Below, in pieces: positions 1 through 64,000 of a DNA stretch of 64,000 bases. The DNA lies in NCBI GenBank assembly GCA_964188305.1, contig OZ076887.1; one strand, given 5' to 3'. A program made the position numbers and the translations under genes. Below the pieces are notes generated by a model that had not been told where the DNA came from, did not search any database, and worked only from the letters and a program-made list of their open reading frames with translations. This stretch comes from Podarcis bocagei. Taxonomy: Eukaryota. The number at the start of each line of letters is the position of its first letter. Position 1 is the first letter of the stretch.

Positions 1-174
1 ATGTGTTTTTGACAGCTACCAGGCCATAGACACTGCCTTGGGTATTCCTTGGGCAGTATTTTATGCGAGGTCTCAAGGTCCAGTAACTCCTATATGCTCA
101 GTAACTGGATTGCAACTTTTGGATGCAGTCTCTCACAAGTGTCTCTTTCCCTCCCTTTCTTTTTTTAAAAAAAG

Positions 175-297
175 AGTCCACACAAACAATCCAGGCCCTG
201 CATTATTCAACTGTAGATGGTCCATTAACAGCAAGCAAAGATTTAGAAATTAAAAGCTTAAAAGAAGAAATCGAAAAACTAAGAAAACAGGTGACTG
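175..297 (+). CDS. CDC42BPA: Exon, coiled-coil region (ESTQTIQ...LRKQVT), 123 nt, phase 1-1
   Basis: aaag|AGTCC acceptor; ACTG|gtaagt donor; lies within ORF 123..335. Confidence 0.93.
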
Positions 298-2397
298 GTA
301 AGTCCTGGCTATTTGACATTTTAACTCATCACTAGTTCTGTTTCTGCTTTTTATGTTCCATTTAATATTTCTCAGAAAATAAGGAGCAAACAATGCTTGT
401 CTACACAAACATCCACATTTACATTATCCATTAGTCTACACGTTTGAGTGAGGTGTGGTTCATTCCTTCTTTGCTGATGCCTCTGTACCTCATTTGGAAT
501 GCTGTGTGCAGTCTGGTGTCCCCTTCTCAAAAAGGATCTCGGAGATTTCAAATTGGATTGTGAATCTGGCTTGTTTGGAAACCATGGTCCATGTTTGCAT
601 GTAGTGGGAAGCTGTGGTTTAACTGCAGCTACCAGATTCGTGTCACCACTAGCATGAAGAGAGGAGCGAAATGACAGCGAAGGGGCTCCATGTGCTTTTA
701 TGCAGCCCACACGAATCCTGGCTTGTTAAGACAGGATACAGTTGTGTGACTGCCTGCAGCTAATGGTTTCAGTAACATTTTTCTGAGGCAGATATTTGGC
801 CTATGCTCACTTTATGATTTTGCTTGCATAAGCAGTTCAGTGACCAGTTTGCCCTGATTCATAGGCCTGCATGAGTACACAGTAGCACTTCTTCCAGCTG
901 TGCCTGGCAGCAGGGAGACTATTCAACATTCCAGAAAGGTTTTTCTGATTACCTTTGTAAACACAAGGAGGGTAGCCATAAGAATTGGGAGCTTGCCAGC
1001 CTTTATAAGTGGAGTTTGGTATTTATTCACATTTGCACATATAGAATTTAATAATTCATCCCCATCATCACAGCGGCTGTTGTCCTTGGAGATTGAACTC
1101 TGCCTTTTCAGTTAATATTGGCTCTTGATATTTTAGACATAATGAGTTTGTGATCACAATTCTGATTGTAATCATACTTGCTTGCTAGAAACAAAGTTTT
1201 AAATAAATAGTGTATCAACTAAACTCATGGTTTTCTTGGCATTTTGAGTGAGACTGTGGTTTGGCTGCGGAGTTGGAATTAAATTGGAAGATAAGATCAT
1301 TCTATTTGAGGTTTTTTTTTATTTAAAAAATCCTAAAATATAGTTGTTTTTTCATGATCACAGCTGTACAGGAATGTATTTTCTGTCCAAAACAACTGTA
1401 GATGGAAAAACTACACTGAATAACTCTGGCATCCCAACTTGGTTAGGGTATGCATGGAAGAGTTTATGATCTGATTTGGTTTCTTGTATAAATCACTTAT
1501 TCAAGTATGAATGCTGAAGTGAAATTTATGGCTGGTATATTGTTATATAGAGTAGCTTACTTGTTCCTCAAAAATGTGCTGAAAGTGGGATCAAATTCAA
1601 TACTGAATTTATAAATTGAGATGGGTTGTCTGATAATGAAATTAGTTCTTCCAGTTGTTGATTATCTCAGTGACATGTTTGTATTAAATTGTGTAGTATT
1701 TTCCAAATTATACTAAACATTGGTGGGGAAACTATTTCAGACTGAGAGATGGATTGGAACTTCCCCAACCTTCCAGGGCCCACTTACCAGTGGTGGGTGG
1801 GGCAAAAATAAATAGGGCTTGGGAAAATGCATGTACCTGACTTGTTCCCATGCAACATAGTGAGGCCTTGGGGAGGAGCAAAGCACTTGCGTGCATTCAA
1901 CCTATGTTCATTTTAAACTATGGATTAATGTTGTGGCTGAAGCAGATCTCTGAATTCTTGCATGGATTTTTCTCACCTAAATTTTAAGTCAAAGCTTCAA
2001 TTTTATTTGTATGGTATTACATTAAAAAAAAATCTTCTATATATTTCCAACTGGTGATGCAGCTGTGAAAAGCAGAAAGTTAAAGTGTTGCCATTGGTAA
2101 ATGGGTTTCCATTACATGAGAAAAAGGACAACAGAATATTTTTATAAATGCACATACAGTAGATACTTGGAGCACTGGATAATTCCATGAAAACGTCACC
2201 TTACAGACTCCTTTTTCATTTTCATATCACTTTAAGGATAATTTCCCAAGCAACAGTTTTTCGAAATGGTATTTTACACGTGAGTAAAATAACCTGAAGT
2301 GTGACCTGTATTCAACACTTGCCTATGAAACATATATTACCACAGATGAAAAAAATATCCATAATTTAAGATAAAACACTTATCCAAGTTATGCTTT

Positions 2398-2650
2398 CTG
2401 ATCAGAAGGTTGGCAGTTCGAATCACCGCGAGGGGGTGAGCTCCCGTTGTTTGGTCCCTGCTTCTGCCAACCTAGCAGTTTGAAAGCATGTCAAAGTGCA
2501 AGTAGATAAATAGGTACCGCTCTGGCGGGAAGGTAAACAGTGTTTCCGTGTGCTGCTCTGGTTCGTCAGAAGCAGCTTAGTCATGCTGGCCACATGACCC
2601 AGAAGCTGTACACCGGCTCCCTCAGCAAATAAAGCGAGATAGGGTCGCAA
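2398..2650 (+). mobile_element. Sauria SINE, truncated at both ends
   Basis: B-box-like GCAGTTCGAATC and body GCAAGTAGATAAATAGGTACC...CATGCTGGCCACATGACC; reverse-complement homologous to 39780-40142. Confidence 0.85.
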
Positions 2651-5423
2651 CACAATGTTACATTGGTCACTAAAGAATTACCCATACTGTAAAATACGTT
2701 TCTTTGTATCTGTAAGGATATTGGAGTATAAAAAGGTGTTATAAAACCACTCTTTTTTTTTCTTTCCATTTTCCAGTGCTATTTCTCCTGTTACTAATCT
2801 GTTCTCAGATTGCATCTCTTATTGTGGGGCCCCAGAGTGTGGTTCAGAGTCATTTAATCTTATGCTTGTACAGATCAGAAACAAGACATTGGATCCTACA
2901 ATGGGTCCTGGGAATCCTTCACAGGCAGTCTGATGCTGTGCATATTTGTTCAAAGCTTAGTTCTACTGTGTTCAGTTTACTCCTGAAGAGTATATAGGAC
3001 TGGCAACCTGCTAAGACTCACCAGCATGCTGTGGTGGTCATGGTTTGAGAACCATTGTTATATAGTGATACAGCTGCTTTTGTGTAGAACTACAGCTGTT
3101 AACCTAGAACAGGAAGACTGAATGGGAAATAGCTTATCACTAGATAATAGATGCTGAATCCGGATTTTAATTTTGTTTCTTTATTGAATGCCTGCTTAAG
3201 AACACTTCTAGTGAAAGTAAGAGTTGAAGTGTTTCACATTGGAGTTCTGCTCAGCAGTAGTCTTAGTAAATTATGGCATTTTTCTCTCCCCATCATTCCA
3301 AACAATGATAGCCTAGCATATGCTTTTAGTTTTTGAGGTTGAAGTTATAATATTTAGTTATCTAAGTTACATAGGAGAAAATTTTGAGGAATCTTTAATA
3401 TAGTGAAAAAATGTAAGGGAAAGAGTAGACAAGAGAGCAAAGTAATTTACACGTGAAAGAGAGATTTATTTTGGCTCTCTTTAACAGTATATCAATTTCG
3501 TGTGCTGGTGACTTCAGCAGAGAGTTAATCATTTCTGCCATTGAGATACAGCTGTCGTTTAAGCTTTCTCAACTTATTAAAAGGAGAGTTTGAGAATTTA
3601 TGCAGCACTAGCTATGTGTACAATTGCTGCTCTTTCAGAACCATGTTGGTGAAAAAGATTAAGCCAGTGTTGGGATTCTAGACTAGAGAACGCTGGTCGC
3701 AAACTTAAGTCTAATTGAAAAATTTTTGGATGGATTGGGTAGATTTCTTTATGACATTTTGTGACATAGCTGAGATATTTTAAATGCATTTTTAAAATGC
3801 GTGTTTGCTTTTAAGGCGGTTTACGGGGTTTTCTTTGAGTAAAAGATTTCAGGAATATGTTTCTTCAGTAGTTGCAGATGCAATAAACCTAACAGGACAT
3901 GCAAACACAAATCATAGAATCTTAGAGCTGGAAGGAACCAAAGGGTCGTCTAGTCCAGCCCCCGCAATGGTGTTAGCATTAGAAATAAAAAAAGGTATCT
4001 GAATGTAATGTGAATATGATCAACAAGATATTGCCTTTAGTAATTCAATATTTTTGGTAGTTTGTTTAAAAACACACACAAAAACAGAACATCCTGCTAT
4101 TTGATTTGTAATGTCATAGCATTGCATGTTGTGATTATACATCATAAAATTGCATACTATTTCTGGCAATCAGCTAAAGTTGAAAATTTAAACAGTGAAG
4201 GGTTTTTTAAAAATCTGATCTTAAAATTACTATGCTGAACCTGGAGTTCCATTTCCTTGGAATTAAGATATGTTGAAACAGTTAGACTTTGTCCCTGAGA
4301 GCAGAGTGTTGTTGTACTTCTGGCTGGTTCAGTGCTTCTGTCTGTCATGGTTGTGGCTACATACAGCAGATTTATTTCTGGTTGTGTGTTCTTTTCTGTA
4401 TTAGGTTCCTCTCTGGGGTTAGCACATATGGATTATTCAAGTCCAAGTGAGATGTGTGGCCATGTTTTCTTGTTTCTGTCTTCCTGTACCTTTCCATTAA
4501 AAAGGCAAAACCTTCCAGACAGCGACTTCTTAATACTTTTTCTTTCTCATTACAGAAATAATTAGCTTTGACATTATACATAGTACAATTCAGGGAACAT
4601 TTAGAAATGCAGAGTAAGACATTATTCTATGTAGCTGTTGCTTCTTTTTTTCTTATTTCTCATCAACAAAAGAAATTTGGGGATGGGAATTGAATATGGT
4701 CAGTCTGCTGTGCATGATCACAAAAAATTGATAGCTATCTGTCAACTTGATAGAACAAGGATGCTGCTGGTAAAGTGGTGGTAAAGGAAGTTGTGTGTGG
4801 CAGCATCTACTCTCTAGAACTTGCTGTTCATTAAAATTAGACAGGCACTTTCACCGTTTTCAGAGCTTGTTTAGGCAAGTCTACCCTGACATGTAATTCT
4901 ATTATTTATATCTGTTTTAATGTGCTTAACTTTTTAAAGGCTGCCCTGAAAGTTCAATAAAATGTTTGGAAACGAACAGGTTTCAGACAGAGGTTGAGAG
5001 CAACCAGCTGTCATGATATTCTGTTGCCTACCTAGGCAAATTTTCACACTAGCTCACTGTTTTCTATCCAGCAACAAGCAAATTAGTAACATCAGTATAG
5101 GAAAGTGGACCTTAAAGAAACTCTGGTTTTGATATGTGCAAATGTGAATGCATAACTAAATGTGGAGTCTCATCAGCAACTTATTTTACAGAAGGGACAG
5201 TTCGAAACAGAGATGGAAGTTGTCTCTAGAGCTAGGAAGCCCTGTTGCTATAAATAACACCCCACACACATCTCTCTTGCTTTCTAGTTGGCAACTTATT
5301 GTTCAACAGGTAATCCTCAGAGGGCTGGATTTAGCCTTGGGGTCTTAATTGGCTATTCGCTATTGTATAGCAGTAAGTATTATATTTTACGCTATGGTGC
5401 TTAACAATAATTTTCTTTCCTAG

Positions 5424-5557
5424 ATTCTGGACGACTGGAGCAGCAGCTTGAAGAGGCCAGTTCTGCAAGGCGAGAATTAGAAGATGCTTCCAGACACATC
5501 AAAACATTTGAGAAGCAAATCAAAGCACTAAAGCAAGAACGGGATGATCTTAATAAG
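5424..5557 (+). CDS. CDC42BPA: Exon, coiled coil (DSGRLEQQLEEA...DDLNK), 134 nt
   Basis: ttcctag|ATTCT; AAG|gtaaaa; in frame with neighbours. Confidence 0.93.
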
Positions 5558-5683
5558 GTAAAAATGATTTCATCTGTGCTTTTATTTAAAGACCACGCTT
5601 GCACCCACTGCACTTGAGGAACACTGTACTTGAGATTTAAATGGTCTTAACATAGGTATACAGGGGGAAAATATTACACTGTA

Positions 5684-6492
5684 CAGTGGTACCCCGCAAG
5701 ACGAATGCCTCGCAAGACGGAAAACCCGCAAGACAAAAGGGTTTTCTGTTTTGGAGGCGCTTCGCAAGACGAATTTCCCTATGGGCTTGCTTCGCAAGAA
5801 GAAAGCCCATAGGGAAATCTCCGGGGACCTCTTTTAAATGCTGGTGGTGGGGAGCAAAGCCTTTCCCCCCCTCCGGCCTTCAGAAGAGGTCCAGGAAGGC
5901 GGGTGGGGGGCGAAAGTCTTTGCTCCCCCTGCCTGCCTTCCCGGGAGAGCGGAGAAAGGCAGCGCGTTTCTCCACTGTCCCGGACGGCTTTTGAAGGCAG
6001 GCGGGGGGCGAAAGTCTTTGCTCCCCCCTGCCTGCCTTCCCGGGAGAGCGGAGAAAGGCAGCACGTTTCTCCGCTGTACCGGACGGCTTTGGAAGGCAGG
6101 CGGTGGGGAGCAAAGACTTTCGCCCCCCGCCCGCCTTCAGAAGAGGTCCAGGACCTCTTCTGAAGGCGGGCGGGGGGCAAAAGTCTTTGTCCCCCCTGCC
6201 TGCCTTCCCAGGGGCTTTTACATCGCCCCGGACAGCGGAGAAGTCCTCCGCTGTCCCGGGGTTTTTTAAAATGCTGGGGGTGGGAAGAAAAGCCCTTGTC
6301 CCCCCCCCCCCAGCCTTCAGAAGAGGTCGGGGGACAGACTGTCCCCGGACCTGGTCTGAAGGTGGTTTCCATAGGAACGCATTAATTGATTTTCAATGCA
6401 TTAATATGGGAAACCGTGCATCGCAAGACAAAAAACTTGCAAGAAGAAAAAACTTGCGGAACGAATTAATTTCGTCTTGCGAGGCACCACTG
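5684..6492. mobile_element. Non-autonomous Tc1/mariner (pogo/Tigger-like) element, 809 bp, GC-rich repetitive core
   Basis: TA at 5682-83 and 6493-94; TIRs CAGTGGTACCCCGCAAGACGAA / TTCGTCTTGCGAGGCACCACTG; repeated CGCAAGA subterminal motif; ~99-bp internal tandem units. Confidence 0.88.
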
Positions 6493-7334
6493 TATAAACA
6501 TATCAATCTGAATGCTGTTTATGAAATGGTTATTATTTAAAGAGCGTTCTTAGCATTGCCAAATGTGTGCTCATGAAGTAATATCTTCTGGTACATAAAC
6601 AACTGGGAGGGAGCGGGAGCCTCTTTCCATAGCAGTCCTGGTTCTATTCTTGCCAGAGGACAGGTTGCTGTGGGTCTGATAGAGCAACCTCATAAATGAG
6701 CACATCTAACCAAATCAACAGAAGTACAGCATGATGAGTGATAGGAAATTTGCTTTGGATGAAAGGTGCAGGTATTCCATCTTCGGTTTAGTTAGTTGGT
6801 ATAAGGGCCCCGTTAATGAGTGGCAGGGTGTTTCACCTGATTGAATTAGGAAGCAGTAGATCTTGTGATCTGGCACATCCATGATCTCCTTAGCCCAGAG
6901 CAAAGAAGACAAGGCTATATTAATTTCCATGACAAAAGAGGGTGGTGACTGGTCCTGCCAATATAATCTGTCTTTGAGAGTCAGTTTTCCGAACTAGCAG
7001 TTAAAGACAAGATAGAGACTAAGATAGGAGTGTGAGGAACATAATGAAAGTGAGCTAGCGCTGGAAAGGTTTGACTTTGGCCATAGCTACATATAATTAG
7101 CTGAATTATAACCAATCATAACCAATTCAAATTTGGTTATGAAGTTCCAATGAATGCTAGCATTTTTGTGGAACCTTTTTTGCTTGTTAAAACACTTGTT
7201 AAAGATTCTGTACAGAATCTCTTGTTTGGGGGTGGGAAGTGGGCAACTGATACTTGTTTATATTAATTCTGCAGCCCATCTAGTAGCAGAATTCTAAAAT
7301 TCATAGATATTTTATATTTTGCTTTTGACTGCAG

Positions 7335-7577
7335 GAACTAATTGAGTCTAGTGAAAGATTAAAGGCCCAAACCAAAGAGCTGAAAGATGCACACAGCCAA
7401 CGGAAACTGGCTATGCAGGAATTCTCTGAGATGAATGAGCGTCTTACTGACTTGCATTCACAAAAACAGAAACTTACTCGTCAAGTCAGAGATAAGGAAG
7501 AAGAGATGGAAGTGGTGATGCAAAAAGTAGAAAGCTTGAGGCAAGACCTACGCAGAACAGACAGAATGAAAAAGGAA
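7335..7577 (+). CDS. CDC42BPA: Exon, KELK-motif coiled coil ([10 protein letters not shown]...RMKKE), 243 nt, phase 0-0
   Basis: tgcag|GAACTA; GAA|gtaagt; overlaps ORF 7413..7616. Confidence 0.94.
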
Positions 7578-8212
7578 GTAAGTCACTTTTGGGATAGTAA
7601 CTACAAGGAAGGTTGACCAAAATAAAGCCTATTTCCCAGTGAATTTTGTTGACATGGAATAATAGTTGACAAATAATTTACTTTTGCCATTTGTTTGTAA
7701 TTCTCTGCAGTAGCTTCAGTATATTTTCAGAGTGTTCCATTTTTTTCAGTCTGGCTTTATAAAGTCTGGAAGATTTTTTAAAAAATTGAGTATCTCAGTA
7801 TAAATTTGCAAGCTAGGTAACGTTAATGGAGGGAAGATGAAGGGTTGCATTCAATATAGTGCTAAGTAGCACTTTGCACGAGCAGAATGACTTCTGCTTG
7901 TGTAACAATACTTCTCTCTCTGCTTCCCCCTCCCCATGCCCCCTAAATTTCTTCCGGGTTTTTCCCCAAACCTCCAGAGCAGATGTGGTCATAGTGTTGG
8001 GGGGTGAGGGGGGATGTCTTGTTGCACAAGCAGAGGTTATTTCGCTTACACATTTATTTAATGGAATACTGCCAATATCATTGAATAAGCTGATGATAAT
8101 GTATCAATGCTTTTTATTTCATTTTGTGAAAAAAATACAGAATAAAGTCAGGTATCAGGAATCCATTTTATCTGTTGTGAATAGATACAATATTCGCTTA
8201 CAATTTTAAGAG

Positions 8213-8296
8213 TGCAATCATATACATGTTTACTTAGATGTAAGCCTTATTTAGTCCAGTGAGACTTGTACCCAGGTAAATGTGTATAGGATTGCA
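8213..8296. mobile_element. Short palindromic MITE (TGCAATC...GATTGCA family)
   Basis: Inverted ends TGCAATCATATACA / TGTATAGGATTGCA; degraded relatives near 16205, 29878 and 42600. Confidence 0.55.
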
Positions 8297-8835
8297 TCGT
8301 GTCTGATTATATGATCTGTTTTATTTATTTATTATTAGTATTTAATTATTGATGTATGTAAATGAATTAGCCATGCTTTTGTATGTAATGGCAAAACAAC
8401 AAAACGATGATTATTTAATAACAGAGAATAGAAGTATTTGCAGCTCTGAGTGAAGATTGCTAGACAACACAGCTGCATTGTAATATGACTCCTTTCCAGA
8501 AGTTGGAGGCTAAAAATAGGAATGAATAATACACTGCAGTTGCTTACCTACTTACCTGAGTAAGCTTCATTGAACTTAGTGGGAGTTCAGTGAGTAGACA
8601 TGTATAGAACTGTTAGTGTACAATCTAAGCACCGTTATTCCAGCTGATGTCAGCGGGACTTACTGAAAGTCAGGGTGGTTTGGGAAGTTCACTGCCCTTG
8701 GCTTCTGCCTAACCATCCGAAACAGGTCACAGTTGAGGACAGAATACTAAGAAACATGAGTTCTTTTTCTGTGCATTATAAAAGAAACCAACGTTCAAAA
8801 CAGTGGTTATGATTTTAAAAAAAATATTTTTGTAG

Positions 8836-8946
8836 CTGGAAGTTCATGCTGAAGCTGCAGCTGCTGAGGCATCCAAGGACAGGAAATTGCGTGAGCGAAG
8901 TGAGCAGTACTCTAAGCAGCTGGAAAATGAGTTAGAAGGACTAAAG
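8836..8946 (+). CDS. CDC42BPA: Exon (LEVHAEAAAAEASKDRKLRE...LEGLK), 111 nt
   Basis: ttgtag|CTGGAA; AAG|gtcagt. Confidence 0.93.
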
Positions 8947-9489
8947 GTCAGTCTTTGTTAACTTCATCATTTTAAAATGGAATAGCCACATATTAGATCT
9001 GATAGATCACTGTCAGACACAGAATAAAGAGGAATGCAAGTTAGTAGTGTATATTATTGTATCTAGTTATGGAGGGAAAAACAAAAACTTTCGAATGCTT
9101 GCTTCAATGTACTTCCAGCACATTAGTACAAACTCTTTTCCTCAATTACCTCATTTACATGTAATATGAAAGATTAGAGAATCCCAAGAAATGTTACTAG
9201 TTTGTTTCTTCTAATGCAAAGGTTCCCAGTTGTAACTAGAATAGTGTGCATTTAGAGACTAATGGAAAGCAAGGGATTCTTAAATGTTATAAGCCATTTT
9301 CCAGTGGATCAAACAGGGGATTTTGTTGGGAACTTTGTCTTGCTATGGGATGGCAAGATGAGGTGGACCATGGACATGATAATTTCTGAGTGTCCTCTCT
9401 GACATTGCAGATTCCATGCTTCTCCTTGGTATTTATGGGAACTGTAGTCAATGAAACAGGCCAGATAATGACTAGAGTGCAGATTGCGA

Positions 9490-10705
9490 CTGTCTCACTC
9501 CAAAGGTGGCCGAAGAGAGGTTAGAGCATATAATCGTACATACAACATGGCAGTGCAGGCAGCGGAGAATGCGTATTTTGCTGCCTCTGCTGCATCCTCA
9601 GATAGCCGCACAGCAGAGCTGTCATTAACACCTGTCTTATCAGGCCTGTTATAACCTATTTGGCAAGCAAAATCAGTCACCTTCACTGTCTTGATGCCAT
9701 TATTATGCTGTCCCCATTGAGGCATCCTGTGCCACACCTAGGTCAGTTTTGTGGGATCAGTTTCAGTTGATGCGGCTTGATGACGTGGACAAGGAACTTG
9801 CATCTTTACAACTGATGACATGCCCACTCTACCCATACCATTCATGGCTAATTAAAGCTAGCCTAGGGGCTGTAGGTGACAGTACCATTGCATGCAGTCA
9901 TGATGACTGCACTTGATGAGGCAGTAGTCTGCCTCTCCTAAGAAAGACTGTTCTGGACCCAGTAATAATAATTATGGGTTCTGGACCCAGTAATAATTAC
10001 TCCCTGGCCACAAATAAGCCTTTTTGGGGTGAATGTGCTTTAGAGGGTTGTGATGTGGTGATTGCAGACATAGTTCCATAATAATGGTTTATCTGGATCC
10101 GTTTCAGTCTTGAGTTCAGGCCTCATTGGGGGACTGAATGGGCTTTCATTGCCACTTTTATCAAAAGAGGGACAAGCGGAGCGCAACCTTGCTCCTTCCA
10201 CATATCACCTTCGTGACACCACTGACTGTGGTATGCTCATGGATCAACTGTATTGGATTTATATCAGTGCCTCTGTGTTTCTGTGGTTCTGTTCCTATCT
10301 GCAGGGTCAATTCCAAAAAGTAGCATTAGGGGGGTGCTTCTCAAGTTCCTTGCTTTGGGGTTCCACTGGACATAATTCTGTCCCCAATGCTATTTAACAT
10401 CTATATGAAGCTATTGAGAGTAGGCCTTGTTTGGAGTGAATTGTCATCCGTAACACCTGAATTGGGAGTGTCCATGCATGCTGAGAACTGATGCCTGGAC
10501 ACAGTGGCTAGATAAGGGCCAATGAAACAAACCCTGTTATGCAGGAGACCCTGTGGGTGAGAGGTTCTTGTGTCTGGGAGATAGACCAGTTTCCTGACTG
10601 GATGAGGCTACACTCACTCTGAAAGAGTAGGGAGACCCAAGTAGTAGTCATGGCTTGGAGCACCTTTTACCAGCTTTGGCTGGTATGCCATCTACAGCCA
10701 TTTAT
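9490..10705 (+). mobile_element. Highly degraded L2-type LINE ORF2 (RT) fragment
   Basis: Remnants resembling LDPFQSG and FNIYMK RT motifs, with frameshifts; 3' part similar to 62330-62420; boundaries approximate. Confidence 0.6.
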
Positions 10706-11209
10706 ATATTGTCAGGCAGAAAAGCATATCCTGAAGTAGAATTGTGCTTTTAAATATAAGAAATTCAGTGTACTGTTTTTAAAAAAATTGTTAGTATTTT
10801 CAATCTGTACTTGAACAGAATGCTGAAATGACAGGAGACAATTAAGGCTTCACTCATATGAATGCTTTCCTTAAGAGTATGACCCATTAAATGCTGTGGG
10901 GCTCACTTCTGAGTATATATACATAGGTTTTCACTGCAATACTGTTAAAGCCCACGGATCATGTTACGTTTACCAATCTATTGCTTGATACAGTATAGGG
11001 TGTCTTTGCTGGTTGTTAGTTTGACATTGATTTCAAAACAACTTGGATATTGATGTAAAAATGTAATTGCAGTTAGTTGTACTTTCACTTAAATGTGTTT
11101 CTCTCCCCCCCCCCACTAGATTGAGGTATTTCTAAGCTCATACTTTCATAGTTCTGCAATGAAGACTAATCATGGAAGCTAATTATGAGATGTCCCCTTT
11201 TTTTAATAG

Positions 11210-11457
11210 CAAAAACAAATTGGTCGCTCCCCAGGGGTGAGCAGCACAGAACATCAACAAGAGATCACAAAATTAAAATCTGACTTGGAGAAGAAAAGCG
11301 TTTTTTATGAAGAAGAGATATCTAAACGAGAACTAATACATTGTAATGAAATAAAAAATTTGAAGAAGGAACTGCGTGATGCAGAAAGCCAACAACTTGC
11401 TCTCAAAAAAGAGATCCTAATCTTGAAAGACAAGTTAGAAAAGACAAGGAGAGAAAG
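11210..11457 (+). CDS. CDC42BPA: Exon ([19 protein letters not shown]...KTRRE), 248 nt, ends phase 2
   Basis: taatag|CAAAAA; AAAG|gtatgc; in frame with ORF 11237..11467. Confidence 0.93.
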
Positions 11458-13927
11458 GTATGCATAACCCAGTTATTTTGCTGCTTGATTACATGTCCAT
11501 TTGCAAAACCCAATGTCTGTGCATGAATCTCTGCAAGATTTTTGCAAAACCGATGCCACTGTGGCAAATCAGATACAATAGTTACATTCAGGATATGTGG
11601 TACTTCACCATACTTACACTGACTGTATGTAAATGTTCAACTTGGTTTAACTTTGAGGCAACAAAAAGTCTATTTTAGATTCTGAAGTGTACCTAACCTG
11701 CAGTACTAAGCAAACCTGGTAGAAACTATTTCCAACTAAACATTAGGAGGAATAAGTAATTGATAAGTAATTAAAACTGGTGGCTTGAGCATAAGCTTTA
11801 TATTAGAGTGGCAGTACTATTTTGATGGATAGTGTTCCTAAATAATCTCCATTGTTTGTCCTTCACGTGTTGCAGCAGGCAAGTTTTGATATATATTAGT
11901 TACATCTGCATGATGTACATGGAATCATTTCATTACATTCTCACAATGACATAGTGAGATGGTTGAAGCTGACATTTCACTCATTGTATCACATGACTGA
12001 AATATGGAGTTGAAAACATATTTCCCTGGGCACAGGTTTGCCGGGTCCCAATACCCTGTACTTGCTGGTTCTTCAGTGATGCACTGCACAGAAACATTTA
12101 TGCAGGTGTCTTCATTCATATAAGACTGTACGTTTACTCTGTACATATGTTGTTACTCAGTATACATATTTGTTCATGATCGCTGGTGCCTGTTCTTTGT
12201 TTGAGCTCAGATTGCTCAAAGTAAATGGGAGAGGGATCCTTTATTATTTAATTTTCGGTGAAATAATAACACAGTCTATGTATTCCCACCCATCTCAACA
12301 TATCATAATCCACTGGAATGATACAGAGCTTGCTTTATGAGGCAGTTGGATAAGGGAAACTTGAGAAAGTAAAGAACCCACCTCATTAAGTATATAGTTT
12401 CCCATTGACCTGCAGCACAATCTGCTTCAGAAAGTGAGAAAATTGGTGGAGGTGAGGAGGTGAGCAGCACTTTACTTCTTTTTCAGATCAAGAGAAATGC
12501 AGGTTAGAATTGAGAGGCCAGGTAGAATCTTGCATTTTGCCCTCTTGAGTGATTCATTTCACATGGTGAGAATTCTTAAAATGCCTGGCCTCTTTGTTCA
12601 AACTCTGTATACTGGAGTTATGAACATTGACACAACCAGGAGGTCCCAAAGTTGTAAATCTGCTTTGTTGTTTTGCTTTGCTTTTTCTCTCCTCTACCCC
12701 TCTCAAATGCATTGCTTGTCTTTGACGTGAACAAGTAATATATCAGAGTTAAGGTACTGCTTATATCTGCTAGCACAAGAAGTGTCACTTAAGGTGTCTC
12801 AAGGCTTTTCTGCTCCAGATTTCATCCAGTGCTAACATTCGTCATCAATCCACTCTAGACACAAGCCTTCTTTATCTGTTCTGACAGGATGGTTTGTTTT
12901 CTCTCTCTACCATGGTAGAAAGAAGTGGCGCTGAGAATGCCCCTCAATTGTATTTATCAGTAACAAACTTACTGGCTCATAAAATGTTCAAGTATCTTAT
13001 AATTGTATGCTACCGTTGCCTCATATTAACAGGAGATTCCCGGGTTTTAAAAGGTGTAGCCCATACATGATCAGAAGGACAAAAATAAAGATCAGTGCAG
13101 TACCCAAGCAGGAAACTAAATATAATGATAAGCTGCAACTTTATGTGTGTCACTTGCTTTCAGGACACAGTAAAAAGATTACGTAAGATGGTACTGGTAA
13201 GCAGACGTGTGTTTTCCTTTTTCTGTGAATGAAAATAAGAAACTTGCAGGATAGTTGCTCCCTTTTCAGGAAAATATGGTGCACTGCCATGCAATTTTCT
13301 TTTGTGAGGTTTTGAAGATACTATTAACATAGTAAGCTACCCACCCACCTGGCTCGAGTTTTATCATTCTTTTCTTCCTTTGACTTTTTTTGGGGAGACA
13401 TGTGTGAGAGCTGTTGCTAAAAGCATCAACTGAGCCCTTTCCTGTTGATCTAATTGTAGCTTTGCAAATTGTAAAAGGATTAATTGATTGGATTGATGAC
13501 GAATGTTAGCTTGCTTTCAAAAACCAGATGAGGCTGCTACATTAACAGCCACACAACTTTCCCCTGTTTCATCTGCTAGCATTCCCCTATGTTACACAGG
13601 TTCCTTCTGTCATTTCATGAAAATGTTTGGTGTATGGTTGGGTCAGTAGAGCGGACTTGAGAGTTGAAACAATTGGCTCGTCCTTTCCCACTTCCAGATG
13701 TAGCAAGGTATGAGTAGACATTTGTGATGGGCTATCTCAATAATTTATATGTATTTAGGGTTCTGAAATACCTACATGGAAAATGTAGGATCCTTGAGTT
13801 TCCCCATGCATGGTACAACTGCAGTTTCTCGTTTACCATTGAGGTGCAGAAGATGATAAAAGTATCAGAGGGGTGTGTGTGTGCGTGTTTCATGCTGTAT
13901 TCTCTTTTAGATAACCTGATACAACTA

Positions 13928-14070
13928 CAGGTGGGGATGGAAACCTGTGACCCTCTTGAAGTAGTTGGACTATAACTCCCATCAACCCTGACCTGACCCA
14001 TAGGCCATTATAGTTGTGACCAATGAGAGTTGTGGTTGAGCAACACCTGGGGACCATACATTCCCTACTG
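13928..14070. mobile_element. Short hAT-type MITE of the same family, boundaries approximate
   Basis: GGACTATAACTCCCATC ... GAGAGTTGTGGTTGAGCAACACCTGG, similar to 52007-52134 and 42430-42565. Confidence 0.5.
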
Positions 14071-17000
14071 TTTTAGGACATAACATTCTCTTCACAATTT
14101 AGGTGTCCCCCACACAAACAATGTGGGGTTGGTGATCCCTCATTTAAGAATATTTCTGCTCCATATAACATAAACCATTCCCCTTGCTGAATTTTTTCTA
14201 TGGCAGCCTTAAAATTCCTGCAGTAGGTCAGGCATTAAAAATCAAAATAGATAGCTTTAGTAAGACATTTGGAATTCAGTAGTTTGAATCTATTACCACC
14301 AACCTGAAAAGTCATAAAGCAAGTAGTGCTTAAGAAAACATCATTGTGTTAAAAGGCAAATCATTCTTCATTCACTTGTTTTTATTTCATAAACAAATAT
14401 GAATAGGGCTGCTTTGGTACTGTAATATTGAATAATAGGACTGAAGGAATAGGTGAAGCATCTGTGGGTCTTAGGTGAAATCAAGCTGAATTACTGAAAA
14501 AGACAAAACGTGCTTCAGTATTTTTTTTTAAAGCACACACACCTGAAAACCATAAAACAAATAGTTGTCAGAGCTACATTTTGATGTGATGAATGTGATA
14601 GAATAGTTTTATTAGCTGTATTACCTGCCCATGATTGTCAAAGCCATGAATGAGTTATGTAGAGCATTTCCAAACAAGGAAATAATAAAAGCTTTATGCC
14701 ACATGTGTACCTTACAGAACCCATTTCTGGAAAAGAAGCTGCAAAGGTTATTAGCAACTCTTTTCATTGCTCATTTAAGCCCTGTGCAAACAGTCTCTAC
14801 CTTCAGTGGAGGTTTGAGATTGTGCCCTCTGACCTTGCCCTTGGGATTTGAGGTTGTGTTTAAATAGAGGCCTATATGCATGGAGTTGACATGTGCAGGT
14901 GTAATCCTCCCAGTTTGCAGGGGTCTAGATCAGACCTGCGTGTACTGCATTACATGCACGTGGGCTACTTTTGATTGAGACTTCCAGCTTGTAGATGTCA
15001 GGTGGGTTTGCAGCTTGATTCCACTATCCTACTGCATGTAGACAATCAACACCTGCACTAGTTAATATACCTTAGATGTGGAAGCATCACTAGAGTAGTT
15101 GGCATCAACCTAGCTACTGGCCTTTCTCTAGTTTTTCCCTTACTCTTTGAGGTGCCTTTAATGTTAATGGATTTGCAGTTCATATTCTCAATGGGTTGTG
15201 TTGTGGTTTCTGCTGCTGTTCTGTTTTGCTATTTTAGTTCTGTTCCAAACGTACTATTGTGGTTTTATAATTGTATGTTAGGGCTTTTTATAGTGTGCTT
15301 TTTTAAAAAACCTTCTTGGGCAATATAAAGAGTGGAAAGGAAGTTACGTAAAAGAAGTCGGGAAGCATGTGAGATAAAATTGCCAAATGGGGTCATTGTG
15401 AGAAATAGGAAACAAAACAATATGCCGAAAATGTCCTTTATCAAAATAACATGTAGGCAGGATAGGCTGTGTGACAACATTAATTTTAAATTCTTTCAAA
15501 AAGCAAGTTGAATACCTCAGTGAATGAGCAGGAGTACTTTTATTTCATCTTATTCCATGGTTTTGCAAGGAACTAAAGCAAGTTAGTTAGATTGTTGCTT
15601 TCCTGTTGATTCGAAAATGTATTGAAAAAGCCTATTTATGTTCCAGTTTATGTTCCCAGGGGGAGTCACTAAAATATTGGCAGTTTCATGCATCATAGCC
15701 TACCTTGTTTTGAGTTTATGAATTTTTTTTATATTGGTTACCCTGCTTAACTTAGCCTTCATTTAAAAACAAAGGGCTGCCTCACATGTGCATGGTGACA
15801 TCTACTGATATTTCCAAGGAGTGCCTAGAACAATTTTGAGTATTCTTTTAAAAACTGAATATACTGCAAGGGGAGTACTGATCAGTTTTACGCATCATTA
15901 TTTCAGAATTACAAAAGGACATCATCTGTATTCTCCTTCCACTGTGAAAATATATCTTTAAATGATGACACCATAGGCATGTTCAGGCATTTGTTTGAAT
16001 GCACAAATGTGCATTTCCCCATCCATGGATGCAGAGTTTATGTGTTCAGACAAATGCCTGAACATGTAACATCTCATAAATATATATAGAACTGGAACTT
16101 ACTGTTTTCCCTCTTTTTTTTACAAAGTATCGACCTAGTACACATTCACTGGTGCAACTTAGTATGCGTGTTTAAATTTCCACTGATTTTTGTGATACTT
16201 GGAGCCTGATCCTATGAATGGTTACTTACAGGTAAGGCCCAATGAGACCATAGTGTGCTTTGACTGCAGTCTGAAATATTTAACCACGCTCTGGTTACTG
16301 CTTCACATTTTCTACAGTTCTTGAGCCAAAAGACAACTGAAGTGTATGGACAGAGGAGAAGTGTTTCAGAGACTAGAAAGAACAAATACTCTTCACTGTG
16401 GCTCTAAAGTTTATGTTTGCTTAGCTCTGAGCTAGCATTCTAAACTACCTCTGACTTTTCCCTGTGTTCCATTATTTACTGGTCTTGTTTCTTTCAGGAG
16501 AGCTGTTTTCCACTGCAGTCTCAGCTGAGACTCGCAGCACATCAGATTTCTAAGGCTACCACCAAAGTGGTTTAACATAAAAGCTTCATACTGCATTTTC
16601 CCCATCGTCTCATATTGCATCAGATGCAAATTTAAAGCTACTTCACAAGCTGTGAATGAAACCACCAATACTAGAAGCACAAAAAGTACTAAGTGCATAT
16701 AAACTAAGACAAAAATGCAACCAAATGCTTAATTAAAGACTCTGACCTGTTGTCTGAGAAGTTAGCCTTAAACCCATGTCTCCCACATAGCTGTGAGACC
16801 CATTATCCATTCCCCTGATAGTTAATGCTTTAATCTTTTTTGGCTTTCTCCCAGATTGTTCTTCATATGCATGGAATCTGTTGGTTGGGGAGAGGGATGG
16901 GTGGTGTTGGATTACAGAATTAGAGTTTAAACAGTAGTGATTAATATGCTACATTGTTAGAATGAAGTGTTATGTTTCAAATGATGCCTAGCAACACACA

Positions 17001-19451
17001 AATTCAGAGCTGGGTCTGATATTCCTGTGCTATATTTCAAAGTCTTATTGAAACAGTAAATGAATTTCAAATTAGAAATAGGAAATTCAAACCAGTTTTG
17101 CTGGTGGCTAGTTTTGCTGAACTGTAAGAAATATTGACTAAATTCTATCACCAAGACATTGTACCAACATAGCCCTCATTCACATGTAACACTAAGCCAA
17201 ACGATAGCTTAGCACAAATAAGCAAACATGCAGGATCCTAGAAATATTGGATCTGCATTGTTCCTTCTTCGTCGTTCTAGTGCTGCACTTCGCTGATCTA
17301 AGCTTAGTGTGTCATCTGAACCCAGGTTCATGGTTTAGCTCTCTCAATACAGACCACAAATGGGCAACTGTAGGAAAAACTTAGTTCTGTCCATACAAAC
17401 CATGGGCTATAACTGATGTTTTTTATTACAGATTTACTTGTATAACAAGAATACATATAGTGTCTCTGTTTTCAATTCATAGAATCTTTTTCACAGTTCA
17501 GTTACATTTGGTGTGAGACACTGCTGTCGTAGACATTACGCGATCGGGGAAAAGGGGGATACTGATCCTTCTTTCTGTTGTATATTGTTTGTGCAAGGTT
17601 TTTTTGTCAGCATGATGTGAGTAGGCCATGTATGTATGTATGTTGTGTGAGAGATGAGAGGTTAGTACGTTCAGTTGGTTGCAGTGTGGTTTGTTTGTAT
17701 GTGTGAGTGGGCGTATTGGGTCATATTAGCCATATTGATTCACATGCCTGCTCATTCACTTTAAGCAATGGTTTGACTTAGCCTGATGTGAAAGGCAGGC
17801 CAGTATGACTGAAATCTCTTAACCATGGTGAAAGATTAGAAACAGAGTGTATTACTGAGCATTCCCTCTCCCTTGATCCATTGCCCTCAGGTCTGGTTAA
17901 GCATTACATCCACAATGAAATCTACCATGGTTATACTAACTAGATGTTAAAGATATGATGGAGAAGCATCCCCTGTTTTACCAGGGAAACCCAGCATGCT
18001 CCTTCTTGACTTGCTTTATGATGGGTGTTTAAGGCCTACTGATTCTAGCAGGCTTTCAACATCTATTATATGGCATACTTCAATAAATGTAGAGTGATAA
18101 AATAGTAGGCCACATAGAAAAGTCGTAATATTTTGAAATATATAAAACAAACTAGGGATCCAAATTGATAAAGATTTTAAATTGAGGATCCCATGATTTG
18201 CTGCTCTTGGTCATCTTGAGAGTTATTCGGTTTGCAGTTAAATTAAAGTACATGCAGATCTGCATGCAGAGGTTTCTGGTTGGGCTGGGAAGGACTCGAA
18301 ACCCTGGAGAGCTGCTTCTGGTCAGTGTGGACAGTATAGAACCAACAGCCTTACTTGGTGTTAGCACCTTTTGGCATTCTAAGTCCTATGCCTCCTCCCA
18401 CTTTAGACCTCTGTGACCCCTGAAAAGTCTCATTCTTCTGGGCGCTGGAGGCCCAGCACACGTCCTGGAGAGCCTTCCTGGGAAGTACTGGGAGGAGGGC
18501 AAATTCCTTTCCATAAACTTCCCACTTACAGATTTTGGAATTAAAGTCAGTGGCTCATGCTCATCTTTGTGCCAGTTTGGGGACTGCTTCCCCATTCTTC
18601 ATAGATGTATCTGCTCTTTGCTCTCCCATTTTTCTTCTCTAGCAATGCATTTGGCCAGGACAGGACTTTAGGGAGGGCTGTATGTGTCTTGTTTTCATTT
18701 GTAGGATTCTCCAATCTGGTAACTGTACATTTGTTACTTGTGGTGATGTTTAGAAAGTATTTGGCTTATTTTATATCTGGTAAATTGACACATGGATGTT
18801 TTCAGGTATTAGATTTTGTCATAATTAGGACCATTCTATTAACCTAATGAGAATCTTCATGCATGGGAGTTTTGCAGTTCCAGGCACCATATATGGCAAC
18901 TCTTTCTTTCACTAGCTTCAGAATTGCAAAGGGTTGTAAAAATGAATAAGGATATTGAATCATAATGTTTACTCTTAACTATGACTGTTTGAGATTCGTG
19001 GAAACCTTCTCACAGCATTAAAGCAAGATTGGGTGTCATCCAGAGAACTCCAGCCCTGCCTAATTTCCTTCAAAAATTAATGCAACTTTAACTTGTTCCA
19101 TTGCTTTCACTGGTTTCATCCAATATGTTGTATTTGGACAATGAAGAAGAGGTCAATGTTAAGTATTTTGTACAATAGAATGACAAATGCCTGCTAACTG
19201 GGACTCTGGTGTCCCACATTAAAGAGAGGTTAATTCGTACTCCTAACACAGAACACATTGTCTTGTTGTCCTGAGGCAAAACAGATAATCATGTTATTCC
19301 AGTTTCAGTGGATGTGCAGATTACTGTATAATATTTTCTTAGTTGCTGTATATGTCAGTCCTTAATGTTCTGCAAGATTTCTGCTGAAGCATATATTTGT
19401 ACTATTTTCCATATATGCTAATGATTTATTGCATTTTGTATTATCCCTTAG

Positions 19452-19557
19452 CCAAAGTGAAAGAGAAGAATTTGAAACAGAGTTCAAACAGAAATATGAA
19501 CGGGAGAAGATTCTCTTGACAGAGGAGAACAAAAAGCTTTCTGCTGAGCTTGATAAG
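19452..19557 (+). CDS. CDC42BPA: Exon (SQSEREEFETEFKQKYEREK...ELDK), 106 nt
   Basis: cccttag|CCAAAG; AAG|gtaagt. Confidence 0.93.
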
Positions 19558-20364
19558 GTAAGTGTTTTGTGGGTGAAATTAAAAAATTGAGCAAAGTTGA
19601 AAAATTCATAAAGGAGCATATAACTGGGAAAATGTGAATAACTTCCAATACTGATTCAAGTATAATTAATTATGTTCCCATGATGGGAGTTTAGATTTGA
19701 TGATATCTCTATTCATTTCCGATTAGATCCCACAAAATTACTGAATAATATAGATTAAGATACACTGGCATGCTGATTACTTTAGGAGCCAAAATGTAAT
19801 TTCTATCTGGTAAGATGCAAAGTTAATTACAGATCCAAACTTATACCAGAAGTATTTATGGACAACAGACTGCTTCATTAGGTGGTTAAAAAATACTAAT
19901 GAAAGACAATTAAATAAGGGATCAGAATAAAATAAAATTTATCAAATGGGTGAGGGTCAAATGTGTAACAAGGAAACAAAGAGAAAAGTGTGAAACTGTT
20001 TTGGACTTAGATTACACCAGGACTTTGGAATAACCCTTATATTGACATGAAAAAGCCTTGGACAGCCTTAGCTGGAAGAAAATGATCACTATAGTCAGCT
20101 TCAGGCATTGTTCTTATGAAAGGGCAGTTATGGTGAAAGGAAGTATATATAGCTCTCCAAACTTGTGTGGCTCCTCCTGCATGGGGAACAGAGAGCAGAC
20201 TCCCTACTTCAGAAGATTTGCCCCATCAGGGTTGAGAAAAGTCATGCAACTTCAGGAATGTGGCTAACATGTGGCCCCCTCAGCTCCTTCCACCTTGTTT
20301 GTCCCTTTCATGTGAGTAGTGCCTCAGGAGGGCTTCCACCTCAGAAAATAGGAATGCAATATGG

Positions 20365-20470
20365 CAGAAGTAGCAAACCCATAGCCCTCCAGATGTTTGA
20401 TTTTAACTCCCATCTTCCCTACTGGCTGGAGTCCAGCAATATTGGTAGGGCCACAAGCCGCCCAGCCATG
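20365..20470. mobile_element. Short degraded hAT-type MITE (actcccatc family)
   Basis: Flanks CAATATGG / CACTATGG (7/8 match); similar to 52007-52134. Confidence 0.55.
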
Positions 20471-20491
20471 CACTATGGAAACATCAAAATA

Positions 20492-21122
20492 CAGTGGTGC
20501 CCCGCAAGACGAACGCCTCGCGAGACAAAAAACTCGCAAAACGAAAGGTTTTTTCGTTTTCGAGTTGCCTCGCAAGACGAATTTCCCTATGGGCTTGCTT
20601 CGCAAAATGAAGCTTGCCCCGCAAGCTCCGGGACAGTGGGAAGCGCAGCACGTCTTCCCCGCTGTCCCCGGACCTCTTTTGAAGCAAGGGGCTGCGGGGA
20701 GAAGCGATCTTCTCCCCGCAGCCCCTTGCTTCAAAAGAGGTCCGGGGACAGCGGGAAGCGCAGCACGTCTTCCCCGCTGCCCCCAGACCTCTTTTGAAGC
20801 AAGGGGCGGCGGGGAGAAGATCGCTTCTCCCCGTTGCCAGCCCCACAAGCTCCGGGGACAGAGGGGAAGCCTTCCCCTCTCTCCCTGGACCCCTTTTGAA
20901 CCAAGGGGCGTCAAGGGGGAGAAGCGATCTTCTCCTCTCCGCCCCTTGCTTCAAAAGAGGGGACAGAGCGGCACTTCCCCTCTGTCCCCGGACGGTCTCC
21001 ATAGGAACGCATTGATTGATTTTCAATGCATTCCTATGGGAAACCATGCTTCGCAAGACGAAAAACTCGCAAGAAGAAAAAACTTGCGGAACGAATTAAT
21101 TTCGTCTTGCGAGGCACCACTG
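20492..21122. mobile_element. Second copy of the same MITE family, 631 bp, different core
   Basis: TA at 20490-91 and 21123-24; same TIRs and near-identical ~110-130 bp arms as 5684-6492. Confidence 0.88.
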
Positions 21123-21194
21123 TATAGAATTCATACAAAACCCAGGAATGCATAATTGAACTAGATGGTACTGAATTTCACTGAAATTAGAGGG

Positions 21195-21348
21195 CCTTCT
21201 CGGCTGTGTACTGCCTTCCCATCAGATGTCAAGGAGATAAAGAAATACACAACTTTTAGAAGAAATCTAAAGCCAGCCCTATATCAGGAAGTTTTTAATG
21301 TTTGACATTTTTGTATGTGCTGGAAGCTACCCAGAGTGGCAGAAGGGC

Positions 21349-21350
<2 letters not shown>
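21195..21350 (+). mobile_element. L2-type LINE 3' end preceding the (AAT)n tail
   Basis: CCCATCAGATGTCA...GCCC...GTTTTTAATG...GAAGCTACCCAGAGTGGC, similar to 62830-63000. Confidence 0.65.

Positions 21351-21410
<60 letters not shown>
21351..21410. repeat. (AAT)20 microsatellite
   Basis: Perfect 60-bp run; source of the poly-Ile ORFs. Confidence 0.97.
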
Positions 21411-21411
<1 letters not shown>

Positions 21412-21654
21412 GAAAAGGAATGTGTGTTTAAAGAGAACCTGGCAAGTGAGTGCCACAAATCAGGCATGATTTTTCCATTGTGAATTCTAGAATGCTTTGA
21501 CTTTTTGCATTCCGCAGGCAACAATGAGACTCACCCATGCATGTGATTTGTTGACCATTGAGGAGATCCATTTGCACAATAGATACTATGGGTTGGGGTA
21601 GTTGGTTTTATATAGGTGCTTCTGGCAACATATGTCATGAGGACACAACCAGCA

Positions 21655-21835
21655 GAGCATAGGAACACAAAAAGGCCCTGCTGAATCAGGCCAGTGTCCC
21701 ATCTAGTACAGCATCCTGTTCTCACAGTAGCGAACCAGATGCTTATGGGAAGCCTTCAAGCATGACCCAATTGCTCAAGAGCACTTCCCTGTGGTTTCCA
21801 GTCACTGGTATTCAGAAGCATACCTCCTCAGGCTG
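21655..21835 (-). mobile_element. CR1-like LINE 3' fragment
   Basis: CTGCTGAATCAGGCCAGTGTCCCATCTAGTACAGCATCCTG resembles a reptile CR1 3' end as recalled. Confidence 0.5.
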
Positions 21836-21947
21836 CGTAGGATAGTGGAGCACATTTATGGATTCTAAAAGTTCACAAGAAACACAAGAAAAGCCATTTT
21901 AGGCCAGCAAGCCAAGATCATACCTCTTGTCTTTAAAATCTATTCAG

Positions 21948-22072
21948 CTTACAGCCATGTATGAGAGACTAAGTATGAGCAACCGGCAACTGGAAGAAGA
22001 GATGAGAGATCTTGCTGACAAAAAAGAATCTGTAGCGCACTGGGAAGCCCAGATCACGGAGATCATCCAGTG
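21948..22072 (+). CDS. CDC42BPA: Exon (LTAMYERLS...AHWEAQITEIIQW), 125 nt
   Basis: attcag|CTTACA; GTG|gtaaga. Confidence 0.93.
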
Positions 22073-23633
22073 GTAAGAACCTTCATCTAATCCCGTCTGC
22101 CACTGTCCCTCATGCAACAAGGCACGTTCTGTTTTGGACAAACAGAATTTAATTCTTCAGTCCCCTGGTGTTCTATTTCCAAGCTTCAGAAAACTCAACT
22201 CTTTTCAGCAGTGTAAACCACCACTGGGTATAGTTGTTGGATTTTCAAATACAAGTGACAACTAGTAGAATTCTAAGTAGCTTCATATATGATAGAATAA
22301 AAGGTGGTGGTGGAAGGTTTTTTTCTAGTATTTAGTCACAGAATTGGCATATTATCCTTCTTTGTTGATATCCTATAAATTAAATTTAAAACACAAAATA
22401 AAAAAAATGAATCTTGTGGCATCTTAAAGACTACCAAATCTGTAAGCTTTCTGGGACTGCAGTTCACTTATTCATATACATTAAGAGGCTGCCCCTTTGA
22501 AAATTGCTACAGAATGAAAAGTAGCCTTCAAGTGATAGTTTCTAATATTCCCTTCTATCATATTGACAAAGCTCAATCCCCTGTCTTTTACAGTACTCTG
22601 AAATAAAGATGCAGGCATGAGTTTGAACTGTTAGTGGGGGAAACAATTTTTTGCAGTGATTTGTTTTTCCATTTTTGGACCATTTGTAAAATGTAACTCT
22701 GAAAACAATCTGTACCTAAACATTTCCACAGATCATTTACACTGATTAATGTTAGTGTCTTGTGGCAGTATCATTTTTTAAATGTTTGTGTCCTTTTTAT
22801 CTGCTTTCATAGCAGCTGTATAATTTAATTTTGTATTAAGTAAAAATGGATAAACATAGTCTTTTTAGGGAAGCCTTGTTAGCTAGACAGTGCTTTCACA
22901 TCCAGTATAACTTTACTGTCCATATTTAGGCATAGCTCTGGCTTTTGAGTATGGTTAGTCAATGCACGTTGGGCTCTGAAACACTGGATGTGGTCCAAGC
23001 AATGTAGTTCACTTCATAAATGTACATAATTCAAACTCAAGGATCAGGGTCCATTTTTCACCCTTGAAGGTCTGGTTTTACAGAAGCAAAGAATAAAGAA
23101 TCAAAGCTGGATGATTTATAGTACTTCTTTGTCATAAACAAAAGTCTCTCATGCAAGCCGGGTGAGGGGAACACAGTAAAGCAAATATGTTTATATATTT
23201 TCTCTCACTGACTGGAAATTAAGTGCTTATGTGTTCAGATACTTCCCTAGCAGAAAGGTGAAATTTAGTACACATAGAATCCAATGTACCTTGAATATTA
23301 CAAAAGCCTGAAGTATGGTCTGTTTGGACCTGTCAAAACTCAGGATATGAAATTAATTCTCCAACTGATCCTGCTAATTATTATTATGAAATATATTGGT
23401 GTTGGGTTGTTTGTTTGTTTGTTTTTGCCACATGCAATTCAAAGCAACTTACAAGAAAAGAAAACACATGCATGCAAACATTAAAACCAGGGCAGGGGAA
23501 ATTGAGACAGCCCTATGGTTGCCATGGAGATTGTGAAATCCCATGCAAAAGCAGTAGACAGAGCCTCAGTGTGAATGTTCAGTCTCTCCCAAAACTACTT
23601 TCGTCAGAGTAGTTTGTGGGCAGCAGTTACAAC

Positions 23634-23759
23634 CAGTGCTATTTTTCTAGAAACAGGGGTACAGGAACTCACTATGATCGCCTCCCTTGCTCTCTTATAA
23701 TGGCAATGGAACCCACCTTAGAGGTGCCGGAACTGAGTTCCCGCTGAAAGAAAGCTCTG
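23634..23759. mobile_element. hAT-like MITE, 126 bp
   Basis: 8-bp direct repeat GTTACAAC at 23626-33 and 23760-67; imperfect TIRs CAGTGCTATTTTT / AAAGAAAGCTCTG. Confidence 0.75.
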
Positions 23760-23769
23760 GTTACAACAA

Positions 23770-24045
23770 TGGTATCCCCAGTCTGACCTGGCAACAGATG
23801 GCAGTCCCAACCCAAGGTGGAAAGGTTTCCAAGTGAGGTTAATGGAATCATTTTGAATCACAGCAATTCCCTGCACCCGCTGTCTGAGGTGATGCTGTGC
23901 CACATCAATTAGTTCAGCTGCACCCAGCTCACCCACTAAGGTCTCAGCAATACTCCTCGGATCGGTTCCATTCATGTTCAGATCAAGGATGAGGGTGGTC
24001 TGTCTATGAACTGACCTGGCACCAAACAACAAGCATGGAGAAAAT
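23770..24045 (-). mobile_element. Degraded LINE (L2-type) AP-endonuclease fragment
   Basis: ORF 23718..24032(-) LFGARSVHRQTTLILDL...IAETLVGE...QGIAVI resembles the NARS..ITETW..GGVAV endonuclease motifs. Confidence 0.6.
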
Positions 24046-24732
24046 TAGGAAGATTTTCCGAGCACACTGAGCCTGGCACTGCCATTCCTGCAGGAATGCA
24101 GCCTAGCTCTACACAATGCAAATGAACTGCACAAATGGCATATTGGAACTTATTGCCATCTACTGGTTGCTAAAGATGCATACAGCTTTTGCACAGATCT
24201 CAATACCAGTTTCCTTTTGGGCTGGTTAAAAAGAACATTTTATGATTTCTGTGTGCAGGAGAGATTTGGGCCTTTCATTGCCCAATAAAACGGTCCGTCC
24301 AGTTGAAATATGGAAGCAGATGGAATGGTGGTCGTAATTAAACACCTCCCTGGAACTGTTTCACACGTGGCTTTTCCTACACAGACAGCTTCTCCATGTA
24401 GGAAAAGGCATATGCACCCTCATGTGTGAAAAATGCATAAATGTGTGAGTTGCTACAATTACATGTGTTCAAAGGAGCATGTTTGTGATTTTGGCTATGA
24501 TCCTAAACATCTGGCCTTCATTACAGCTATGCCAATTCCATGCTGATTGCTGCCATCATTCACACATTTATTCAGCATTCACAACCTGAATGCTTAGAAA
24601 AACTGTAAGGATCATGATTTCCTGAAAAATATATATGTATTATTCAGCTGTCCCCCCCCCCATTATAATTATAATAAAAAATGGAATTCATTTATTCATT
24701 TACTTTAAAACAACTACTCATTGTCAGCTTTT

Positions 24733-24950
24733 GGAGAGCCAGAGTGATGTAATGATTAGAGTGTTAGACTGTGATTTGGGAGACCAGGGTTTGAATTGGT
24801 ATTCAGCCATGAAGCTCTCTGGGTGACTCACTCCCAGCTTAACCTACCTCGCAAGGTTGTTGTGAGAATAAAATAGGGAGAGGAGAACCATGTACCCACC
24901 TCAAGCTCTTTGGAGGAAAGATGGGATATAAACACAATAAATGAAATGAA
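24733..24950 (+). mobile_element. Old tRNA-derived SINE
   Basis: tRNA-like head (GTGATGTAATGATTAGAGTGTTAGAC...GGGTTTGAAT), core AACCTACCTCGCAAGGTTGTTGTGAG, A-rich tail; a related minus-strand copy lies near 47345-47480. Confidence 0.65.
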
Positions 24951-25192
24951 GATAGAAAATGAGAGTATTGCATTATATGCAATGGTCACCACCTGCCCAT
25001 ATACACCTGTGCACCACTGAAATGAGTGGGAGCTGTACAAGACCATGGAACATTATGTCCTTTGGTGCCTATTTTTTAGAAATGTTAAGGATTCAGTTCC
25101 ACAGCACCCAAGAAAACTTGAGGGGCATCACGTGGGTTGTTTCCGCTTGCAGCTTAACTAATTGGGCTTTATTTTTCTATAATTATGATTGA

Positions 25193-25441
<249 letters not shown>

Positions 25442-25564
25442 TAAGTGTATTTTTTAAAGATTTCCTGTGCCATCAAATAAATGCCTAATGTGAGTTATAT
25501 TAGCTACCAGTTACAGCAGATTAATCTTGAAAGGTGTTCCAGAGAATTGTCTAGTCCTGTTAGC

Positions 25565-25765
25565 TGGACGAGTTTCAGTTAGTAAGGCTTGAGGATGCAG
25601 ACAAGGTGCTTCAATTGGTCAGGGCAACCATTTGCCCTCTGGACTCTTGCTCCTCTTGGCTGATGAAAACTGGCAGGGACAGGACAGCTGGCTGGGCCAG
25701 GAAGGTGATTAATACCTCCTTCTGGGGTCCTCTTCCAACTCTGCGATTCTGTGAATCTGTGATCA
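25565..25765 (+). mobile_element. L2 RT fragment abutting a CR1 3' tail
   Basis: FQLVRLEDADKVLQLVRATICPLDSCSSWLMK-like translation, then CTTCCAACTCTGCGATTCTGTGA. Confidence 0.55.
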
Positions 25766-26228
25766 TCCATTTAATTCTATACTGATTTTAATCTGTTACA
25801 AGGTAGTGTACAGTATATGGAAACAGTTATTTCAACATTACATTTAAATAATCAAGCTGACTAAAATCACTGTTGTGGACAATAGTCCCCATTCCATGAC
25901 ATCCCAGTTTAAACAGTAAAGGTTGTATTTATTAAAGCTTGTTTAAAGGAGGTCAGAGAGGGCGTGGAAACTTTCTCTGTGATAGATTCATTCCCCCCCC
26001 CCCAATTAATAAGTATTTTAATTGTTGCTAATGTATTCTATAGCATAAATGGAATATTTCATAAAACTGCTATTGCCTATAAAAGAATAAGATAGTACAA
26101 CAACTTTTTTTATTACTTGGATCAAAGAAAGATAATGTATTTGGGGCATTGCCAGGACTCTTTTGGAAGACCATAAGATTGAAATGTAACAAATGCCTTA
26201 AATAAAAGGAAACGGCTTTTCTTTTTAG

Positions 26229-26377
26229 GACATGCCCTGGAAGATGCGGCGTTTTGCAAAACTGGATATGTCTGCAAGGTTAGAGCTACAGTCAGCCCTT
26301 GATGCAGAAATACGAGCCAAACAAGCCATTCAAGAGGAGTTAAATAAAGTTAAAGCTTGCAATATTGCAACAGAATG
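26229..26377 (+). CDS. CDC42BPA: Exon, DMPK-type coil ([28 protein letters not shown]...), 149 nt
   Basis: tttttag|GACATG; ATG|gtaaga. Confidence 0.94.
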
Positions 26378-27497
26378 GTAAGAATTGGTGGTTCTAATGT
26401 TCTAGCTTGCAAAGACTTTTCTACAAATGACATACTGATAAATCCTAAAATATATCGCCTGTCAAACTATAATCCTACAGTTATTCATGGCAGCCTGACT
26501 TAAAAGCAAAAATTATCCTTCTATAATTTGTAGTTAATTGAATCATTACTGGAAAATCTGTGCTTTTTTAAGGTGCTTCAAAGATCTTTGTTGAAAATAA
26601 AATTTATGTTGCATTTTACAACCTTAAAAAAAGCAATAAACTGCATTCCTCTGCTAGTTTACCACGATTGGCTTATGGATTCTGAAGAACGATCTTTTTC
26701 CATCACGATCCATTTTGTTGACTTAAGAAATTCAATGATCGAGGGAGCTGATTGAAGGCAGATAATTTATAGTAAATTGACTGCTCCAGGTCATATAATT
26801 TATATAAAATTCTTGTTGCAGGCAAGACTTTTTAGTTGCCTTTGAAAACTAAAAGTAGCAGCAAGAGTCCAGCTAAGTAGCAGCATGAATTCTGTTCAAT
26901 TTTCCCCATAACAGAATTCAGCAATGAAACTGGCATGAAACGTATTCTGTGACTGCTAACATAATAGCTATTTTAATAGTAATACCCGAATAGCAAGACC
27001 CAAATAGCTATTTTTCATAAAGGGGTGATGGCCAACTCGAGCTTCAATCAATGCATTTTTGAAAGGTAGCCAAAGGCTTAACAAGCCAGTATTAGACTAG
27101 AATTTCCAGAATTAGTTACTGGAGTTGCATATTGGAACATGCATCTCCACCAGTAAACATTACAGTTGCTAGGAAATGGCCACCAAAAATAATCAGTGCT
27201 GTATTTTAAAATAGAGATCATTTATTCCCATGCCTGCTGCTCATACTGTTTTTCATAAACAGAGACTAGAGCCAACTCAAAGGATATTCAGAGACAATCA
27301 CTAATTCCTTTTTCAAGGTTCCTTGCTACAGTAGCACTCACTTCCATGTTTTGTGTTATACTTCTGACAGTGTGACGTGGCTGACATTGATCTTGACTGA
27401 ACAGTGCTGAAAAAAATATGTTCAAGTAACGATTAAATAACATGGCCCTTACTAATTGGATCTCTCTCTATCTCTCTCTCTTTTTATTTGTATAAAG

Positions 27498-27589
27498 CAA
27501 ACTACAGGAATCTGACAAGAAGAACTCTGACCTATTGTCAGAAATAGAGAGACTGAAAAAAGAGACAGAAGAACTCCGATCAGAAAAGG
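27498..27589 (+). CDS. CDC42BPA: Exon (KLQESDKKNSDLLSEIERLKKETEELRSEK), 92 nt
   Basis: ataaag|CAAACTA; AGG|gtacga; phase 2-1 fits neighbours. Confidence 0.9.
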
Positions 27590-28102
27590 GTACGAGAATT
27601 GGTGTCCAAATAAAGGAAGGCAAAATCCACTCCACAGCAGTTGGGTATATCTTATCAAATAAGAATGGCGTCTTAGAGTGTGCTGACAGAATATGGATTT
27701 TGGCTTCTAAGATACCATCATAGCTCTTACATGATAAGATGTACCCAAGCTGTTATAGAAATACAGAAGGACAGTTGTCTTGGTTCATAAAGTCTTTATT
27801 CCAAATCCTTTTGTTTTTGTACTATACAGCAGTTGATCACTATTTACTAGAAAGTTGCTGGCATAATGAGTAGTTACAACTCAGATATTTTATGTATCGT
27901 ATGGTGAAGAAATCATTTAAAATGTGCCAATTCTTTTGATTTAAGCTACAAGCCACCTAGAGTAGTCTTATAGAGTGGGAAAATAAATTATAAATTATTT
28001 TCTCAAAAATAAATGTCTTATCGATTGCTCCTACAATCATTCTGTTTGTTTGTTTATTTGCTTTGCTCTTCATCTTTTACCAGTGCCATTCTGGGTTACA
28101 AC

Positions 28103-28533
28103 CAGTGCTTTTTTCTGTTGGCACAGTGTACCACCACCTCTTCCCCCCAGCCACCATCTTGCCACCACCGCTTGCCCGCCCCCCAACTCACTTGCTCCTC
28201 TCTCCCCACACACCTTTGCCACTTGCTCCTCCTCCATCGCTGCTGTTTCCTGCGGCAGGTGCCTGGCAATCACCAAGTTACGATCACCAAAGCGCCTCTG
28301 CTCTGGTGTGACTTTTACGATTGTCAGGCACTTTCCCTGAAAGTGGTTTGGCGATTGTAAGGGTTGCACCAAAGCGCCACTAGGAGGCTGTGCCTTCAGC
28401 AGGAAGCAACAGTGACAGAGGAGGAAGCAGCAAAGGGGGAGGGAGCAAGAGAGCGGGTGGAGCAAGCAGGGTGGTGGTGTGTACTGGCACCTATTATTCA
28501 AAAAAACAACAACAACAAACCCACAACCCACTG
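28103..28533. mobile_element. hAT-like non-autonomous element, 431 bp
   Basis: 8-bp direct repeat GTTACAAC at 28095-102 and 28534-41; ends CAGTGCTTTTTT ... CACTG; GC-rich interior. Confidence 0.72.
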
Positions 28534-29690
28534 GTTACAACTTAAACAATACCACAATCGGGGTGAACATTAAGATACAAAAGGTTGATTCCTTCATGTA
28601 CTGTCATCCTATTCATTTTAATTGCTATGCCATTTTGCCCCATTGATGATGGTGAGTTTTCATGATCAAAATATGTGTTTACTTAGCTGAGTTACATACA
28701 TCCGATTTAAGCCCATGGGTGCTTCTTATTAGCTGCTCTTTCAAAAGGGCACTGTCCTTCAGACAAATCAGCAGTAGGGTAGAATACAGTACTGTTTGGA
28801 TAGCTTCATAGTGGGGAATCTCCTCTGAAAAACTGTCCATGGAACACTAGTTGCACTGGACAAATGTTTCACTCAGTTTAAATTTAAAACCACCCAAGAA
28901 AAAGCCCAGAAAGTTATATTTGTTGGAGGAGTAGATAGAAGTGGATCCCTTTAATGGTAGAGTGTGGTAAGAACTGTATTTGTGAAAGGAGAGATAAGGG
29001 GACCAAACCAATATAGCTCCGTGAATCTGTAAACTTAACCTTACTCTGGCTTAGGTTGGATCTAGACACATCAAAAGAAGTGATTCAGTTAAACACGTTG
29101 TAAGCTCATACAGGGGAATCCGGTAGGGAAAGATAGTCCCTTCAGAATGTCATCTGGTGTCACAGTGTTGTATCGCATATACAACGCATATAAAACACTT
29201 TTTCTTTACCAGTCTAGCTGAGTCCTTAGTTATACAATCTGATCCTAAAAAAAATGTTTCAACTGCCACGGTACTAGTGGGTTTTTTGCTGCTGCAGGGG
29301 CCAGAATTTTGTAAGCAGCTCTTGATATATAAGGCCAGAGAATAGTTCTCAGATTCAGTGAGGTTGTGCACTTGCACCAGTACTGGAAATCTTCATTGTA
29401 TCCAGAGGATGTCGGTCTAAGAATTTTAAGTACAATGGTTATAAGTATGAGGAATAGAAAAAGATGCTAAGAAATTAATATGCAAACTTAATTATTTTGA
29501 GATCTTGTTGCAAATGACATGATGTTGTACTTTGGAGTGTTACAGCTCTGCTTCCTTTTTCTTTTCCTGAGCTGTGGAGCATGCTGGTGCATTTTGGAGT
29601 AGCAACAGAGATAACTCAAGAAGGACAACCCATAGACAATGACCCAGTTGGCCATTTTCTATAGGTTAAAGACTTGCTGCTGTTTTCTAG

Positions 29691-29767
29691 GTGTAAAGCA
29701 CCAAGACTCACAGAATTCTTTCTTGGCATTTTTGAATGCGCCTACCTCTGCTCTGGATCAATTTGAA
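29691..29767 (+). CDS. CDC42BPA: Exon (GVKHQDSQNSFLAFLNAPTSALDQFE), 77 nt
   Basis: ttttctag|GTGTAA; GAA|gtaagt. Confidence 0.92.
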
Positions 29768-32375
29768 GTAAGTAAACAGCTGATGTATTATATATTTTGA
29801 TATCTTATGCATATTCAGTTTGTGGTCACTACTGCTTTGAAATAATAACTACACTTATGTGTTGGGGGGGGATTCACCATGCAAGCCTATCATGTCTATT
29901 CAGAAGCAAGTCCCCTTGGGTTCAATGATGCATGCTCCTGTGTAAATGTATATAGCATCTCAGCCTTTGATCTCTAAGGAACATGTATTATTTGTCTTAT
30001 ACTTAGGTTTTGATACTGTGTTGTTTTTTATTGCATTATTTCCATGCATTGCTATAGGGATCTTTTAATTGGAACTCCCATATGTTCAAATCAGAAATTT
30101 ACTTCAGACACGTAGTAAGGCAAAAACCCTCCAGATTCTGTTATTTTCTCAGATAATTTATTTTAGGCATTTATTTTCACGTCCCTGATTTTTCAAAATA
30201 ATTAGGTTGCTGATTTCATAGAAAGCAGGGGACATATCTTAAAATAGAAATAATAGAAATAAAAATAAAAATAGAAATAATAGAAAAATAGAAATGAAAA
30301 GTATTGTGGATTCCATTGTCTTCGTTGTTCAAATAAAGTAAGGGCCCTACAATATAAAACACTTAGGTACAAATCTTATTTTAACAATATTTCTATCTCA
30401 TTCTGTTATGAATGGAAAATACAGAACAGAATAGTTTCATAAAATACTGCGACCTCTTGTCTCCCTTTGTTTTCTGAACTGCTTTCTTAGCACAGATGAG
30501 ATTAGAAAACAAAGACAAAAGTGCAAGATAATAGATTGTGTTTAAGCAACCTGCGAAATTTCACCCAAATGCCCCTTCACTTTAGGAACTGCATGCAAGA
30601 ATAGCATTGCTTTGTCCTGTTTGAGGATGATAGTGCTTTTGTGACACCAGCAAGCGTGACACCTCTTCTTAGGCTTCTTTGTATTCTTAGCCCTCAGCAA
30701 TCTACACACTTTACATTTAAGGACGCCGTGCTTAAAATGTTTAGAAAGCTCAGGACTAACACAACTATAACAACTACCACAACTATTATTTGTCCAGGCA
30801 GGTGCATTATCTGACTCATGAGAGCAGCAAAATAACCAGACCGTACAATAGTGATGGGATAAAATCAGGCCAAATCTTTATTGACACCAGCAGGCGGGGC
30901 AAGGGTTGGCATGGCATTGGGTCCCAGGATCGGTTCATCATTCCACAATGTTGATGGAATGGATCCGCTGGGTTTGGATTGCTCCAAATCTGTACAGCAG
31001 GAATCAGCCAGTGTTGAATCTTGCTGTGGTGCAAGCCAAGCAAGCAAGGTCTCACTGGCAGACCAGAGTGCAGATTCCAACCACCCAAATACCAAACCCA
31101 CACTTGGGTTTGCCATGGTCAGTCCTCCCTACGGGCCCCTTGTGGGGGGCCCCCTATAGAATGTTGATCCTGACCAATGCCATTTCCACCCTCATACAAA
31201 CAACATTCTTCCACCTAACAAAGGAAAGCCATAATTTCACCGAGGGAAAGGCGAAAAAATCCCAACCAAGTGCCAGTCGCATCGGGAGAGAGAAATTACT
31301 TTCCAGCCCAAAATTGCTCAGTTAAGGCGCTAACCCGAGGGTGGATGGGGAGATAGCTCTCAAAGCAAAATGACTGTGAGCTCCAGGGGAAGCAGCCTTA
31401 GGCTTTCCCCTCCCTTCTGCAGCAAGGACTCGTGGGACAGCTTTTTCCTATGAGCCCATCACACAGAGAAGATACTGGGCAAAATCTTGCCCAGTATTTT
31501 GCTGCAATCTATGGGCTACAGTGCCGCCAGACAAAGGCATCCCATGCTTGTTGGGCATGAAACAGGGCTTGTAAGCACAACTGAGAAATAGAACTCAATT
31601 TGGGGACGAAAGAGACACATTGGCCAAGATCACATGTTATATTCAGCCAAACCATGCTAAGCACAAATAGATCAGCCATAGTTTGGTTTAGCAAGTTGTC
31701 CCAACATGAGCTTATGGTTTAGCTCTCTCCAGGCAAGCCATGAGCTGTAACCAAGATTTGTTCTATGGTACACATTGTGCTTCATCACTATTGGGCAGAT
31801 ACCTTACTAACATGGCCACAGCAATGTACTATAGCTGAAGCAAAGGGGACTGAGGATCTAAACACAGATGAGATTATGGACTGGGGTGAAGGTCCCAATT
31901 GATTGAGGGGGCGGGGAAGCAAGGGCAAATGGAAGAAAAATTGGAGCTGGAAAAGGAAGCTGTTGCTGTCACTTGCCCAGTCACACAGATGTAGCCCATC
32001 TTTATGGCCACAGACATTTTGTTAGTTTGGATAGTAAAATCCTGCCACTAAGAAATTGTGACAATTAATGGCACATTCCACATCTGCATGATTCTCCTAA
32101 AGCTACAGCAAACCTAAAGAGTCTGTATTGTTCTAACAATCCTATGTTCCCTTGCACTGTCTTTAATATAACTAAACTACTATGTAATATTGGTGGAATA
32201 ATAGTCAGTTAACAAAAGCTGTTCAAAAGGTATACTAAAAAATAATAATATGTAAATCATTTGGAATCTTTCTTCACTTGATTTCTCAACAGTATGGCGG
32301 TGCTGGTTATTTTCACAAAACAGAAGTTTTCATCTATCTGTTTCTGTTTCTTTACTGCTCTATACGTTAAAATAG

Positions 32376-32423
32376 GATTCCTTTTCTTCTTCATCATCCT
32401 CATTGATTGATTTTATGGATGAC
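32376..32423 (+). CDS. CDC42BPA: Alternative cassette exon, 48 nt (DSFSSSSSSLIDFMDD)
   Basis: aaatag|GATTCC; GAC|gtaagt; phase 0-0; resembles a mammalian MRCK-alpha variable exon as recalled. Confidence 0.85.
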
Positions 32424-34522
32424 GTAAGTCAAACCAGCAAATTATTCAGTAGAAATCAGATTGATTTGGCAAATTTAAATAGTAATGCAGTCACTTTAAC
32501 AAGCCGTGCCATCAAGAGCATGAAAATCAACAGAAGGTTTTAGTGCTCCTGATATGTTTAAATCCTGCATATTTATCAATATAGTTCTTTTTTAATGGCA
32601 TGCATTTGTGTATGTGTCTGTTGCTTTGTTTTGCTATTAGAAGGAGCTGAGATGCCTCACACTCACTCGGCCCTAATATTTTCTACGTTGTTATTGATAT
32701 TGTTTGGTCAGAAGTTGACCTTTAAAATATATTGCTGCAATTTGGTTTTTGTTTTGGGTGAGTGTAAGTGTATTATCTTCCTTTGCTTTGTGGCTGTTTT
32801 CTTTCCTCTGCTCAGTTTCTTTCCCTTCATATCAGTGATTTCCGCAGACTTTTTGAATTTCAGATGGCAACTAAGCATTATGATTCTTAACACCATCCAT
32901 TTTTATTTTACTTTTTAATATTGGACATTGATGAAATTATTAACCTAACTGATTTTATACCAGCTAATGGATGTTTTTCAAATTGACTGCATTATTTTAT
33001 TGCAAGGATTTTAGTAGTGGATCAATAAATTAAAAACTAGGAATGTTGTAATCCCAGCTCCTTTTGAAAAAACATTCAACACAACCATGTGGTAGAAAAA
33101 AATATTCTTACCACTGAATATGGGAGTCCATAGAGAATGGTGATGTAAAGAGGGTGCAGTGAATACTCATATTCTGATAAAAAATGTTTCACAAGTATAC
33201 ATCCAGTTATTGTGTGAGTAGTACTGTGCTCTAGTGCTTGTGATGTCATCATTGTGCTTGTGATTTTCACCATTAAAGTATTTGACAACTATCTGAGTTA
33301 ATAAGGAGCAAAAAAGAATTTGTCTTTTAAAATGGACTTGAGAGTTCAGCAGTGCACTTTTCTGTCCTATTTACAGATTCAGGGTTTTATCCAACTAGGT
33401 CATACTTAGAGAAGACCTGTGGAAATCAGTGGACATCAGTTAATCCTGACTAATTTAGGTGCATTGATTTGATTTCTCTGGATCAACTCTTGACTTAGTA
33501 GGATACAAACCTTAGATTGGATTTTTATCTTCAGTACATTTCGAAGGCACTCTGATTCAACAGGGCTTAGAGGATTGCAAGCTATATAAAATAGACCTTT
33601 TGTGTAAAAATGATAGATAAGTTCTAGATACTAAACAGAGCTTCAAAACCTCTATTTTACATGAGTGTAAGAAAGGTTTTGGTTTTCTGTTGCTTACCAT
33701 TTGTTTCTGAACGGCATACATGTTCCCAATCTGCAACATTAGAACTAGCACTTCTTTGTATTTAAAATCCTTTTTAAAAAGAAAAAATGACCTTTTTATT
33801 GTAGCATAACTCCACTCCCACCTCACTCCAAATCAAAGATCCTACTTGCCTTCATTATAAGTGCTTGTTTAATTGATTTCAACTATAGTAACAGCATTGT
33901 GCATATATTTGCACATTATTACACAACAATAGTTCTATGTTCACAGTAGCTTAACTAATTTTCCAAGCACACTGATGAAATCTACCACACAACTTGAGTT
34001 TTCAGAAGATTGTAGCTGCTGAAGAGTTAGCTAATGGAGATATTGGCCCTGTTAACACATCACACTAAGCCAAACCATGGCATAGCATAAACAAACAAGT
34101 ATGTGAAAAGGAGATCATGGCTGCTTTTCACCTCCTCAGGTATTTTGTTGCTGCGTTTCTCTAAGCTAAGCTGTGATTTGGCTTATCATGCTTGTGGTTT
34201 AGCTCTCTACTGGTAAATAATGAGCTGCAACCAAGGTTTGTCCTGCACCTTTTACTCATTTGTGCTAAGCTATGGTTTGGCTCAGAGTTACGTGCAAACA
34301 AGGGGGATGTGACTAGCGGGATGTGTTCTTTCCTTCATATGCATGCTGCAATCATAAAATGGAAATTAATTTGTGCTGATTTCAAGAATTGGGGTGCATT
34401 GTCTGCTTTTATTAAGAGGCTCTTGGTAATAAATCCATTTAAGGGGGCTGTAGATGAATGGTCAGTGGATTTGTGCATCATGGTAATGCTAGGCTTCTAC
34501 CCGCTTCAGACAAACTGCTTAC

Positions 34523-34866
34523 TGTGAAGGAGAAGTCTCCACATACTGAGATTTAAAACAGCCCCTTTATGAATAATAGAATTCTCGTCTCCTGGCTGTT
34601 ACAGGCTTCCCCAAATCACAGACCCCTTCTTCAAAGTCAGTCTCTGACCTCGCTTCTCCTAGTGCCCACTCATCAGTACCCAGCCACCACCCCTCAGTGT
34701 CCAGCCAGTCCCTGGCAATGGGTAACTGTAGCCAAGCTAACTCCAGCTGGGTAAAGTCACCACAGCTGTTGAAAGGCGCTTCAAGCCACAGAGGTCACTT
34801 TACCTGATTCTTTTGAGGAAGCACCGCCCCATCCTTGCAACCTTTCCATTTGTTCTGTTACACACA
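34523..34866. mobile_element. Possible solo LTR, 344 bp
   Basis: TGTG...CACA termini flanked by TTAC at 34519-22 and 34867-70; GC-richer than its flanks. Confidence 0.4.
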
Positions 34867-35099
34867 TTACACAAGTTTGTGTTTCTCCCAGGCAAATAGT
34901 TTATATACTTAAACAAAACTATGAACAATTGCAGCTTACTTTAATTAGGCTAACAAGGAAGCATATAATTTTTCTATTTTTACTAGGGAAAGATAAGTGT
35001 CTAGGTTCGCAGCTGCACTTAACAGTAGACTGCAGATGGAAGGAGAACAAATATCCCACTGTGAAAATGAGTTCACCAAGTTTGCTTTTTCATTTTGTC

Positions 35100-35392
35100 A
35101 TTATTCCATAATTCAATATAATTAAATAAATAAAATTGGTTCAGTGCAGTTCAATGCAAGTATCAAAATATCTAGAATTAGAAATATTCCTCCCAAACTA
35201 TTCCCCCTTCCCTAGTCAGATACCCACCAACTCAGCCTCAATAGTAATTATTCCATAATTCAATACAATTAAATAAATAAAATTGGGTCAGTGCAGTTCA
35301 ATGCAAGTATCAAAATATCTAGAATTAGAAATATTCCTCCCAAACGATTCCCCCTTCCCTAGTCAGAAACCCACCAGCTCAGCCTCAATAGT
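35100..35392. repeat. Tandem duplication, 2 copies, period 147 bp
   Basis: Unit 1 35100-35246, unit 2 35247-35392; 5 substitutions counted by eye. Confidence 0.95.
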
Positions 35393-37705
35393 TCCTGGGT
35401 CTATCAATATGTCCATGCACACATATACGGTCATATAGAACCATCATCCTTCACTCTTGTCCTACAATATATCACAGTAAGCAGAAGTCCTCAGACTGCT
35501 GATTTCATACTTTGGATACAGTCAGGTCAAATTCATTTAAGAAGAAAAAAAGGAGGCTAGGAAGGTGTGCAGTAATCATTGAAGACTGTCCTTGGAATGA
35601 AAGTTACGTTAATAGAAGAGTCCTGGGGTGTCTTGAGCTGAGATCCCCTCATTAGAAAGGGAAATTTGAACTAGCATAGATTTTTATAAATTTAAGATGC
35701 TTTCCATCATGTTCTATAAGAAAGAATAGTAGGGCAAGAAAAGTAAAATGTTTCTCAACCATCAGTAGGTTTATGATCATATACAAAGTTTATGCTCCTA
35801 TCGTAAAACTGCCAGATTATCCTTAACATTTTTAAGCAGTGCTAATTTTTAACAGTGGCTGTCTTCACTTTGCCCCAACCACTACAATATGATTCTATTA
35901 ACAAGGGTAGCAGATTCAGTTAAGTTGCCCTCTATTATAGGATTTTAAAAATATGTTCTAAATGCCCTCTCTGTTGTTGTTTTTTTAAAAAAAACCTGTT
36001 GAAAGCAAAGTTCATAAATCCACCTGATTCGAAAATGCACCTTCTGGGGGGCTGGGTCTGCTTCTTTTGAGACAATGCCTGCATTTCCTCCTTCTTTGAA
36101 ACCTCAGACTGTGCCATGGTGCTCCCTCTCTCTACCACCATTGAAGGGTGGTATTCAGTGGTCCTGCCTCCTCCCTCTGAGCCAAGGTGAAGGGAGCCTG
36201 CAAAACTTTGAGGAAGATTTTCATCAGAAGGGCCCAGCTCCAAGTTGGGGCCTTGAGTGGGAGAGCTCTGGTTCATGGCCTCTTCCTTGCACTCATGGTC
36301 CTCACCATGGTCCTCAGAGTGGGCCATGACAATTAGCTTCATGGCTTAACAGGAATTTTTAACCTCTGACTCTCCTGCCCTACACCATCCTGACTCTCGG
36401 TAGCAATATAATACTTGAAAAAAAGATTCTTTTATTTTATTTTTATCATTAGACCATTGAAATGTTTAAATGTTTTTTATGGTTCAGTTTTCAGTTAGTT
36501 CCCCATATTACTTTTCTTTGCAAAGAATTGCTGCCTTGTCTTCCATAGGTGAGGAGCATCACCTGAGGAACGCAGAGCTGTTTCCCAGTAATTGCATACA
36601 TCCTTGTGTATCCATCTTTCCTTCTTGATCAAGTTAAAATGAAAGCTTAGCCAAGAAGTTGGAAGGAACTGAAGTATTACCAGAGCCTTCTTTCCTTCCT
36701 ACTTTACCAGTACCTTATGGCACATTTTGTGGGGGGGAAAGAAGAGGCAGAGTAGTTTGTATGCTGGCAGCCTTATCATTTACACACTTGGCTTAGGGGA
36801 CCCCTAAATGTGAATATACAGTCATGTGTCAAAAAACTTTCATTACTGGTAAGTAACAGTATTCCTGGTGTTCCTGAAATGATTTCTTCTCACGTGGAGT
36901 CAGATCATGCTCAGTCATTTCTGTAGCCTTGCGGATGTAGTCTTGCCACAATGAACTTTCTATATAGCATCTAGGTCAAGCCTACACAGCTGCCAAATGT
37001 AACCTATTCAGCTATATATCACTGGCCACTGAGTAAATCTGGAAGGCCTTAAATTGCAAAACTGTGGGATTGCCAAGACATAGCAAGCCATAATGTATAG
37101 TTAATTTAGCAGGTCACAAGTTATTCAAGCCTATGCTGAATGACCTTTTTGTCAGTCTGAGTTGAAAGACTTTGAGCATTTCTAAGGATTTGAGCACTTA
37201 TTAGGAAAGGTTTGTATCTGCATTGTAAGCAGAACTCTTTTGGCGCTCGCATGAAAATCATGATTTGCTTTGGGGAGAAGTTCTCCCCATGACAGTAGTG
37301 GAGAGGAATTGCATCACAGAGGAAGGGGGTTAAATTGCCTCTCTCTGCCTGATAAAAACCTGATAATTATCACTCTTCCCCAGCTGATGTTATTCACCTT
37401 TTTTTAAAAAAAAAAAAAACCATGTTAAATACAAAGATACATTTAACCAACTTTCTGTTTAGTTTGGCCCTTAAAATAGTTGTGAGAGAAGTGAGTGTTA
37501 TGAACATACAAGTTTGAAAAATTGTTCTCCTGTATTTAGTTCTTTTGGTTTCCTTTTGAAAAAGAATTCCCTATTACATGTCTCTGTCCTCACAATTCAA
37601 AGTATTGTACATATTACTGTATGTGTCTTGTGATAGAAATTTGGATCTGGATTATGTGCCTTTCTGTTTCGTTCTGTTAACAGTCTCCTCCTTTCTCTGT
37701 TAAAG

Positions 37706-37744
37706 CGCTCTCCTTCCTGTATTCCAGCTCACAAAGGCAGACGT
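37706..37744 (+). CDS. CDC42BPA: Alternative cassette exon, 39 nt (RSPSCIPAHKGRR)
   Basis: gttaaag|CGCTCT; CGT|gtaaga; phase 0-0; resembles human RSPSCTPASKGRR as recalled. Confidence 0.87.
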
Positions 37745-39373
37745 GTAAGAGGATGTCTTGCTGTGTGTGGCCTTTTAGTTTTGCCTATGATGCACATGCT
37801 TTTTCCTTTGTTTAATGTAGACCATTTTTGTTGATGCTGTTTATGCCTTGCATATTTATCTTGCTGCTTGTCTTGTGCTACTGCTGCTCCTATACTTTCA
37901 TTGCATTCAATGCTGTTTAAGTAAAAGTTCTGGAGAATGTGTGTGGCGTTTTCGTTTTTTAATGTTGTACTCTTGGCACTCAAATGTCACAGAAACAAAA
38001 GATGACGGCAAACTGGAGTCATTAAAACTAATTAGGTTGCAGTGCATGATTATAAACAGAATTAAAACCCACTTCTTCGTCTGCCCTGCTTCCTGTAGGA
38101 AATACCGGTAGCAAGACAAGATAATACGGAAGTTTTTGTCGTGGTAGATTAATTTGATTTATTTTTTTAATAAGGAGACACTGAACTTAAAATCAGTAAT
38201 CAATTTCAGTTATCCTTACTATTGCTGTGATTCTGTCCTAAACACAATGGGAGCAGAATGGTGCCTTGCCCAACTTATTGTCAAGGATACTCATGGTGTT
38301 TTCAGTTTTAGTTGTCTGTTTATTGGGCAGAAAACACAACCGTGACCTAGTCTAGAAGCCAATTCACACAACCTAACATTCCTGCATTGCGCAGTGTGTG
38401 TGTGTGCTAGAGGGCCCTTTGGATCCCTTCCCACTCTACAATTCTATTATTTGAACAGGTGACGAGCACTATGCAACTTGAGAAAACTGATAATTGGATA
38501 GGCAGTGTGTGTTCTCAGTACAGGACACTGCACATACCTACATTAGATCCCTCTTTGATGAGGGACTTCTTCACCCAGTAGCCTTTTGCTCTTGGATTAG
38601 GGTATATCAGTGCATGAATAGCTGACAGCTAATTACTAGATCTATGGGTGTAGTGGTACTTTCTGGACTGTGTTGAAAGCTCTGGTTATTTAAATAATGT
38701 ACATAGAAGGTGCAAGCAGCATGTGCAAACCAGTCTTTTGCATTTCCCTTGTCCTTTATTTGGGAGGAGTATTGAAGGAAAGCACCAATTTTGGAGTGGG
38801 GGGCTTAGATATGTGCAAATCCTCTGATTATATTTCCTCCATGCTGACACATAGATAAGGCATATGGTATTGTGAGGCTTTGCCAAAGTATGTATACAGC
38901 AGGCTTCCCTGGGAACAGTGTCAGGCACAGCCCTCAGAGGAGATGGGAAGAGCTTCAACAATTCCTCCAATAGATGTCCAGTATTTACAAGCAATATTTT
39001 CAAAAAATGTAGAAATAAAGCCCTCTTTAGTACAGTAATCTATATATATATCAACTAAAGAAAATAGAATTCCTGATATTCAGAGAGGTGTGCATTTTTT
39101 TAAAATGCTGAGCATAGGAAAGAATTTCTGCCGCTGATTGCTGCACTGCTTGAAACAGTTTATATGTAGCAAGCTGGCGTATTGTTTAGCATTTGGGTGC
39201 TTATACTATTATCAACTTGCAGTTCCCATCTTTCTTAAAAGAACCAAGCAGCAGTTTGTGTCACAGTTGCTGCTTTGCCCAGTGTAAACACATGTAAAAG
39301 AAAAGAAAAGGCAAATCAGACATTAAGATTGCCCATGCAGCTGTTATATATTAAAACCTTTAAAGGGGCAAAT

Positions 39374-39499
39374 GTATAGGGAAGCTTTTAATGTTTGGCA
39401 CACTATTGTATTTTAATATTTTGTTTGAAGCCGCCCAGAGTGGCTGGGGAAACCCAGCCAGATGGGCGGGGTATCATCATCATCATCATTATTATTATT
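39374..39499 (+). mobile_element. L2-type 3' tail fragment with (ATC)n(ATT)n
   Basis: Stem-loop CCGCCCAGAGTGGCTGGGGAAACCCAGCCAGATGGGCGG followed by simple repeats. Confidence 0.7.
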
Positions 39500-39779
39500 A
39501 CAGCCCAGATGTGTCCTCTGTAGTAATTAAAATAGTTTAATTTTTGTGCTCTCTGGGACAACATAATCTCCCAACAGTTTCGTAAAGCACAATAATGAAT
39601 TGCATTACAAACAAAAATATTCTTAGATATTGGGTTTTCCAAAATGGCAATTGATGGGTTTATTTGAAGCAACTAGATTATTTTTGCAGAAAAATGTAAT
39701 ATTTGAACTGATCTCTATGCTATGGGGAGGGGGGTGGCAGGGCAGGTTGGGGGAGCTGGTGACTAATGAGAAAGTTGTA

Positions 39780-40142
39780 AAAGTAAAGGTACCCCCTGAC
39801 CGTTAGGTCCAGTTGCGGACGACTCGGGGGTTGCGTGCTCATCTAGCCCTATAGGCCGAGGGAGCCAGTGTTTGTCTGCAGACAGTTTTTCCGGGTCATG
39901 TGGCCAGCATGACTAAGCCGCTTCTGGCGAACCAGAGCAGCGCACGGAAACACCGTTTACCTTCCCACCGGAGCAGCACCTATTTATCTACTTGTATTTG
40001 ATGTGCTTTCGAACTGCTAGGTTGACAGGAGCAGGGACTGAGCAACGGGAGCTCATCCCGTCGCGGGAAGTTGAACTGCTGACCTTCCGATCGGCAAGCC
40101 CTAGGCTCTGTTGTTTAGACCACAGCGCCACCCACATCCCAT
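39780..40142 (-). mobile_element. Full-length Sauria SINE with 14-bp TSD
   Basis: TSD ATGAGAAAGTTGTA at 39766-39779 and 40143-40156; ACCTTT-like tail and tRNA-like head on the minus strand. Confidence 0.9.
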
Positions 40143-41103
40143 ATGAGAAAGTTGTAGTTCAACTAGATAAAGGAATTAGATTTTTAATTAAAACTGTCTT
40201 CCCTCAAATATATTTTCATGGAAGCAAACCCATGTCTAGTATAGCAGTGTAGACTTAGCCCATTGTGTTTAATATAATCTTTAACATGAATATGGACAGA
40301 ACAAGATGAAATCAAATATTGCATAACACCTAAACCATCAAACAATTTCTAATTACAATAACTGAAAAAACTGAAATTAGAAAATGTAGATCAAGGCATC
40401 ACTGCAGAACAGAATCTTTTTCTATTATTTTGCTTCTGATATTCACCCTTTATGAGATTCTTTTATTAGGCAAAATATATTCTAGCTTCTTTTGCTTAGT
40501 ATTGAAAACTTCAGACTACTACAAATCAAACAAAAACGTATAACTCAGCGGTTATAGTATGCTTGTACAAAATACTTTCATATGTCATGATGGGCAATTT
40601 CTTGTTGATAATCATCACAATGTATTGTTATGTTTAATTCATTGGTATGGTTCCTTAATGATCAAGATTTAAATTAACAGTGGGGAAGCACCTTAACATA
40701 TTTTTTTTGCTATCCATTGCAATTCATAAAAGAACCCAAAGTTCAGGGGTTTTAAATTAAAGAATAAGACAGTCTCAGTGACTCACAAGCGTTATTATAG
40801 GCTTTATGTAAATTGGTTATCCTATCCAACTGCGAACAAATAAATTCTTAGAGTGGACTTTACTGATCCCTGCACAAGCCAGATAAACTGGTGTTACGCT
40901 GCCATTGCAGGCAGGTAACCTAGCTCAAACATTTACAAATTGAGTGGCAAATTATTATTTATTTCTTTTAAAAATTTTGGTCCCCAATTTGCATTTCTAT
41001 GTTTTTGAGAAAATTAGTGCATAATAAAAAAGTGGCCGTTAATTTTCTTCCCCTCCCTCTTCCCTTCCTTTTGCTTGTTTCTTTTCCTTGGTTGTTTCTC
41101 TAG

Positions 41104-41223
41104 ATTGATTCTGTTGAAAATTTTACCTTATCTAATACGCCTTCGCGGGATGAAGATATCAAGTGTCACCTTCATTCAAGATCTAGGTCCCCTTCCACAG
41201 CTAGTGACATTGAACCAATTGAG
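41104..41223 (+). CDS. CDC42BPA: Alternative cassette exon, 120 nt (IDSVENFTLSNTPSRDEDIKCHLHSRSRSPSTASDIEPIE)
   Basis: Long pyrimidine tract, ctctag|ATTGAT; GAG|gtactc; phase 0-0; open frame. Confidence 0.82.
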
Positions 41224-41427
41224 GTACTCTCTCATTTGCTTAAGATTCGTCTGTCCCACACCACAGTGTTAGATAGGTTCGGAATGAATTAGGAGGCAAA
41301 ATAGCCCTGAATAGTGTTTGATTTAAATTAGATTTAAAAACTATATCCAAGGACCAGTTCACATGCAGTTGTTTAGATGTGGGATGCTGTACCTGTAAAT
41401 GTAAAAAGAATGCAGCACACATTTCTA

Positions 41428-41668
41428 CAGTGGTACCTTGGTTTAAGAACAGCCCTGTTTACGAACTATTTGGTTTACGAACTCCACAAAACTGGAAGTA
41501 GTGTCCCGGTTTGCGAACTCTACCTTGGTCTAAGAATGGAAGCCGAACGGTGGAAGGGCACCGGCAGTGGAAGGCCTCATTAGGGGAAGCGCGCCTTGGT
41601 TTAAGAACGGTTTCGGTTTAAGAACGGACTTCCGAAACAGATTAAGTTTGTAAACCGAGGTACCACTG
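41428..41668. mobile_element. Tc1/mariner-type MITE, 241 bp, related family
   Basis: TA flanks; 18-bp TIR CAGTGGTACCT(T/C)GGTTTA with 1 mismatch; internal GGTTTA(A/C)GAAC repeats. Confidence 0.87.
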
Positions 41669-43609
41669 TACATTGTACAAAACACAATAATTAGGCTGTG
41701 AGGATTGGATCTGGATGCCTGTTGAATATACACTTCCTGGCAAACTTGGGTTTGTAGCCATCTTAATCATTTGTGAAATTGCCCTAAGAAAGCAAGTAGC
41801 AAGTGGGAAATGGTACCAGCGAGGTTTGGTAAGGTGAGTGCTCTCGTTGCTTCCTTTCAGATATTCAACTGCACCTAGGATTGAGTGCTGCTTTGTTCAT
41901 TTTGCATCTATTTGCTGCTGCTTCCTTTTTTTTCTGGGCTGCTGAACCTTGCCAAATAATCTTTGCAATATTTTCTTGGGATGTTCCTTTTGGGTCCCAT
42001 CTGAACCCATTATATTACATTGTTCCTCTGGAAACCTACAACCATGTTCTACACTTAGGCCAGAATCCAAAGGCCTGTGGGGGTTTTATAACCATAAGCA
42101 GACTCCTATGCTGGGTGGCAAAAGTATTTTTGAAACTTATAGACGTTTTGCAAAGAATTCATGATACATTATAGTTGCATGGAGATGGCGTCAGGTTTAA
42201 AAGGAAAGGAAAAAAATGGTGGGCTGCCCAAACCCCTTCCATGAGCCAAAGTGGCTGTTTATTGGCCTTATATTCCTGGACTATGTTTCTATTTTGGTTG
42301 AAATTACTTGGGCTTTTAATGTTCATACAACATCTCTGCAACTGACAGATACTCTTGCTATTCCAAAAAATAAAAAATCATTCTTCCTTACATTTTTTGA
42401 CTTTCAAATGCCACTAAGCCTTTCAAATAAGGGAGGGATTGCTAAGGCGTGTCCTTCCAAATGTTGTTGAACTTCAGCTCCTATCATCCCTGAACATTGG
42501 CTATGCTGGCTGGAGCACATGGGAGTTGGGAGTCCAACAACATGGCCATACCAACACAGCCCCTGAAATTAGGGGTGCAGGTTTTTCCCCTCTTCTTAAC
42601 TGCAAACTTAAGCATGGTTATAGAGAAGTTCAGTGGAACTTACTCCCAGGTAAGTGTCCATACCAATGCAGCCATAATCCCCCTTTTGTTGCAAACTGAT
42701 CGGATGCTGTCAAACTACCATTAAGATTCCTTAACCAGTATATAAAAAGCATTAGTGCCTCAGCTATCCCACTCATTAGTTGAAATATGCTGCAAAAAAC
42801 TTCATCTTCCCCACACATAATATTTTTCTTTTCAAAAGCCATTATCATTAGTCACACTTTGCTAAACTCTTCTGCCACTCCTACAAGGGCATTTTTGTCA
42901 AGATGCTTTAGGTAGATTTTTTGCAATGCAACTGGCCTTCATTTTTTGGTAGTTAGCAGTTACATTTCTGGTACAACTATGAATTCACTATTGATGCAGA
43001 GGTGTTATACGTCAATTAATCAGTAGCATGTTAGCTTGGGGGGGGGGCATTTCCTTAGAATATCCATCTCCCTGCATTGACCTCTAACAAACCACATGCA
43101 TCACAGATGTCATATTCTGATAAAATGAGACACTTTTTACTGGTGTGTATCCAAAAGAATAATTCCCAAAATTGCTTTATGGATGCAAAATAACGCAGCT
43201 GTCCCAAATCATAGGAAGCTAGCATACTGGAATTCATGTTATTGATTTACAAAACCAAAGGAAAGAAAGATTATACATTTTGTTGTTGCTGTAAGGTGAA
43301 AGTTTTACATTTGTGAATTATCTTTGCTAAATCACTGAGTATTGGGAGTTTAGCCATTGAAACACATCATTAAGTAAAATGCATTTGTCACTTGTCAGCA
43401 TAGCTATCCTCAAGGTTGTAAAGGAGAACTTAAAAGATGTTTAAATATTTTGCTAGGTAGCAAGGTGATGAGCATGTTATTTGTACAATCATTCATTTAT
43501 TTGCCTCCTTTAGTTCTTGTGCTCTTTTTGCTGAAGTTTATGTTTGTGAAAGGCCTTTTAATGGTGTGCTTTTTTCACCTTAAGTAATCCTCAACATATA
43601 TATGTTCAG

Positions 43610-43690
43610 GTTTCAGATCATCCTCTGCGTCCGGTTCACACACCAACCATGAGGTCACCATATATTGGTTCAGGACTCTCTGTGCCAAAG
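43610..43690 (+). CDS. CDC42BPA: Exon, 81 nt (VSDHPLRPVHTPTMRSPYIGSGLSVPK)
   Basis: gttcag|GTTTCA; AAG|gtacca; phase 0-0; VHTPT motif. Confidence 0.82.
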
Positions 43691-44452
43691 GTACCATAAG
43701 AAATTGCAACAGTTAACAGCAGTATTATTGTTATTAATCATAATCATTGTAACAATCATTCAGAAGTGCAACATTGAAGCCCTTCCCATGTAGTTTCCTG
43801 GGGATGTTTATGAATCATCTGGTTCACAACACAGATATCATCACTTTAATGTGATGAGAAAAGTGTGTTTATTTATCACCAAATGGTCTTCATAGCTAAG
43901 GGAAGCAAAATTTCACAATTTTGGTTCTGTGCAGTCTTACCTTAGATATTTGACCATTGAGATTGCACAGCTGTCTGTCTCTTAACAGAAAATAAATAAA
44001 CATCAGTACCTTTAAACAAAGGATGACTCTTTCACCTGTTTAATTTCTGTATATTCATCTGCTTATACAAAAGAGGGTTTTCTTTAATATTTATTTTTTT
44101 CTTTTTGCTGATGCACAGATGTTTAATAGTACTTTACATTTATGATTTTAACTTTGATAGTGTCCCTTTCAAAGAGACAGCTGACATGACTGCTGAGACA
44201 TGGGTCAGCTTTCTTTAGACTGCCAATTTTATTCTCTGAACAGTAATCAATAATGCTTTGGCTATTTTTAGACATGGGAACAGTCTGGAATTTGTATTAC
44301 TAAACAAAAAACAAAAACAAAAAAAACTCTTGGTTTTTATCAGCACAGCAAACCAGACCATTAATTTAACACACAGCATTTGTATTTAAGAGTAATTTTT
44401 GGAGAGCAAAGTACCTGTCATCTAAGCTTTTTCTGTTTTCATTATTCCACAG

Positions 44453-44558
44453 CCAAAGGCCCATCAGTTTGTAGTGAAATCCTTTAATACCCCTACCAAA
44501 TGCAATCAGTGCACATCTTTGATGGTTGGCTTAATAAGGCAGGGCTGTACCTGTGAAG
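44453..44558 (+). CDS. CDC42BPA: Exon, C1 domain N-part ([35 protein letters not shown])
   Basis: ccacag|CCAAAG; AAG|gtaaga; H...CxxC pattern. Confidence 0.95.
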
Positions 44559-44838
44559 GTAAGAGTGACTTACCATCTTATCTAGCAAATTATCACTTCA
44601 TTGTATTATTCTGTTGATTATTAAATTTTTGGATGCAAGAACAGTCCAGACCAGTTTGAAAAACAATATTTACTTGTTTTTGTTTAATTCTGGAACTGAT
44701 CCAAACTCAGATATTGCAAAAGTAACTAACAACATTGACATGAGAAATGTTAATAACTTTCATACGTTACTAGATTAATCTGTTACATATTCAATAATGA
44801 GAAATGCATATTTTGATTGATTTCTATATTTCCCCCAG

Positions 44839-44975
44839 TGTGTGGATTTTCATGCCATGTGACCTGTGCAGACAAGGCACCAGCGGTGTGTCCAATTCCA
44901 CCTGAACAGACAAAGGGTCCTTTGGGTATTGACCCACAGAAAGGCATAGGAACGGCTTATGAAGGCCATGTCCGA
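44839..44975 (+). CDS. CDC42BPA: Exon, C1 C-part and linker ([15 protein letters not shown]...AYEGHVR)
   Basis: ccccag|TGTGTG; CGA|gtaagt; ORF 44817..45008. Confidence 0.95.
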
Positions 44976-45841
44976 GTAAGTATAGGAACACTGAATGCCA
45001 TGGTCTGATTGTAGTTTTCTTACAATAATTTATAATGCAGCATCAAACAATTTGGTTTATATTAGAATGACAATCATCTTGGCTTTTCATTTTCTATATA
45101 ATATTTTTTTCTGAGTGTGTGAATAAGAAAAGAACTACTCTTTTCTAAACTTTACCATCCCCACATTTTTATTGCATATTATTACTTCAAGCTAAGTATA
45201 ATGCGCACTAAACATTTCCGCAGCTATCCAAATTATAGGAGGCCATATACACAAGAGTGGATTATGCTGGTGTAATTTACCCTATTCCAGACTGCTTTCA
45301 GGAGCGGGGCTACTGTCAACCAAGCCAGGCTGGGCCTGACAGAGAAAAAACAAGCCTTTATAAAATAGAGTTTGGCACACGACCAGCAAAAAGCGTGGTG
45401 TAACTTTCCCTGGGTTTCTAGGTGATGTGACTGAGCTGAAATAAGCTTGCAGTAAGGGCATGTTTTCAAAGAGGCCTGCCCTTCTGAATGAAAGCGTGGA
45501 GGTTTCCTCAGACTTTTGACTCATGTAAAAAGATGCACGCTACAAACCTATTCCGATTTAACTGCTGTGGTATTTCCCAAAGGAACTGCAGAAGCTGCAG
45601 TTCTGAGAAAGGGCAAAGGATCTCTAACAAAGAATTCTCAGCAACCTCATAGAATTTCTTGTAGAAAGCCACAGTAATTAAACCCGTTTGGTTTTGCAAT
45701 GCTGGCATGCTCTTGAATGACCTGCTGGTTATACATTGAGAATATACAGGGCATTTCTAATAACTAATTAATGGAATGATTTATTTATTTTTACATTTCT
45801 TTCTTTACATTTGAATATCAGTACCATTAATTTTGTTACAG

Positions 45842-45981
45842 GTCCCAAAACCAGCTGGAGTGAAGAAAGGCTGGCAAAGAGCACTGTCTGTTGTCTGTGA
45901 CTTCAAGCTCTTCCTTTATGATATTGCAGAAGGAAAAGCATCCCAGCCCAGTGTGGTAGTGAGTCAGGTTCTTGATATGAG
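45842..45981 (+). CDS. CDC42BPA: Exon, PH domain ([15 protein letters not shown]...QVLDMR)
   Basis: ttacag|GTCCCA; GAG|gtagga. Confidence 0.94.
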
Positions 45982-46603
45982 GTAGGAAGTTGTTGTTTTT
46001 TAATGTAAGAGACTGCAAGTGCTACCAATTATAATTCACACTGTAGATAATTCAATCTATGGAAGCTTCCATGTCTAAGAAATAACTCTTCTTCTTCACC
46101 AATCCTTTATTAGGCATTATGAATATAGGCCATCATAAAACATCCACATGTAAAATTTTAAAAAACATATACAAAAATATGTAAGAACGAGGATTTTCAT
46201 TGGAGTTTCTTCCCACTAAATAGTGCCCTTCGCTACTCTAAGAGACACTATTGACAAAACCTCAGCCACCCTTGCAGTTACTTCCAGATTAATGTCAGAT
46301 AGATGGAATCTGATATTTTCATTGTGCCATGATGTTAGACTACCAAAAAAAAAAAAAAGCAGATAGCACATGTTTGCTTAAAAAAGAATATAGTCTACAG
46401 AAATAACATAAAAATAAAAGAAATGAAATTGGTGGTCATTCTCTTCCTAAATGACTTGAGGTTACCTTTTTAAGATAAAAAGCACTTTGTGCTGATATGC
46501 ACTTCCACTATAATTTGAATAGATACTGTTTAAAAGTTAATTATAAAAGAAGTGCACTTCAGTTTGCTGATAAACTTTTTTTGCATTGTTGTTTTTCAAA
46601 AAG

Positions 46604-46685
46604 GGATGAAGAATTCTCAGTGAGTTCTGTCTTGGCTTCTGATGTCATCCATGCAAATAGAAAAGATATTCCCTGTATCTTTAGA
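46604..46685 (+). CDS. CDC42BPA: Exon, PH domain ([27 protein letters not shown])
   Basis: caaaaag|GGATGAA; AGA|gtaagt. Confidence 0.94.
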
Positions 46686-47692
46686 GTAAGTAATACATGT
46701 TAAAGTTGAAATCTGTTGCTTATAAGTACAGTGGAGCCAATACTGTTGTTTAATTTTTGTTTCCATTTCAATTATTATCAAAAATACCTTCATCGTTCTT
46801 TGTGGTTTCAAGTGCTCCTTGAAATTTCATGTCTTTTTCATCCAAACCCTGGACACTAGGAGGAAGTATGAAAATGTCACAACATACTAATTTGTAATGG
46901 TCTGTGAAATGGTACTGTCCCTGAGCTAGTCTGAAGGGAACAAACATTTAACTTAGCATAAATAGAAAGCTTTGCCTGATAGTTATTGATTGATTTTTTT
47001 CAATTAGATTTTTATCCCAGTAAATTTTGCCACTAGAAGCTCAGTACGTTCTCACGGATAGAAGAGAATGAGGGAGGTAATTTTGCTTACCTTTACCTTC
47101 CCTCTACTGCCCCAGGCACCACCTTCCACACTATTCCAAAGGATATTCAGACCAAACGAAGCAGATTTTTGGGTGCATAGGGGGCTGCTGGGGGGGGGGG
47201 GTAGAGAGAGAGAGAAACAAAAATTGCCTGTCTCATCAGCAAGATGCCGCCACTGTAACAGAAGACTTTCTTAGAAAACAGGACCACTTCCATTCATGGG
47301 AGGCAAAATCTGGATCCAATCCATGGTTGTGCCCTTCCCATTTTTGCGTTGCAACAACCCTGTGAGATAAGCCAAGTTGAGAGAGGCTGGCTGAGCCAAG
47401 ATCAGCCAGTGAGCTTCAACACTACTTAAGCAGAGATTTGAACTTCCCAAACCACTCTATATGCAATGCCACACTAACTCTCGCTAGTTCACCTTGAAAT
47501 GTGTCTATAATGCTGAGTTCCTCAACTGATTGACTACAAGCAAGGCACAGATTATATTCAACAGATCATAAATGTCAAGGCGTCTTTTTTTCTTTGCATT
47601 GGTTTATTTTGAACATTTATCTCCTTCCTCCCTACCTCATGTGTGCCGTCTTCTACATTGCACAAAAACACACACGTCTTTACCTTTTCCAG

Positions 47693-47909
47693 GTTACAGC
47701 TTCCCAGCTATCAGCATGCAGTAACAAGTGTTCAATCCTGATCCTAGCTGACAGCGAGAATGAAAAGAGCAAGTGGGTAGGAGTCCTAAATGAACTGCAC
47801 AGGATTTTAAAGAAGAACAAGCTCAAAGATCGCTCAGTCTATGTCCCCAAAGAGGCCTATGACAGCACCTTGCCCCTCATTAAAACCACCCAGGCGGCAG
47901 CAATCATAG
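47693..47909 (+). CDS. CDC42BPA: Exon, PH end to CNH start (VTASQLSACSNK...TTQAAAII)
   Basis: ttccag|GTTACA; TAG|gtatgt; ORF 47594..47935. Confidence 0.94.
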
Positions 47910-48472
47910 GTATGTGCTTGATAACCCCACAATAATACTTGACTCTACCTTAATGGAAGTTGGGTGGGTGCTTCCCCCCCCCCTTTCTTTTTTGCTATGC
48001 CAGCTAGTACAGCAGAGTAGGCCAGATACCAGATCCCTTTCCAGAAAATGGTCTGGCTTAGGATCCAATGGATAAATCCCCACTCCCCCAGAAGAAATTG
48101 CCTGTTTCATGGCACGCCACCAGCAATAGTTTCTCACCTGCCTGTTCTTTCAGTGGGCCCAGCGGGAACCTCAACAGCCACAGATCCCACCCTATGTAGA
48201 GGGACAGCTGCACTTAATCCTAACCCTCTATAGCAGCACTGCTGTGGGTTCTAAGTGTGCTCACTGTGTTTTTATTACACTAGGAAATTGGGGAAAATTT
48301 TGTTTTTAATTCTTAAAAGTGATATATGGAAGTGAATGGTAAGTATTCTTTTCTAATCATTAGCCTGTTGATCTGCTATCCGATTAGCATTTGTCTTCCT
48401 TATTAGCCATGTGCCTCCAATTGGACTTCCTCCCCACCCACCCACCCTCTTCTTTTCTTTTAATTGCTGCAG

Positions 48473-48535
48473 ATCACGAAAGAATAGCTCTGGGCAATGA
48501 AGAAGGGTTATTTGTGGTTCATGTCACCAAGGATG
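48473..48535 (+). CDS. CDC42BPA: Exon, CNH (DHERIALGNEEGLFVVHVTKD)
   Basis: ctgcag|ATCACG; ATG|gtaagg. Confidence 0.94.
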
Positions 48536-49208
48536 GTAAGGGAACATGGCTTATGTTTGAAATGTCGGGGGTTGAAATAATAAACTGCACATTTTGTTCT
48601 GTCAGCTCCTTCTAGTGCCGTCTTTTATTAGTTCATGATTGTGAAGTTGACAAGTCAAACTGTTCTCAGTTCTTTCCGCCTACCAAGAAAGCCTTTCAAT
48701 CTGTGCTGTGTTGGCGGACTGGAACCCAGACTCAATAACTACTTCCTGAATTGGGATAAATAAGATGAACGTTCTCCATGGCTACCTGCAAATGCCAGGG
48801 ATGAAGCTTCACCCCATGGGTCCTCAGAACCCTAGCATCTCTCTGCATCATAGGTTCTGGCCCATGACAAGATGAGGGAAGGCAGGCTCTCAACTTTTTT
48901 TTTTTAAGATTCCCTACATGTTGATTATGGCAAGTGAAGCATAACATATCCCAGCAATAAGGATTGAAGCAGAAAATTATTGTTAAAGCCATAAGAAATA
49001 AATTGTAAGGAAAAGGTAGCTGAAAGATGAGACTATGGTGGCTTGAGAAAAACCACCATAGTCTGTCTTCATACAGTTCCAGCAAAATGAGAGGGAGAAA
49101 TAAACAACACAAGCAATAGTTTGTATTGGGGCTTTAGCACAAGATAAAATTTCAAAGGAAGAACTGCTTGTTTGCATGGGTACTAACTTAAGTGTTTAAT
49201 TTTTGCAG

Positions 49209-49802
49209 AGATCATTCGTGTCGGTGACAATAAGAAAGTGCATCAGATTGAGCTCATCCCAAATGAGCAGCTAATTGCAGTGATCTCAGGACGAAACCGT
49301 CATGTACGGCTATTCCCTGTGACAGCCCTGGATGGACGAGAGACTGATTTTTATAAACTGGCAGAGACTAAAGGTTGCCAGACGATAGTTTCTGGGCAAG
49401 TGCGCCATGGAGCCCTTACCTGCCTGTGTGTGGCAATGAAAAGACAGGTCCTCTGCTATGAACTAAATCACAGCAAGACACGTCACAAAAAGATTAAGGA
49501 GATCCAAGTGGCTGGGAATGTCCAGTGGATGGCAATCTTTAGTGAGCGGCTCTGTGTGGGCTACCAGTCAGGATTCTTAAAATACCCTTTGCATGGAGAA
49601 GGAAACCCACATAGTTTGCTTCACCCAGATGATCACACACTGTCGTTCATTGCACAGCAACCAACTGATGCCATCTGTGCAGTTGAGATCTCGAATAAGG
49701 AATACCTGCTGTGTTTTAGCAGCGTGGGGGTTTATGTGGACTGCCAAGGTCGAAGATCAAGGCAACAGGAACTGATGTGGCCTGCAACTCCTTCTTCTTC
49801 CT
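49209..49802 (+). CDS. CDC42BPA: Large CNH exon, 594 nt (EIIRVGDNKKVHQIEL...ELMWPATPSSS)
   Basis: ttgcag|AGATCA; CCT|gtaagt; ORF 49238..49825. Confidence 0.96.
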
Positions 49803-51225
49803 GTAAGTTCCTGTCATTATGTTAGTTCACAGTAGCCTCATTTCTCCTCCTGGTTTGAGAGAACACATGCAACACTGGGATAATATTCAGGTAGTTACTC
49901 CCTTCTTTTTCTGTAAGACGGCATCATCAACAGGCTACATGGAGATGTTGATGCACAAAAGACATTTGTAAGAAATAGCTTTTTAAAATAATGTCATGTT
50001 TTCATAAACAAGACACAGATGTACACATTCTTCCTTACCATTCTCTCCCTCCCACTATGAATTCTCTCTATTTTCTGGTCATCGTTAGTTGTAGTTTAAC
50101 TCTGGGTTGCATTCAATTTGGTTATACTTAGAGTAGGTCCAGTAAAATTAATAAACACAGCTAAGTTAGGAGCAATAATTTTTGTGGGTCCACTTAAAGT
50201 AGATTTAGTTGAATGCCACTCACAGTGTTTCATTTGGCAGGCCGTGGTTAGCAGTTGTCCTCCAAACCAGAGTCAGAAACCCACTTCAGATTATGTTTTT
50301 TGATTCTGCATTGGAAGGCAAGTGCCATACCTGGCCAGATCACTGAATCTTAGAATCGTAGAGGTGGAAGAGACCACATCTAGTCCAACCCCATGCGATG
50401 AAGGAATTTTTTGCCCAATGTGGGCCACAAACCCACAACCCTGAGATTAAGAGTCTCATGGCAGAATACGGCTGTGTGTTGCTTCTAGAACTATGTATCT
50501 AGCATAAGTAGTCCTGTTCATAGCACTGGCTTGTAGTTGTCATGACTAAAGCTGCTTGATATGAATGGTAATAAGCAAATGGCACCATACACATAAAACA
50601 GTCCCCCCTTGTATTAGGCATACTTTACTGCTAGGCAAGAGCATCCACTACCAGCAGCACTGTTTCTCACCAGTGGTATACCAAGGTTAATAGGAACCTT
50701 AACAACTGGGGGTCCCATGACATTATACTGTACTGTTCATTTTTTTACACCAGGAAAGTATATTCACAGACCCAGATTTTAAAATATACTTGTAATATTT
50801 GTTGCAAGACCCTGCTTTCTAGAATTACCCACTCTTCAACCTAAGGTTCCAGGGTGAGTTACAACAATTAAAAAATAAAATAAATAAGTTTGAAACAACT
50901 TGCAGTCACAGAACTAAGGTGGGTCCTCCCCATCTGAGGCAAAGTGACCAGTTCAAAATGCTATCAATAGCTGGAAAATTGAGATGAATATTAAACCAGA
51001 AGGAATGTGATTAGTAAATATTGTCTTGCTTCCCAGTAATAATCAAAGATCCTTTTGTTCAGAATAAAAAATAAAATAAACTTACCATTTTCTACACAAT
51101 CATTAGAAGGATAATAAAGAAATTATTACTGTTAAGCTGTCTACAGAGTCTGTATATTGAGAAGTGACTCTTTTCTAACCTTCAACACAATCTGTTACTC
51201 AGACTTGTATTTTACTTTTCCCCAG

Positions 51226-51323
51226 GTTACAATGCCCCATACCTCTCAGTATACAGTGAAAATGCCGTTGATATATTTGATGTGAACTCCATGGAGTGGA
51301 TTCAGACTATCCCCCTCAAGAAG
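51226..51323 (+). CDS. CDC42BPA: Exon, CNH (CYNAPYLSVYSENAVDIFDVNSMEWIQTIPLKK)
   Basis: ccccag|GTTACA; AAG|gtaaat. Confidence 0.94.
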
Positions 51324-51874
51324 GTAAATAGCAAATGATACTGAAGATCAAACCATTCCATAGGATAGATTCCAACGAGAGTTAAGAGTGTTTCAACCTG
51401 TTAGCATATTCAGTCAAATGCAACTTATAAAAGAATTCCCTTTCTGCGTTTATCATTTGTTATGCAATATAATTCCTCCTTCCCCTAAAATTCTCATACA
51501 CCAGTAATTTTAAAAATTATTATATTGAGAATTATTGCATGATCACTTGTAAAGCTTTAGCTGATCATTGTGTTTTAAATTTCTTTTCTTTTTTTAATTC
51601 AAACCGCATCATTTCATCTATTGAAAAACGCCTCACGAACTTCTGTTTAATATTATGAACAAATGAAAATTTAAAAATTATACTCTATCTCAGATCTTAG
51701 GTAAAATGACTCCAGGTTTTTGGCAAAGGTTTCAACACCAGTTCACTAATCAGTTTCAGGGTGTGTGTTTTTAACTGTTGTTAATTATTGTTCTGCATCA
51801 TTAGCCTTTGAGTTTGAGAAATATTTTACTAAAGCCAATCTTTACTAAGCTACTCATAACTCATGTGCTTTCAG

Positions 51875-51959
51875 GTACGTCCTTTGAACACAGAAGGATC
51901 GCTGAACGTCCTTGGACTAGAAACAGTGAGGTTAATATATTTCAAAAACAAGATGGCAG
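51875..51959 (+). CDS. CDC42BPA: Exon (VRPLNTEGSLNVLGLETVRLIYFKNKMA)
   Basis: tttcag|GTACGT; CAG|gtgagt. Confidence 0.94.
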
Positions 51960-52006
51960 GTGAGTGAAAGAAGATTCCTTGCTAAAATTAACGTATTGGT
52001 ATAACC

Positions 52007-52134
52007 CAGGGATGTGGAACCTGTGGCTCTTCAGACATTGCTGGACTACCGTTTCCATCATCCCTGACCAATGGCTATGCTGATGGGAGTTAAAGCCCAA
52101 CAACACCTGGAGGGTCACAGGATCCCCATCCACG
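52007..52134. mobile_element. Short hAT-type MITE, 47 nt downstream of an exon donor
   Basis: Quasi-palindromic CAGGGATGTGGAACCTGTGG...CACAGGATCCCCATCC; flanks GTATAACC / ATATAGCC. Confidence 0.6.
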
Positions 52135-53999
52135 ATATAGCCCATTAAATATTGTGTATCATTGTTGATTCAGTCTCGTATAAGACATTTTTGGTTGGCC
52201 TCACAAACATTTCAGCTGTAATCTGACAACGACACTCATTCTCTCAGGGTTAAGAACAAAATTATGAAAAAGTTATTGTACCGTGTGCCCTAAATAGCTG
52301 GGAGACTATGGAGACTCTAGTACGGCAGCATAACTGACTTGGAAATCTATTGTTATTTTATTCTGGCCTACCATTTGTGATTCGTAGATGTTTTAGGTTC
52401 TGCTTATTTTTCCATAAATAAAATAGAAATTTTTATTGCTATTTTCTCAAACTTACAGAATAATTCTTTGCCAAAAAAAAAAGACTCCTGAAGCAGTTAA
52501 CAATAACACCTGCATAAATACAATAAAATCACAAACACAACTACACTTTTTGTAAAACCCAGTCCTTGATCAGAACACTAGTTGTAATAATGTATATGTT
52601 TATTTGGGTTGGTAAAACTTAGTCCAATCGGTATAGTCACCATTGACATTTAAGACCTGCACTGTAAATAACAATGAGAAGAGGAAACAAAAGATTAGAA
52701 ATTATTTTGGCATATATATTTATTACTCCCTGTCCTGAGTGAAGTGTGAAGATTACATTATCACAAGAAATGAGTATATTTCTCTTAATAAATGTTTTAG
52801 AGTATTGAGTGTTTATAGAATATTGAGTGTATGTTCCTAGTATCAGAAAGTAGGTTGTATATTTACAGAACCTAGGATCAGTTATTTAATCCTAGAGCAG
52901 GTTAGAAAAAACAATAAAGCTATATAAAAATAAAATGAAAACTATTTGAAAAGCAAGAAGGATATAATAGTACAACAGCTTCACAACAACCAGTTTGCAA
53001 TTCAGTATTAAATCAGTCCCCTGCAAAACTGGGTGAGCAGGTAAGTTTTTAATTGGTGCCAATTTTGATTTACCTGAAAATAATTTGGTTCTGTCAATCT
53101 TACAAAAAATGGATAAACAACAGCAGAATAATTAGGGTTAGATGAAGTGATCTTTTCGTTTTTCCTGCTTAGTGCTGGAATTCAGTTATCTATGTGAGTT
53201 TTCTCAAAGTCTCTCCCTTCCCCCCATGAAGCAGCCTCAAACACCTACACAGGTATAAGGTTACCTACCCCAAATAAATGGAAATGGAAGCATTTACTTA
53301 AGCATCCTGCTTTCTTCCCCTTCTATCCTACCATAACTTCTTGGATCATTCTCCCTGTACAAGTACCCACTTTGTATCATGTACCAAACATCATTCATTA
53401 TATATATATATGCAGCTTTAAAATATAGTTGTAAGCTCAGAAATAAGCACTACGGATTCCACTGAGACTCGAGAGTTAACTCAGTAATGTGTTTAATTAA
53501 GCCCCAATACATTTGTTTCCTTTGAAAGGAGGTGACTTGGGAGCTGAGAAGTAGGGAAGAGCTTAACACTTTCCTTATTTGCTGCTGCTGCTCAAAAGAT
53601 TGCCATCCCTAATCCACTTGCTTCCCTTGCCCCCATGTTTGAATCTCAGAGGATGGCTAATTTGGGGCTGGAGAAGCAGTAGGAAGGAAACAGGTTAAGC
53701 ACCCTCCTCCCTTTGTACTTAATGTCTCTAAATCGCCCCCTCCCCAACTTAAAAAGGGGGGTGGCAAGCGCCATAGCTTATGTAAAGCATGTTTGCATGT
53801 GATACACAATTAGCGTTGGATTGCAGTCACAGAAATAGTGTTTTACAGTTTCTTCTTCCTACGTTATTTTTTTGTTTGTTTATATAATTTCCCAGGGGCT
53901 CTGTTTAGATAAAAACCCAGAATAGGGGAAATACGTAGCTTAACCATTTTATTAATTAACTTAATATGGAACCTGCTGGGTTTTTTGCATCTTTCCTAG

Positions 54000-54123
54000 A
54001 GGGTGATGAGCTGGTGGTTCCTGAGACATCTGATAACAGCCGGAAGCAAATGGTCCGAAATATCAACAATAAACGCCGTTACTCATTCAGAGTGCCTGAG
54101 GAGGAGAGGATGCAACAGAGGAG
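54000..54123 (+). CDS. CDC42BPA: Exon (EGDELVVPETSDNSRKQMVRNINNKRRYSFRVPEEERMQQRR)
   Basis: tcctag|AGGGTG; GAG|gtcggt; ORF 53966..54172. Confidence 0.93.
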
Positions 54124-55391
54124 GTCGGTATTCAACCTGTACTTGTCTTCTGTACATGCCTGTAGGCCCTGAAGACTTGTTTGTCTGCTGTCAATGTAGT
54201 TTTTTTGTTAGAACAGACATTTGTCTCTCTTCCCTTACATTTACTCTTTGTACATACTTTGTATAAACACCAGTCTAAAAATTTTAGTCCATTTAAAATT
54301 AAATCCTTGTGCAAAACAATTACTGTAATTTTCTGAATGCATGCCTCCATGTACTGTATATATGTACATTTGCGTGTGCGCGTGTGTGCATATACTGTAT
54401 ATATGAAGATTGATAATAAAAAATTTTGCAAAAGAGGATTACATTACTAATTATGCATACGTATTACTTTCAAAGTCTAGTTGCTGTTGTACTTTTTGGC
54501 AATGCTCATCCCATACTCTGTAACATTCCTCAGTGTTTAGATGTTATTTCTTTAATTGTCCCCTTGCGTGGCTTCTATGTAACAAATGGCTCACCTTGGA
54601 AAATGGTGTCTTGGGGTATATGAAAAAACTACAAACCTTTCTGAATATTAAGAAAATGTTTTCAGTAAGCACAGGACTGATATTTCAGTGTTTCTGGCCA
54701 AGTGTTCTTTCCATCCATAGAAGTTTACATGTAACTGCAGGAAAGACATATGTAAAGAACAGAACTTCTTCTCAAATTGCCAACCTTTTCACTGGTAAAA
54801 ATAGCCAGATCTGCTTTTCTTTCTGTAAAACTATTAGAGCAACACTTACTGTATAGTTGGCTAGTTTTATGCTTTCTGCTTTTCAAAGATGCAGAGAACT
54901 CTTTACTTTGTATCCTACAATAGAATGGCACCTTTCTTTACAAACTCTTAAAGTTATTGTGACAGTTAAATATGAAGGGTAGTGCAATATTCTTCTAATT
55001 CTTCTTCTTCTTTTTTCTTCTGTCCTTCACCTCTGCCTCCATCTTTGCAGTGCCAGGTCACCACTGAGCCCGCAACTGCACCTTTTCTTGAATGTTGTCT
55101 CAACTCACTCTCTGAGTCTCAGTAGCCCTATGGACTTTTTACGGGCATGGGCTTTTAAGGCTTTAAACCAAACTTCTGTTCTTCCTGACCCTTTCCCCTT
55201 TCATCAGGCTGAGAGCTGGCATAGAATCAACACCAGAAGTTAAAGTTACCCTCCTTTGAAACCTGGCCAGATATTTTTTTTTATTTATGTTTTAAAGTAA
55301 CTTATATGAATATGTATGTAAATATATATTTCACCATTTTTACGAATATCCTCATGGACAAAATACCTGACCTGGCTATCCTCTCTTGCAG

Positions 55392-55509
55392 GGAGATGCT
55401 ACGAGATCCAGAAATGAGAAATAAATTAATTTCTAATCCAACTAACTTTAACCACATAGCACACATGGGCCCAGGAGATGGTATACAAATCCTTAAAGAT
55501 CTACCTATG
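55392..55509 (+). CDS. CDC42BPA: CRIB/PBD exon ([39 protein letters not shown])
   Basis: ttgcag|GGAGAT; ATG|gtaagt; CRIB motif ISxPxxFxHxxH. Confidence 0.96.
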
Positions 55510-58500
55510 GTAAGTATATGAGCGTGTGTCCACACATAGATGTTAGTGTTATATATAGTAGATAAAATGAACATATAGGCATTAAATTGTGATATAAATT
55601 GGAGTTGAACAGTTAGAAGGTTTTAATGAAATAGAAAGTGACTTTCATGGGCAGGGGCTTGAAAGTGATTAAAATAGAGAAATACAAATCTTAGGAACAT
55701 AGAAAGCTGCCTTAAGTCCTTTTCCCATCTTGCCAGCTTGTCTGTCCTGCCTAGATGTGATGTTTCAGGTTCTCACACAATAGGTGCTTGGAAAGACCTC
55801 TTCCTAAAATCAGTTTAACTAGAGATACCACAAGGTGAACCTGTCACTGGCAATGCCCAAGTTTACTGGCAGTGCCCATAAAGGTTAACGTTTAACAGTT
55901 AAATGTCAATGGCTGCATCTGTTGGACACACCAGTTCCACAGTTACGTTAATTAATGGATATGGAAACTCAGAACTAGTTTTAGGGAAGTCATTCCACAC
56001 AGTAACCTCATGGTAGCTTACACAATAGTTCTTGAACAGTTACAACCATTGGTGAAATGCAGAAATCAGGCTACCTGCCCCTCCCATTTTTTAAATTGTT
56101 TTGGGGGGGGTGCTTTGGTTGGGGAAATTTTTTTTTTAAGGCTGGTCTGCTTCTTAGTCTGTGTTGTATTTGTTTGGCGGGTGTAGGTGTTTTACCTGTT
56201 GTTGTGGTGGGAGGTGGGCTCTGAGCATCGACAGTATTTGCCTATGAAATGTGACCACAACAGTTTCTTAGATTTCCAAATGTGTCCTGGGTCCCAAAGG
56301 GTGAGTCACCCTGAAGTTCAGTATTCAGCAAAATAGCAGACTGGGCCAAGTTCTTGCTTCTGTCTGCAGGACACACAAGTGTCCCACCAGTTTTTTGTTT
56401 CTTCTCCAAATCTTCATATTATCTGTTCTTCCCTGCTGTATATACAAAAGCATTCTGTTTTCTTTTCCTGCATATTTTTCTAAATTATTTGAGCTATACA
56501 AGAGGACATGAGAGAAGAGAGGATCACGGCAGGTGCTAAGAAACAGTTCACTGTTTATTTTCTCATATGTGCAGTCAGCAAAATTCACAGCCCAGGATTT
56601 ATCTGTATAAAGGATTACCCTTTCCTGTGGTCTTCCCTCATGATATATACCAGACACAGAGTCCTCTTCCTCATATTTTCATGATTCTGTAGGTTTCAAG
56701 CATCCCCTGCCCCTGCCAACATAGTAAATGACAGCTCTCCCCACATTAGGGTTGCTGTGCTGATTTTGCCTGTTAAAAATTTGCCATCGTTCTAATTAAA
56801 CAGGCAAAAGAGGATCTTATTCAAATGCTTGCAGGAACATACTAGTAAATTATTTGACTTCCTTGGGTCCCTACAATTTTTTTCCTATTAAACTTCAGTA
56901 AAAATTAAACATTGCGCCTGATTTATCAGTATGCAAAGACACTATTTCTGTATAGTAACCAAGGTATATGCATCAATTAGTTTGAAGCTAATGGTTTTTA
57001 AAACGAATCAACTGCAGCAGATATTTCCATTTTTCCAACAACAACAACAAAATTAAGCTATTTAGTGCTTTATCAGAGGTGGGAACCTCCAGCCCACAGG
57101 TCAAATGTTGCCCACCAGGCCTCCCCATTGGGCCCATAAGGCCATTTTCAAGAAGCCACCCCCATGCTATGTGTGAGGCAGGTAAGGGCAGAACATCAAA
57201 AGAACAACTGGGGACCCAAAGCTCTCGACTATTCCTTTGTTCAAGCAAGGTGTGCAGTTTAAAGGAGACACACAGAGGGGGATGTTTGAAGGCATGTTCC
57301 AATCACATCAGCTGCTGGAACATGTCTTGCTCAAGGCATTCAAGCTTTGGAAGTATGAAGGAGCAAAGTGGAGGTGCCCTCCCAGGACATGGGAGCCTGC
57401 CTCCAATCTCCTCCCCCTCCACTTTTCCTACAAGCCTCTGTGGCTTGAAGGACAAACAGAAGGGGGAGGATGTCTGGAAGCCATTTATAAACATCCCTGC
57501 CCAAGGATATTTAAAGAAGGGCTGTTTGAAAGCCCCATGGTTTGCTTTGAAGTCCTGACAATTGGGGCTTCAAAGAGAGGCGTCACCTGAGGTCACTATG
57601 ATGTCAGGTGATAGGCTGGTGGGTGGCCCTTCAGTCAGAAAAGGATTCTGAGCCCTGTGGTATGTGGATAAGACATTATTTGAAGTTGACTTCTTATGAA
57701 ACTTTCCAGAGTTTGTTTTAATGAAATGCTACACCGAGGTTCTGTAAAAGTGAAACTAAACCCCATGGAAGTCATCATCCACGTGGACAGGAAGAGAAGG
57801 GGAAATTGTGTGGGCTCGATTCATTACTCAGGCTTGTTCAGGCTCGTCTGCACAGCACTCAATCATGGTTTAGTATTACATGCAAACAAAGCCAGTGTGT
57901 AAAGAGTCTGAAATATGATGGCAGTGTAATGTGATACACCGTTTTCCTTCCTGACGGGTCATACAATTCTGGTGGTCTTCCTGTTTGTGTATATGCAGTT
58001 CTAATTGAATAATTGGGCTCCATGGTAGCAGCAAGTAGGAAGCAAGAGTTCTTCAGTAAAGTAAATTAAAATTAACAGCTGGTCCTTAAGCAAAATCTCC
58101 TACAGGATTTTCCTCTTATATGGAAAACACTGAAATTAGAACATGATCTACATTTGAGGGTACATGTAGGGAAACTGATGGGCTTGTGAATGCTTTAGTA
58201 AACAAGGGTGTTGTTACGGAAAAATCTGGGTGCGGGGTTACTCTGCCCCCCCCTTCCGTAACAGTGTACATTCAGGGTTGTTCTCCCCTCCCCCCCCCCC
58301 CGAGTATCTAGATGTTTGGATGACTGGTACATGAAGGAGGATAGAGCCAAAAACATTAGTAACCCCCCCCCCCCCGGTACTGTGTTTTCTTGTAATCAAA
58401 TGTTTGCAGTTGTTTCGTTTATTAATAAGAAAATGGGAGTAGGATTTTGCCAGCAAATATACTTTCCCCTTTGTCTGAAGGGTACCATGCTAGGGAAGGG

Positions 58501-60147
58501 AGGCTTGGTTTTTATATTGCCATATTTTTATTCTAGTATAGCTGTCCCCAGCACACTGAGTGAGGGATGTATTCTAGTGCACCATTTGGAAACAGGGCTG
58601 TTGTTTCCCAGTGGTGGGGATGCCTACTAAAAGTGGCGCTTCTTAGGAAGATTAGCTGCATCAAGATATATGAGATCGGTGTAGGTTTGCAAGAGATAAT
58701 AATGAAAATTGCTCTTAATTTGTCTGTTTTAGTACTGTGATCATCAGTCAATTGAGTTCAGTCAAACTTGCTTCTCTGTAGACATGTATAGCATTTCACT
58801 GTTAATTTTGTGTCAGATCTTGGGTCTCTTTGGGTTATGTTCCATTCGCTTCTTTGTTATGAATGAGTCCAGGGAAAGTTTATTTTTCTAAGATAGTTTT
58901 AAAGGCAGTCTTGTTCTTTTTTTAAGAAAAAGAAAAACCCCATACACTTCAGCATCTAGCTTTTTACCACTAGATGGAGCTGATTTTGCAGGGTAAACTG
59001 TTATTAAATTATGTATTGAATAAATGACATTTTAAAAATCTACAAGGCTTACAATACATTTATATATAGATACAGGAATACATAAGGAATATCAAGAGCT
59101 GCTTTATACTGAGTTGGACATTTGGTCTATCTAGCTCAGTATTGTTTACACTGATTGGTAGCAGCTATCCCCCTGTTAGTTTACCTGTGTGGAAAAGGAT
59201 TTATTTTCTTTCTTTTTGTGATGGTCACACTTTTTCTTTTTGTTAACAAAGGGGAATGAAAGCAAAGGGGGAAAGAGAAAAAGCTATAGATTCATAAAAG
59301 TAAACGTTATTCAAAAACTAGACCACATAAATCTGGGAGGTGTACACAATGGATAATAATACAACAACTACTTTGTCATCTAACCTGCAACAAAAAAGGT
59401 ACATGAAGTCCTTGACTTGGCCAAGGCCTAACCCATGACTAACTTAATTCTGTAGGTTTAAAAAGGGTCTGTTCTATGACTTCGATACCACACATTTTTT
59501 TCCATTGTACAGTGGAATATGTACATCACATATTGTCAGGGGCTTCGTCGGATTGAATTGGCTGTGTGAGAATGTCTGGTCCTTTGTATACCATGTATGT
59601 TAAGCCCATTTGTGTGTCTCAGATGGGACTGTGAAAGTAAAGCCTCTGCAAACTGACCTACCTTGCACCACCCAAGGCGTGATGCCATCATAGAAGTCAC
59701 TAGTAACACATCATGCCTTTTTCAGTCCATTTGCTAATTCAAGCAGGCTGTGAGCAGGTGAGTTTCCAGTGAAGCTCCACTCTGAGTAGCACAGGTGGTA
59801 GGGGTAAGGAGGGGACAGGATTTGATCAAACATGAGCCAGGAGGGAAGAATTAACTGTGATGTTTGTAGTACATGTCAATGTCTGAAGGCAGGAGAAGGG
59901 CATATGCTAGACTGCAGTTCACATGCCACTGCTCACTCTCTTCAAGATTCTAATGAGTACTTTGGAGAGCGAGATTCTAAAATAAGAAGGTGATTGTGGT
60001 TGTGTATGTACAAAAGCAGTCTCTGGAAATGGGTCAGGCAGTATGCAGATGTTAAATATATATGCCTGTTGATTTACAAGCCTCATTTTTAATGAGCATA
60101 TGCTCCATGATTTGTATTCCTAAGATCACAGATATCCTCCCTCATTA

Positions 60148-60230
60148 TCTCTCTTTCTCTTTCTCTGTCTCTGTCTCTTTCTCTGTCTCTCTATCTCTCT
60201 CTGTCTTGCTCTCTGTATCTCTCTTGTCTT
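60148..60230 (+). promoter_or_regulatory. Extended CT-rich polypyrimidine tract of the second-CRIB exon
   Basis: ~83 nt of TCTC/TCTG repeats; no AG between 60131 and the acceptor at 60235-36. Confidence 0.7.
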
Positions 60231-60236
60231 TGATAG

Positions 60237-60422
60237 CCAAGCTCCCCTTATCCACCCTCTCATCATCACTCCCATCTCATCTCTTCTCCAAGCAACTTCG
60301 AGCACATCTATCACATGACTGTTAACTCAGCTGAAAATTTCCTCTCCCGTGATTCCATAAACCGTGCATATTCCCCACCTCTACGCTCTGTCCCTCGTAC
60401 ACCAGCCTTTATGAATATAAGG
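60237..60422 (+). CDS. CDC42BPA: Alternative exon with second CRIB motif, 186 nt (PSSPYPPSHHHSHLISSPSNFEHIYHMTVNSAENFLSRDSINRAYSPPLRSVPRTPAFMNIR)
   Basis: tgatag|CCAAGC; AGG|gtatga; phase 0-0; open frame with ISSPSNFEHIYHM; this frame is absent from the ORF track. Confidence 0.87.
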
Positions 60423-62274
60423 GTATGAATTGTTCAGCCAGGTGTTCCTGCTACTAACACTGTGTGGTGTTCCTTCTTTTTTGGCCTGGCTAATATCTGG
60501 CAAGATTTCAGCTTTGCAGTTGGCTTCATTTGTGTCTGGATCTTTCTTTTTTTCCTTTTGCTTCCCTTCAGCTACATTTCTCTTTAACCCCCAAATGAGG
60601 GGTGTGAACTTGGGCATCTACCAAAGTAGAAGTCCTTGACCTTTTCCCAAAATTACTAAGTATTCAAAACAACTTTTGCAATCCCACTAAAATTCACCAG
60701 AGAGTTTCCCAGTTCAAAGGACCCACAGTGAGGAGACTGGTGTCCTAAAACATGTTCGGTACATTGCGCATGCTTCCCCACAGTCCCCTTGTCCACTGAG
60801 ATTAATAGATTCATAGGGGACTTGAAGGAAGCCCAGGGGTGCATCTCAATAGGATTTATCTGATAATTATGGAAAGCTTGTTGCTGTATCCAAAGACTCA
60901 CACCCGTGGCTTTTCTTTGCAATAGACAAGACTTAAACAGTTGGATGGCTGCATGCCAAATGACAGAAGGAGGCCTATGTATTAGAGATAACCTTGTGTA
61001 TAGTGTTGGAATTCTGCATTTCAGTATGGTAATAGAATTCTGTCCACTTAATAGGAACATCAGTCTGATCTGATTTACATGACTTCTGCCACACTGTCCA
61101 TGTACATGCTGCTGTACAGGGTCCTATAACAAAAAGGAAACCCTGTGCCCTGCCATGAGGAGTTTGCAGTCCACATTCCAACTTTGCGGAGGCAGCAGAG
61201 GGAAGAAAGGAGAGATGGAGGCATATATATGTGCAGAGGCAGTCTTACATAACTCCCCCCCCCCCTTGAAATCTGTCTTTTTCTTGAAATGTTAGGTGAA
61301 GGCAAAGAGCTTCAGGGAGAGACTTAACTGGGAGATGGAATTGAAGGAGAGAACAGAGAACTCCTGCGCCTTGTGGATTTGGGAAGGGAAGGGAGTTCCT
61401 GATAAAGCAGGACTGGGGAAGTGGGGGTGCCATTTAAGGGAGCAGGAGGCTGTGCCTCTTCTTATTTCTAGTTAGGTCTGTAGAAGTAGGCTCTTGCTCT
61501 GTCAAGTACTTCATAAAAATGTTTTTTATTTGTGGCCTAACAATCCTGGTCTAAAGGGAGGTGTCCCTCAAATCACAGAACAAGAAGGCTGAGCAGGTGG
61601 CTGAGCTTCAGGTTTGTTACCGTTTGTGTCCTTTCGCATAATTCTCCTGCCAACAAAATTGTTTACTGAACTGAATGACCCCACTGAATGACCCAGCTAT
61701 ATTTTCTAAGAAAGCATCTTACATTTGGTGGCTGTGAAGTAAATTGCTTCTCTTTTCTGAAGTTAAAAGTTCTACTCAGTGAGCTGCAATCAAATTTATA
61801 TTTTCTACCTTTCAAAAGAATGACATTTCAGTCCTGCTGACAGAAATGCAGGATATATAAATTGTTATTATAAATAAAAAATGTATTTTTGCCATTGAGA
61901 TGTATTTGCTCTGAAGATTCGTTTGTTTACCTCTTTGGTCTGTTAAAAGAATAACATCGGTATTTTAAAGGAGATGCTATAGGATTAAGCTTCACTACCA
62001 TTTCCTAACTGCTGTTTTGAGCAACCATGGTTTTTCTTTTTGTGCATGACGTGAAAAGCTTCTCTTTCTCTGTTCTCTGATCTTAGCAGTGAGTTATACA
62101 AATGTTTAAGAAAAGAGCAGTGAGGCATTTGCTTTGAGGTAAAGAGCACCTAAGAATTAGATGGACTCTGCCTTTTAGTTAAATAAAATGAGTGTATCTT
62201 TCTCATATACCTGCAGCTGTAATAGTTGCCTCCACCTTGTTTTAAAATTGATTGTGGTCATTAGATCTACTTCC

Positions 62275-63055
62275 CCAAATAGGGTTACTCAGCCCTTAAA
62301 GGACCAGGTTCATCGCCTGGGGGTCACTTTGGGCCCACAGCTGTCCATAGAGGTGCAAGTCAACTCTGTGTCCAGGGTGGCTGTCTACCAACTCCATCTG
62401 GTATGCCAGCTGAGACCCTACCTGCCCACAGACTGTCTCGCCAGAATGGCACATGCTCTACTTATTTTCCGCTTGGACTACTACAATGCACTCTATGTGG
62501 GGCTACTTTTGAAGGTGACTCGGAAACTACAATTAATCCAGAATGTGGCTGCCAGACTGGGAGTGGCCGTCATGACCATAAAACACCAATCCGAAAAGGT
62601 CTACATTGGCTCCAAGTACAATTCAAAATATTGGTGCTGACCGTTAAAGCCCTAAATGACCTTAGCCCAGTATACCTGAAGGAGCATCTCCACTTCCATC
62701 ACTCAGCCTAGACACTGAGGTCCAGCTCCAAGGGCCTTCTGGCGATTCCCTCATTGCAAGAAATGAGGTTACAGGGAACCAGGCAGAAGAACATCTTCTT
62801 GGTAGTCACATGCACCCTGTGGAACACCTGCCCATCAGATGTCAGAGTTAAACAACTCTATAACCTTTCATAGACATTTGGAGGCAGCCCTCTTTCACGA
62901 CACTTTTAAAGCTTGATGGGTTTTCTCTCCCCCCACCCCCCATTCCCTCTGTACTTTTGTTGGAAGCCACACAGAGTGGTTTGGGCAACCCAGTCAGATG
63001 GGCAATGTATAAGAAAAATGTTGTTGTTGTCGTCATCATCATCACCATCAATAAA
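62275..63055 (+). mobile_element. L2-type LINE 3' fragment (ORF2 C-terminus and tail)
   Basis: LGVTL...RLDYYNALYVGL...LQLIQNVAARL, HWLQVQFKILVL; 3' stem-loop and simple-repeat tail. Confidence 0.85.
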
Positions 63056-64000
63056 TGCCCATCGTTCTGAGTGAAGGGGATGGGCTTGCAAGCTTCTTCT
63101 TTTACTCTGCATATCAGTGTGCATTGACTCTTCCCCTCATCCTCCAGAGTTCATATTAATAAAGTCTAAAATCATTCCTCCTTGCAATATCCCAAATTGC
63201 AATATCCCTGTATCAGATTCACTACTTACTGGATAGCTCGGGTGGCTATTGAATCAATTGAAAGCTTTCTAGCAGTCAGCTTCATCCTATAACCATATTT
63301 TGTTTTCTCCTGCCAGGAGGGTACCCAGAGTTGTTGATCACATTGTTAATGTGACTTGGGGAAGCAAGGAACTGACCTTTAATCTTTTAATTGAGAAGTG
63401 GGATCATAAACATACAGTGCAGAGGTGGCAAACAAACTGTTCAATGAGAGAAGCAGAAAACAATAATTAAGATTACTTAGCTCTTTATGCCTGTCAGATG
63501 CTAATTGGTGCATTGCATAAGCAGAAAAGCAATGGTAGAAGCGTGCATTATAGAATCATGTGTTATATGCAACAACAACAGAATGCTAGATCACCGACTC
63601 AAACTCAGAAAAACCTTTTATTTCATACATCCTTAAAATATGCCATTTATTCCAATTTTGTACAGGGGATAGTTGAATATAATCAAATAAATACTAATAT
63701 AATCAAATAAGCTGTGACTATCTGTTAAAGACCAATAAGCAATAAGCCCAAAGGAGTTTAATGAATTATAAGAGTGCATTTCTGAAATTTGAATGCATGC
63801 AGAGTACTAATTTTAGATGTGCTTATTACTGATTTGTTGAAAAACAAAACAAAAATGCAATGAAATATAATTCCTGAAAAATTATTCTTATTTTAATTTT
63901 ATTTATTTAATATATTTTTATCCTGCCTCTCAAAAAAAATAGCTTCACTAAGTGGCAATCGTGTAACTTGAAACTCACAGTAACCTTTAAATTGGGTTTT

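Follow-up and report, generated by a model that had tools for sequence, protein, structure and literature searches.

Recruitment by Cdc42 or Rac allows MRCK kinases to drive actomyosin contraction. The alternative splicing of MRCK-alpha is said to have been described by Tan, Cheong, Lim and Leung in 2003 (Gene 304:107), and the variants at the 3'-end reportedly differ in GTPase binding. Two reviews of MRCK describe a single CRIB (Cdc42/Rac-binding) motif and mention neither a second CRIB nor an exon for it. In human CDC42BPA, the gene for MRCK-alpha, a cassette exon termed E37 is among the splicing events confirmed by RT-PCR and is flagged as altering the 'PAK box Rho BIND' domain (PMC2764345). 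The primers that flank E37 (named 33-35) decode to HMGPGDG, with which the CRIB exon ends, and to MDQGSD, which lies in a C-terminal exon. Therefore, E37 directly follows the CRIB exon, as does the lizard exon described below. Both exons come right behind the CRIB exon, in what appears to be one and the same gene, and they may be orthologous, judging from position and annotation. The human CDC42BPA studies (PMC2764345; Tan et al. 2003) do not include non-mammals. Inclusion of a CDC42BPA cassette exon is lower in hypoxia, according to passages of a report in which the exon is not named (PMC5879922). Two CRIB motifs in one polypeptide are also found in the gelsolin-related protein gnrC of Dictyostelium (PMC8847673) and, according to part of a report on coronin 7, in this protein, where the CRIBs favour GDP-Rac (PMC4585930). 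However, gnrC and coronin 7 are unrelated to MRCK and their CRIBs are constitutive, so that the likeness lies in the presence of two CRIBs per polypeptide.

The DNA analysed in this study is a stretch of 64,000 nucleotides from the lizard Podarcis bocagei (contig OZ076887.1 of assembly GCA_964188305.1), which is termed the window. All exons and elements described are on its + strand. The exons at 44.4-55.5 kb encode a C1-like motif recognized by eye, PH_MRCK, CNH (E 5e-50) and CRIB. The Pfam matches to PH_MRCK, CNH and PBD fall on the exons at 44.8-55.5 kb, and the order C1 - PH_MRCK - CNH - CRIB is kept on one strand. The host gene is an MRCK kinase gene. When the CNH exon is searched, the best matches are mostly unnamed Logan ORFs, and the named 'MRCK alpha-like' matches, which reach 69-70% at most, do not tell alpha from beta. 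The gene appears to be of the MRCK-alpha (CDC42BPA) type, because its downstream exon, represented by NLRPQESRTVFSGSVSIPSITKSR (NLRPQESRTVFSGSVSIPS) in a second species, resembles the C-terminal exon of human MRCK-alpha. This second species, termed species 2, is probably a reptile. Here, 4449 nt separate the counterpart of the exon under study from the downstream exon, which starts in phase 0. The downstream exon is not seen between position 60422 and the window end at 64000, probably because it lies at such a distance in the lizard as well.

The canonical CRIB exon (55392-55509, 118 nt) begins at the third base of a codon, ends in phase 0 and is followed by a consensus donor (ATG/GTAAGT). It matches Pfam PBD with an E value of 0.001 and a score of 19.7 bits when searched alone. 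In the constitutive exon upstream of it (54000-54123), the last codon is cut after its second base; the peptide of this exon is also present in the bullfrog protein model PIO38374.1. A reading of the window from its sequence alone (the sequence-only reading) had proposed that a second CRIB is encoded by a 186-nt exon of phase 0-0 with AG and GT sites, 4.7 kb after the canonical one. This exon is located at 60237-60422. Its 62 codons are free of stops, the flanking sequences are ...tttgatAG on the 5' side and GTatga on the 3' side, and the intron that separates it from the canonical CRIB exon is 4727 nt long, in agreement with the proposal. Thus, 60237-60422 has the features of a cassette exon: an open frame, a length divisible by 3, AG and GT sites, and phases that fit both neighbours. 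The proposal that this exon can be used in addition to the first CRIB, but not instead of it, is correct as well, because exon 54000-54123 ends with two codon bases, while the canonical CRIB exon ends in phase 0 and 60237-60422 is of phase 0-0. The frame is missing from the ORF track, as had been noticed; the ORF list gives only the last 37 codons of the exon, as an ATG-started frame (60315-60428).

Codons 14-27 of the exon encode LISSPSNFEHIYHM, which is identical to the canonical CRIB at 10 of the 14 residues. The pattern [ILV]SxPxxFxHxxH is found at only two places in the six frames of the window, both on the + strand and both in this gene, against an expectation of 0.003 per composition-preserving shuffled window. 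The claimed likeness of the second motif to the first is thus borne out. PBD is the best Pfam family for the exon of the lizard (E 0.0043, 17.8 bits), of species 2 (17.5 bits) and of frog (20.0-20.1 bits). The gathering score of this family (PF00786) is 21.3 bits, and the exon stays below it in all of them, as does the canonical CRIB exon when it is searched alone. Relative to the core consensus I-S-x-P-x(2-4)-F-x-H-x(2)-H-V-G, the residues I, S, P, F, H and H are invariant in the four aligned sequences, and the terminal V-G is replaced by M-T. Among solved structures, the exon profile matches CRIB peptides only (PAK4 ISAPSNFEH, N-WASP and PAK1), with E values of 0.1-2. Such values are expected for so short a motif. 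The core of the exon is identical at 8 of 9 residues to the CRIB of PAK4, a peptide that is bound to GTPases in solved structures. The CRIBs of PAK4, PAK1 and N-WASP (PDB 2OV2, 5UPK, 2QME and 8S5T) share the core I-S-x-P-S-N-F-E-H with the exon, and all the defining residues are present, with the match spanning 13-17 residues. The lizard exon differs from them after the second histidine, where it has M-T-V-N instead of V/T-G-F-D, and it lacks a kinase-autoinhibitory context. The look-alikes retrieved from the ESM Atlas, with scores of 0.78-0.80, are weak leads.

When the 62 residues are compared by phmmer with 1.84 billion representative proteins, three kinds of true match are obtained: bullfrog protein models, a frog genomic contig and contigs of species 2. 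Four other matches of low identity in many stretches (P0001, P0003, P0005 and P0006) were set aside as low-complexity similarity in Ser/Pro/His-rich sequence. The lack of further matches does not indicate that the exon is absent elsewhere, because ORFs of short exons are seldom called on genomic contigs. Word searches with the 62-residue lizard exon or the frog exon return nothing or the query itself; their reach is bounded by the length of the query, and full-length isoforms fall outside it. The exon is contained in the bullfrog (Aquarana catesbeiana) model PIO38374.1 (P0002) and its longer sister PIO38372.1 (P0008). In PIO38374.1, the first CRIB exon, the 62-residue exon (PRSPYPSPLRHHSSLISTPSNFEHVYHMTVNSAENFLS...) and NPRTQDSR...FSGSVSIPSITKSR (NPRTQDSRSMFSGSVSIPSITKSR) follow one another in frame, and the exon junctions coincide exactly with the AG and GT sites of the lizard. 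This protein, the hypothetical protein AB205_0135800 (a CRIB domain-containing protein in UniRef), therefore carries an orthologous exon of 62 codons in tandem after the first CRIB and before the NPR...FSGSVSIPS exon. Its core and extension are nearly identical to those of the lizard, but its tail differs, with compensating indels, and the model is fragmentary and unnamed.

The exon is also recovered from genomic DNA. In frog, an ORF of a 1-kb contig (P0004) contains it as 186 nt between cAG and GTacgc. In genomic contigs of species 2 (P0007 and P0009), it is 186 nt long without indels and lies between gatAG and GTacga. Thus, the length, the frame and the splice sites are intact in both, and the frame-disrupting changes that would speak against a working exon are not found in species 2 or frog. 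The sequence-only reading had suspected that the exon is probably not new. This suspicion is justified, because a public protein model of frog already contains the exon and human CDC42BPA has a cassette at the same position: the second-CRIB exon is real, ancient and already known in kind. To call it hidden, as was also done, is an overstatement, since it sits in a public annotated protein. In our literature search with words of the exon peptide, no paper was found. With regard to the bullfrog models, both continue after ...SMSASSGL for about 150 residues that have no similarity to the MRCK tail. They probably read through the donor that ends the NPR...SASSGL exon and continue into the intron; the public models would thus be mis-terminated, and the gene model may be partly ab initio.

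Several other ORFs lie around the exon. The intron that separates the CRIB exons contains a pair of overlapping ORFs on the + strand (57079-57590; 159 and 117 aa), neither of which is conserved in species 2. Another overlapping pair on this strand, long ORFs of 150 and 142 aa (...LDYYNALYVGLLLKVTRKLQLIQNVAARL...), is located at 62188-62708; these have no Pfam match and resemble part of an interspersed repeat. In species 2, ORFs of 175 and 160 aa are present on the minus strand just downstream of the exon (L010, 5349-5876 and 6324-6806). They recur in the sequences L001-L008 and have no counterpart in the lizard window.

By blastn, 8.4 kb of the window (55600-64000) was set against 15 kb of the locus in species 2. 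Only 60206-60475 aligns (82%, E 3e-72). This block consists of the exon, 31 nt upstream of it and 53 nt downstream of it. Within the exon, the most conserved part is 60276-60347, which encodes the CRIB core LISSPSNFEHIYHM and the extension TVNSAENFLS (codons 14-37). In the four-sequence alignment, nearly all columns from L14 to S37 are invariant, as are SPY and HHS of the linker. Substitution rates were estimated for each exon region by the method of Nei and Gojobori, along the lines of the dN/dS comparison that had been suggested for relatives of the exon peptide. For codons 13-37, which comprise the core and the extension, dN is 0.035 and dS is 0.67 between lizard and species 2 (dN/dS about 0.05), and dN is 0.071 and dS is 1.06 between lizard and frog (dN/dS about 0.07). 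For codons 38-62, which form the tail, dN is 0.23 and dS is 0.25 between lizard and species 2, and dN is 0.65 and dS is 2.25, a saturated value, between lizard and frog. The tail (60348-60422) is rich in Ser and Pro and weakly constrained, and compensating indels in frog keep the length of 186 nt. These values indicate that the CRIB core is under strong purifying selection and the tail is relaxed, and that 60237-60422 is a functional, selectively maintained coding exon with a second CRIB-like motif. The exon would be tetrapod-wide, as it is bracketed by frog and lizard, and ancient. A double-CRIB isoform common to amniotes had been predicted. The conservation passes beyond amniotes to frog, where the model has the two CRIBs in tandem, and the lineages compared are the lizard, species 2 and frog.

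The intron sequences that flank the exon are conserved in introns that are otherwise unalignable. The acceptor-side flank (tgtctttgatAG) spans 60206-60236 and is part of the sole block that aligns with species 2. The donor-side flank spans 60423-60475 and begins with a donor (AGG/GTATGA) weaker than that of the canonical CRIB exon. A CT-rich microsatellite, (TCTCTG)n, with a period of 6 and 13.5 copies, occupies 60150-60229 and forms a long polypyrimidine tract of 80 nt that abuts the acceptor. At this site, species 2 and frog have a short CT-rich tract only. The donor-side flank contains a 17-nt element, TACTAAC-A-CTGTGTGGT, at 60452-60468 (+30 to +46). It is unique in the window, where none is expected by chance, and is kept in species 2 and frog. 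In its general form, TACTAAY-(N)-CTGTGTGGT, it begins 27-30 nt past the donor, and its counterparts are located at about 4924-4940 of L002 and at 767-782 of L009. The CU-rich tract is similar to sites of the PTB type, and ACUAAY to the QKI/STAR core. By these motifs, the upstream CU-rich tract and the downstream ACUAAY/GU-rich element are putative sites of splicing regulators of the PTB type and the QKI/STAR type, respectively. No mention of the TACTAAY-CTGTGTGGT intron element was found in the literature searched. A pairing of this element with the exon was also considered. In the RNAalifold prediction, the element pairs with AUCACAUG..UGUUA in the CRIB-coding sequence, but this helix is no better than those of shuffled sequences: of 500 shuffles, 116-222 reach the duplex energy of about -10 kcal/mol, and frog has its best site elsewhere. 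The pairing was therefore rejected.

The features described above make it likely that 60237-60422 is a conserved cassette exon of an MRCK-alpha-type gene, and that its inclusion would add an in-frame second CRIB, one that would be alternatively used and may bind GTPase. The inclusion is suggested to be alternative rather than constitutive, because the length is divisible by 3, the splice sites are weaker than those of the neighbouring exon, the intron flanks are conserved and a human cassette lies at the same position. The indirect signs of a regulated cassette include the 80-nt (TCTCTG)n tract, the 17-nt element and the donor AGG/GTATGA as compared with ATG/GTAAGT of the first CRIB exon. If the exon were constitutive in lizards and frogs, all MRCK-alpha transcripts would contain both CRIBs. 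Its presence in both bullfrog models (PIO38374.1 and PIO38372.1) is compatible with such a situation, which is nevertheless quite improbable: the donor is weaker and the acceptor is interrupted relative to the consensus sites of the first CRIB exon, a length divisible by 3 and conserved flanks of 31 nt upstream and 53 nt downstream in unalignable introns are hallmarks of conserved alternative exons, and the human exon at the same position is a regulated cassette (PMC2764345). Still less credible, to the point of being negligible, is the idea that the frame is open by chance or belongs to a duplicated CRIB exon that is in decay and always skipped. A long ORF is indeed absent from the ORF track at this position. 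However, exactly 186 nt with AG and GT are kept in three lineages, the exon is the sole conserved island in 8.4 kb with core changes that are mostly synonymous, and the motif is expected only 0.003 times per window. As far as sequence can tell, both a chance frame and a dead duplicate are thus excluded.

A more serious alternative, though an unlikely one, is that the CRIB-like motif of this real and conserved exon does not work in GTPase binding. The exon would then serve as a linker, as a segment for phosphorylation or docking, or as a modifier of the affinity of the first CRIB. The glycine at the end of the CRIB (H-V-G) is replaced by threonine (H-M-T) in all four sequences, the score stays below the gathering score of Pfam PBD, the insertion 14 residues after the core of the first CRIB replaces the sequence that is normally there, and the invariant SPY and HHS of the linker are not features of a CRIB. 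However, the canonical MRCK CRIB exon alone is also below the threshold. Furthermore, I, S, P, F, H and H, which define the core, are kept unchanged from frog to lizard, at dN/dS values of 0.05-0.07, and the core is identical at 8 of 9 residues to the GTPase-bound CRIB of PAK4. A GTPase-binding role of the exon is preferred, because the defining residues are intact and strongly constrained.

According to the preferred reading, a regulated cassette with a GTPase-binding motif, splicing would place the exon, in frame, after the canonical CRIB exon and ahead of the downstream exon (NLRPQESRTVFSGSVSIPS...). The 62 residues inserted would consist of a Pro/His-rich linker, the CRIB-type motif (ISSPSNFEHIYHM), the conserved extension of 10 residues and a loose Ser/Pro tail, and they would begin 14 residues past the core of the first CRIB. 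The tail of the kinase would thereby gain two CRIB motifs, with their cores starting about 41 residues apart. The second motif would bind a GTP-loaded GTPase of the Cdc42/Rac family, as other CRIBs do, and the second binding site may raise the avidity or broaden the specificity, in such a way that the valency or the specificity of membrane recruitment is altered. A further proposal, which is possible but decidedly tentative, is that the exon is an ancient vertebrate module that perhaps predates the split of alpha and beta, that its inclusion is set by a TACTAAY-CTGTGTGGT element about 350 million years old together with the CU tract, and that two Rho-family GTPases are sensed by the tandem isoform, which would work as a bivalent or coincidence detector. 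Bivalent behaviour of a tandem-CRIB isoform is not described in the literature searched. An isoform with two CRIBs could alter the number or the identity of the GTPases that hold MRCK at the membrane, and the conservation of the exon from frog to lizard suggests that the tandem-CRIB isoform matters to the animal.
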